Shown piece by piece: positions 1-64,000 of a DNA stretch of 64,000 bases; within the stretch, counting starts at the first letter, position 1; the number at the start of each line of letters is the position of its first letter. This DNA is from Trichoplax adhaerens. Taxonomy: Eukaryota; Animalia; Placozoa. The notes under the pieces were generated by a model, which made no database searches, had not been told where the DNA came from, and saw only the letters and a program-made list of their open reading frames with translations. Location of the stretch: NCBI RefSeq assembly GCF_000150275.1, contig NW_002060947.1, forward strand, positions 6,463,648-6,527,647. Direction: 5' to 3'. The position numbers and the translations under genes are program-made.

Positions 1-574
1 ATTCTGCAGGCAAGCCTTGTTCTCCCATCTCATTCTCCAAGACATCCAAACGCGTTGTTGTTAATAGGTGAGTTTGCTCAACAAGCTCTGCCCAATTACT
101 ACCTCCGTACTCCTTATCTTTCAACTTATCAAGCTTAGCAGTAGCCACCTTTTCTTCTTCGTCTACCGAGACATTAGTTGTTGTAGATGTCTTATGATAC
201 TCCAAATGACCTAATTGCAACTGTGCTTTCTGCTTCCATTTTTGTATTCGTATATAATCACCATACGACATGGAATTTTTTAAGATTGTTGTCACACTTG
301 CTAGCTTATTCTCCTCATCGGTATACGTAACGTCTCCATTATGACTCTTTTGCTTTGGTAAGGTGATACAGATAGGACGGGTAAACTGTAAGGGATCATC
401 AATATTACTCTGCTCAACTTTGCTATTAGGCTTGAAAGGATATTGAATCTTAGGGACTGTGCAATAGCGAATATTACATATCCATGATAGTATAATCTTT
501 GGGCTAGAATAATTTTTGATCCGATGATACAGCTTACTTGTTGCAAGATTGTGAGATAATGTAAGTAACATCAT
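1..574 (-). CDS. 5' part of a probable mitochondrial genome maintenance exonuclease 1 (MGME1)-like protein; runs off the window start
   Basis: Hand translation from the ATG at 574 (context GCCATG) is open for 191 codons to the window edge. The N-terminus is basic/hydroxylated, like a mitochondrial presequence (MMLLTLSHNLATSKLYHRIK). It contains LASVTTILKNSMS...IQKWKQKAQLQLG, resembling MGME1 PSVTRVLQQTM...LERWKQRMILELG as recalled. The catalytic motifs would lie outside the window. Confidence 0.55.
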   Translation of the reverse strand, partial: MMLLTLSHNLATSKLYHRIKNYSSPKIILSWICNIRYCTVPKIQYPFKPNSKVEQSNIDDPLQFTRPICITLPKQKSHNGDVTYTDEENKLASVTTILKNSMSYGDYIRIQKWKQKAQLQLGHLEYHKTSTTTNVSVDEEEKVATAKLDKLKDKEYGGSNWAELVEQTHLLTTTRLDVLENEMGEQGLPAE

Positions 575-937
575 GGCAAGGTGATGATTATTGTAGTATA
601 ATGGATGGACTTGATTGTAAATTATACCTAGCAGATGCTTTGCAAGCTACAGCTTTATTTCCGTGTCATCAATAGTTAACATGGAGGATATTTGATGTGG
701 TTGAAGGACAGTTGGATTATGTGCATTAATTGCAATCAATTTTCTGCCGATCAGCGCGGGATAGAAATTGTCACGCATTCTTTAATGCCTAATTAATAAT
801 CCCTGTACTCTATATTTAGTATAGACTCAATAAGGCAAGAGACCGTAGTATGAGTAGTGCGAATTACAGTACTGTACTTACTATGCTGTACTATGCTATT
901 GAGGTCATGGAGACTGCACCGTACAGCTAACCATCTA

Positions 938-1071
938 AATTAGTATTTTTGGTTCACTTAGCTGAAACTGGATTTGTCGTATTTACCTTTTTTTTTTTTA
1001 ACTAGACATATTCTTAAGGGCATAATACACCAGTAGGACAGTTTCAGCTAAGTGTACCAAAAATATTAATT
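938..1071. repeat. Foldback / small MITE-like inverted repeat
   Basis: 33-bp arms at 938-970 and 1039-1071 are reverse complements with 2 mismatches. A related sequence recurs near 12972-12998. Confidence 0.7.
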
Positions 1072-2702
1072 CAGTTCGATGGATCTACACTACTGTACAA
1101 CGCTGTTCATAACTAGGCCTACTGCGTAGAGATAGTATTAGCAACTTTTACTTGTTTTTTTTTAATCGTTGGATATATACAGGAACATTTATTATTGGTT
1201 TCATTCTCATTTCATCATGTTACGAATTTTTTTCTGAGTACACTACTGTATTTGTACCATACTTTTATTATTTCACCTTAATTAACAGTACCAAAAATTA
1301 CTGTACACGGTGTCTCATAAGTATTTCCCACTGTTTGAAATTATAATTTCAAGTCCTTCCTTATTAGACAAATTTGGTATCATTTGATTTGTATGACAGT
1401 AATTTTTGCCAGCAGAATACAGTACATACAGTACAGTCCGTATGGTATGAGCATGCGTAGATCGGTTTAAGGGCAAATCATTAAATTGGGGCAAAATTAG
1501 GGGCATTACCTTAAATGCAAAATTTAAAGAAGGGTATATCATTAATTTTCCCTATTATTTATTGTAGTGCACATATATTCCTTATTTCTTGATGACTCTA
1601 TTATTAGTCTAAGACTCTACTTATCAAAGTATACAGAAACGTTATTGCTGTCGAAGACAGTGCAACCACAACGCTGGTATGATATAGGAACAGAGGCTTA
1701 CAGAGTAACAATGTACATTTAATGACAATCTACGGTCAGAAAACTTTATTTGTTCTTCTGCTCTGTTCTATGAAGTTGTGCATTTAATTTATATTAATAA
1801 TAGTAATCCTCTGTACCACAGATCCTATTAGTTAAAAATCTCTACAACTGAAAAGTACGGTAGAGAAAGGTCCTGAACTTTTTACAGTGACCTATTAATT
1901 TTGTGTGCTGGCTGATTAGCAGTTATACGCGTAGACTATATTTTCTAGTGTAAGATTGCTTCACATCTGATTTGCTAGCAGCATTATACCATGTAGGTTA
2001 CGAGCAATGAGTAGAATAGGATATATATAAAAATTAATCGATCAATGGATTCAATTGCAGCTATTCACGTAGTCTTTAGTAGCCAACAGCATTGTCATGA
2101 ATGTAGGCAGAGGTAAGAAAATAAATTTGCAATACAAGTATAGCCCATAAAAAGACATAGGTTATGGTCATGAAGTTCAGGATATAGAATAACGATACAT
2201 TCGATACATTTCCGGAAAGCAATTATTCCGTTTGCGTTTTATTTATTAACATCTTAATTTAGATTCGATTGTAGAGCGTTAAACTAGTCCATTCGCATAT
2301 CTGCTACTATGTACTAGAAGTGCACTGTTATAAATGAAGTTTTACCCATCAACAGCAGTCGTAGATATAAAAAGACTAAGGAGAGTAGAAATGAACAATA
2401 AAAAAGTCATCCGCACTCTGAAATCATTGTACTAATTATTACACTCACAATATTGTGATCTTTGCTACTACTGTATAACACGTGAAAAGGTCACAATGTT
2501 AGCCGAATTAAAGCCATAATATAAATTAGTCACTCATTCTGCGAATTTCTAGACGTAGCCTAATACAGCACGATAATTAATACATATACAGTATTTAGAG
2601 TATCTAAGAGTACCAAATGTATAAAAAACACGGTCTCATACACATTATTAATTAAGTCATAACCTAGGCTCCATTGTGCTACAATATTGACAACTCACTT
2701 TA

Positions 2703-5700
2703 TCACCTAATTTTCGGAGTTTCTTTAATATAATGCGAATAAAGCAGTGAATATAATCGAAATTGTGAAAATTGATAATCCTGGCGGCAGTACCCATCAA
2801 AAGTGTCGTTCAGGCACTCTACAGCAATAGCTTTACATGAAGCATGCTGGACAGAAAGCAAAATAAATTGTAATAGGTTATGCTAGGCATTTATATAATG
2901 ATAGGGATAACGACAACTTACTTCGTTTGCAAATAAAGTCATGACAAAGCTTCCAGGTTTGAAAATATTGATAACAGTTTCTATCATATGTCTGTAGGAA
3001 CTCTATCGATCAATTACACCATTTTAGTTTCAATATGAAATGGGCATAAGAACTCAGCTGCTATCGAAAACTATGAAATAATGTTATTTCTTTTTAACAG
3101 TATGTGTATACATTGCAATTAATTCTAAAATTTTATAAAGTAAATTAAAATACAAGAATAAAGCATAATTACTCTAGTAATTACTACCTGTGGGTAATTA
3201 GTTTCAAAGCTGACGTATGAGCAACAATGTTGCGGAGTTACATGAATGGTAAAGTAGAAATTCTGAAACGAATACAGGAAGGCAAATTACAGATTTTACT
3301 TAATGAATCTTTTATTGCAATTTAAAGACGCTATGGTGGCAAAGGCTTGATAATAACTAAATTGCATATTTACATACGTTGACAACTCCATTTATTGAAT
3401 AACCGCAAGGATCGAATAATTTTGCATCGATTGTTGCACCTGGCACTAAATCTGCAATTCCCATTTCCTGTTTCGTATATTAGGGTCACAGTTATGCTAC
3501 GGCAGACTTTTTAACGTACATTTAGTAAATGTTAACAGCAATATTCTGGCTCAAGATTCATTACGTACCTTAGCAATTTCTTCACCGCTCTGCTCACCTA
3601 TAGTAAATTTAGCCATTACAGACGGATCCAAGCTAGTCATTAGGATGTGAATATATGTTAAGGATGAGAAACTATTTTTCAAATTTTCTTCTTACAAACG
3701 TGACTAATAATTCTCAAAATAATCAGTCGCGACATATTTGCTGAGAATAAGTTAATTAAAAAAAGCAGTGTACAACTAGATATCTCTAAAGTTTGATCTG
3801 GAAATTCCATTCCTGTTTCAGATTCCAGGGTGTACAAGTACCTTCAATATAACAGAATAATTTATTATTTCTCGCCTGAAGGATCGATTGTAGCATAAAA
3901 CGTAAAAATTTGGCAGCAAAGTATACTGCAATTACCAGGTATCGCCATTTAACCGTCCTAGTGCGTAAGCAGCTCCATCTTTACAAAGTAATAAAAGAAC
4001 GCGGGATATTATATTAACAGTAACAAAGTAGCCTTATCTATGCTATTCTTTCGCCATTGACCATTAAAGATTAGCTGAATATGAGACAGAGTCAAGTTCA
4101 ATGAAACTTACTTTCAAAAAAATTCTCGAGGGTGGTGACCTACACATTAAGTAAGATAGCTGCAATATTAGTTATGTACTAATACCAGCAATCAATATTT
4201 TGTCATGCATTTATGTTATTCAACTAATAGCTAAACGTTACACTTAAGAATTAAAAAAGCCGTGAAGATGAAATATTACGTAACCTCAGTATCGAAGCTA
4301 TTGTGTGGTCCTTTCTGCAAATGAGGTTGTTGAAACTTGCGTCTAGAATAGAAAGCGTTCTACCAATTGACAGTTCATGCAGTCATATAGTAAAGCACAT
4401 ATCACCGTTAGTTAGAAAGCAAGCATGCTCTTAAAGGTGAAAGCAACAAGGACAGTTAAATATTAGTATTACATTAAAATATAGGCTTTATTACCTCTAC
4501 AATATCAAAATTGCACTTCTCCTTAGCTAGCTTTAATAAAGGTGCGAGAGCATTAAGCAATGTTGTCACTCCACATGTTTTCAGAATAAAACGATTGGAA
4601 GATACGAACAAACTGCTTTCGCTGTAAGATATTTTAAATCAAGGAATGGTTAATTGAACTGTACATCAAATATACGTCATGTACGCAATGTACTCAATGA
4701 TTTGAATTTGGGCATCCATATAATGGATTATAAGCAAACCTCAAAAGGTAAGCAGTAATATCATTACTGGAAACTTCGCTTAAGATAGAGCAGTTGGCAT
4801 ACGTCAAAAGTTCTGACCAGTCATCTCTGTAATAATAAATGGATTGTTTAGTGATATGCATTATAGGTGCACAGCAATTAACTCATAAAAGCAAGCTTTT
4901 GAAAATTTACTGCAGCATGAATTTTGTTACATCCACTATTATTGTTATATGTGTGTTTCTCTACATCTGTCATTACCGAGGGGAAATTATCTGCAAAGTA
5001 CAGCAGTTTTGAACGTAACGTATACACTATAGAATAATTGTACATCTGAACAGAGTAACTAGCTTTACATGTTGCCAAACAAATCATATACAATTGTAAG
5101 GAATGAACGGCAGGAATCAATTAAGTCATTACGTATATATATAATGAAATGGCGCATGTCTCAGAACACAAATTAATATGTACAGACAAACATTAGTTTA
5201 ATAACAATGTTTGCAAATTCATAAGAATTGAATCACTATGATGACATGATCGATTTCATTTAATTAAAAAGGGCAAGCGATGTTGCTATCTTACACCCTC
5301 ACGTTCAAGTACGCCAACTTAGCAGAGCATAGTATCGACGTTATGTAACAGTACTGTAGGTATAGTAACGGCAGTACGTGTAAAATTTATAACTATAAAT
5401 AATCAAGCATATACAGTAGTATGTATAATAGATAATACTGTAACAATAATAGCCATCTGCCGTAATCAAAACACGATGGAAAATGAAATGATATCATGGA
5501 CTTTCTAATTTTAACAAAATAATATGCCGTATACCACTTTGCATACAGCCGCAGCTTCTCGTATCATCGCATAGCAGTACTTTTTATGTTCTTCGATCAT
5601 CTTCCATGTCTGATGTTGATATTTCGCCCAAACATACTGGATATCAGTTTAGCTACAAAAGATGTACTGTACTATCAATGAATAAGTAATTCTATGTTGT

Positions 5701-6191
5701 ATATGTATAAATATACGAGTATATAATTATTGTTATACTGTAATAAAAATTATTATTATCGCAATGATGGCACGATCTTTTAGTGAACTATCTTTATCGT
5801 CTAGTTTATGTATCAGATCCATTTGTTCAAAAGTTGTTGTATAATTAATTTGTAGAATCATTGTTAGAATTTAAGGATTGGTTTACTTACTACTATATAC
5901 GTGTAGTACATAATATATAATGTATTTATTATGTGTGTATATATGTATATCTATATAGATACGCGTGTATCACAATGAATCAATTAATACATGATAGTAG
6001 AATATCATTGTCATCGACTCCTAGGTAACTACGCCTATTTCATTTTTAACTGGCAATATCTTGATTTACTTTGAAATTTCTCGTAAGTCATGTACTCGTC
6101 CATCCTGAGTCGATTGCGTACTGTCCGAAGAGGCAAACCAGATCTCCAATAATTTCTCGGTGCCTTCAAAAAATGCCTGTTGTGTGGACAT
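2703..6191 (-). CDS. AMD1: S-adenosylmethionine decarboxylase proenzyme, 12 coding exons, 335 aa
   Basis: Exons assembled by hand, in minus-strand order: 6070-6191, 4740-4826, 4495-4621, 4285-4359, 4112-4139, 3936-3978, 3784-3841, 3569-3646, 3378-3467, 3188-3262, 2922-3002, 2703-2846. Total 1008 nt, in frame, ending in TGA. Hallmark motifs: [21 protein letters not shown] (pyruvoyl self-cleavage site), [33 protein letters not shown]. Ten introns are GT-AG and one is AT-AC. Confidence 0.97.
3647..3783 (-). other. AT-AC minor-spliceosome (U12-type) intron in AMD1 (intron 7)
   Basis: On the minus strand it starts ATATCTAG and ends ...TCCTTAACATATATTCAC. The U12 branch site TCCTTAAC (3657-3664) ends 10 nt before the 3' end. 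Removal gives the gap-free junction DQTLE|ILMTSLDP; read-through hits a stop. Confidence 0.85.
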
Positions 6192-6401
6192 GGTGATAGG
6201 TTACTGATTGGAATCGATCGATGTTAGACAATCTATATCTATACTGTAACTACTAGACCCAATGATGCAGCGATAAAGTAATGATTAGCAAATCATGCTA
6301 TTTTGATTTCCTGTCAATTCTTTTCGAAAGTGCCAAAGTTAGCTGGTACTCTATACATGCGTAAGATTTGCATATCCAAAATGAACTATTGCGACAGTCG
6401 A

Positions 6402-6419
6402 TCACGAATCAACAGGCAT
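6402..6419 (-). promoter_or_regulatory. Candidate regulatory uORF (MPVDS*) in the AMD1 5' leader
   Basis: CCACC ATG CCT GTT GAT TCG TGA, with the ATG 228 nt upstream of the AMD1 start and a purine at -3. The transcription start is unknown. Confidence 0.45.
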
Positions 6420-7519
6420 GGTGGACCAATGACTGTACAGTACAGTATGCTCCACTTGAGTACTGTACATTGATTCATCCAGTTTCCTTTCACTGCGCTG
6501 CAGTATACTGTACTTTATAACTGTATAGCAATACTGTTCAGTACTGCCATGCCAGTACAGTGCCGCGAACTGTGCTGCGCAGACGTGCTATACAGTGGAC
6601 AGTACAGTACACAGAGTACAGTACAATATACTGTAGGAACCTGTAATACTGTACAGTACTGTACAGTACAGTACAGTACAGTACCGTACAGTACACAAGT
6701 TGGCATACTGTATTGTACTGTACTGTACGTACAGTACAGTATGTACTGTAAAAAAATAGCAATGCTGTTTAGTACTGCCAGTACAGTACAGTGCCGCGAA
6801 CTGTGCTGCGCAGACGTACTACACAGCGGACGGTACAGTACTGTACACAGAGTACAGTACAATATACTGTAGGAACCTGTAATATGTACTGTACTGTACG
6901 TACTGTATCAAAATACCAATACTGGTTCAGTACTGCCAGGACAGTGCCGCGAACTGTGCTGCGCAGACGTACTGTACACTATACATTACAGTACATTGAG
7001 TACAGTACAATATACTGTAGGAAGCTGTAATATGGACTGTACTCTATACTGTACTGTACTGTACAGTAGTACAGTACTGTACACTAGTTGGTATATTGTA
7101 CTGGACAGTACTGTACTGTACTGTACTTCATTCAAAGTTTTGACACACGACCGTACAGTACTGTACTTAGAGTCCGTACTGTTCTGTACAGTGCTTTCTT
7201 ACAATTTACAGTACTGTATCTATTGACATGTACTGTACACTGTACAGTACAGTACTGTACGGTACAGCAGGACGTTGATGTTATCATGATAATCCATCTT
7301 CGGAGATATCTCCTTCTATGGCGTACAGTACAGTATACAGACAAATACAGTACAGTACCGCATCGTCCAAAGTACCGCTGAAAAATCTAAAGTGATCATT
7401 CCAAGTTCTACCCCTTTGGAACTTCATCAATCGTACAATTATAATAGGATTGTATGGAGTATGGAAGACTGCTGTACGGTACCGTGTCGGTTTTCGAAAT
7501 CACTGGTACTCATTGAAGT

Positions 7520-7720
7520 AGCAATAACGATCTTAGATAACTGTTTCCAAGCTGAACTTAGTAACAGTTGATAAGATTCAAAGTAATATTTCTTACTTAA
7601 TGTAGAAAAAGTCAGCCAATTTAAAATCGATCGTCTCCATACTAAAGTATTGCCATCATGAGGTGTTTGGTACAATATATTGACGAGATGAGGCCAAAGG
7701 TGTCTGTCAGCCCAGGTCTC
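7520..7720 (-). repeat. Diverged inverted copy of the 12508-12835 element
   Basis: The reverse complement aligns colinearly with 12510-12690 (GGCCTCAT.TCGTCAA.ATATTGT, CGATCGAT, ATTAAGTAAGA, CTAAGTTC..TTGGAAA.AGTTAT). Confidence 0.65.
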
Positions 7721-7824
7721 CATCTGCTACGGTTGCCCGTCTATCTGTGACATGGACTCATCGTGTGCAAAATTGAACCCTAGTACAGTACAGTACGTAC
7801 AGTACAGTATCAATAGTCCATCAG

Positions 7825-7832
7825 TGACGTCA
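7825..7832. promoter_or_regulatory. Perfect CRE-type palindrome TGACGTCA in the AMD1/STPR intergenic region
   Basis: Motif match only, about 630 bp upstream of the STPR-like ATG. Confidence 0.25.
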
Positions 7833-8455
7833 GTCATGCTTTCAAATAGTTGCGGTTTTGAGCGGCATTTTTTCATTTCTGTACCGTACAGTACAGTACT
7901 ATGTACTGTACCGGGTTGTTACAAAGACCCTTCTTTTGGGACACAATACAGTACAGTACACAGTACTATACAGGAATAGACTGTACGGTATCATACAGTA
8001 CAGTGCAGGACTGAACCATGGAAAAGCTACAGTACAGTACAGTATCAGAAAACCGAACCCATCACCACACCGTATAGCAGCACAGTACAGTCTTTTTTTC
8101 TTTTAACTGTAACTCGTGGACAGTGCCGCGGTCCCGGCAGAAGTTTTACAGTCTACCGCCTACTATTTCTTCGTTTTTAACGCGGGCATCGACACGTATT
8201 ACCCCCATGTACCCAAATTGTTGCCTTCCCTATCCGACAGTACAGTATACGAAATCCACATATCGTTTCCAAGTTCAGACAGTCGTCCGTTCGTGTTATG
8301 CTTAGACGTTCGGACTCCGGACCAAAAGTGTTTCCAACGTTTTGAAATTTTGAAACGATTAATTAGAAAACGATCCATTTTATTTCCTCAATCATTTCTC
8401 TTTATAGATTGGTGTTTTTAGCGTAAAAAATTGCGTCGGTTAATTTGTGGATACG

Positions 8456-9352
8456 ATGGCAAATTTCGATATGAACTTCGTCAATCAAGTTTTTCCCACC
8501 AAACCTGATAAGGTCAAGGAAGAGGAAACTGCCAAAGTGGATGATTTATTGGAGGTAAAACGTAATAGGCGTGCGCTTTTTCAACGTGAAAGACGTAAAA
8601 GGAGGAGTTTAGATCAAGTGTTACTGGACAGAAAGAAGGACGCAGAAAGGAAAAGGGTTCGAAGATCAAAAAGAACAACGAATGAAATTGAACGAGATCG
8701 AAAACACGACGCCGAACGTAAGAAGCTAAGACGAGCTGCCAGAACACCGGAAGAAATTAGAACTGATCGTAAGAAAGATGCCGATAGAAAGCGACGTAAA
8801 AGGGCTGCTAGAACTCAAAATCAAATTGAGGAACAAAAGGAAGCAGATCGTCAGAGAAAACGACTCAAAAGAGCAAGTAGAACGCCGGAACAGATTCAGC
8901 TTGATCGAGAGAGAGATGCTAAAAGAAAGAGGATTAGCAGGGCTCTTAAAGCGGCGCAACGTCACGCTGACAAACAACGCCAGGAAGGGATTACCGATAC
9001 CGCAGCAGCTACTGCCACTGCCAAGGTGGAGCAAATGCCAGCAACTGAACAATCTGAACCACACGATATAGCCAATAGCGTAAGTGCAGGTGATATGACC
9101 TTTCGAACAGAGTATGTTGAAGCTTACACTGATCAAGTTATGCCAGATTCTTCAGTCATCGATAGCATTGTTGAGATCTCCAATAACGGCGAAGATCATA
9201 CCACAACTATGGAAACCGTAGCTGAAGGTGATATTGCCCAAGATAAAACAACCACTACAGAAGCAGCAGAAGTACCAAAAGGTCAATCCAAACGAAAAGC
9301 ACCAAATCAAGCTGCAGCGAAGAAAGGCAACAAGAAATCAATCAAAACATGA
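8456..9352 (+). CDS. Intronless basic protein with tandem 23-aa STPR-like repeats (putative DNA-binding; FMBP-1/ZNF821-type domain), 298 aa
   Basis: Five exact-period 23-aa repeats at about 8603-8947 (e.g. RTPEEIRTDRKKDADRKRRKRAA) plus a degenerate sixth before them. Acidic low-complexity C-terminal half and a basic NLS-like tail. First ATG at 8456; AATAAA near 9979. Confidence 0.75.
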   Translation: MANFDMNFVNQVFPTKPDKVKEEETAKVDDLLEVKRNRRALFQRERRKRRSLDQVLLDRKKDAERKRVRRSKRTTNEIERDRKHDAERKKLRRAARTPEEIRTDRKKDADRKRRKRAARTQNQIEEQKEADRQRKRLKRASRTPEQIQLDRERDAKRKRISRALKAAQRHADKQRQEGITDTAAATATAKVEQMPATEQSEPHDIANSVSAGDMTFRTEYVEAYTDQVMPDSSVIDSIVEISNNGEDHTTTMETVAEGDIAQDKTTTTEAAEVPKGQSKRKAPNQAAAKKGNKKSIKT

Positions 9353-10660
9353 TAAATATATTTATATCTATTTAGTCCAGTGATACGTCCTTAATCGTAA
9401 CTATTTCAATAATTAACTTGACCGTAATCCTATCCAGTTATCTCAAGTCATAGAGACGATACAGCAATAAGAAAGAGTGCTATTTTGCAGAATTATTACA
9501 ATGGATTGGAGTTTTTTTAAGTTATTGCTAGAAAAATCATTGAGAATGCATCAATTTGGCCTCGATTCCAAAATTGGATACTTGTTGACTATACTTTACG
9601 CAATCATTACCCTTGACATGGTACCCTAGTGCCGCCGCTGTTGTTCAATGTCAGTATTGACGAAGAAAATGGCGTAATTATAATTATGATACGTTCATTC
9701 CAATCAACCAATTTTTTACAAATTGTAATTATTTCTACGCCACCTGCATCAACTCATCGTCAGATGATATAGAAGTACGTATGCTATTTGATGTGTTTAT
9801 AAAATTGGTAAATGGTTCCTAACTTTATTGTACCTAAAGATATCGTGCAGTCAAGGTTCTGTTGCAGAACTTTCGCGTAATAATTGTAATTATAATTAGC
9901 TATAACCTTGTACTAATTTTTTTAAGAAACGGTCGATTGTGAAAAGTTTTAGTGACTTGAATAATCACATGATGTTAATAAATAAATTTATTTGTATATC
10001 CTGTTACAGTAAATGCTTTATGATCACAATGATTTTTAAAATTATCAAATAACGATGCAATCTCAGTAGAATCCTGCTTTGGATAGTGAATGTTTAGATT
10101 TAATACACTTTTTTTGTGCGATATAGTAAAGCAGACAATTTATTGATTTCTCTACGGTAATTCATCCAATTATTGTATTCTGTTATTTCGGTGAAACTGT
10201 TCACGGTATCGTGAATTATTAATATTATTGCTAAGAAATTCCTATTGGCAATGCTTCACTTGATTATTCACTAATTAATGAATTTAATGCTATGATATAA
10301 TAGATGAAGTTAAATCTAGCTACTATGTAGACGAACGCGAGTATTATACTAATCTAGCTTCGGTAGACACTCGCATATACTGTAGTATTTCTAGCTTTTA
10401 ACTTGTTATTATGCCTATCTTCACTGTAATGTGTGTAATAGTGTGTATGAAAATACATTCATGCAGTACACTCAGGATGCTTATGCCTATCTGATATTAT
10501 CTCAGCTGAATTAGTCACTATCATATCATGAAGCTCTGCAAGATTTACATTTTCTCAATGGCAGCTGAAAATCCGGTTAAACCTTAATGTACTGTAACTA
10601 TACGTCTAGCTTGAGCAAACGGTAAATTGATCCAAAATAGATTTTTCCTTTAGCACAAAC

Positions 10661-11318
10661 TGGAGTTATCAGTTTCTAGTGTAGCAATATTATTTATGAC
10701 AATGTTATTATTACAAATTTATATACCGAAGTCTCCGCTGTACTTTACAGATTTACTGGATAAGCTGGGTGGCTATTATTGCATGAGCAGTATGAATTGA
10801 AACGATGAATTGTAGGCTAAAATTCTATCAATCCCTATTGTATTTTTATAGCTTGCGCGGACAGTAAATCAATCTCATACAAGCGCTTTACTTTGACGGT
10901 TACTTTACGAAATACGATGATTATAATTATAACCTGGATCACGTATAGGCGTAATTAATTAATTATAGTCGTATAAGTATTCAAGTTTTTATTATCGCTG
11001 GGGTTATCAGTTAGACTGGTTCGTTATAATATGACTCCATTTTATTACTGAAGTCGACTGCACACCATGGATTTACTGAATAAGCTAGGTATTCTTGCAT
11101 AAGCATGATTATATGCAATTATGAGCTAAAATTGTGCCCAGCTTTGCTGTAACTCGTGCGTTTTTAACCCTTATTACGGTTACTGTGAATGAATTCAATT
11201 TTTGGGGGAATTAGAATTATCAGTTTGCGATATACTCATTTGTTACAATACTATTATACGTACTTTATTTACTGAATTCTCCGTTATACTTTGCACAATG
11301 AATTTACTGAATAAGACA
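10661..11318 (+). repeat. Three degenerate direct copies of a ~110-160 bp unit
   Basis: TTATCAGTT...ATTTACTG(G/A)ATAAG recurs from about 10661, 11000 and 11213. Confidence 0.55.
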
Positions 11319-11776
11319 GTTTTAATCTGGCAACTGCTAGTTGTGATGCAACCATGAAAGTTAATTAATGAAGTTTGCGGTATACGATTCTATTGCATAG
11401 TAATAGTCGAAAGATACAGCACAGTACAATACGTGTACTTAGCTTTTGATGATGCTACAATTGCAAACTAGTAGTTTGCAATTGAAATCCCTGAGCTAGA
11501 TCAACTCCACAATGCGACGGAGCTTCTAGCCGACGAAATATAGCAATATCAGTCATATTCCAAACCTGGATTAACGATTGATCAACTTCTAACGACTTTA
11601 CATATTTTGGAAAGTACTGCCTTACACTATATATGCGTATTAAGTTAGCAATTCGATCTGAATGGGGTCAGAAAAATTTTAACTGTATCCGTTTTGCATA
11701 GGTTATCAAATAGCTCGTTGTAGTAATAACCTGAACCTCGTTGCACTGGTGTGGTGTGGGTAAAAAAGATAGAAAC

Positions 11777-12153
11777 ATAGAGGTAAAAGAAAGTGCCATA
11801 AAAACTTGTTTCTTTCTTTTAGCTGTGCTTCCTAGTCTAGTCTAGTTCAGACTGGTCCTTGCAGTCTTGACCAGTCTTTCTGATCATTTCGAAAAGTATG
11901 ACTACCGCAGAGCACTTTAATTAAAGTACAGTACTGTACTTTAGAGCAGAGAAACACTGACAGTGACCTCAGCGTCTTGGTCTTATCCGCCTTTTAATTT
12001 TTGTCAGCGAAATGGTGTAGTCCGGTCCAGTTAGGGAATTTTAAGAATACCCAAAAGTCTCTGGTCCTGGAAGCATCTAGTTGGTCAAGACCCATCTAGC
12101 CATATACTGTAGTTAGAACTAAAGAGAATGGAACTTTTCTCTTCAACCTCTAT
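11777..12153. mobile_element. Possible degenerate MITE / non-autonomous DNA transposon
   Basis: Imperfect terminal inverted repeats ATAGAGGTAAAAGAAAGTGCCAT / ATGGAACTTTTCTCTTCAACCTCTAT and an internal inverted GTCTTGACC/GGTCAAGAC. No clear TSD. Confidence 0.4.
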
Positions 12154-12507
12154 AAGATTGTACGATATAGTATACTGTAGTGCACGGTGATCGGCGGGCC
12201 TCCAACTTTGTCAAGATATCATTTTGCAAAGTTGCTTAAATTCAAGAATTTGATATAAATTTGTTATTTTTGCGTATACCTGACTCCAAGAGCAAACAAA
12301 CATTCAATCAAATTGAACTAACGGTGTTTAAATACGTACAAACGTCCCTGAAATGTTAAAATAAAAATTATACATAACGAATATAAACATGCAATAAAAT
12401 GTTGTACTGATATACACTACACTAAGCTGTAGTTAGGGTAGACCATGGTACAGTGTACGTATAGCACTGTGCTATGCGTTGGACTACTAGAAGAAGGATC
12501 AATCATT

Positions 12508-12835
12508 CTTGGACGGACAGACCTTTTCGGCCTCATTTCGTCAAAATATTGTTTCAAACACTTCGTTATGATACTACTGTACACTACATTAGCGAGCAGG
12601 CGATCGATATTATAATGACTAAATTTTCTAAATTAAGTAAGAATATTATCCGTTTCTAAGTTCTGATTGGAAATAGTTATACAAGATCTTAGATGTTATT
12701 TAAGTTAGTACTGATTAGTCATTCATGTAGGAACGTTTTACTAATTTAGAAAACAGATGCGGAAAATTCTTACCAAGTAGCCATTTTTGTCGATATTTGC
12801 CGCCTAATTTAGTAAGAAAGGTCCGTCTGTCCGAG
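12508..12835. mobile_element. MITE-like element, ~330 bp
   Basis: TIRs CTTGGACGGACAGACCTTT and (reverse complement) CTCGGACAGACGGACCTTT match at 16/19. A second diverged copy lies at about 7520-7720. Confidence 0.55.
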
Positions 12836-12996
12836 GGAGTGACATACTATGTGTGATATGTATGTCTGTCTCTAAAAAGGGTCTCTACTTGTAGATGGTC
12901 CGATCAGACTTTTTCTAGTGTATGTAGATCCAGATTTAGCCATTTTCAAATTTAGTGTTTCACACACCTCACTGAAACTGCTCTGCTGGTACTTTA

Positions 12997-13077
12997 TGTC
13001 CACTTATGCCCCCTGCAAAAAACTCTTTACTTAGTATTGGCTTTTAAAATATTTTTCGCAGGGGACGCAAGTGGACA
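12997..13077. repeat. Short imperfect inverted repeat
   Basis: TGTCCACTTATGCCCCCTGCAAAAA versus the reverse complement of the right arm, TGTCCACTTGCGTCCCCTGCGAAAAA. Confidence 0.6.
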
Positions 13078-16000
13078 CAATACAACAATAGTCTCAGTCA
13101 TATCCTATAAAATATCCAAAAGTGCCGCTGAAACGGAAACGACTCCACCAGAATCAGCTCTAGTCTTACTATAAATATTATTGAAGTATTTGCTCGTGTA
13201 AATAGTCTACTTGGAATAGGCAGTTTATGGCAATAATCAGGAGACATCTACTGTAAGAAATTGGTCTTTTTTCACTCCAAGTAGGAAGATTATTCGTCTA
13301 CGTCAAAATATTACATAGTAATACTACGCTCCATGTAATAATCGTAACGTTAAACCAGTGCTTAGAGAGTTGCTATAACAATAAACGGATATCTAATCCG
13401 TATACAATTTGCATTCTTCTCATACTAAAAGCTTAGTTATAAGCGCTTAGCATCATGATTGAAAGGTGAAGCATTGCGTCTATCAATCATCGATCTCACT
13501 TTTACCAGAAAAGTGCAATAATACCGGACATTAATTCAAAATTCTAAGAATTTAATACTCATTCTATTATCTAAGCGAATATATTGATGATGTAATTTAT
13601 TTATTCATGATTGATAAGGGTAATCATATATTAACTGAAATCTTAACTAAAGTACATACGAGTCGCAAGTCTACAATTTAGTAATAATAAAAAATTTAGA
13701 ACTGATAAATGCCATATGACATTAGTACTAAATAGTTCTCTGACTTAACCTTGAACAACAATGTAGCACTATTATAGACATTCCACATAATTTAATTTAT
13801 CAATTTAATTTCTGTTATAAAAATTAATTATCGTAAAACATTGTTATTATTTATCGAATGATGTATTTCGATAGATCAATCTTTTCATCAGAGATGTTAT
13901 CTTTTATCTAACTTCATCATAACATGATTTTCAATTGTAATTAGTTCCGTTCCACTGGTATTTGTATCTAATCAACATTTACTGTCTAGAGAGATTAATA
14001 ACACGATATAGAAAAGATAATACTGCATTTTTTAAGGATGATTTCCAATTGTATTGAAATTAGTAATATCGTAAGTCAACAAACCTGTGATTTTCGATTA
14101 CATAATGTTATTTATGATGATTATGTTCATTCTGTCTATCGTAAGTAAATAAACAAAATGAAATATTCAATAACAGCTTAAACCATGTTTTAAATCGTAG
14201 ATAGATGAATATAAGAAATAAACCGTAGATTTACGATTTATCTAATGCTTAAATATTAATTCATATATCTCAACTAAATCACTCGAGAAAATTGAATCAA
14301 CTTTATCAGGGCATTACTCTTACTCGACAGTTCTTATATCCAATACTGATGTCGATAATTTCCGATAATTTTTGCGGTGAAAATGCAAAGTTAGCAAAAC
14401 TCCATTTATTAATATACTTTAAATTTGTGGGTATCAGGAGTTAACGTTCTTTCCATATAACACTATTTGTGAACAGTTCAATCATAAACAATGAAATGTG
14501 AATTAGTGAAAATGATCGTTAGATCGCTGGATCTTCTATTTAGCTGCACATATTTATTAAGATGGCCCAAGCATAAATTTGTTGGGATAAGAAATTCATA
14601 GTATTTATCCATTCAACTCTCAATAAGATATCGTATATATACATTATTATAAATAGAGATCTCAGAATTGCAAGCCCAATAATTACAACAACGTAAAATA
14701 AAATCGTCTGATATTGCTTGTAACCTGAAATAACCAGTAATTTCTAATATTGAACGAATTAAATACTTTACTATAAACTACTCATAGCGCATTTTGAATC
14801 ATATTAAATCGTATTAGTGAGAAGAAACGGTAGGTAATTTGTTATCCAATCCACCATTATAAAAGCACTAATTGAGAATAAACTTTTGTATAAATATTGC
14901 TTCATTCTGATAGTTTGTGAAACAAGTTAATGTGTGCAGTAACATGGTATTTTTAGGGCGGGCGTTAGCGCAGATAAATTGAAACATCACGATAAACGAC
15001 AATATTAGGTTGGTTGCATCTGACATAAATCTCTAAAATTTATTAATAGCTATCTGTAAAAGATTAGATGGAATCAGATCCAACGGTCCAACAGCTAATA
15101 AAACTAAGTTGAGGATGAGTTTGTATTAGATCTCAAAAATCTCTAATACCACATTCATAGCCATATGATAGTTAAGAAAACGTTATTGCTATTAATGAAA
15201 CTAAAATCCAACTATTTAAGTTAACTTCTCATACAGTAACAGCAATTTTTTTAAACTAAATTATCAAGATTTTAATCATCATGACTGTAGTTAGATTAGG
15301 AGCTTTTGCTTATTTGCTATTCAATCTCATATTAATATATCCTACGTACTCAATACATAGGCAAGCAAGTTGTACGTAGGCATTCAGGGATTGATATTTC
15401 ATAAAAGGAAGTGAAAACAGCAAAAAATATTTTAATAAAGCTTTCAAGCAGCGTATATTTACAACAAATAGGAAATAATTCAGGTTTTAAAGCATGGTGC
15501 TTCGTAAATCCTCCTTATTTATTATGCTATTAGACATTATAATGATCAGTAACGTAATAGCTTTGTGCTATATCTCGCTTATTAATAAGGTATCATAAAA
15601 TTATTAGTGGAATAATAACTTAGAAACTAACATGCTAGTAAATCTAAAGATCTTAATTATTATAATCCTGCATCCCATACCGTACAAAATTTCATTAGTT
15701 TTAATATTGCAACTTTATAAATTTATCATTATCAAAGGAAATAATGTTCTATAGTATTCATTCTATCTATCGACTAGTTATTGTGAAAGTGATCCTGATT
15801 GATTAATTATTTACCAGTATTATACTGAATAAGAGTTTCTCTCACTTAAAGTTAAACTTTTATAACACTTTCTAAAATTTTTCTTAAGTGGTAAATGATA
15901 TGGAGCCTAAGTTTGAAGATGTTGCAAGGGAATACCGTATTTCATTAACTTTTAGATATTTAACTATCAATTTCAGTAAGTAGGTCAAAACGATCACTTG

Positions 16001-16489
16001 TAATATTTACTATAGATAAAATGATACTTGGGTAACAGAATTAAATTTCATGATAGGATGTACTTGCTTAGGAAAAACTAATATAAGCGTCGTACGGTGC
16101 CTAATGCCAAAAGAAATATACCGTGCATCATGGCTTATATTTGCAAGTAATTGCTAACTATCATATGCAGAAGTAAGACTTATTTCATGACAATGATGAT
16201 GACATCGAATTATTGTATCTATCGTTGTAATGTAATCTCTCTTCAAATAGAACTTTATTGAAATTGTATTACCGAACATATCAAGAATAAGGAAAAACGT
16301 TTTAATTGAATAACTTGCACATTTATTCGAAAATACTGTAGTACATTTACAAAGGTCGATTATGATTAGCCGGTAGTACTCTGCTAATAGTAGCCTAATT
16401 AACCAGATATTAATAAGTAAAACTGATTTAATTTATAAAGAATAAATGTAAGCTACAACCGCCTAGGTGTCTCTTATATGGAAACAAAA

Positions 16490-17150
16490 ACAACATCTTG
16501 TATTTTCCTCATAAGGAATAATATACTATATCATATTTTTATTTATTTTTGGTAGCAAAATAGTTAATACTACATGACATACATTAACAGTTGATCAATA
16601 GTTCATGAAGATAGGATAAGAAAGAAACGGTATTCATGCTGATTGAAACAGGACGATTTACTTTAATGTCAATACTATTTTCGAAGAATTAAATTCTATT
16701 GAAGAAACGCAGATATCTACTTTATATCTTTATTCTATGATATAGATTGTCAATATTGATATAAAAGACGATGATATATGAAAATGCACACCAGTTTTAA
16801 TATTTACTGAGAACTGTTATTCCAGCTGTTATAAATTTCATGCTGTTTATAGAGTCAAAATAATGACTAAGATAGAAGATGATAACGACGTTAATCTGTG
16901 AAACGGAAGCTTGTAAACGAAGCTAAAAGTATATTAAGAAATAAATGTGATAACGGTATAAAGTATTGCCCATATTGATGGAATGATAAAGATAGTAGAA
17001 ATAGTTATGGATTCAATAGAAATGCTGAAAATATTACAAATGCGCATAGGGCTAATATGCGAGAAAAGAAAAGAGATAACCTGAATAAATAATGTATATA
17101 TTTTTGGAATGATACTCATCAAACCTCTGCAATGAATCATGAATGCGATG
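16490..17150 (-). pseudogene. Possible heavily decayed GPCR (LGR/RXFP-like 7TM) relic
   Basis: Ordered fragments broken by stops and frameshifts: ICNIFSISIESITISTIFI (TM3-like), NWCAFSYIIVFYINI (TM5-like), IVLFQSA*IPF (TM6 WIPF with TGG>TGA), VVLTILLPKN (TM7 LPxN-like). Confidence 0.3.
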
Positions 17151-20100
17151 CTGTGACGAATTTAGAATTTGATTAAATTTCTAGCTTAAAAACCATAAAC
17201 GTTTTATACAATAGCTTGAATTCAAATTGATATCAAACTGGCATTGAATTCTCGTAACCTTTGTTTATTTCTGAGATTATTCACAACAGAACGAAAGTGA
17301 TATTAGAATGATTTATAGTTCTTTCGAGACAATAATTCATCATATAAGTAGATGTTTTTTTCCGACATGAATTAGATTAGTAAATTTAGCATAAGCATAC
17401 GTCATTACTTATGATGATTTTTATAAGAATTTATTAAGGAGAATTGAATCATTCATTCTTAGCTTGATTAAGTAAACTAAAGTTGAATCTATCCTGCTCG
17501 CTGACTAAAATAGCATCAATAAAATTATGCTGCATGCTACGCTAAGTATAGTATTTAAAAGTTCAATGAGGCAGCTCTTATTTTGAAGAGATATAATAGA
17601 ATACATAAAATTAAAAACAGGTTTATTCAATGATGTCAATCATTATCACCAAGAATGTATTATACTGGTTGAAGAATGCAGAGAAGAATAGAGATCTAAC
17701 CAAGATTTTGTTGATTTTGGTTGATGGATAATGGATTAATCCTTAATATAGGCGAGGTATAGGCGTCTATTCTGACGTGTTTACTCATCATATATTGATC
17801 AAAATTATTATTTTTTATAGATATTTTCAACACACCATTTCAATGATGTGATTTAAATCTATTATTTTCACCATTTATAGATCCGACTACAAATTTTTCG
17901 ATATTATTCATTAACCTCACAAAGTGATAAAATTAACAGCTGCATTATTATATCTTTGCAAAATTTTAACCTCTAAGCCTTGTCCTTAACTCTATTATAA
18001 TGCGGAAGAACGGACGGGATATTAAGTGCTAAGTATGTGAGCCCAAGTTTTAAATTCAATTTTTAATAGAAATACGCTACTGCGATCAAAATAGATACCT
18101 GGAAAAGAGATAGTTTCCTTAATGATAGGGTTATTGTTACATAGTCAATAATATTTGATATTCTTAAAGCTAAAAATACACTATTCAAGCAAAGAAAAGA
18201 TACATACTATAATGACCCGTAACTAATAAAAAATGATTGACGAATTTTTCAAGATTAAATTAGAAATAATAATCTATACGTCGATGAAAGCAATAATATA
18301 ATCCAAACAATCCCTAATGAAACAAATTTGAATAAAGCCATCCTAATGATGACGACTAGGGTAATGCTGATGCTGTCTAGCAACAGTTTAATCAATAAAT
18401 CTATTATCTTCATGATAATTTTATTAATCAAGTAATTTGTTAGCACAATGTGTTTATCAATTAAATTGATGAGATAATATAGACAATACGTGTCGCCATC
18501 CAGGCTTAGTTGTATCTAAGTTGTTGTACCTGCCGCTATAATCCTTCCCACGCATTATTATTTAAATGAGTAAGTCCATTAAGATAAAATGCACTTGCTA
18601 TTTATTACAATATTCATTTGCACTCGGAATTCGACTTAATACTGCAACTCAATGCTAGTATAGTTCAGTCTGAAATCATAATTTCTATCGTACAATTTAT
18701 GGTTTTTAGAATTTTTTGATCGCAACTGCCTTGAATTGAATCTAATCCAGCCGGTAGGTCCATGAATTTATTCTGATTTTGAATCTAACTATTGGAAACT
18801 CGCCTTCTGACTTCATTATATATTATTACTATGGCCTAATATCTCAAAATTGCTCTAATAGTTCTATTTTGTTTCACTTAAAAGTTGATATATTATATAT
18901 AGTATTCTAAACAAGTTAAACTTGGAGTCATATCTGTTCAGCTTTGTATATATAAAATAAGTGAAAATTAAATCTAAGTGCAAATGCTATTATTACAATG
19001 CAGATATTCCTAGTCAATTTCTAACTGGGTCAACAATCCTTCCTTTCCGAATCATTTTACTATTTTCTCTCTTCAACGTTGGCTATTATCGTGCCTGAAT
19101 TTCTAATCTGTTAACGTAATTAAATTCTAAGCCACGAAAGATAATCTTGAAACTCTTGTGTAAGTAGCAACGCAGTAAATCAAAATTTTACGTCATCTGC
19201 AGAAGATAAAGAAGTTTCCTTTTGATATCTCAATTCTTTGGATACAACAGCTTTATTTGTTCTTAATCTTTAAATTCAAAGATTAAAATCTTGCATTTTA
19301 ATCCGTCGATAAATGATATTGCAGCAAAATTAGTCAAATCATTTTTTCCCAAATCCTTTTTCTTTCTAACCATTACTATCATAACTTGACTATAACTGTT
19401 AATTGGTCCTTTTTTGATTGGTTGATTAAAATTCCAAGCAAGTTACATCTACTTAAGATTTTCTTGAAAAATTGCGAAATACTTTGTGCTACTATTTGTG
19501 TCTTGCGATTGTATGGTTCTTCATCAGTTTTTTCTCTGTGCTGAATGCATTGACGATTTTATTTGCTATTAATAACGAGTTTTGAACAATTAAAGTGAAT
19601 TATTCAATCACGTTATAGCTCAGATCTTTAGACTGGTCTACAGCAAAAATAGAGAAAGAGCTATCTTCTTATTAAGTTCAATACTAAAGTTTTAGGTGTA
19701 ATATTCCATTGATTTAATGCCACTTACTTGGCCTAAGTAAATTGACGTATACAAAGCATATCTATTAGTCTGATCAAGTTTACATGGTATTTTAAGTATT
19801 GAAATTATCAGCAATACTCTATTCAGTAAGCTATCTAAGTCTTCACACTGTTGGATTTTTTTTAATATTTACGAAATCATACTAATTAAGAGAAATTGAG
19901 TGGTATTGTACAACCAAATAGAAGAACCTATAAGGAATTGTTGTTTTGTTCTCATTCCAATTTGCTTATCTATTCAATTAAACTTTAAACAAGAGAGAAA
20001 AATAAGAATTTAACCGAACTTGTTCTCTAATTGTACCAGGATTGAGAACGTGGTGCCATTTGCCCAGTGAAACGCAAACTTGCATTGTTCAGTAAGATAT

Positions 20101-20425
20101 TACAATTTACGATTACTGGCTAGCTATTATAAGCATCAACTTTTACCTTATTCATAAAATATACACATTATAACAGGAAAGTGTAATTTTACGATTGATT
20201 CTTATCGACATCGAGGAAGAAACATAATATTCCAAGAATTTATCTCAAGCCTCATAGTCTTACGTATAAATACTGGAAATTTAAGCTTGTACAAAGAGTA
20301 CACGTCTATGTGTATGTGTAACTGTACTTTTCCTTTCTAAGCGTATTTCTTTAAAGCAGCTGTCTCTGGTGCTTTACGTTATTCCTTCAACCATCTTTAT
20401 AAAATAAATTGATCATTGCTAAGAT

Positions 20426-21514
20426 ATGAATATTACTATTAATAGCAGCAATATAACAACTGGGAATACCACTACTTCGCCTTCTTCAAATAGAACAGCG
20501 CAATATATAGGTTGGGTAACTATTGGAATTTGCATATTAGTTGCAAATCTATTTGTCTTTCTAATAATTGTATGTCGTCGACGATTGCATAATTCATCAA
20601 ACATCATATTATGCAGCATGTTTTTAAGTGGTAGCGCTATAGCTTTACTCTATGTTTTCCCAGGTCGTGTATTTACAGTATGGAGAAGAACTTCTATTTT
20701 TATGTGTTCATCAACGCCATCCTTTGCTTTTGCTTCGTTAACATGTTATAATTTACACATCTGCGGGGTTAGCTTAGACAAGAGTGTAGCTATTATGTCG
20801 CCATTTCGTCATCGTACCATAAGCAACTCACGTAATGCTCTCATATTAATTGCATTAATTTGGTTAATTTCGTTTGTGGCTAGTTTTGTCCCACTATTTA
20901 CATATCGTCCTTATTCGAACCAACGATGTGTTTATAACCCCAGAGTACAAGAAAAAATACAGCAAGATTCAATATTCCAAATTGTGCTCTTCGTTACCTT
21001 GGTTATTGTTCCAATGATATCAACAATTATTCTTTATTCTATTATTTTTGCCCGCATTAATGGCGATTCATCAACTTTGCTCAAGTCGAAATACCGTGGT
21101 CAAAAAAAATTAATGGCCAAAAATTTCAAAGTCGCACGTCAAATGATTTTTATGCTTGGTATCTTTGCTGTTTGCTGGCTACCATTTTTTCTCATGTTTA
21201 TAGTTCAACAATTTATCTATACACTATTTACTGTGGAATTATATAACATTTTTCGCTATATCGCCTTCGTTTATCCAATTATTAATCCCATTTTATTTGC
21301 CTTCTTCACCAGTAGTATACGAGCTGAGATTCTACGATTATGTCATAAAACGGCAGCTCGACAAGATACTGTTCTGTATTATGAAAGTACTGTGAAATCA
21401 GGATTATCAACTCGAGGCTATAGTGCATCAGCTGCTAGCATTAAAGATGGGCCTAATCATTTTCCAGCCAAAAACAGTACCTATTTGAAACCACCTACTA
21501 ATCGATACCATTAA
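20426..21514 (+). CDS. Single-exon class A (rhodopsin-like) GPCR, 362 aa
   Basis: Seven hydrophobic segments; N-terminal N-glycosylation sites; TM1 AN, TM3 C...SLDKS, TM4 W, TM6 FAVCWLPF, TM7 INPILF. Confidence 0.93.
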   Translation: MNITINSSNITTGNTTTSPSSNRTAQYIGWVTIGICILVANLFVFLIIVCRRRLHNSSNIILCSMFLSGSAIALLYVFPGRVFTVWRRTSIFMCSSTPSFAFASLTCYNLHICGVSLDKSVAIMSPFRHRTISNSRNALILIALIWLISFVASFVPLFTYRPYSNQRCVYNPRVQEKIQQDSIFQIVLFVTLVIVPMISTIILYSIIFARINGDSSTLLKSKYRGQKKLMAKNFKVARQMIFMLGIFAVCWLPFFLMFIVQQFIYTLFTVELYNIFRYIAFVYPIINPILFAFFTSSIRAEILRLCHKTAARQDTVLYYESTVKSGLSTRGYSASAASIKDGPNHFPAKNSTYLKPPTNRYH

Positions 21515-24500
21515 TGCTATAGGAAATTATTATTGATCGATGCTATAATACTAACGACAAGCTAATAGAGCGATTACAATAAATGGTTGTATGTTCGATG
21601 GCAGGATTACTTTAAAGATATTTGCAACGTGATCTAGTGGATTGAAATCTTTTTTAATTTAGTGTATTGAGTCTTACTAATTTCGTTAATATTAGCGCGT
21701 TTACTAAAGAACCGGTAATAAATCAGAGCGATACGGCTAGCACTGGTAGGCAGCTTAATAATTGCTTGATATTGAATTTTACACTAACAAAAATGATCAT
21801 CTAATAAAATAATATATCAAAAATTACATTATGGAACTATCATGTTGGAAATACGTCGGGTATCTTCAAAAGGAATGGACCGTAACTGTAGTTATCAACA
21901 TCAATCTAAACCGGAATCAGCTTAACTAAATCCATTCGTAACATTTTAAAATCGAGTTTATACTCGAAAGCTAAATTTAAAAGCTATTAAACAATCTGAA
22001 ATTTGAAAATGCATGAGGATATCTTTACTTTCAATTCATATATTGATTCATTCCTTCATTTTTGCAATCAGTTAATTATTAGCGAGCATTACACTATATA
22101 AGGCTGGCAATTACAAAATCTTTGTAACCAGTTTACTTTAGTGAGAGTAATTTTGTTCCACAATTATTGCATAATTTGCGAAATTAGATAGTTTCATTGA
22201 GAAGTAGACGACGAAATTTATTACATCAAAATCTTATCACAGCTTGATTGGTTTTAATTTTATCTTAGACAGAGTATTAATCATGCAAAACATTTTAGCT
22301 ATTTCGTAGAGCAATTTTAATGCTTTAAAAGGAGTTGAGAGCAGTGGAAAGGTTCTCCGTCATTCTTCTGCCATTATTAAAGGATACCACTGGCCTGAGT
22401 TCTAAACGGCATTATTAATATTACAATTTTTCATCGAGGATGTCATCAAAAATAATCGATTTTCTTTAAATCGTCTCACGATCAAACTTTTATGGATTGA
22501 AAGATGGTATCAATTTGTAGGGCGCTTTCTTCGTTAAAGGAATATTATTACTAGATCTACACCGTATCATTTGAACTCAACCTTGGACAAGCACAATAAT
22601 ACCATTGTGGCCAATTTATTGATCATACAAAAACAGTCAGAAATCTTTCAGAATTGAAGTCCATTCTGATATAAATTAAATTTCTATTGAAATAATTTGT
22701 GTGCTCATCAAATATAATCGTCAGATAGCTACGAAATTGATAATTAAACTAGTTTTATCGATGACTTGAGAGCTTTCATATTATTGCGTTTCATCTTATT
22801 CATCAACATTGTTACAAATTTATTTGAATAAACTCGGCCTTCCCATAATATGTATCATATTGTCATCGTAATATAAAAATGCATTTTATGTTATGCATAT
22901 CCAGTTCCAATCTAAGAAAAATCTATTCTTGGTAAGAATGCCTAAATAGTAGAGAAAGTAAACAGTGATAATAAAAAAATAATTTTAAGATCAGTCAACT
23001 CGAATTTCTAGACTGAAATTTGAACAATATCAAATTATTGATATTCATAAAGTTATTATTATATATTGTGTAACTGGGATCTACTTCGTGATGACTATAC
23101 TGATCATGAATATACCAAAACTATCCAGCACTTTAATACTGCATATTGCAAGCACTTACCAAATCTTGCTAACCATCTGCTTATAGCCATATTGTATCTA
23201 TTATGTTCGTATGCAATATTACTGTACCGATTTACTATACAACCACCATTATACCAATATACTATGGTATCGATATAGTGAGCACTTTAAAATAACTATC
23301 GCACTAATAAAGTCTTTCGTACTTTTATTAATGTAACCTTGGCATTGATATCTAAATTGTTTTACCATCTTCAGTATGAAATCATGAGATGAATGCCATT
23401 TAGCATAGCCTATGCTCTATTTAATTTATATTGCAAAGATAACATTATACGCAATTTAATTTCCCATCGAATTGTTTGATTTCATAATTCGTAAGTACTT
23501 GCATGAAAATGCTCGAATAGTTCGATATGCACTTAGTATATGGACTTCATCTGATTACTAGACTGCAGATGGCTTACAGTATATCGACAAGCTGCAACGT
23601 TTATAATATGATTGTATCTATTTAAGAAAATTAAAACCATTCTTACACTAATTGCACTCAATGCACTGTATTGTGTCTGTTCTCATTTTAATATCGCGCA
23701 CTATTTCACTATGTACAACAGTACGTTAAGAATGAAAATATTCTTTCTTCTTTTATGTTTTAATCAAAATAATTCTTGTAGCCATAGAGGCAAAAGTTCA
23801 TTAATTGAATTAAAACGTTTTACATTGGAAGCTTTGACGTGTAACTTCATGTATGAGTCTATTTTCAATCATGCCGAATTTATTTATTTTATATCTGCGG
23901 TATATCAGCTATCGAGAAGTTCTCCATTCTTTTTCTGTAAGTTACATTTGACTTGATACTTAACGCTGTAGTATCCTGTTTTATCTGTAATCAATAGTAC
24001 TTACTCGTATTATTGAGGAATCGATGTTAACTAAATAAGATTGACCGTAAAAATTAACTCAAGCTACTCAGGGCTATTAGCGTAGCTACCTTAGTTCGTT
24101 ATCAAGGCAGGGTGCACGTGAATACTAATGATAAAACTGGTGAAAGATATCTCGGCATCGAGCTGCAGATAAAGCTAACGGTACCTACATAAGTATTATC
24201 AAAATGATTATAATAAATTGGAAATTAATAAATCAAAGTAGGTTTGTTTAATTTACCGACCGCTAAGATCAATAATAGCCGAATACAACCTTTGAGCTGA
24301 AGGCCATACGCGATGATAATATAACGGTTAAATTATTAAAATATCTGGCGTCTGCTGTTACTTTATTTCATAAAGTAAATAGACCCTTATTTCTTAAAAA
24401 AAATTACTCGACTGATAGCAGAAAAACACAATTTAAGCACCTTGAATGGTTCTATAATGAGATATAATGAACTAATTCATTTATCCAATATTAAGATTTG

Positions 24501-27500
24501 CTAAACCTTTCACCTTCGAACAAAGACAACATTAATTTATTAATAGTAGAAAACATTCTAAACGTTTGGATAGATTATAAAAAATACAATTTTTGATTAA
24601 ATTTGTGCAATTATAATATTCTCGCTTAAAATATATAAATCATTTCATACGTTGGTTCGAGATTTGATTCTGAAGTTGCATAATATAGAGGTCTGTAAGG
24701 CTAACGTATCTTACAGTATATCTTCAATCACATAAGCAAAACTATTGGGGTTGTTTATGAGCTTTCTTACGGATACCCATTAGGTGATATTGGTAGGTAT
24801 TGAATTGAAAATAGCAATAACAACATTGTACTTTCAAACCCCATTATTGGTTAAAACACCTGTACAGGAGATAAATGGTGCATGCGTATCGAAAAGCTAC
24901 TGAAAAACATCTTATTATCTCGATATTTGTTTTTGAATTACTTTGTTAGCTTTATTATCGGCTTCTTCGAAAAGATTATTTTCTTATTATTACTGGATAT
25001 TTATTTATTATTTAATAAAATGGATCAATAGCAATGACATTAGTCTGTGAAATCGTGATGAGATACAGATACGGTTAGCTAGCTTTTGGTCTAATAAGCC
25101 GATAATATGGATAGTAGACCTACTGTAAGGTTATATTCTCTTCCATGGACACAATTATATATAGTCTATCTACGTATAGTTAGTTGCTATGGTCTAGTCA
25201 TGTACACCTTTTGAAGCATTAAATTCATATTTTATGCACTCTGCCTATACAGTAAATTACTATAGTGCTAGAATAAATTATGGTACTGCAGGATTTGAAA
25301 ATGGGTCCTTAGAATTCCCAACGTGATATAAAAAGCAATTGAGAGACTTGAGAAAAGAATTATTTCACATAAGCCATCATTGATTTATACGAGGTGAAGT
25401 AGATAAAGTTCATCGAGTTACTGTCAACATTTGCCATGTTTATGATAATGGTCGTAATAGCTGCTCCTTTATCTGCCAGTTATGAATAAAATGATATTAT
25501 TAGGTAAGAGACAAGATTCCGACAGTAAATTATATATAGAGTGGAAAGAATTACTTAAAATAATCCGTACTATCTAAACAAAATATTATTCGAGGAATGC
25601 AATAGATATATTTTATGCGACTTCGTTATTTATTAATCAAATGACAATCTAATATAGAAAGCAGTTACTAATTAACAAAATTTAAGTAGCAATTTACAGC
25701 GCATTGTTAGAAAGCAATGCGTAACACTATCTTTCATTTTTTGTACAGTTTAAAAATTTATACCATAATTTCATAAAGCATTTTTCTAAATTCATTACCG
25801 TACTTAAGATGGGAATAATATTGTAATTATCATCTACAAAAAACAATAAAAAAGTCAACTCCAGAATAAATTGAAGGAACTGTAACTGCAACAAATTTCT
25901 TTACTAAATGTGTACTAGTGATGTATTTTTTTCTTATATACGAGTATAACATACAAAACTAACAGGTCATATCAGTAATAAAAATAAATAATAGCCTAAC
26001 AATTGATAATTTTATTAGAAAATGTTTTCAAAGTTAAATATTTGATTTTACGAGCAGTTTTATCCTGAGTACATGATAAAAAATTTAATAGAATTTAATC
26101 AGTCTTCCGTGCTTTTAAAGTTTTTTTGAAAACCGAAATTATGAGCAAAGGCTGGCTGTTAGCTGAGAGAGCGAAAAAATTGATCAGTGTATTACATCAT
26201 ATCTTCTGCGAGTTATACATGAAATGATTGCTAGTTTAGAATGGATTTCTACTGCATTGCATGCATAGAATAATATTTCAAGAATTCTGTGCCCCGCATA
26301 AGTAATCGTTTGAGGTTATAATCAATAGTACACGTATATGCTATTAATTGGTATAAAATCGTCGATAAGATGACATTATTAGCTCAAATCTGATGATTTT
26401 TCGAGAACAGTATAAATTATGCTTACTAGCATACTTTAAAGTAGCGGCAAGTAGCTAAGACATCCTTTGGGAGATCTTTATCAGCAATTTATTAAAGAAT
26501 TTGAGAGGTACCGTATTCACCAATTAAAATTTGCTTTATTTCTGTGAATGTCGGGTGCAATATTCATTGTCTCTATTTTAAGTATAGAATTTTTATTTTT
26601 AAAGGCAAATTTCATTCCAAATTAAATTAGTACAAAAAGGGTAAGCTACCGTATTTATTTCTATAATATTCAATATACCGAGACCTTTGCTAAATTTTTA
26701 TGTTCTAACGTAAATGATTTCTTAAAATTACGTTGTTGCTACCAGGATTTCATTTAAAAATATTATATAAACAATATGCTGACAATGTTCTTTCTATGAT
26801 CTTAAACAAATTTTATAGATGGTTACCGAGTCATTTTGTACAGGCTTATTTAAGATCACTGCTAGGATTCAAATTTTGATTTACCCACTTTATAAGATGA
26901 AGTATGGCCCCAAAACAGATCATGTTTGCAGGAGAGAATATCTATGGACCTAATTGTGGAAGATATATGATCATTACTTAGATAGATACATCGGTCTTTG
27001 GAAAAGAATCTACGGTACTTCATTTAATAGAGTCAAATCTGGCATAAAATGAAGGTCATTTCGTGCTATTTTAGAGATACTTAATTACGCAATATTAATA
27101 CAACAGTAATAAGGATTCAAAAATTACCTTGACTTATAAATGCAACTTTAATTACCTACTCAATTACCGTCATTGTTATTCCTCAATTTCATTTCATAAT
27201 TTGAAAGCTGGAGAATTTTCGTTTCCTTTCACATGATTAAAGGAATATATTTTTTTATTAGACAATAAGTCAAGACTATAATGATACTTAAAAATTTATT
27301 TGGAAGGTAGTCAAAGTGATGTCATTAGCAATAGCCATTACCGCAGGCCTACATTTTTTAAATAGTTCAAAATAGTGAAAATGGCTACTATTGTTTAGAA
27401 AACTGGCGACGTATATTGAAAATGAAAGAATGTTAGAATACAAAATCCTTTGTAGATGCACAGTAATTGGATGTAAGTCTGCGAAAAATATACTCTGTCA

Positions 27501-29430
27501 TAGCTGATAAAATCCGTCAATTATCCGGCAACTATTATGTTTTATTTTGGAAAATTTCTGTACTAATAGTGCATTTGACTACAATTTGACGGGAACAATT
27601 CTTTACTAATTCCTTTGAATTTCAGGTCCAATTTATATAATATCGATAGATTTGAATTAATTAATACATTAGCTATTTGGATGGGGAGAGTATAACTAAG
27701 AAAGTTATCAGAAATTTCATTGTAATTGCCTGACAGGCCTATTGTGCAATTAAACAATATTCTTGAATTACGTAGAATAATACTAAAAATGTTTAGAATT
27801 TAAAATTGAATTAGTCAATATAACAGTAGCATTTAAGCGCTAAAAAGAATTTCCTTCACTAATGATTCCTACTTCCGGTGATGGTCTGCGATATCAATCT
27901 TAACAGTGCCATGTTTTTCTATCACTCCTTAAGTTAGTGATTTGATGATTACTCTAACATAAATATTTTACTAGTCAGATTGATGTCATATCATCAAAAT
28001 TGCCAATTATGAAATACTCTAAATCGTGCTTTTATCGCTCTGATAGTATAGCTTCCTAGCGTTTATCAAGCAATATACTACAGGTTATAGGAAGCTGCTT
28101 TAACTAGATAATTGGCTCTAATACATGTAGTCATTAAAACTGGGTATTTATAGTTAATGAGATTTTAATCTACAAAAATTGCTTTAAGTAAACCCAAAAG
28201 TTGCATCAGTCAATGTCTAATCTGACTAATTCTTGAGCATTTTATTCATACTTAATTATCAACGATTCTTCGCTGTAAACTGTACAGTTACCTCCAATCT
28301 ACTTATCTTTTCAGCATTTTTGTATTTATTGATTTTTAATCATTTTCAAATAGAAATAATGGTAGCTCAGGTAATTGTAAGTTTAAATAACTATAATATC
28401 TTTTCGGTACCAGATTACTAGTAATTCTAAAATCTATGTAAAAGTTACAAACTTTGTCGACTTCTATTCTCTTTTAAGAAATAGCATAGCATCTTTTGTA
28501 GTTTCAATTACAGTTTTCGTTTGCTTACTTATTATAGCAACAGATTAATTCGTAAGGGCAATTTCTATTTTGATATATGGTAGGTCTTTCCATAATCACG
28601 ATTGTTCAAGCAATATAGTGATAATACTTCCAACTATATTTAATATAAATTTTCGATTAGTACCAATACTGGTTGCTTTTGAGTGTTTTCGAAAACTTAC
28701 TTACATGCTTTTGTATCCATAGTAAGATAGATGCTTGCTATCGTAGAGTATGGGCTATTCAATCTTTTTCTTGAAATAGTGTTATAGTGATTAAATGGCC
28801 TATAGAATAATTATTTCAATTAATTTACAGTTAATGCCACTACTCAGATTAGTAATTATGTCAAAAAATAAAAAATAATTGTGTAAGATGTTCTACAGAG
28901 AGTAAGATATAGTGTAGCATAATCGAACCTTTATTAATAATATCATAATAGTGAGAAATTATGATGATTTGCGATTCTGAACCTACAAAGGATATCGACA
29001 GGCTCTATTCAAATAAAATTACAATAGCTTAGTTAAGATTGATCTTCTCAACTAGTTGACTGTATAGCAGAATTACCATCAGCTATTATCGCTTGGTTTT
29101 ACCTACTATCATATCTTAATTTGTGAAAAAATCAATATCGATTACCTCTTACTTTCGATAGATATCATAATTTGGTATTAGTTGATGACACCATCATTTC
29201 CGACATTAAGTTTTATAAATGACAGCATAGCCTTAAAAAATTATCTATGTGGTGATAATTAATGTCAATGTAGATTTACTAAATATTCTTTGATTTTGCG
29301 ATAAAGCTTGAGGCTAGTTTTGCCTACGAGAAACTGTTAACTTTTTATAATCTCCTGATAATAGAAGGTCGTCAGTATTTAGAGCCATTCTGTACATAAA
29401 TGCCGGAGAATAGGTTGGATAGTTAGCCCG

Positions 29431-30061
29431 TGTGACAGTGTTATGTACTGTATTAGAGTAGAAATATCTATGTTAGGATAATTCTGTTAGCCTATCCTTA
29501 TTTAGTTAACTTCTAATTTGGATATACTGTTTTTGAATATAGCACTGACTTTTTATGACAGAGACACTTATACACATACTGAAATTAATAGTTATAATAG
29601 GGAATGCAAATCATCTACTTACAGTTCGAATCATTGTGATTGTAATTTACTTATGGTAGATCGTAAATTATCACGGAAATGCTCCGTGATAGGACATATC
29701 GTAATCTGGCTATTCTGTATTAGTCAATACATGTCTATATTCGTAAATACTGTTGTCTGCATTAAGGGAGCAGTAGCTAAAATTAATACCTAATTCAGTA
29801 AATGATTCCAATGTTAATCGTATTAACTATAACTCATGAACCATTGTGGAATAGTATATAAATGCAGTATATCGTGTAATAAAGTGGATTCTCAAACTTG
29901 GTGTTTAACGTAAAATACGAGGCGTTTAAGTCTTTGTGTAGTCTGCTAGTAGAGCAAAAGTGTTTGTGATAGTGCAGGTATCGTTCCTTGATACGTGGTT
30001 CAAGGAATTGACTTATTGATCGTATATTACGTTATCTTGTTGCAAAGCTGTTTTTGTGACA
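29431..30061 (+). mobile_element. Solo LTR, family A copy 1 (631 bp)
   Basis: TGT...ACA termini; perfect 5-bp TSD GCCCG (29426-29430 / 30062-30066); internal TATATAAA followed by AATAAA; near-identical to 49318-49947. Confidence 0.85.
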
Positions 30062-30240
30062 GCCCGTAATAAATAATTTATGAATATTAGTTAAGTAGAC
30101 TTGTAATAATTAATTTACGAGTAGCAGTTAAATAGGCCCGTAATAATTAATTTATCAGTAGCATTTAAGTAGACTCGTAATAATTTAAGAGTAGTAATTA
30201 AGTGGGGTTGTAATAATCAATTTACTAGCAACAGTTAAGT
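30062..30240 (+). repeat. Minisatellite, ~37-bp unit, about 5 copies
   Basis: Repeating (C/T)GTAATAATTAATTTA..AGTAGCAGTTAAGTAG-like unit directly abutting the LTR. Confidence 0.7.
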
Positions 30241-31736
30241 TTTCTCACGGCACATTTCGATTCGTGATATCCTTATGAATATTATTATGGTAAAGATTAG
30301 TTTATCTAGACAGAGACATGTGATGTCATAATTATCTATCACCGTGTGATAAAGTGCTTTCTCAAAGTATAAGAATTAATTATTTCTTGTAAACTTCATT
30401 TTAATATATAAGATTAGCTTCGTCTCGCAATTACCAATGATTATCTAACTTCAATTAGACTATCTCTGGATTATCTAAATTATCAAACCAATGTTCTCGA
30501 TTTATTATATACAGTTCATCTCACGATGATTTTCCTTCAAATACAATCTTGGATTGTAGCCCAAGCTATATTTTGAGCAGCACTACATACTTATATGGAT
30601 GTAATGTGAGATTACACTGATTTTTCAAGCTAAATTTTCATAGCTTTTGTAATTGTTGAAGTCGAAATTATTATCTGAAATGAAAGTTTAAATGGCAGTT
30701 TTACTGGGTGATGATATAATTTACGGGTAGCTAAAAATAACCGAAGTAGAATTATATTATAATGTAACGTTTCTTAAAGCCTACATTTATCAATTCTATT
30801 ATCTAGCGGCAAAATATCGATGAATCTAATATTTACAATCTCTTCGGTTTACTAATATTTCTCGCCGTATATACAAAGATATGGTAAAATATTTTTCTAG
30901 TGTAAGAAATTTGATCATGACCGAACTATAATACATAATTGACTGATTCATCTATCTAATTTCCGATAATTTTGTCTTTTTTAAACTATAGACAAACTGA
31001 CTAGCTTCAGATGAGAATTGACTCTAAAGCATACTAATTTACGTCAAATTGGAGGAAAGTGGTCATAAATAATGGCGAATTAGAAAAGAAATCAACTTAT
31101 TATGTGCTAAAGGTATAAACATCATTGCTAAAAATACTGAACTTCTTTGGGTCACATCACGTATACCAGTGCATTAAAAAAAATTCGTGACCAGTCTACA
31201 CAGATTCGTGATTTAGTATATGGAGTTTATTATAAAGCAATAAATAAAAGAATTTTAATGTCAACAGTTTTAACCATAAGATGAAATCAACCGTAAATTG
31301 TAATTAATTGCAAGTCTAGGTTATTTACTGTTTTCCAAGCTAATTGATCGTTAGTTATAAAATTTTAAGCGATCTATACAATAGATTACAATCAACTGGT
31401 TTCTTACTCCAACCATAGTAGTGCCTGCTGTCAAATAAAGTTCAGGTATACAAATGCAGTTCCATTTTTATCTTCTCTACGCTATAAATGATACATTAAA
31501 TTGATGTATTAAATTTGAAGAGTGAAAGGCATTCTAATAAAGTATCATTGATATCGGAAAAATAAAAGTAAAACCGCTGCAAGTAGACAAAGCTGACTGG
31601 CATTGTCTGATGAATCTTAAACAATAACTCAGTAAAAGGGATAGATCTAAATTCGAGCATCAGCCAAATAATATTAGTACAGTGATCTGCCTGAGATGGT
31701 TATTTATTTAGCGAGGAATAACATAGCAAAGATATG

Positions 31737-32690
31737 TTATTTACGATAGAAGAATCTTCGAAATAGCACTTTAGTGCCATGTCGTAATCCAGAACTTTGA
31801 ATATAATGAATAAACGGATTAGCTCCAGCATAGCTAAAAGCAATAAATTGTGTTGGCTGGATAATAATTGTTTGATCAATTTTGATAACATCAAAAAGAA
31901 ATAGTAAGAACGTCAGGACGAATGGCAGCCAAAACGCAGCAAACACCATGACTATAATGATAGTCTGTTTTGCCGCCCGCACATGATAGCTGCGTTCGTA
32001 TGATGATCCACTTGCACGTTGGCGATGGCGTTCCATATTAATATCGTTAACTTTCAATATTTTCCAAATTGTAGCGTAAAAAACACTAATAACAATTAAT
32101 GGAATAAAAAATAACATAGCAAAAACGATGACTAAGTACAAAATGTCGCTATCTTTACGACCAAATGTAACGCAAGTGTCAATCTTATAGGGCATAAAAG
32201 TAACTAGTGGCATAAATCCGACCAATATAGAGATAATCCAGATAACTGGTACTGAAATATAGGCAACTGTTGGTGAAGAAACTGCTTTAAAACGAAGAGG
32301 ATATTTAACTCCGAGAAATCGGATCATTGCTATAGCACATATATGCAAATTTAAGTTAACAATAAATAGGATACCAATTAATTGTGTTATAGAACATATG
32401 AATACAACTTCTCGCCAATATGGGTTTGCCCATCGTGGTGCTAAGTAAAGCAATGAGTACAATATACCACTAACAAACATGCTGCCCATTAAGACGTAGC
32501 AGCCATTTCGTAAATGCTTAGTCCTCATAATTGTTGCTAACATGATTACATTGCCTATAAAAGTAACGACGGCAATAATTGGCCATATAATGAGATAAGC
32601 TAATGGTGTAGAAGTTAAAGTTCCATTCGCTCGTGACGGCAATGTAATCGCTGAAGTCGTTATACTTAAAAATGATCTTGTTACTTCCAT
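31737..32690 (-). CDS. Single-exon class A GPCR, ~317 aa
   Basis: 7TM pattern; TM1 GN, TM3 C...NLHICAIAMIRF, TM6 FWLPF, TM7 ANPFIH. First ATG at 32690 (the ORF track starts at an upstream TTG). Confidence 0.9.
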   Translation of the reverse strand: MEVTRSFLSITTSAITLPSRANGTLTSTPLAYLIIWPIIAVVTFIGNVIMLATIMRTKHLRNGCYVLMGSMFVSGILYSLLYLAPRWANPYWREVVFICSITQLIGILFIVNLNLHICAIAMIRFLGVKYPLRFKAVSSPTVAYISVPVIWIISILVGFMPLVTFMPYKIDTCVTFGRKDSDILYLVIVFAMLFFIPLIVISVFYATIWKILKVNDINMERHRQRASGSSYERSYHVRAAKQTIIIVMVFAAFWLPFVLTFLLFLFDVIKIDQTIIIQPTQFIAFSYAGANPFIHYIQSSGLRHGTKVLFRRFFYRK

Positions 32691-35600
32691 CAAGATATAA
32701 TCCAATTAAACAGCGATAAGATTGATAAAATTGTAATCGTAGAATTGTTTAGAGAAATCTTTACCCTATAATAAAGCGCTAAGATATCGAATATAGTTGA
32801 GATAGGAAATTGAGGTATTATAACTTCATTAAATTCCCAAAATTCAGAGGATAGATCCAGGTGCCAATTTAGATTTCAGTTTTTATTGCCTTGATTTCAG
32901 TGCCAAATTAGTGATCGGTATTAAAACTATGGAAAAGATAGAGCAACATAATAGCTGTTGTAGTTTAGGCTAAAACTCTTCATAAATGATCGCAATTAAG
33001 ATGTTATTTTAATTTGTTAGCAAATGGTGGCTATCACTAGCAGAAAAGGAAAAAAAGAATCAAATATTAGGGTAACCTATGATTGATATAACGTAGAGTA
33101 GTAATATTTACTTTTTAGAGATAAAAAATTAAAAATCACCCTTGGTAGATTAACACTAGACGTTAAAATCAATTCTGCTGAAATGACAGTACGAGATTTT
33201 CTCCTTTAATTATCAAGAATGAAGGATTATGAAGTTGCATAGGCTTATTACATCGGTGACAATGTCAATGAACTCTTATTCTTTCCGATTATAATAGAAA
33301 AAAATGAAAAGAAATAGGATAACCAATTGAAAATTAGAGAAAAATAATCTAAATTTAGTTAATCTATTCTACTTTAAGCAGTTTATAGCAATTAATTAAT
33401 TATTTAATGCTTACTGATTGTGTCAACAGAATGATCAACTATTCATCAGGCGATATCTTCAGTAGGCAATAAGAGATGATAATTTTGCACTATTTTCCAT
33501 TTATTCTTTGAGAATCAATAAGTATTGTTAGCCATTAAAGATGTTAAGGATATCAAATCCATTGAAGAAGGACAAGGCTGTTCAACCAACACAATCAATA
33601 CTAATAAACAAAAATTACAAGTCAGTTTTTTCCCTTTGTAGGAATTTAGCACCAGAGTAATACTATAGGAATAGGTTCATTAAAATACCTTGCAAATAGT
33701 TGATACGACCTAAAATATTCATCTTCTCTATTTTGTAATTGACGTGAAAAGACATATACTGTTTAGAAAATAATAAATTAAGAGCAGTAGGGTGCATAAA
33801 ATATCAATAAACAACCTTTGATTTGCATTTTATAGTAGTCCTATATAGAAATAAAGATGATCTTTGTGACATCATATGATGACGTCTCAAAGTCTATATT
33901 TTATTCAAAATTGTGGCAATATAATAATTTTGCCCAGGACCAAGGTTCCCCGTATGTTTTGGTCAGAGTTTTTGTTCTAATTTTTCAAGATTATTTCATA
34001 CTATCCAATACCACGAACATACTCATACTAATAACGATAAAAGGAACGTAAGACTATCATGGAAAATATTTGCAAAGTTAAATTAATTTACCGTTGTGTA
34101 CCTTTCACAAAATTATTTTCTATTTGATATCAATTTAAATTAAATATCATTATAAATTATATCATGATTGATGAAGTTAATATAAGCAATAGTAATGGTC
34201 AAATTGAATTGATCGTAATTTTAATCGTCATGATGCAATAGCATCAATTGGTATAGTCTTCCTTTATTTTATTCGGTAGTTTAGGTCACACCATCAATAT
34301 TAAGACAATTTTACGATTAAATTACCATATAGGTGATATTGACTACCTCATTAGAATAAGTGAAGTTCTATACGGTTGTAGATGGACATTTAGGATATAT
34401 TTTTGGTACATGATGTAAGCTAAATGAGAGCGATTGTAATACTACTTTGAAAGAGATTGAAATAACTCAAAAATATTGATTTGTTGCTATCAATGATCGA
34501 CGTCAAAAACGTAGCCATCTGTAAATTTTCTCAAACTTATTTACGAAATTGACTGCAATAATTCTGGTAAGAATAAAAATTATCCTTAGCAAGGATAGGA
34601 CTGCAAAATATGCGTATTTCCATTTATGATCTACATTATACTCATTTCCATTTGTTTACAGATGCTACGCAACGGTTATGAATGATATTCTTTATTGATT
34701 CCGATTTCGTTGTTCACAACCCTGCAGGTGTTGTACCGCTATTCTAAGCATTGTTTCTCTAATTTTGTATAATGATTGGCAAAGAGTTATTCTACTGATT
34801 TACTGTTATCAAGACTTGGCTGCTACTTTTTTACAAACCAAAGGGATGAGCTTTCTTCGTAAATCATGCATTTATACGTAAAAACCAAGTCGATCTTCTC
34901 AATTGGATTGGATTGAAATAGTTTAAATGTTTTTCAAAGTCATTTAACACCGAATCTACAAAGACTTTCCGCTACGTCCTTTGATGGTACTATCAACTCA
35001 TTATGTAAATTTGGTCGTTTCCTATTTTATTCACTAGTACATCAGTTCATTTAGAACTCTTTATGCATGAACTGGTAGCATGTTTGACGTCAGATAGAAA
35101 ATAATTGACATATGCATAAGTTGGAATGTTTCCATACAACAACGGTTTGTAAACTGAATCATTTACTGCAGATTATACAATTGTCCATGATTATTCATAA
35201 TAGAATTAACTTCATTTATTCACTTTTCTAATAGTATAGCGGCAATGTGGGTTAATATCGAGTTGGCTTAGTACATGAATGGTAAAATTCGTTGCGTTAA
35301 TAAAAGCTTGCAGATATCAAAGAAATATCACTTCTAGGAGAGTGAAATGGAACGGTAATTATCTTTTATTTACACTTGTGAAATCATTTTCTATTCCCGC
35401 AAATTGCTAAAATTGATGGAATTACTTAATTTTCAGCAGTAATAAGTAAATGGCATCAGATATATTCTTCAAGATTATGACGATTATAAACAAATAATAT
35501 GTATTGATTATATCGCTATTTGATTCCTTAGTAGTCATAATTAATGTATATGTATGATAAAATTGGAAGAAAGGAATTCATATTGGCATTTTATAGTCTA

Positions 35601-38600
35601 AATATCATGCACAATACTCTATAACAATTGCTATAGCCATGATTTTACTTTAGAGGTGTATAGGTAAATGGCTTACAATTATATTTTACGTTACAGTCAA
35701 ACTGCTCATTCCAATTGATTAGGCAATAATTTTAAGTAAATCTATTCAGTATACGTTCACGTTTTCCATTCCTCATGACAACTTAAAATGGTGTGATCAA
35801 GGTAAGTATAACATTTATCTTGGAAATTTATGTTTCTATTCCACATTTATGGATTTGTACTTGCCTACTATTAGAGATCTGCCCTAACAACGGATGCGAT
35901 TAAAAGATTTCTTGTTGTAAATATTAAATGATTCAAACTAAAAATATTTTATTTTATAATCTATAGGAATTAGCATATACTACAGTAATAATTTTTTTAC
36001 TTTCAATTTTCACTTTTAACCATGATCTTTATTTATCTATAACCATAATATTTACTGACAACCGTATGCCATTCAGATCGGAAGTTGAATTATTATTTGT
36101 TAAATAGACGTGAATTGTTAATCGATATTGGAGTACTTTTACTTTTGTCAATAATAAGCTATTACACGATATGAAATGGATTGAATACAAGGTTGTGCAC
36201 TAATGAATAAATGATGATCAATAAAATTGGTTACTCAGACATGAATGACATTAACCTCGACTCACTAATACAGGAAAAACGAGACTCTAAGGTATTGATC
36301 TATAGATTGATGTGAATTAGTATTTTTGTTTTCAGGTTCTGATGTGTACGCATGACCCTGTATTTGTGCTAGCGACACTAATCAAATTCTTCCGGTATTT
36401 ATTGAGGGTAAATTGATACGGATAAACAGTAACACTAGAAAATGGTATACCACAACATTTTATTAGTAAGAAAATAAAGCGCTAAACTAAAACTCTTCGT
36501 CAAATAATATTCACATCGAATTAATCGAATTTTTTAAATAAGGTAGTATTATTAATCTTGCACTCTCTATTAAAGCTCAATTACTGAACATGTACATCAT
36601 AAATATGAGCTATAATGGATACTCTGGATTGAATATTTGCTAAAAGGTATTACCAATAGGCAATTGTATAGATGAATCATGCGAATTTTGCATTGATGAC
36701 ATGGCATCCTTATTCATTGAATTTCATTCTGTATTGTATCTGATATTACCAATATGACTGACTTCTAAAGCATAATACAACAATCATTTCATCTCTAAAA
36801 CTCATTAGACTATTTTATTTTAATTACTATGTCAACGTAAACCTTGCTTTTAAACTGCTAAGGCTATATTATCTAGTAAAATTTCTATTTCATAAATTGA
36901 AGTAATTTTTTCTACACCATTTAGATTGAAGTCGCTGGCGGTGAATCTAACTTAGTATTTACCACAAAATAGTGCATATAGGTCCAATTTTTCAATGCCA
37001 TTTCTTATTAGTTGCCGGTCACAGCAGAAGTAATTACTACTTACTGTCAAAAATAATATTAGGCAATATATCACGTAATTTTACGATGCTGTTATTGATA
37101 ATTAGTTAAATGTCATCACTCTTCTATAACTATTTGCTATCTGCTACGTACCAGTATCTTAAATTTTACTAAACTAAATACCCATCAGTTGATTATATTT
37201 AAGCTTGCATTTACTGCTAGCAACACGTACCTTTATGGATTTAATGAAAATAACCAAAACACTGTAATTAACTTAGTATTTTACACTTTAGCACATGGTA
37301 GAGCATTCATATCATAATTAATATACAATTTAGTCACTCGAGTTTATACAAATATGCCAGTATAAATATAACAATATACAACATATATAAGAACGTAATT
37401 ATAAGATTATGATGATTTAAAATATTTACGAATAAATCAGCATATCATAAATTCATGATAGTTGCTGTCTTTATGGGCTACCACGAAATAACTTGATGAT
37501 GGTAGTATACTGCACAATCAAGAAGGTGATTTTTTCGTTAGAACTAAAGCCACTTGCTGGCGTTAAGGTCAGATTGAACGTGTAGATAACTGTAAAAACT
37601 AAACTAAACCTGTTTATAATTCTGTACTACCCAGGATCTTGTCACGGTGTTTGATCATCGTGAAGTATAAATACAGTACATTGCACTGATAATTCTACAA
37701 TAAATAATTAAACTAGTCATTAGGGTTATAGACCAACTTATGCTCTTGTCACAGTACACGATCCGCAACAAGCAATAATATTACATATCTAAGCTGTTAG
37801 TGAATCTAGAATTGTAAACTAATTCATTTTCGAGTAAGTGCGAGTGAATGAGTTAGACAGATACCTAATGTAAATGAGAGCTCAAAGATCAGATCTTGAT
37901 CAACAGCTTATAGTTATACTGAAGCTTCGCCATTGCTTCTATATTTTTCTCACCGATTGGTTAGAGTCTTTTTTATAGTATGTGTAGCATTGTTTTTACT
38001 AGATTGCGCAAATTTTAATTCAATAATAACAAGTTTTATCTGCTATATATACTGTACATATTTGCATAGATAATGGTATTCGCTTACTATGTCATCTATC
38101 TGAAGCAATGAATGTTTGTGTGATAAATAATAAAATGCTTTACGTCTAAATAAAATTTAAATTTCGTAGTTTAGTTTGAGCAGAAATAGAGACTAATTTT
38201 GGCCTCTTGGCGATGGAAGATCATAAAGAATTTGAATGCAATAGTATAGTAGACAAGAATCAGAGAAAATAGCACCATGCTGTAAGTAAGCTGTTTCCAT
38301 CGTCCAAGCTATAGTTTGCTACATATAATAAAAATAAATATTCTGTTAAGAGGGTCATAATTAAATTTTTCAACATAATTTGCTACATAGTAAAGCTATG
38401 CCATAAAATTATTAAACCTTAAATTATCTGTAATAATTTTTGAGAACGCAATCATTATAAAGATACTTATACAATTGTTTTCTTCCTAATGAATATTAGA
38501 ATTCCGTTATAATATTATACTAGTTTGTTAATGTGCTTAATTAGTCCAGATTATAACATATTAAATGTCCATAAGAACAAAAATTCAAGAATTTAATTTG

Positions 38601-39995
38601 TTTGAGATGTGATCATCACTGAAGTTCTAATTTGAATGTTCATTATAAGGGAAATGGTATAAAAATATCAACAGTTACCGCTTTGTTTGAATGCTTAGAT
38701 TAGATTCCACTAGCATTTACGCAGTTGAAATTTAAATTCACACGTCAACATTTGCAAGGCTCCTATCATAAAATTTTGATCACTCGTGCGAAAATGGATA
38801 GAGTGTAGATTTAAAAGATCGCTCCAAGATTAAGTTTACTGTGTTGATGAATTGCAGCTTTTACAGTTATGTACAATAATGAATTCTATAGTATGATATG
38901 AATCTTTACGATAAGACTTCCTAGTCTTAACTGTACGTAGATTATGGATTTATAATAAATAGTATTTGCTCATCTAAGAGTCATCCCGAGGCATGGATTT
39001 GTAGTTATTAGCTAGCGCGAAAGGAATGCGATCTCAAGAAGTTATGCCATAGGCTTCCGTTGGGTTTTCTCGATAATACCATTAGCAAATAACAGTTTTG
39101 CATTACCCCTACATTAATATTCATAGCTAAAAATAAATTCTTATCACTGTATGACATTATGTTTTTATTGCTTAATAATTTAAATAATTAATTACAATAT
39201 TTCTATTAAAAAAAAATTTTTTGAAGTCACTGTATTCACAATGCAGAGACCGACTGAAACATATTATTCAGCTAAAATTAATAAACACCAGCAAAATTAC
39301 TTTAATCGTTTAACCAATAGCGCAACATCTGCTATGTGCAATGCTGTGTAAGTACAGTAATAGACGCTACTACATGTTCCATTTACCATGCAAAATATGA
39401 TATAGGAATTAATCACTTTCTCAATAAGATCGAATTTGATTTAGTAAGATCATATAAAGTAATAAAATAAAAAATAAGGGTAATCGTAAATCACTGCATA
39501 CAAGCAAAAGGCGGTTCATTTTTCACTTGATAACGTATGATTATTCTCAATTTTAATGGTTACCATAGTTATTGCTAAATAAATTCAGCTATAGGAGGAT
39601 ATCAAGCATGATTTATATCTATTTTTTCCCGCATATTTAATGATTGTACTAAGGAAAAAGAATCGATTGCGACTTAATATCTAAATCCTAAGACTCGCAT
39701 TTAAGTTATCAGGCAGATAAAATAACGTTAAATTAAAGAACATTGAAATGACGGCCATGATTGAAAATTATTTAATAAACAGGCCAAAAATTGATTGATT
39801 TATTGGACATAATGTCACGTACTGACTTACAATAGCATCAAAAGTCTTTATTGCAAACCTATCATAAAACTTGCACATTTAGCATATTTATCTATCCGCA
39901 TAGTCTAGCTATTAACTTAACAAAAACGATTACAATCATCAAGCTTAACAACAAGATTATTGGGATCTGAAATTGATAATTACTACCGCCATTCT

Positions 39996-41372
39996 TCAAC
40001 AGCTGGCAGCCAAGTGAGAAGATTTAAAAGTATTATAATCGTCTTCCACAGTATCAGCATAGGAATTAGCAATAGATCGAACCAAACTTCGAAATTCGGA
40101 ATGGCGACCATCCGTCATGATATCAATTTCCTTATCCACCGATGCACTAATGAGTGAGGAATCGTAATCTTTGTCGGAACGTGCATGATCTGTTGCCAAG
40201 ATAGCTCCCCACTGAGAAGCCAAATTAGTAAATCGATCAAGAGTATTTAATTCGGTTGTATCGAAACCTTCCTTGTATGGTGAGCGTTCTCGAACCGAAT
40301 AGTAGCCACCATTAAAATTCATCCAGCCCAAGTAATCATCCACAGATGTTAGTAAAGCTTTATAAGCGATTGCATGGCGCTCTGCATCATTATTAAATGC
40401 CGAGTCAAAATATTGCTGCTGATAGTAGCCCCAATAGTAGTAGGCCGTAGGTTTGCCTTGTAGTTTAACATCGAGAATAATATCATCGTTCTGCGATGAT
40501 GAAGGTCCTTCAATGAGAATATAGTATCGTGGAGTGCCTAAAGAGCCGGTACCTGCTAATATACGTTTAGCAATATCTTTGACATAGAAATAGGAGGACG
40601 AGTAAGAGATTTTGCCCGACAAGGTAGTGCCATAGCCAGACATTGCTTGAGTAATAGCGGATCTATCGGATGACGAGGCCGCTTCTAATTTTTGATAGGC
40701 TAAATCAAATTGGCGCCGATTGCTAACCAAGTTGGTCCATTTGTCTAACATTTTCACTCGACTTTCTTTATTTTCTACATCGGCTAAAAAGTTATCTAAG
40801 CGGCCATAAGTATTGGATCGGGTATAAATTTTATCAACTTCTTGGTTATTGCCACGGTAGTTCTTCATGGTGTCTAAATAGTTCTCACTAAATGCATCGA
40901 GGATTGTATTCACTTTCGATTGGGAGAATCCACTATTTTGACGAGCTACCAACACAAGACTGACTGCCATGCGCCAAATATCATATTGGTAATCCTCAAT
41001 AACAGATTCATCAAAATCATTGAGATCATAAATAACTTGGTCTTGATCATTAGTGAAAGCCCCATAATTTTCAGCATGAAGATCTCCTTGTAGCCATACT
41101 TTAGTATTATCGTTGCTAAATTGGCTTAAGCGGCTATCACCCGTAAAATCCTTCCAAAATAAATGGTTGGTACCACGGTAAAAGACGAAAGCAGATCCTG
41201 CCATTTTGCAGTATTTTATCTGCTTGTCGCTGCTCGATATTCCTGTATTCCAAGATTCTATCTCGCTAATAGCACTAGCTCTTCGCGATTGGATATGCCT
41301 TGAGACGGCTTGATGTGTAAGAAATATGGCGATGATAAGCGATACGGTAAGGAGAAAGCTTGCAATCCTCAT
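39996..41372 (-). CDS. DUF2252-family (bacterial-type, kinase-like) protein with a predicted signal peptide, 458 aa, intronless
   Basis: Family motifs as recalled: MAGSAFVFYRG, GDLHAENYG, YDLNDFDE, YDIWRMAVSL, GTGSLGTPRYYIL, ILDVK, VRERSP. N-terminus MRIASFLLTVSLIIAIFLTHQAVS. True ATG at 41372. Confidence 0.88.
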   Translation of the reverse strand: MRIASFLLTVSLIIAIFLTHQAVSRHIQSRRASAISEIESWNTGISSSDKQIKYCKMAGSAFVFYRGTNHLFWKDFTGDSRLSQFSNDNTKVWLQGDLHAENYGAFTNDQDQVIYDLNDFDESVIEDYQYDIWRMAVSLVLVARQNSGFSQSKVNTILDAFSENYLDTMKNYRGNNQEVDKIYTRSNTYGRLDNFLADVENKESRVKMLDKWTNLVSNRRQFDLAYQKLEAASSSDRSAITQAMSGYGTTLSGKISYSSSYFYVKDIAKRILAGTGSLGTPRYYILIEGPSSSQNDDIILDVKLQGKPTAYYYWGYYQQQYFDSAFNNDAERHAIAYKALLTSVDDYLGWMNFNGGYYSVRERSPYKEGFDTTELNTLDRFTNLASQWGAILATDHARSDKDYDSSLISASVDKEIDIMTDGRHSEFRSLVRSIANSYADTVEDDYNTFKSSHLAASC

Positions 41373-43555
41373 TTTTACTTTAATTTTCAGGATCGGGTAG
41401 CTACAAATCAATCGCTATGAAAGATACTTGACCAATTTTTGCTATTAGCAGTTTCTTTACAAAGAGATAATCTCCTTAAATAGTCTTGGTAGATAAGCAC
41501 ATCGGAGTAGTTAATGTCAATATTGATCGCCTGATTCTGTTCCATGTAAAGAGGAATGCGATGGATTAAACCACTCTTCGAATCTCTTAATGCTGTAAAA
41601 TCAATATAAAGCGTTCATTAGGTCAGATTAATCCTTAGTTAAAATAAACAGAGATACTGTCCATATTGATAATCCAAACAGAACAAAGTAAACTCGGGTT
41701 ACTAATATAATATTTTACAATTGGTAAATATAAAGCAATTTTAATGTACTTTTATTATTTCATGAACGGCTTCTTCACTATACTGTGAGCCTGTACTGTA
41801 ATTTAGTGATGACTCCGGCCTTTAATTTAGGCAAATTTATAAAAGCTTTTAGAAATTTTGAATCATTTTGTGTAGTATTAATTACGGCTATAATCAGTAG
41901 CCTATCGAGATGATGGATTTCATTGGAGGCTCAGTGCAAATTTTGCTCTTATTTAGCGTTATTATTGCAAAAATCGCTTAATATATCCTTTATTATCAAC
42001 TGATTTATGAAGTAAAGTAACGTTAGTACTAGGAGGTTCCATCTAAATCTGCATCTATAAATCAGTGCAGGCTGCCTTATTATTTCTATTGACATAAATG
42101 TTTTATTAGCTAAATTGATCGATCAACTTCATAAATAGTTTAGGTTTATTGCATGACGAAAGGTAATTAAGATCGTTTACAAATATTGGTTCCAACCATA
42201 TCTTTCTATACCACCACGGATACTATCTACTATCGTAATAGCTTTTAGCGCAAATTATTCATAAAAGTATTTTCTCTATTTGCTAAAGATTAAGCTTGAT
42301 AGGCCAAAAGCAGAAGATAAAGTTAAATAATTGTATATAAATATATATTATGTGTAAAGGTTAAATTCAGGTCTATTTGACCTCATAAGGGTCATCAATG
42401 GTGACAAAGTTAACCATAAGTATTAAAGCTTGATTATATTTATTTGCGAAGGATAACTATATAAAAGCTAAATAATGGAAAAAGTATTTAATTAAATTCT
42501 AACATTTATTAAATAATGGATTAAATGACCATGACCTGTAAAGGGATTTCTTCTCAGAAAGATTTAGGTGTCATTGAATTAGAATCAAATTATCATAATT
42601 TCTTTTAAGTTCATACGCTGTAATAACCTGCATATTATAACAGATACTGAGTCTTTATCAATAATTAACTTAAAGGCTATGAAATGATTATTTATACTAA
42701 CTTTATCAGACATTGATTTCTTCCCCAAAACTGGTAACTGGAAAATTTGCTTCTGAAATTTACGGTTCTTGTACATCCTTAAGCAACTATCATAAATACA
42801 AACGAATTAACCTAGGTTTAAGATCCGTTTTAACTTATTAAAAACTTACATATTGAGTTCTTATCGCAAATTTCCTTGCTACTATTGAGAAAATATGGTC
42901 ATTTATTCGCAGTCAGGGGCTTCGCATTTATGTACGAATTAAAAATTTTAATCGTGACGTAACATGAATTATTTTATGAAAACTAGGTACAATTTTCTCT
43001 CGTGTAACAATACTTCAGATACTTTCTAGCTGATAATTCATAACAACTGCTTCTATTGATTATAATTTTTGTTTCTTTAATTATTTTTTGATCTTAATCT
43101 TTGCATATGTATTAGGAACTACGAAAATAATTTATTATACTACCTTAATAGTTTCATGCTATCAATGCAGTAAGAAAATGTTTTAAAATTGAAGGATACA
43201 AACCATCTCAAGGTGACTGCTATAAATGGCTTACTTGATAAACCTTAAGTTTACTTTTCATGCCAATTCTATCAATGATACTGTACAGAAAGGGCCGAAT
43301 AAGAATTATTAAGCAATTTGCAATTTTTAGAACGATATATTAATATTTAACTAAAATAATTCTAGTTTCAATGACAGTAAATTTATAGTACAATTTTCAT
43401 CTGTAATAAAATCTTCCAATACGTAATATTGAATTGTTGTACTGTACATCATCGAAAGATGTCAGTTAATTAGTGAGATGAGAGTATAATATGACGCTAT
43501 TGATGTAATTCGATAACACCTTAGCTATATGGGCGATATCTGTCAAGAAAATTGT

Positions 43556-44142
43556 TGTCACAACCCTCACGTGTGGCAAAGGAAAGTAAAGAACTCTAGT
43601 GTAGTTACTTAAAACTTGGGCTATTTCTCCCAGTACTTTCAGTTTCTATGAGAGAAGTATTTGAGAACTCGATTTCTCGGCTGATCTCCACAGACAACTG
43701 ACTAATTATTTCACTATTCTTCACGATATGAGTCTAGCCGTTTCTTGAGCAATTACTAACTTTATTCTACAAACTCATGCGCTTAAATAGGTTTCTACAG
43801 TGAATTCCAATATTAACGAGTGAGAATTCATACTTTACAAGTTACATTAATTAGTATAATACCATTACTAAATATGCTTGTCGATATTCTCAGACTTAGA
43901 TAGCTACAAGCTATCAGGTGTTAAGACGCTTAACCTTCGTCCATATACGGCTCAATTTTTAGAGATTAGCACACCTTATAAACCTACAGTAAATTAACTG
44001 TTAACAACTTCTATTTCTATCTCATTTCTACCATCCTATTATCAGCTACAAGCGCATTAAACATAGCAGATAATCTTATCTTATCTATTCATAAGCATTC
44101 ATTAATCAACAGTTACTTAATTAGTAACGGCGTACCGTGACA
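43556..44142 (-). mobile_element. Solo LTR, family B copy 1 (587 bp)
   Basis: TGTCAC...GTGACA termini; near-identical reverse complement of 60258-60844. Flanks ATTGT / CATGT do not form a perfect TSD. Confidence 0.8.
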
Positions 44143-44219
44143 CATGTAAGAAGTAATCTTATGACATTGGATATAATACTAACGAACACTATCAAGCTGT
44201 GCAACAGCTACTGTTAGGA

Positions 44220-44830
44220 GAATAAATAAGCAAGCAATTTCCTTGCCTACGATATTGTAACTCTTTTAAGGCAAATGTCTCCGATCAAGTAGTTTGATAG
44301 CTACTTGTATCCATCTCAGGCGATAATTAACGCAAGGTAAGAAAATATTGCTTAGATGCCTAAATTGCAGCCTATCACATTAAGTATCCTAGTTGGTATT
44401 AAAACATTGAAGGGATTGGATTAGTGTCTGCTACAATTTATGCGTTTAATCTAACTATAGTTCCAGCAAGTGGCCTGAGTTCTAACGAAAATTATATTCT
44501 TGAGTATACAGTGTAATACCAATTAGAGAGAGAAGAACAAATATAACATTAATCATTGATATAAGTAGACGAGATCTTAGCGAGAAGGACGATTACTATC
44601 AAGAAAAATGTTATCGCATAAGAGAGTACTATAATCTTATGATATTATCCGATACTTATCAATACCCTTCGAAGGATGAATAAGCTATTTCCTTGCCCAC
44701 ATTATTCTAATTCATTGACAGTAAATGCCTCCAGTCCAATCGCTTGATAACTACTCCTATCCATTTCAGCAGATACCACCATCAACTTAAGATGAGAAAA
44801 TGTGCCCTAAGTATTCAAATTAGAGCGAAC
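44220..44830 (+). repeat. Degenerate direct duplication (~150 bp at about 44220 and 44678)
   Basis: Shared colinear ATTTCCTTGCC, AAATG.CTCC, TTGATA.CTACT..TATCCAT.TCAG. Confidence 0.55.
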
Positions 44831-47800
44831 TACATCCGTATCTGTCATCCAAATATATGCATTCTTGCCAAAAAAAATCCACCATAGACATTTCCAGATA
44901 TTTGCGTGGTCTTCTTATATCTTGAGCTATTTAATAAGATCAGTTTTCCATGGTAACTCGAAATCTTTTTCCTAACCTTCACGACTGAAACAATCTAGGC
45001 GGTCTCCATACGCGTAAAGGGTAAACTATAATTATTGAATTCTTTTATAGTAAATTGTAAGTCTCATTAATATCTTCTATTTACATTTCTGAGCAGCTGC
45101 AGAGTATATAACATAGCATTTAATACTAATAAGTAATATTGGCAGTTGCATACTCTTAAAACCAAATTTGTATAACTTTGTAATCCACTTGAAAGTAATG
45201 TAGGTTAGAGCACGCATATAACAGGAGATTAATCACGCTAATACGATAAACATGCAGTAAGCTACCTGGTGGCGATTTTAATTGATGCATCGTTTAAATT
45301 ATTTTGATTGACTTAGCTTAATGAACGATTGTTAGCCAATCAGAGAAGATTTTATATCGTGAATAAACTGAGAAATATTAATATTTATAGTAATCTGTTT
45401 AACATTTATAGAATCCATTGCGCTGTAATCGTTGAATCAATATCAATTACTCTACGCAAACTTTCACAAATTTTCAAGAACACTCCAAGAAAATGGTTCT
45501 TGACTGCCTAAAGATCTCTGATTTAATGCAGCAAGTAACTGCAACTAGCGTTTATAAGACCTACTTTAAGTTTATTTAATTCGTTCACGCGATAATGATT
45601 CATTAATATTGTTTATGCCGGAAAATTGGGAATTCATGTCAAGGCGTATAGAACGAATTGCAAGAAACGGTGTATGCACGCACGTAGTCCCGCTTAAGTG
45701 TAACTAAGTATTTCAGTGATTTACATAAAAATTTATAACAGATCTGAAAAGAAAATTCTAATTAAAAATTAAAAACCACTGAATTAAATAAAATCGCTTA
45801 ACACTGGTTTTAATTTGAATTAATAAGATAAGGGAATCAGTACCGCAATATTGTTCAGCCTTACACACCATGTTTTTTTGTAGTTTATAGGAAATGTTTA
45901 TCAGTGATCATAAGCTGCTGTGCATGATCATTGGTACTGTAGAAGTCGACAAAATACTACTTATATTTTGCTTCAGAAAATTCAACTGTCAATTCTTAAA
46001 AAAAATGGGCTCGTAATTATACTGAAAGTATTAATTGTAATTAATAAACTTACGATATTATAAATATGTAAGCTTGTTCGATATTTAGATTATAAATATT
46101 TATTTTCTAACCTCGCTACAAGTTCCAAGTTTATCTTAAATTGCTTCAGAATGGTTTTAATAAACTATAGGGAAACATGCTTCTAAAAATTAAAGAAATT
46201 TTATCCAGTTACTGTAAATATTATCGATTTAGAACCGTAATATTAAAAATATTTCATATAGGATCATTTTCAATTGTAAGTGCTATATTAATTGAATCGT
46301 AATTAATTATCGCTCTTACACGCCTTTATGTGCAGAGCTGATGATATCGATGCCCATCTCAAAATTTCCACCTTACTATCAAAAGTTTTAATTGTCCATA
46401 ATACAGCAGCCGCAGGTCAAACTCGAATATAAGCTAAGCTATAGATAGTTTATTGATAAAATTAATAGAAAATATAACTGAAGAGTTAGGTTAGAGTCAG
46501 CATTATTATAAAAATATGAATTAAAGAAATGATTTAAATTGCAATGCTTCCATAAATTGACATGCCTAAATACCAACTGTGTAGCAGCTTAGCTTGATTA
46601 ATCTTCTGCATCAGATTATCTTGACAGATTACCAGGACTGAATCCTGTACCCCATTTCTCACTCAATCTTATTTGCTTCAAGGCGATTAGAAAATACTGG
46701 ACCATTTCAAAACTGCTTGTCCCTCTCTTAATAATTACATGGTATTTAGATCATCTTAGGTTGTGATAAAGGTTTAAGAGCAGCAATCTAAATCCTGTTG
46801 TTTGTTCTTACATCTGTAGCGAAAATAATTCCCCACATTTAGAAAGATATTGGTTACCGTATGGCCATATTCAACTTGGGCCTATATTTCGAGTAGTATA
46901 TGAATGTTATCATAGATTATAAACTAACATTTAAACGCAAGTATAATATTAATTTATTAATTGATTAAGTGTTAGTCTTATTCCAAAAATATAAGTATAA
47001 TGTACCAAAACAACCATCTTTGATTAAGGTTCAGGAGACTGTACATATAGTTTATAGGTATTTATGGACATTTCTGTGTATAAAATAATTGAATTGAGTC
47101 AAAATATTATATGCAAATATTAATTTATTAGAAATCAGTTTTGTTTAGCTGGATATCTTAACTCAAGGTGGTCTTAATCCAATTTTTAGTTTAATTCCTT
47201 ATCATCATCGGTTATGAAAGATGCAATGTAGGACCATATTTAAGATCATTGTGATACTCCGATAACCTAAAATTCTCTCTTTAGATGCATACTATGGATA
47301 AATTTGAAATTTCTTTGTGAAAGGAATCCTATCTAAATCCCCAGTGATTGTTTGTATTTAAACTAAAGTACATAGCCTAATGTAAAATAATAATTGAAAG
47401 AAAAGTAATGTCATTTATTATTAATTAATGTTTACTATGAATTTCTTTAATAGTGTAACAGATAAAAACAAGATGCTGGATAAGAGCTCTTTTACAGGAT
47501 TTGACTTTCTCTTGGAAAGTGGATTGCCGATAAATCGATTTAAAATTTATGTAAAGTGTCTTTAATTAAGATATTAAAACAAAAACTAGTATGCCTCGTA
47601 AAATTTCCGTTCATTACATAAACTTGGTTCGTCTGGCAATACCAAGGGATATCTACCATAAATATACATTCATAAGTATCTAACTTATTACAACGAAATC
47701 CATAGTTTCTATTAAATTGGTGGCAGGACTATTTTTTAGTGACTTAATGATATCTTGGCAATTAAGTAGCAGGATCAAGATAAGTTTATAATCGCTAGAT

Positions 47801-47918
47801 CTGTTATTAACCTTTGCTTCTATTTAAAGTGTGACAGAGAATTCTTCATGATTCTAACTTACTATACGTAGCAAAATCGACTAGGGAAAATATCAGTTGT
47901 CAGACTACTTTAGCAGAA

Positions 47919-48690
47919 TCTAATTCTATCTTTTCGTCCCGATAATTATGATGCCGTGACAAAACCGCAATTGAAGTTCTGCCTTTTAGTTAATATTATT
48001 TTCATCTTATGGTATTTATTGAAGATGCAAGGGATAACGTTAGTATTAATTATCGAGATTTAGATATAGTTCTTTATTAGTGTAATTGTCTTAAAATAGT
48101 AACCTATACTTGAATAACAATGCATTTAAATTAACAGTATTGAAGGCCGTACAAGCTAAGCTGAATGAAAGTTAGCGAAGAGTTGTTGACTAAATTTGAT
48201 CTTGCTATCTGTTAGTAACATTTCGATATTGATTTAATCGTTGTACAGGTACTCTGCTCGTTGATAACTTCTATTTTATAACTAATAAATTGAATACTTT
48301 GTCAGATCTAAAAGTCTGCTCGTTATTATTTACTTCATCTTAACAATTAAAATATTGTGGTAGTATTATTGCAATAAAGTATCTCAAAATATTGCAGACA
48401 GAACTTCAACTTCTTTTTAACTACACTTTATTGCTTTACATAAATTGATTCGGCCACTAAATTTTCAATGCAAAATATCTATTAATATGCTTTAACATAA
48501 TCTAGTTCTTTTTTCTTGTCATGATAGTTCTGATGCTGTGATATAACCGCAACTGAAGTTCTGCCTTCAGTTAAAACATTACATTAGTTATATTGTGATA
48601 AAGTATCTGAAATTATTATGATAAGAAGTTCAACCTTTTTCAACTATGCTTTTTTGCATTACATAATTTGATTTATCCACTAAATTACCA
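47919..48690 (+). repeat. Degenerate local duplications
   Basis: About 47919-47994 matches 48500-48575 (AACCGCAA.TGAAGTTCTGCCTT). About 48362-48463 matches 48587-48687 (ATAAAGTATCT...CCACTAAATT). Confidence 0.55.
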
Positions 48691-49317
48691 AATTCTATCT
48701 ACTAAGTACAACTGCTGAACTTTATGGCATTTGGACTGCAGTGCAACAGTATGATATAAATTAATATTTGCTTTTGATAGACTAGAGTATCATTCTAGTT
48801 ATGATAGCATACAATATGACCGTAAGCTTTATTCACTTTGAAATGAAAATATATTTACTGCTTATAAAATCATTTAACCGAATAATCCCAAGTTATCTAT
48901 AAGAAATTTAATCTTTCTATATGAGTTAATGAACTCAATCCGAATTAAATTTTATACCATTAATGGTTACAGTAGTTTCTTCCAGAGAAAGTGCTAGTAC
49001 ATTTCCTCGCTCATGATACTAAGCGCACTGATTTTATGAATAGGATATTTCAGTCTAATTTATGCGATCTATGCTACAATAATTTAGTAGTCAACAATAG
49101 AAAATAAATTTTAATGAAATTATCACTTGCAGATAAATTGATCAACAAAAAACGATATTGATGATTTCTGTCTTGATTTTCTACATACTTGTAGTACAGC
49201 CCACATTAACATTTACGATCAGAATCATATGATTTTACTACAATAGTTCATATTGAACGTTTGATAGTAGGATTGAACTAGTGTCTATTCTTAATTGTTA
49301 TTTGCGGTATATGTAAT

Positions 49318-49947
49318 TGTGATAGTGTTATGTTCTGTATTAGAGTAGAAATATCTATGTTAGGATAATTCTGTTAGCCTATCCTTATTTAGTTAACTTC
49401 TAATTTGGATATACTGTATTTTAATATAGCACTGACTTTTTATGACAGTGACACTTATACACATACTGAAATTAATAGTTATAATAGGGAATGCAAATCA
49501 TCTACTTACAGTTCAAATTATTGTGATTGTAATATACTTATAGTAGATTGTAAATTATCATGGAAATGTTCCGTGATAGGACATATCGTAATCTGACTAT
49601 TTTGTATTAGTCATTATATGTCTATATTCGTAAATACTGTTGTCTGCATTAAGGGAGCAGTAGCTAAAATTAATACCTAATTCAGTAAATGATTCCAATG
49701 TTAATCGTATTAACTATAACTCATGAACCATTGTGGAATAGTATATAAATGCAGTATATCGTGTAATAAAGTGGATTCTCAAACTTGGTGTTTAACGTAA
49801 AATACGAGGCGTTTAAGTCTTTGTGTAGTCTGCTAGTAGAGCAAAAGTGTTTGTGATAGTGCAGGTATCGTTCCTTGATACGTGGTTCAAGGAATTGACT
49901 TATTGATCGTATATTACGTTATCTTGTTGCAAAGCTGTTTTGTGGCA
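49318..49947 (+). mobile_element. Solo LTR, family A copy 2 (630 bp)
   Basis: TG...CA termini; perfect 5-bp TSD GTAAT (49313-49317 / 49948-49952); near-identical to 29431-30061. Confidence 0.85.
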
Positions 49948-50187
49948 GTAATCTACAGTTTGCAGCGGGAAAATATCAGGACCTTTACGTATTAAAGTAT
50001 AGTGAAAATGATATTTAGCGTTAAGACATTGCGATAATGGACGTGTTACACAATGTTCTATGATCATGGAGATCTTGTGTTAGGGTATTGTGTAAACGTG
50101 GTTGTGACAAACTATAAATTAGAATTAGATCCACTACCATAATCATAAACATGGTAAAATAATATTATTTTTCTCGCACCAGCAATA

Positions 50188-50531
50188 CATAAAGTAAAAG
50201 TATTTGGATTAAACTAAAATCCATCACGCTTAAGAGAAAGATGATGATTTATATGAATGATTGACGGCACGATTTAGTTATATTGTTAGCCTTAATAGAA
50301 TTCTACAATTTCTTGAACATAAATTCAATCGATCCACGTTATTATGGATTATAAGCACCGATAGTACATAAAGTGAAAATATCTATTTTAAAAATAAAGT
50401 CCATCACGTTCTAGAGAAAGATGATAATTTACTATGAATGATTGACGGCGTTATTTAGTAACATTGTTCGCCTCAATTGTATTCTAAGATTTCTTGAATA
50501 AAAATTCAATCGATCTACGTTATCACGGATT
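50188..50531 (+). repeat. Tandem duplication, 180-bp period, 2 copies
   Basis: CATAAAGT...CCATCACG...AGAGAAAGATGAT...TGAATGATTGACGGC...AATTCAATCGATC at 50188 and 50368. Confidence 0.75.
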
Positions 50532-52399
50532 GTTAGTCAATAAAGAAATCTTGTATGTGTAAATAACGCTTGAACTAACAAAAAATAGAATAGGAGAATA
50601 AAAGCTTTAATTAAAGCTTTAAGAATGTCTAAACAATGGTTAATCAAGATAATCAATAGTCTATCTAAGCGAATGCCTTAGCTTAATAACTGCTGCAACA
50701 AAAGGTCATCTGTTATTTCTATTTATTTTATAGAATATGATTATCTCTACCTCAATTAAGATAAGGTAAATTAGAATAATTTATAATGGTAATGAGTGTG
50801 CGATAGCGAATTAGCGTCTTACTTGATCATATCATGAACTGCTGTTATTAGTCATATAGAAAATAAATCGCTATCCTGAAGTTTTTTATCTACTTTTCTA
50901 GCCATAGACCCAATCGGATGACGTCAAGTCGATGAAATAAACAACAAATCAGTCCAAGTATGCATAAAAAATTCCTTCCTATTCATTATTATAATAAATC
51001 CATTCCTTCATATCCTTTAAATATAAACTTAAGAATTAGCATCGATTAATATATTAGAGGGCAGGACAGCGATATCGCCATTCTTTTCATTAATCTTTTT
51101 TTAGTAATACAGTAATTTTATTCTGCCATTATCGTGTTCCTTCTAGGGCTTTTCATTCCTTTTTTTATTTCATTCGCTACTTAGTGTTGTTGCATTGTTT
51201 CACCCCATGTTGTCTAGAAATCAACATCCACTGACTGTTATTGTGAAGAGAAGCAATTTATATCAGAATGTGGATATAAATTAATACAGTGTTAGAGTAC
51301 TTGACCTATAGAAAAGTGTCAAACTGACCTAATCGGTACATTGACTAGCATTCAGTATTTTCATTTTTTGATCTTATAGATAGAAACGACATCAATCGAT
51401 TATATTATTTTATTCATTCTTCTGGCCTTTTTGATCGTCACTAATAATACATCACCGAAAAATTCACGATCAAATTAAAGCCGTGAAAAACTAATTTCTT
51501 ATTTGGTGATCGAATCGCTTTATTTTACAAGCAATCTCATTAAAACTTATGTCGGCTATTTCAAGATTTTAACTTATCCAGTAGTCCAATTACCAAACTT
51601 TAATATCTTAACATTTTCAAATTATTGGATAGAAAAGCTAATCGAAATTCATTGGAGCGTTAGCTCTTGTGATCATACTTTATTTTTAGGTGAACCGAAA
51701 GATAAAAAGGAACAGGACGTCCTTTCATTCATATATCAATACAACGATTAGATACTGCTGTGATAATTCTCGTTTAAAAGAATCAACTTTTATTGGATTA
51801 CCAAAATATCAGTCTCGGATTAATCTAAAGTTAATTGCCGATTTACTTTCATTCATGAACAACCGACTTGCCCAGCAATGACGAGTTGAAACTATAAATG
51901 CGGACTTAGCCTCTGACTACAATTAAATTAACATCCATCAACGGAATCGGTAACTTTGTGACAATACGAGAAAGAAAACTACCCTGGTAGAAAGGTAAAA
52001 TCGAATCAATCTATATTTTGGATATATATTTTATGTAGTTGAATCTACCATATAGCTTGCGATAATCTCCCTTTGAAAAATAAAATAGATCATAAAGTCA
52101 ACTGTCTACTAGTTTCAAGCAATTGCTTCTGACACGAAAACCTTACTTAACAATCATCGTTGATTATTACACAACTGCTGCCTATATCTAGTTTTGTCTC
52201 GGTGTAATATCTGATCTCCTATTACTAATACAGTAATATGTAATTTAATTCCTTACATTATTCTTAGTTTATATTTTTTATCAGTTTAACTCTGTACAAT
52301 AGCGAAATTGTCTTGATAGCATTGAATTTTTTACCATAAATCCATTACAGGACTCCGGAATTCTTGATCAAGTCCTACGTATCTAAGTAAATAATAGTT

Positions 52400-54500
52400 G
52401 TTTGTCTAGTTATTTCCTCACAAAGTTGAATGCACTGTGCTATTTGTTGCCAGTTTATCATAATGTGCATACTAATTCCTGTACATTATTGTAGTTACTA
52501 GCCCAATATCTCACATTTTAGTCCACCATGTTGGACATAGATTATACTTAATCAGTCTTTACTGCCGGATATGTCTCTGCGATAGAAATATGAAGATACC
52601 TTAATCTACGAAATTTATCAATGTCTAAATACCCTTATTAGTTTATATTGAACTAAAGCAGATACTTTTTGTATCAATAGATGAATATTATTAGTTTATT
52701 TGCCTCATTATTATTTTATTAAGAGTAAACTGGGATATACTTTTCTAACGTAGTTTGTGAGATATTTTTCTCGAAAATTTTGCATTCTAATTTTAATTAC
52801 GTATAGATAGAAATCGCACAAACGTCCTGTAATGATCATTGTAAAGCCAAGTACAAAACTAAAAGTTATTTTAGAAGCAGGAAAGTTACGATAAGTGCTA
52901 TACAGCTTTCTGTACCTTATTTTTTGAAAAGTGTTTCTGTAGAGAAAAAAATAGCCTGAGAAGTTTATAATTCATCATATTCTAGCGTAGATGTCGGCTT
53001 AGGATATCTAACATTTCGATGTTTACTTCAAATACAGTCTGTTTATTTATTCTTATTTTACCTTTTATAAAGAAGCGATTGGTTAATTAAAACATACAAT
53101 ATAAAGATAACTTTTGCAATTCATATAATATATCTATACGATGTTATCATAGTGATACTGCGCGGTTGCTGGCCATACTAGTATTAATTGATTCCAATTT
53201 TCGTTAAAATAACATAATTTTACTTTCTTATTTCCCTCCTTCTGATATCAACTATGCAATATTACTTGATCCAATATAACTATCATTTATGTAAACGTAT
53301 ATACAGTTATCACACCATCTAGTTACAGTTTTAAGTTTACAAAGGATATTTTCTTACTTATTAACTTACATCAGCTGTATAAGCCTTGGGAATAAATATC
53401 GTATGTAGATAATAGGTATCATCTGCTGTAGTAATGGTCTTCGGTTTTATTGCGACATTTTTACTGTATGATTTCCATCAATATAATCTATATTATGAAA
53501 TCGGAGATAGAACATAGCTTACGAATTTTTTGCGTAGGCTCATTGTCTTCCTTAAATTCTAATGATACTTTACGAACCATAATATAATTATTAGCGATGC
53601 CAGATAATCTTAGGTATTTTAACAAGATACATAGTTCGTATATCAGGTATTTAGGTCTATACTAGAATCAATTTCTGTATGAATCTTAGTTTTCAATTGC
53701 ATCGAATAATTTAACATAAATGCTTTATCTCTACTGACATTAATCATATGTTTTAGTTGTAATTTGGGAGTTAACAAAATTTTGTTTAGCTCAACCATTC
53801 ATTGCGATTTTCTACAGCAATTTCACAATTTACATAAACGAGTGTGCCCTGGATAACCTTTGATCGCCTACATGGCCAATATCTGGAAATTTTTGCCATG
53901 CTACTTTAATTTTACTCTATTCAGATGGATTGACTCTAAATTAAAATCTAGTACAAATTAAATTCTACTGTTAGCTATCAATAAGGCCCAATTTAGGAAA
54001 TGGTAAATTCTAGATTTTACCTACAACGTGAATTTTGCGAAATGAATCGATATGATGAAGGTGGACTAGGATTCTTTCCGTTTTCATTTTTATTTTTAAT
54101 ATAAATTATATTACTGGAAGTGTCATTATTATTAGATAAATGATACAGTTAGAAAAATAAATCTTAATGACAATACCTTAAATCAAACTAGAATGTCTCT
54201 ATTAATTATCATTAAATTTTTACTCGTCTGTTAAAGATTCAATATCGTTAATCTAGGCTATATTGATGTACAATCCTCAGATGCATGCATAATCAAGCCG
54301 CTATTTTTGCAGGGCAGATTATTATATTTAATGCCTGGTTTCAGAATGATTAGAAATAAACTTGACATTCGGTTGCTATTGACTAACCGATTGAAGTTAT
54401 AGCTGAACTTTTGAACCTTTTCTACGAGGCACAATAAGATAATCAATCCGTTCGTATGATCAAATTTTGGGCTACTGTAGCGAGTAGTGCCACTAGAATT
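52400..54500 (-). pseudogene. Possible decayed leucine-rich-repeat GPCR (LGR-type) pseudogene
   Basis: Fragments in the expected order: LRR-like NLESIHLN and LLKYLRLSG, then QLILVWPA...DNIV (TM1-like), YVLINQS and ADIYA (TM2-like), VLYLALQ*SLQDVCAISI (TM3-like), LVTTIMY (TM5-like). Many stops and frameshifts. Confidence 0.35.
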
Positions 54501-55799
54501 AAATACCATGCACTGCGAGAATTCTAGATGCTTAAGATAGTTTTAAAGTATTTTCAACTGTTACTATAAAACTTGATATGCACAATTCTAGTCCGGGGAA
54601 AGATTACTCTAAAAAGGTACTTTACTTTTGGAAGTACTTTATACTATTAGTAACTGTTAGCAGTAAAGCTTGTTATGCGCAATTTCAGTCCAGTAAAAGA
54701 CTACATTAAAAGGTATTCTGCTTTACGTTAAATGTATTAAAGCTTCAACTTTAATGCTTTTCACTTATATTAATCTAATCATCATGTTAAATCAAAAGCA
54801 AATGAAACATTTATTTTTAGGCTATGTAAGTGACATAAGACTTACTCTATAAGAACTTCGAAACCTTGTTAAGAAGTTATTCTAGATAACCCTGTTTTAG
54901 TGAGCAAAGGTTCAGAATTACTACTCTAGAGATCTGATTGAAAGCTCATATTCATTAAAATAAACAGTTGATGTCTTTATGCTTAAATTATGATTGTAAT
55001 GAATGAATGATGATGACTTTACTGACGATATATTAAAAGAAAATTTTTCTGTCAAAATATAACTAAATTTTTAAATGGTTGGATATAAATCCCTACATTT
55101 TTGTTTTCTTTTTTGAATAATTAATAATTTTATTGATGCTTTGCACAAAATTAAACTATTTTTCGATATTGCCTTTAAATATTCATATGCTAATAATGTT
55201 GCAGAGACTTGTAACATTAATCATTGTGATGAAGCGATCGGGATCAAAATACTTTGATTACTACTTCATTTCTTGGCAACATTACATTAGCAATAAATAG
55301 TAATATTTTATAAAATCGATTCGAAGCCAATTGAGAAACCATCCATACTACGTATAGTCGTAAGCGTAGGCAGGTTATATTATGATCACTCAGAGTGCTT
55401 TTTCGTATTCCAATGAGTTCACTGTATAACATTCCCTCTCGACAGACCCAATTTTTAGTATCTTGATTAAGCATACACTCGAAACATGTCCATTTGATCA
55501 GCTGTCTACGTAGCCCACGTTACTTTCTTTAATAATAAATGGTAAGGATCGTTTAACTTTGAAAATTTAAAATACCCTCTTTCCTTCATATTACTTGCAC
55601 AAGATAAATTATAATATTATCGTTATAATGCAAATCCATTTCTAATTAATAAGTATAAAAATATGATTAATTCATTAATCATTTGATTTCTACTTCACAC
55701 TTTTACAGATTGCTGTAAATCGTATGAAAATTGGCTATCTCAATGTAGAAGTGGAATTATTGCGTCTTGTTAATCTTTTGGCTAAGAAGTTTAGGGAAA

Positions 55800-56897
55800 A
55801 TGTCGTCTATTGAGATTTTAGCGACATCTGCAGCATTTACTGTCCCAAGCAATCAATTAAGCGCAGATGCAATTGCTGAAAGTGTCGTATGGGGAATTAT
55901 TGCCTTACTAACTGTGATTACCAACAGTTGCCTACTTTATATCTTAATTAAGAAGCGCCATTTAAAGATTGTTTCCAGGCCAATATTAATCAGCATCGCT
56001 ATAGCAAGTATTCTATTTGCAATCCTATATATTTTACCACGTTGGAGCATCCCCAACATTTACCATAATCCTATCTTATGTCATATTTTACCAGTTTTGG
56101 GCCAATCATTTATATTAACAATTAATTTTCATGTATGGATTATTGCTGTTGATCGCTACATATTTATTGTTCATCCACAGCGCCATCGTGCCCATTGTAC
56201 TAGAACTACAACTTGGACAATCTTATTAGTGGTCTGGATTATAACCTTATTGATGCCATTTGTGCCTTTAATGACCTATAGTCCGATCGATCCTAAAACT
56301 TGCGATTATATCGTTCAGGATAACTTGTCTAATGAAATCTTTTACTTAACCTATTTCATCGTCTTTTTTTTCGTACCGCTGATCATCATTACTGTAGTTT
56401 ATATCGGTATTTTAATTATGCTGCATTCCAAACAAAAACGGTATAGGCAACAATTATCGATGGATACTTATGGATTAACACAAAAACATCATATTAAAAA
56501 TGGACGCACTCTTGCCCATATGCTAACATTCATTGGTGTATTTGTTATATTTTGGCTACCATTTGTTTTAACCTTCTTGATTTTACAACTGAGGCCTAAA
56601 ACAGACCTTCAGCTACAAGTACTCAAGGTTACGCAATATATTGCCTTCTCCTATCCAGCTTTTAATCCAATCATATATTCTTATTTTACATTAAAAATAC
56701 GTCGAGAAATTTTCTCAATGTTTAGACAATGTGAAAATAAACTAGGCTGCAACATTGCTTGTATTCCTTATTGTCGTTCTGCCGCCATATCACCCGAGCA
56801 GCTAGTACAGGAACGTTATGATGTGGCAGCTCGCGTTATTGATGTTAAACATCCCTCGACGGTAGTTGCTGAGAATTCTTCTTTCTTAGATAGATGA
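55800..56897 (+). CDS. Single-exon class A GPCR, ~365 aa
   Basis: 7TM pattern with AVDRY, FWLPF and NPIIY. First ATG at 55800; a probable 5'-UTR splice acceptor (TTTTACAG) near 55708. Confidence 0.93.
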   Translation: MSSIEILATSAAFTVPSNQLSADAIAESVVWGIIALLTVITNSCLLYILIKKRHLKIVSRPILISIAIASILFAILYILPRWSIPNIYHNPILCHILPVLGQSFILTINFHVWIIAVDRYIFIVHPQRHRAHCTRTTTWTILLVVWIITLLMPFVPLMTYSPIDPKTCDYIVQDNLSNEIFYLTYFIVFFFVPLIIITVVYIGILIMLHSKQKRYRQQLSMDTYGLTQKHHIKNGRTLAHMLTFIGVFVIFWLPFVLTFLILQLRPKTDLQLQVLKVTQYIAFSYPAFNPIIYSYFTLKIRREIFSMFRQCENKLGCNIACIPYCRSAAISPEQLVQERYDVAARVIDVKHPSTVVAENSSFLDR

Positions 56898-59800
56898 ACA
56901 TTCTGGGACGTAGGCTAAAATATAATACTGTGTACCCTATGAAACTCGTATACTATTAAGAGAAGCTTATTCTCTCTAAAAAGATAGATATTTGTACATG
57001 AGTAGCGTCTTCGAAGAATCGCTTGAAAAGTAGGTACCTGGAACTAATATAGAGTTATGGACGTAGGAGGATAGATTATGATTAAGAAATATATATTTCG
57101 TTTTTTTACGATTAGAATTCATTGCTTACAATAGTAGCGATGAAATATTCGCCCATAGACGCATTTAAAAATTTAAGATACCAATGTTATTTAATTGAAG
57201 ATAGATTTCTCATGTAAGTTTTATTTGTAAATTATACTGAATTTTCCGAGATAGATTTTCAAAATAGGATTAAAACTTTTTCTGATTACAATTGTAAAAT
57301 TAGTTTAAAGAACGTGTAATGAAATCCTACATGAATAAATATTTATACTAAAACTTTATCTAAAATGCGTTTTAGATTTTAATTATGAAGGGAAGTACTA
57401 AACTTGTGATCTTCTTACTTGATGGTAATAAAAAATTAGATGAATTCTATATTTTCCTTTATGTTATACAGCTTCTGGTAGATATTTTAAGGCAGTATAG
57501 CAGTAGCAAAGATATGATAATTTATCTCTTTTGCAATCTTACCGATTCCTTGTGATATTTACGTTGTGAAAATATAGTACCATAATATGAATAAAAATTT
57601 GTCAAGAATTAGTTTAAGTTGCGTTAATACAAAAAATTTACTGTCGCATATATTAGGTCTCGAATAGACTTATTAAGGATTCTACTTATTCATTTATAAG
57701 TTATCATATAATACTACTCTATGTTAAAGCTCGATAATCATTAGGTCGTCAGAAATCATACTAGAATATGCCTAACGACAATAAACTCTTATGAAAGTTT
57801 TATTAGACATTACAGATTATGACTGAAATAAAAACAATATCTTCGTTGACTTTGCGATATCTGGTGCTGTGTTGAATATACTTCGACTAATATGGCGTTA
57901 TTATAATTTTGTTGTAGCTATCAAATTCAAATATTTGATAAATTTTAGAATTCTATTTGGCGTTTAATGCAGCACGAGTGCTTAATCGCATTACTAAGGT
58001 TACTAGAAGTATCTTCGACTGTTGTTATTATGAGATTAGATGAAACTCTCATTATCATGATTTGAAGAGATATTCGAAAGATAGGAATAAAACTGTATAA
58101 TTAATATAATGAAAATGAGAAAATTTCTAAATTAGAAGACATTTCGAGGTCGACTAATACTAACGATACAATTTTGACTTTAATACTTGGATATGTCATC
58201 ATGATCCGAATTAAACTGGATGCTCCGTATTTGCGTTTAGTAATTGAGATTGTAGCTATAAGCTTATTTTCTTTTTTAATTAAAAATTAATAGATTTGTT
58301 AAGTTAATAGACCCCATTAAGTATACGAATGGTGCGTTTCGCAAGAATATCTTTGTAAGCATTTTAGTCTATTACATGAGGATGCAGGGTAACCCTCTTG
58401 ACTTAAAATTTTACTAACAGTCATTGGCATGAATTTTGGAATTTAAAAAATTTTAATTGTATTGGACCTTTACTTCAATGGCAGATTCTAGATCATAAAT
58501 AAGACTGATAAATTGGGACAACTTCGGGGATTTATTTCATAATTTATCATTATCAAGATAACCGCAGATAAAGTATACACGGTTATCATTTATCATTAAT
58601 CTGTTGATATAAAAGCATAGGGCAATTTGAATAACATTGAACAAATCCATAAGCAACATTATTTGCAGGAAATTTGCTAAGAATTCTTACAGTCACGTCG
58701 AAACTTAGAACGAAAGAATGTAATTTTACAAGCTGAAACCTTACATTTAATACATTTTCACGTTACCATAATTGCTTTTAAATCGGCCCCGTGGTATTTA
58801 ACATGTACAATTCATTTCGTTATAATAACTGATAGAAGATTGATAACTAAACTATTCTATATTCAAATTAATAAGCTCTCTTTGTTTAGATAGGACAAAA
58901 TATCCGAGCATTCATAATTTCTATGCAGTGGATAAAGAGTAGCAAGTGGCCAGTTTATGTTAGCTTGCTTTAAATATTAATATGGCTTTGGAAGGCAGCA
59001 GTTTATTAAATTACCAATTTACAGGAATCGAGACCAGGCTCTTATATACTTTTATCAACCTTATTATATTCCTATTGTTGATTATTAGATGATTGAATTG
59101 ATGTCTGCCCCTTGAAAGACTTCAATTCGGGTTTACTTTTATAATTCTTATACTGCTTGTATCTTAAAGTATAACAATTTGTGTTAATAGGCACTGAGAG
59201 CTTCAACTATACTTCTAGCCACAGGATTGAATATTATTTTGAAAAAATTAATAAAATTGTAAATTTTACCACATAAAATTGAAGTTTATGTCGGATTAAA
59301 ATGACTTTATAGGCGTCCTTGGCGAAATTTTAGGATTCTTTTACATCATCAACTTCATTTTCTGCGAACCTATTGCATTAACATCTTCGTTGCCTTCATA
59401 ATTTTTAACATTAAAATTTTGATTTTAATTTTACTTTTATCCACTTCCTTACCTACGCTATACTTAATATTTGTTCATAAAAATATTTAAAATTAGGAGT
59501 AGAATGCATACTTCATTTGATGAATGCTTTTTTTACGAAAATTTTATTACTTATGAAGCTACGTATATTTTATGCTTTATACTTTAAAATGTTTGTAATA
59601 ACATTTACAGAAAAGCCACAAGCAATCATTAAAATCTTTAGCATGGTTAAAATGAATCATTTACATGGAAATGCGTTATTTATTATTATGTTGTGATAGC
59701 TAGATATCCTTTGACCTTGGATGGCAGTAGGTATTCTAAATTGAATTTCCAGTCTGTCAGAGCGTAAGGCTATAGATTAAATTATCGATTGTTAATTAAC

Positions 59801-60257
59801 GACTTAATATAAAAACAGAAAGTAAGCTAAAAACAAGTTTAGCATTGTCAAAGCAGATGGAAGGTGATAAAAATATTAAGGATAGAATGCGATCTAATAG
59901 TTACGCTATTTTACATAACAGAAGCTGTCAACTCGTAGTGAGAAATATTTTAGAAGCCAAATTCATCCCTACTTCCTTATTCAATTAAGAAACCAGAAAA
60001 TGTTTATTCATTCGCAATTGAAAGCAGTGGATTAAATCTATTCGTGTACATATGAAAGTCTATATATTATTGTTATAGCATTATTTCAAAGTCATTTATT
60101 TTAAGTCATAAATTAAAAATGCAACAGCGTTGATATTGACTGAACAATAAATTTAAGGAATAACTAGATCTATGAAATAATGACTAAAATCAAAGAAAAT
60201 TATCATTATCATCTTTTATCAAGCAAAGATAACAAGAATTGGACTACTATATTTCAT

Positions 60258-60844
60258 TGTCACGGTACGCCGTTACTAATTAAGTAACTGTAAATTAATG
60301 AATGCTTATGAATAGATAAGATAAGGTTATCTGCTATGTTTTAATGCGCTTGTAGCTGATAATAGGATGGTAGAAATGAGATAAAAATAGAAGTTGTTAG
60401 CAGTTAATTTACTGTAGGTTTATAAGTTGTGTTAATCTCTAAAAATTGAGCTGTATATGGACGAAGGTTAAGCGTCTTAACACCTGATAGCTTGTAGCTA
60501 TCTAAGTCTGAGGATATCGACATGTATATTTAGTAATGGTATTATACTAATTAATGTAACTTGCAAAGCATGAATTCTCACTCGTTAATATTGGAATTCA
60601 CTGTAGAAACCTATTTAAGCGCGTGTGTTTGTAGAATAAAAAAGTAATTGCTCAAGAAACGGCAAGACTCATATCGTGAAGAATAGTGTAATAATTAGTC
60701 AGTTGTCTGTGGAGATCAGCCGAGAAATCGAGTTCTCAAATACTTCTCTCATAGAAACTGAAAGTACTGGGAGAAATAGCCCAAGTTTTAAGTAACTACA
60801 CTAGAGTTCTTTACTTTCCTTTGCCACAAGTGAGGGTTGTGACA
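60258..60844 (+). mobile_element. Solo LTR, family B copy 2 (587 bp)
   Basis: TGTCAC...GTGACA termini; perfect 5-bp TSD TTCAT (60253-60257 / 60845-60849); internal TATTTAAG followed by AATAAA. Confidence 0.85.
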
Positions 60845-61551
60845 TTCATAAAGACCTAATACTATTAAGATTAGCGTGATCATATACTCGTAATGCAAAA
60901 ACGTACAATCTGCCAAAATTATAGGCAGCGATTACCAAGGAAATAACTCTGATATATGAAATAATGTATCCTAAGCTGGAATACTAATACACGTATCACC
61001 TGATTTATTCTAATTTCTTTTGGACTTATTTATTTGCTATGCCAACCTTTATACTATTACTTTAGCGCATACGCTACCTACTACCACGATACCTATAAAT
61101 ATGTCTACGACTATGTGATAGGTATTTGTTGCAATATTAATCTTTTATACCTTGTCATTACAAGGTATTGTTTTCGAGAATACGATTATGATGATTTTGT
61201 TTATTGGACTACCAAAACAAATAAGGAGCATAATCTGCATATTTTCCTCGTAGTTGAAGAATGCCTACTTTGAACTAGTATAGATCACTTTTAATCTAAT
61301 ATATTTTAATAACTTTTAACTTGCCTTCAATATGTATTATCCTTTAAGCAATCAATTGATTGTAGATTCATTTTTATAAGCATGCAAGAAGTATAATTAC
61401 TTTTTATTATAACTTGAAGTACAGTTTTGAAACCCTTAGAATGCCAGCTGTGGTAGAGTTTTGGGCTCATCGTCAATAATGGCTGGATAGAATCTCTACT
61501 AATCCAAACGTCGTATATTTCTTATACATTTTATTTTCAGCATGTATTTAC

Positions 61552-61612
61552 ATCGAACTATGCAACTCGGATATTAAAAAGTAACCTTAATATTCGAGTT
61601 GCATAGTTCGAT
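61552..61612. repeat. 61-nt near-perfect hairpin (26-bp stem, 9-nt loop)
   Basis: ATCGAACTATGCAACTCGGATATTAA-AAAGTAACC-TTAATATTCGAGTTGCATAGTTCGAT. The single mismatch is a G-U pair on the + strand. Confidence 0.85.
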
Positions 61613-61928
61613 TCGCCTTGTTATCTACAACTTAAAATTTATGAAGATACTGAAAAGCCGTAGCTGTAAATCCGAATCTCAATAATGTAATTTATGGAAG
61701 TAAATACTGATATTTATTCTATAGAGCATCAGCTCAAAATTCTTCAGCTGGTATTGATAGTAAATAGTTTGAAATGGTTTGGAGTTCATTATAGTGGCTT
61801 TTTGAGGGAAAATCAAGTTATAATTATTATAAATGCTACACACGTCATTATTAATAATTACAACCTGACCTAATTTTCGATGCATAATAACCTAATTTAA
61901 GAATATGATCAAACGAACAATACGCAGC

Positions 61929-62875
61929 AATGATAAAATTAATGTTTCTACCGCATATGCGTCTGGGTTAGAAGTAGCTTAATATAAGATGTAGGAGGTG
62001 ATGCTATCCGTATTGTAACTGAACCATATTAATTTTTATCAAGTAAAACTACTGATATCTATTAATTAAAGTATCATTACTGATTTCAGATTTAACAGCA
62101 ATCACACTTGAAAGAGTCAAAAGTGGGTTTTGTACCAATTATAACTAATTAGCGGAGCAAGGTCTGCACATTTAATTGAATGAGAACAGCAGATGAGAAC
62201 GGTAAAATGTATCAAATAATATATTTTGCTAAAAATAAGAAATAGTAATAGATAAAGATATTCGTATTTGTAATCAAACTATAGTAATCTTTATCAGGTA
62301 ATACTATATATATATATATCAATTAAAATATTGTAAGGAATTTTAGATCAAGTTGCATATTACACTTAAAAGAGGAAAAAAGGGATTTTTTTCCCAATTA
62401 TAAACAATTAGAGAAGCAAAGTCTGCTCATATTTTACTGGATGAAAAGAGTAAAATACCTCAAATAATACATTTATAAAAATAAGATATGCAGTCGATGA
62501 GATTATCCGCTTAGTAATAGAACTATAGTGATCTTTATAAGTAATACTTTAGGTATCTATTAATTAGATTATCATAATTTATGAATATAATAAATGCAAA
62601 ATGCGAAGTAATGATAAAATTGATGTTGCTACTGCTTATATGTCTGGTTTAGAGGTAGCCAAAGATAAGATATAGTCGATGAAGTTATCAGCATCGTAGG
62701 ATAAATGTACCCGTATCAGGTAATAATATAGATATCTTTTAATTAAAACATCATGACGGATTTCAGATTGGATAACAAGTCAAGCTTAAGCAAGATAAAA
62801 GTGGACTTTGTTTTAATTATAGATAATAAAATTAGAGGAGCAAGATCTGCTCAAGTAACTGGGTGACAACAGTAT
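61929..62875 (+). repeat. Degenerate tandem repeat, ~340-bp period, about 3 copies
   Basis: AATGATAAAATT.ATGTT.CTAC...GATTTCAGATT...GAGCAAG.TCTGC at about 61929 and 62610, with a partial copy at about 62290-62450. Confidence 0.6.
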
Positions 62876-62990
62876 TGTAGTAAAGGACTAGAAGTATAGT
62901 CCTTTATAGCTTTTAGTATTTTAAGTTTCACCCTGCTAAATCATCATGTCGCCATCTTTTCTTCTTCATTATTTTACAAGGTATTATATA

Positions 62991-64000
62991 CTAAGAATAA
63001 TTTAACTATGTGTAAAATAAGGTAAAACGTTGCCATGCGGATTGTAGCTGCGAATGCTACGAAAAGTATAAAAGCATGCAACTTTAGATTATTCTGTTAG
63101 TTCGTTCTAGAAGTCTTTAGTAGTAGTATTCGGCTATAGTAGAGCTGTGTGTAGTTAATCTTTGTATAAGACTCAATAAAACCCTTATTTTTCTAAAATT
63201 TGGAATTTCGTGATCAGAGTATATCACAATTGCTAAGGAACGGCCATCTCGATGTTGCTTCAAAACCAATATTGATTAGTATCGCCAGTATCGCCTTTGC
63301 CATAGCGAACGTTTTACCTCGATGTAGTCTATCTTATTTCTATCAAATACTATCTTATGTCATTTTCTGCCTGCACTCGGGCAATCCCTGGTATTGGATA
63401 TAAATTTTCACGCCTGGATGATTGCGATCTATCGATATATGTTTATTGTGCACCCACTGCGCCACCATGCATATTGTACCAAAAAGCTAGTTTGCATAGC
63501 ACTTTTCGTTAATTGGATTGAAACATTAATTACACCCTATATACCTTTGATGACTGTAATGTAACTTAGTATTATGATTGTAGACTGTTAGCCATGTGTA
63601 GTATAATGTACGGTAGATATTTTTCCTAAGAGATATTTGGTAGCTATAACTATAGACTGTAGTAGTAGAGACTCTATGCTAGAGTACAGATGACTATATA
63701 CAGTAAGCTGTTGAGTTACTAACATGGCTATAGGTAAAAATAGAACTGTAAATCATATATTAGGATATGGTTAATTCATTGTACTTTGGCTGGTGTGAAT
63801 AATGTCTACGTAAGTACTGTAGTCGTATCCATATTGGATTAATGATGGTCCGCAGTAGAATAGTCTTACTAAGAATAATTTAACTATGTGTAAAATAAGG
63901 TAAAACGTTGCCATGCCGATTGTAGCTGCGAATGCTACGGAAAGTATAAAAGCAAGTTACTTTAGATTATTCTGTTAGTTCGTTCTAGAAGTCTTTAGTA
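62991..64000 (+). repeat. Recent direct/tandem duplication, 878-bp period; second copy truncated by the window end
   Basis: 62991-63122 is nearly identical to 63869-64000. Confidence 0.85.
63230..63555 (+). pseudogene. Truncated, frameshifted paralog of the 55800-56897 GPCR (ICL1 to TM4 only)
   Basis: LLRNGHLDVASKPILISIASIAFAIANVLPR / frameshift / ILCHFLPALGQSLVLDINFHAWMIAIYRYMFIVHPLRHHAYCT...PYIPLMT aligns with ILIKKRHLKIVSRPILISIA...ILCHILPVLGQSFILTINFHVWIIAVDRYIFIVHPQRHRAHCT...PFVPLMT. No TM1 or TM5-7. Confidence 0.85.

What the first reader, a model, noticed from the sequence alone, without database searches (positions are those of the whole stretch)
39996..41372. Bacterial-type DUF2252 kinase-like gene with a signal peptide in an animal chromosome: candidate horizontally acquired secreted phosphotransferase
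Seen: an intact, intronless 458-aa ORF, visibly more GC-rich than its flanks, lying between animal GPCR genes and solo LTRs with no other bacterial-like genes nearby. It has a signal-peptide-like N-terminus followed by HIQSRR (possible basic processing site). It keeps GDLHAEN and NDFDE, equivalent to the HGDLHxxN catalytic loop and metal-binding Asp motif of APH/choline-kinase-like folds. Knowledge: DUF2252 is an uncharacterised, mainly microbial family. Inference: a domesticated horizontally transferred gene encoding an extracellular or secretory-pathway kinase-like enzyme, perhaps used in external digestion, detoxification or microbe control. A possible 5'-UTR acceptor (TTTGTAG near 41401) and an AATAAA at 39847-39852 hint at eukaryotic expression signals but are weak in AT-rich DNA.
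Basis: partly seen in the sequence, partly recalled or inferred. Interest (0 to 1): 0.8.

Follow-up and report, generated by a model that had tools for sequence, protein, structure and literature searches.

The report
Bacterial secreted kinase-like gene in Trichoplax
A simple marine animal (the placozoan Trichoplax) carries an intact gene of bacterial origin for an uncharacterised kinase-like protein with an export signal. The gene is kept under strong selection, but what it does is unknown.

Summary
Window 39996-41372 (-) is an intact, intronless, single-copy 458-aa ORF that matches Pfam DUF2252 over its whole length (E 6e-76). The genome is Trichoplax adhaerens.

- **Not a contaminant.** An independent Trichoplax sp. 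H2 assembly is collinear with the window over 21 kb across both junctions.
- **Older than Trichoplax.** Two further lineages, 75-76% identical, lie on metagenome contigs (one from marine biofilms) with AT-rich, gene-free flanks. That distance fits the published Trichoplax-Hoilungia divergence. dN/dS is 0.06-0.09.
- **Bacterial origin.** The four sequences form one clade (100/100) inside a bacterial radiation (54-60% identity to Gammaproteobacteria, cyanobacteria and myxobacteria). No other animal appears among the listed hits. The only named eukaryote is one diatom, and a shared origin with it is not rejected (AU p 0.33).
- **Export is inherited.** Most bacterial relatives also have Sec or lipoprotein signals, a co-occurring Cys pair and extracellular fusion domains.
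- **Fold.** The AlphaFold model (pLDDT 95) matches the N-lobe of APH-type small-molecule kinases only weakly (Z about 5). That region lies after the catalytic motifs, as expected for a permuted kinase fold.

Enzyme activity, substrate, secretion and expression are all untested. This is a well-supported ancient gene transfer, moderately interesting.

The parts
39996..41372 (-). Complete intronless CDS (458 codons plus TGA stop at 39996-39998) of a DUF2252 protein
   Evidence: ORF list and sequence. Pfam PF10009 E 5.9e-76. Only copy in the 105.6-Mb genome.
41301..41372 (-). Predicted signal peptide, residues 1-24: n-region MR, hydrophobic core I3-T19, then AVS with the predicted cut before R25
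   Evidence: Kyte-Doolittle 11-mer maximum 2.93. The -3/-1 small-residue pattern is kept in the other placozoan-like copies (AMS/RH and VMS/RY). Not run through SignalP.
41067..41087 (-). GDLHAEN, residues 96-102: catalytic-loop-like motif (D97 putative base, N102 putative metal ligand)
   Evidence: D97, H99 and N102 are invariant in 62 homologues. The spacing to the next motif resembles the APH/choline-kinase D-x4-N ... D-x-D pattern (own knowledge).
41007..41021 (-). NDFDE, residues 118-122: DFG-equivalent, metal-binding Asp motif
   Evidence: NDFDE is present in 59 of 62 homologues; D119 and D121 are invariant.
40278..40676 (-). Residues 233-365: beta-rich domain that matches the N-lobe of APH-type small-molecule kinases. 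It contains the invariant K303 (D-V-K, nt 40464-40472), the putative nucleotide-binding lysine.
   Evidence: AlphaFold2 model with pLDDT 95.2. VIA-align matches: fructosamine-3-kinase 3jr1 Z 5.3, rmsd 3.1, 94 aligned; NahK 4ocj Z 5.3; macrolide phosphotransferase 5uxd Z 5.0; further APH, homoserine kinase and YihE rows. K303 invariant.
41208..41210 (-). Cys55, putative partner of the C-terminal Cys458 (nt 39999-40001) in a disulfide
   Evidence: Both Cys are present in 46 of 62 homologues. No homologue has Cys55 without a C-terminal Cys. 39 of the 46 signal-bearing homologues have both. The distance in the model could not be measured.
39847..39852 (-). AATAAA 144 nt downstream of the stop codon: candidate poly(A) signal (weak)
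   Evidence: Present, but the hexamer occurs 256 times in 64 kb, so a hit here is expected by chance fairly often.

Best explanation
This is a functional placozoan gene acquired from a bacterium before the Trichoplax and Hoilungia-type lineages split. It has been kept since as a single intronless gene.

The protein belongs to an exported subfamily of DUF2252, which is a circularly permuted protein-kinase-like fold. The catalytic-loop and metal-binding motifs lie in the N-terminal half, and the nucleotide-binding N-lobe lies in the C-terminal half.

Most likely mechanism (inferred, not shown):
1. The N-terminal signal peptide takes the protein into the ER and is removed near residue 24.
2. Cys55 and the C-terminal Cys458 form a disulfide.
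3. The mature enzyme acts in the secretory pathway or outside the cell as a nucleotide-dependent phosphotransferase on a small molecule or sugar-like substrate. K303 would hold the nucleotide, N102 and D119 the metal, and D97 would act as the base.

The substrate is unknown.
For: Shown:
- Family. Full-length DUF2252 match.
- Host. A cluster mate from Trichoplax sp. H2 is 99% identical. The H2 contig is collinear with window 29999-51189 at 97.7-99.1% identity, with the same GPCR 7.3 kb downstream. The gene is single-copy.
- Other lineages. P0002 and P0003 are 75-76% identical in protein and 73-74% in DNA. They lie on contigs with 31-32% GC flanks that hold no called bacterial genes. One comes from marine biofilm metagenomes (PMC6355793). 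The distance fits the mean Trichoplax-Hoilungia orthologue distance of 28.3 +/- 12.9% (PMC6067683).
- Selection. dN/dS is 0.058-0.093, with synonymous sites saturated.
- Phylogeny. The four copies form one clade at 100/100, nested among bacterial proteins. The nearest unnamed outgroups, P0014 and P0015, sit in dense bacterial gene contexts. Every named hit among those listed is bacterial except one diatom.
- Export. 46 of 62 homologues have signal-like N-termini and several have lipoboxes. The Cys pair co-occurs with these. Some bacterial relatives are fused to LysM or PPC domains.
- Fold. pLDDT is 95.2. Residues 233-365 match the N-lobe of APH-type kinases. The motif residues are invariant. 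DUF2252 is listed in the Pfam PKinase clan with flipped lobes (PMC9758233).
Against: - No expression, secretion or enzyme data were available here.
- The structural matches are weak (Z about 5, below the tool's own comfort level of 8). Foldseek found nothing significant.
- A model of the isolated N-terminal half gave no significant match.
- There is no Pfam APH hit by sequence.
- The donor is unresolved (polytomy).
- Placozoan origin of the 75%-identical contigs is inferred from composition, divergence and habitat, not from linked animal genes.
- Bacterial gene neighbourhoods are not conserved, so they give no clue to the substrate.
- ATP is scarce outside cells, so a classical kinase role for an exported protein is not self-evident.
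Confidence: 0.8

Rival explanations
1. Eukaryote-to-eukaryote route. The placozoan gene came from an alga such as a diatom (placozoans graze on biofilm algae), or diatom and placozoan copies share one transfer history, rather than a direct bacterium-to-animal transfer.
For: The diatom Seminavis robusta has a 468-aa homologue on a 184-kb contig. Its best non-self hit is the placozoan-like P0002. The quick tree put it loosely beside the placozoan clade (SH-aLRT 82). The AU test does not reject placozoa plus diatom as one clade (p 0.33, delta lnL 0.8).
Against: The diatom protein is only 52-54% identical, no closer than many bacterial proteins at 54-60%. In the careful tree it pairs with bacterial P0014 (88/69), not with placozoans. 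No other eukaryotic relatives appeared in either search.
Confidence: 0.1
2. Vertical descent. DUF2252 was present in an early eukaryote or animal ancestor and was lost everywhere except in placozoans and a few protists.
For: The gene is old within placozoans. Absence from other animals was judged only from the best 120 rows of each of two word-indexed searches, not from a named exhaustive search.
Against: More than 100 bacterial clusters are closer to the placozoan protein than any other listed animal or opisthokont sequence. The gene is intronless. The placozoan clade is nested in a bacterial radiation whose members share the same export signal and Cys pair. The nearest Atlas clusters are 83-100% bacterial.
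Confidence: 0.04
3. Assembly artefact. A piece of bacterial contaminant was joined into an animal scaffold.
For: The Trichoplax assembly is known to contain bacterial sequence from a rickettsial endosymbiont (PMC3641634).
Against: The same gene with the same flanks and neighbour occurs in the independently assembled H2 genome. The flanks are AT-rich non-coding animal DNA for about 7 kb on each side. The best bacterial identity is only 60%. GC3 is close to host values. Diverged orthologues have the same kind of flanks. Neither a promoter-like nor a terminator-like excess is seen.
Confidence: 0.01
4. The gene is conserved but the protein is not a phosphotransferase. It could use the kinase-like fold for other chemistry, such as nucleotidyl transfer, or act as a binding protein.
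For: No DUF2252 member has a reported activity in the papers held; only five mention the family. Structural matches are weak. Exported proteins see little ATP.
Against: All the residues expected for phosphoryl transfer (D97, N102, D119, K303) are invariant across 62 diverse homologues, which is not the pattern of pseudokinases. The best structural matches are all active small-molecule kinases.
Confidence: 0.3

Closest known systems
Pfam DUF2252 (PF10009), exported bacterial subfamily (e.g. proteins of Thiomargarita, Endothiovibrio diazotrophicus, Moorena producens, myxobacteria)
   Same: Full-length match. 54-60% identity and the same length. The same invariant motifs, an N-terminal export signal and the Cys55 / C-terminal Cys pair.
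   Different: It is encoded in an animal nuclear genome with AT-rich flanks and host-like codon composition. The signal sequence itself is not alignable with the bacterial ones. In the bacterial sequences aligned, the hydrophobic stretch is typically followed by A-x-A and then the conserved D-R. The placozoan copies have A/V-x-S before R-H/Y.
APH / choline-kinase-like small-molecule kinases (fructosamine-3-kinase 3jr1, N-acetylhexosamine 1-kinase 4ocj, macrolide 2'-phosphotransferase 5uxd, homoserine kinase 2ppq)
   Same: Residues 233-365 superpose on their N-lobe (Z 4.8-5.3). D-x-H-x-x-N and D-F-D motifs are present, with a lysine in the N-lobe.
   Different: The order of the lobes is permuted: the catalytic motifs come first. 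There is no sequence-level Pfam APH hit. These kinases are cytosolic, whereas this protein carries an export signal. Activity was not tested.
Previously proposed bacterial gene transfers in Trichoplax adhaerens (dapF, murA, BPL_N, rsmE, phrB, GNAT, mhpC; Driscoll et al. 2013, PMC3641634)
   Same: A bacterial-type, mostly intronless gene on a large eukaryotic scaffold.
   Different: DUF2252 is not among those twelve. The authors call ten of the twelve likely recent transfers because they lack introns and other eukaryotic features such as secretion signals, and link four of the twelve (dapF, murA and the two BPL_N genes) to the rickettsial symbiont. This gene has a signal peptide, predates the split from the Hoilungia-like lineages, and its listed relatives are Gammaproteobacteria, cyanobacteria and myxobacteria; no Rickettsiales appear among them.
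Secretory-pathway kinases of animals (Fam20C/Fam20B type)
   Same: A kinase-like fold with a signal peptide, so a possible luminal or extracellular site of action. Hydra Fam20 (5xom) appears only as a weak row at Z 3.7.
   Different: No specific similarity, a different family, and bacterial rather than animal ancestry.

Membership tests
Pfam DUF2252 (PF10009) | Score above the curated gathering threshold over the whole profile | tested here: met
   256.5 bits against a cut-off of 22.3; profile positions 7-390 of 392.
Pfam DUF2252 (PF10009) | Family-wide invariant residues kept (D97, H99, N102, D119, D121, K303, R332, H396) | tested here: met
   All are invariant columns in the 62-sequence alignment, and the window protein carries each of them.
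Protein-kinase-like superfamily (Pfam PKinase clan), APH-like branch | Bilobal fold with an N-lobe beta-sheet that carries a nucleotide-binding Lys | tested here: inconclusive
   Residues 233-365 match APH-type N-lobes at Z 4.0-5.3, below the tool's confidence level. Foldseek found nothing significant. Clan membership with flipped lobes is taken from PMC9758233.
Protein-kinase-like superfamily (Pfam PKinase clan), APH-like branch | Catalytic loop D-x4-N followed by a metal-binding D-x-D/DFG motif | tested here: met
   GDLHAEN (96-102) and NDFDE (118-122) are conserved in 62 homologues. That these equal the APH motifs is an inference from spacing, not from an alignment to APH.
Protein-kinase-like superfamily (Pfam PKinase clan), APH-like branch | Canonical order: N-lobe before C-lobe | tested here: not met
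   The catalytic motifs (96-122) come before the N-lobe-like domain (233-365). This is a circular permutation, as described for DUF2252.
Protein-kinase-like superfamily (Pfam PKinase clan), APH-like branch | Phosphotransferase activity | not testable with these tools
   No biochemical data. No characterised DUF2252 member in the literature held.
Bacterium-to-animal horizontally transferred gene | Physically part of the animal chromosome, reproducible in independent assemblies | tested here: met
   21-kb collinearity with the Trichoplax sp. H2 contig, covering both junctions and the neighbouring GPCR.
Bacterium-to-animal horizontally transferred gene | Nested among bacterial sequences in a phylogeny | tested here: met
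   The placozoan clade (100/100) lies inside a bacterial radiation. Its exact sister is unresolved, and a diatom link is not rejected.
Bacterium-to-animal horizontally transferred gene | Absent from other animals | tested here: inconclusive
   No other animal appears among the 120 best rows of either search or in the nearest Atlas clusters. Many rows are unnamed, and no exhaustive named search of animal proteomes was possible.
Bacterium-to-animal horizontally transferred gene | Maintained by selection or expressed in the recipient | tested here: met
   dN/dS is 0.058-0.093 between lineages. Expression itself could not be tested.
Secreted / secretory-pathway protein | Cleavable N-terminal signal peptide | tested here: inconclusive
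   A hydrophobic core of 17 residues and a -3/-1 A-x-S pattern, kept in three lineages. No SignalP-type predictor was available, and a signal anchor is not excluded.

The most novel reading that the evidence does not exclude
Placozoans took an exported bacterial kinase-like enzyme and now release it from their ventral secretory cells into the external digestive space. There it would phosphorylate, and so inactivate or mark, a small molecule or cell-wall sugar of the microbes and algae they graze. That would be an animal extracellular small-molecule kinase of bacterial origin, and the first function assigned to DUF2252.
Probability: 0.12. Interest if true: 0.75.

Novelty: new member of a known kind. 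Interest (0 to 1): 0.5.

Why it matters
Well-documented ancient bacterial genes that an animal phylum has kept under selection are still few. This one has both junctions confirmed in two assemblies, diverged orthologues and strong purifying selection. The family has no known function, and only five of the papers held mention it; none concerns placozoans. The reference T. adhaerens protein model starts at residue 57 and so hides the signal peptide. A conserved, exported, permuted kinase-like enzyme in one of the simplest animals could be a tractable way to learn what DUF2252 does. It could also show how a bacterial exported protein is re-used by an animal that digests its food outside the body.

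Tried and rejected
- **Solved structures.** A Foldseek search of the full model against the PDB found nothing at E <= 0.001, only scattered kinase-domain rows at E > 1. A profile search of PDB sequences found nothing relevant.
- **Catalytic half alone.** A separate model of residues 44-232 (pLDDT 79.6) gave unrelated helical rows at Z <= 5.1 with VIA-align. Foldseek gave non-significant rows that were repeatedly APH(2''), amicoumacin kinase and methylthioribose kinase (E 1.6-4.7). This is a hint only, and the C-lobe assignment stays unproven.
- **Family libraries.** The atlas structure library was not available. Pfam at E <= 10 gave no APH or kinase hit. NCBIfam gave nothing.
- **Bacterial neighbourhoods.** 86 flanking ORFs from the bacterial loci hit 107 different families, none in more than 4 loci, so there is no operon clue.
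- **Synteny with the diverged copies.** The flanks of the 75%-identical contigs do not align with the window outside the CDS, so synteny could not be tested. A JGI metagenome scan for more such contigs found only bacterial-type relatives at 46-48% identity.
- **Literature.** Ringrose et al. 2013 (the Trichoplax proteome paper, listed among the sources of the gene-transfer compendium) is not held. The compendium's tables are not held either. I could not check whether the gene was listed there.
- **Bacterial expression signals.** Neither promoter-like nor terminator-like sites are enriched around the gene.
- **Not run.** I did not run the large representative-protein search. It returns no names, so it could not show absence from animals.
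Full report
**1. The observation**

The ORF list shows one open frame at 39996-41411 on the minus strand. From the first ATG at 41372 it encodes 458 residues and ends in TGA at 39996-39998. Pfam gives a full-length match to DUF2252 (PF10009): E 5.9e-76, 256.5 bits against a cut-off of 22.3, profile positions 7-390 of 392. NCBIfam has no model for it.

GDLHAEN is at residues 96-102 and NDFDE at 118-122. The N-terminus reads MRIASFLLTVSLIIAIFLTHQAVS followed by RHIQSRR.

The gene is 40.2% GC in flanks of about 30%. The three intronless rhodopsin-type receptor ORFs of the window are 35% GC. GC3 is 0.366 in this gene and 0.26-0.31 in those receptor ORFs. Most of the contrast with the flanks is therefore coding versus non-coding DNA, and the gene is only slightly richer in GC than host genes.

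The AATAAA at 39847-39852 exists, but the hexamer occurs 256 times in the window. Neither bacterial promoter-like nor terminator-like sites are enriched.

**2. Whose DNA it is**

The window is part of an 8.57-Mb contig of a 105.6-Mb assembly. The protein clusters at 90% or more with RDD38002.1 of Trichoplax sp. H2 and is 99% identical to it. The genome is therefore Trichoplax adhaerens or a very close relative. Earlier notes of this scan place AMD1 with a U12-type intron in the same window.

DUF2252 occurs once in the genome. The public 402-aa model of the reference genome starts at residue 57 and so lacks the N-terminus. The H2 model has all 458 residues.

**3. Not an assembly artefact**

The H2 contig was assembled independently (Kamm et al. 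2018, PMC6057997). It aligns with window 29999-51189 in collinear blocks of 97.7-99.1% identity. These blocks cover the gene, both of its junctions and about 10 kb on either side. In both assemblies the next called gene is the same receptor gene, 7.3 kb downstream on the same strand.

**4. Older than the genus**

Two other proteins are 75-76% identical over the whole length.
- P0002 lies on two nearly identical ENA metagenome contigs.
- P0003 lies on a Logan contig.

Their coding sequences are 73-74% identical to the window gene in DNA and 80% identical to each other. Similarity between those two extends a little into the flanks. The flanks are 31-32% GC and hold no called bacterial genes.

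One of the contigs comes from the marine biofilm metagenomes of Zhang et al. 2019 (PMC6355793). Biofilm-covered surfaces in warm seas are where placozoans are collected (own knowledge). Eitel et al. 2018 report a mean protein distance of 28.3 +/- 12.9% and a mean CDS distance of 28.5% between T. adhaerens and Hoilungia hongkongensis orthologues (PMC6067683). The 24-25% and 26-27% seen here fit that.

All three lineages keep a hydrophobic N-terminus followed by S-R-H/Y. In the Logan contig it lies upstream of the called start.

Pairwise dN/dS is 0.058 (Trichoplax against L003) and 0.093 (L001 against L003). Synonymous sites are saturated between Trichoplax and the others. I infer, but have not proved, that these contigs are from Hoilungia-type placozoans. 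On that reading the gene was present before those lineages split and has been under strong purifying selection since.

**5. Where it came from**

The next best hits are 54-60% identical. Those with names are bacterial: Thiomargarita, Endothiovibrio diazotrophicus, Moorena, Leptolyngbya, Gloeothece, Pseudenhygromyxa and others. A scan of species-representative bacterial genomes returned 80 loci from Cyanobacteriota, Myxococcota, Pseudomonadota, Acidobacteriota and other phyla.

Trees:
- In a 92-row tree, the four placozoan-type sequences form one clade (SH-aLRT 100) inside this bacterial radiation.
- In a careful 39-row tree, the same clade has 100/100 support.
- The position of the clade within the radiation is an unresolved polytomy, so no donor can be named.
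- The two nearest unnamed rows I checked, P0014 and P0015, lie in dense bacterial gene contexts.

The only named eukaryote in either search is the diatom Seminavis robusta, at 52-54% identity. In the careful tree it pairs weakly with bacterial P0014 (88/69). An AU test does not reject a diatom-plus-placozoan clade (p 0.33). An algal intermediate therefore stays possible at low probability.

No other animal appears in the lists, and the nearest ESM Atlas clusters are 83-100% bacterial.

The gene is not among the twelve transfers proposed for Trichoplax by Driscoll et al. 2013 (PMC3641634). DUF2252 is mentioned in only five of the papers held, none about placozoans.

**6. What the protein looks like**

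The AlphaFold2 model built on 62 homologues is confident (mean pLDDT 95.2, pTM 0.91). Foldseek finds no significant solved relative, and neither does a profile search of PDB sequences.

An exhaustive structural alignment places residues 233-365 on the N-terminal lobe of APH-type small-molecule kinases:
- fructosamine-3-kinase 3jr1: Z 5.3, rmsd 3.1, 94 residues aligned;
- N-acetylhexosamine 1-kinase 4ocj: Z 5.3;
- macrolide phosphotransferase 5uxd: Z 5.0;
- homoserine kinase, YihE and several aminoglycoside phosphotransferases at lower Z.

These scores are modest. The same family recurs among the rows, although unrelated folds (amine oxidases, cystatins) score equally well over the same stretch. 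The invariant lysine K303 lies in this part.

The catalytic-loop-like and metal-binding motifs lie earlier, at residues 96-122. This agrees with two papers that treat DUF2252 as a member of the Pfam PKinase clan with the N- and C-lobes swapped (PMC9758233; bioRxiv 10.64898/2026.09.18.752743).

A model of residues 44-232 alone gave no significant match. Only non-significant APH-type rows appeared in Foldseek. The fold of the catalytic half is therefore inferred from the motifs and from the literature.

**7. Export is inherited, not invented**

- Of 62 homologues, 46 have a strongly hydrophobic stretch before the conserved core, and several have a lipobox.
- Cys55 and a Cys within the last 12 residues occur together in 46 of 62. 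Cys55 never occurs without the C-terminal Cys. 39 of the 46 signal-bearing proteins have both. This pattern suggests a disulfide in an exported protein.
- Two bacterial relatives are fused to domains typical of extracellular proteins: LysM in P0029 and PPC in P0078.
It need not be a eukaryotic processing site.
- The placozoan signal has small residues at -3 and -1 (AVS, AMS, VMS) in all three lineages. No signal-peptide predictor was available.

**8. Function**

Bacterial gene neighbourhoods are not conserved and no member has been characterised. The substrate is therefore open.

The reading I commit to is a nucleotide-dependent phosphotransferase that acts on a small or sugar-like substrate in the secretory pathway or outside the cell. 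I put it at about even odds, given that the gene is functional. The main alternative is other chemistry on the same fold.

**9. Verdict**

This is a new, well-supported case of a known kind of event, and a new eukaryotic member of a known but uncharacterised family.

Noticed in passing
window 20426-21514 (+), 31737-32705 (-), 55767-56897 (+): Three intronless rhodopsin-family (7tm_1) receptor ORFs of 322-376 aa are spread over 36 kb around the DUF2252 gene. This looks like a local receptor gene cluster.
   Followed up: partly
window 29431-30062 and 49318-49950; 43556-44160 and 60242-60844: Two pairs of dispersed repeats of about 600 bp (95-99% identical): one direct pair 19.9 kb apart that brackets a receptor gene and the DUF2252 gene, and one inverted pair.
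   Followed up: partly
window 8447-9352 (+): A 301-aa open frame with 43.5% GC and no Pfam match, the most GC-rich ORF of the window. It may be a large exon of an unannotated or lineage-specific gene.
   Followed up: no
P0001 versus P0121 (window 41205-41372): The reference T. adhaerens protein model (402 aa) starts at Met57 and omits the signal peptide. The Trichoplax sp. H2 model has the full 458 aa. Proteome-wide secretome predictions based on the reference models would miss this protein.
   Followed up: yes
L086:3219-6418: In one bacterial contig, the two genes downstream of the DUF2252 homologue (on the opposite strand) are an AAA_21/OLD-TOPRIM gene and a UvrD-type helicase gene. This pair resembles a Gabija-type defence system. 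It is probably incidental, since bacterial neighbourhoods are not conserved.
   Followed up: no
P0039 (Seminavis robusta, 184-kb contig): A single diatom carries a DUF2252 protein of the same exported subfamily with a signal-like N-terminus. No other diatom relative appeared in the searches. This may be a second, independent transfer into a eukaryote.
   Followed up: partly
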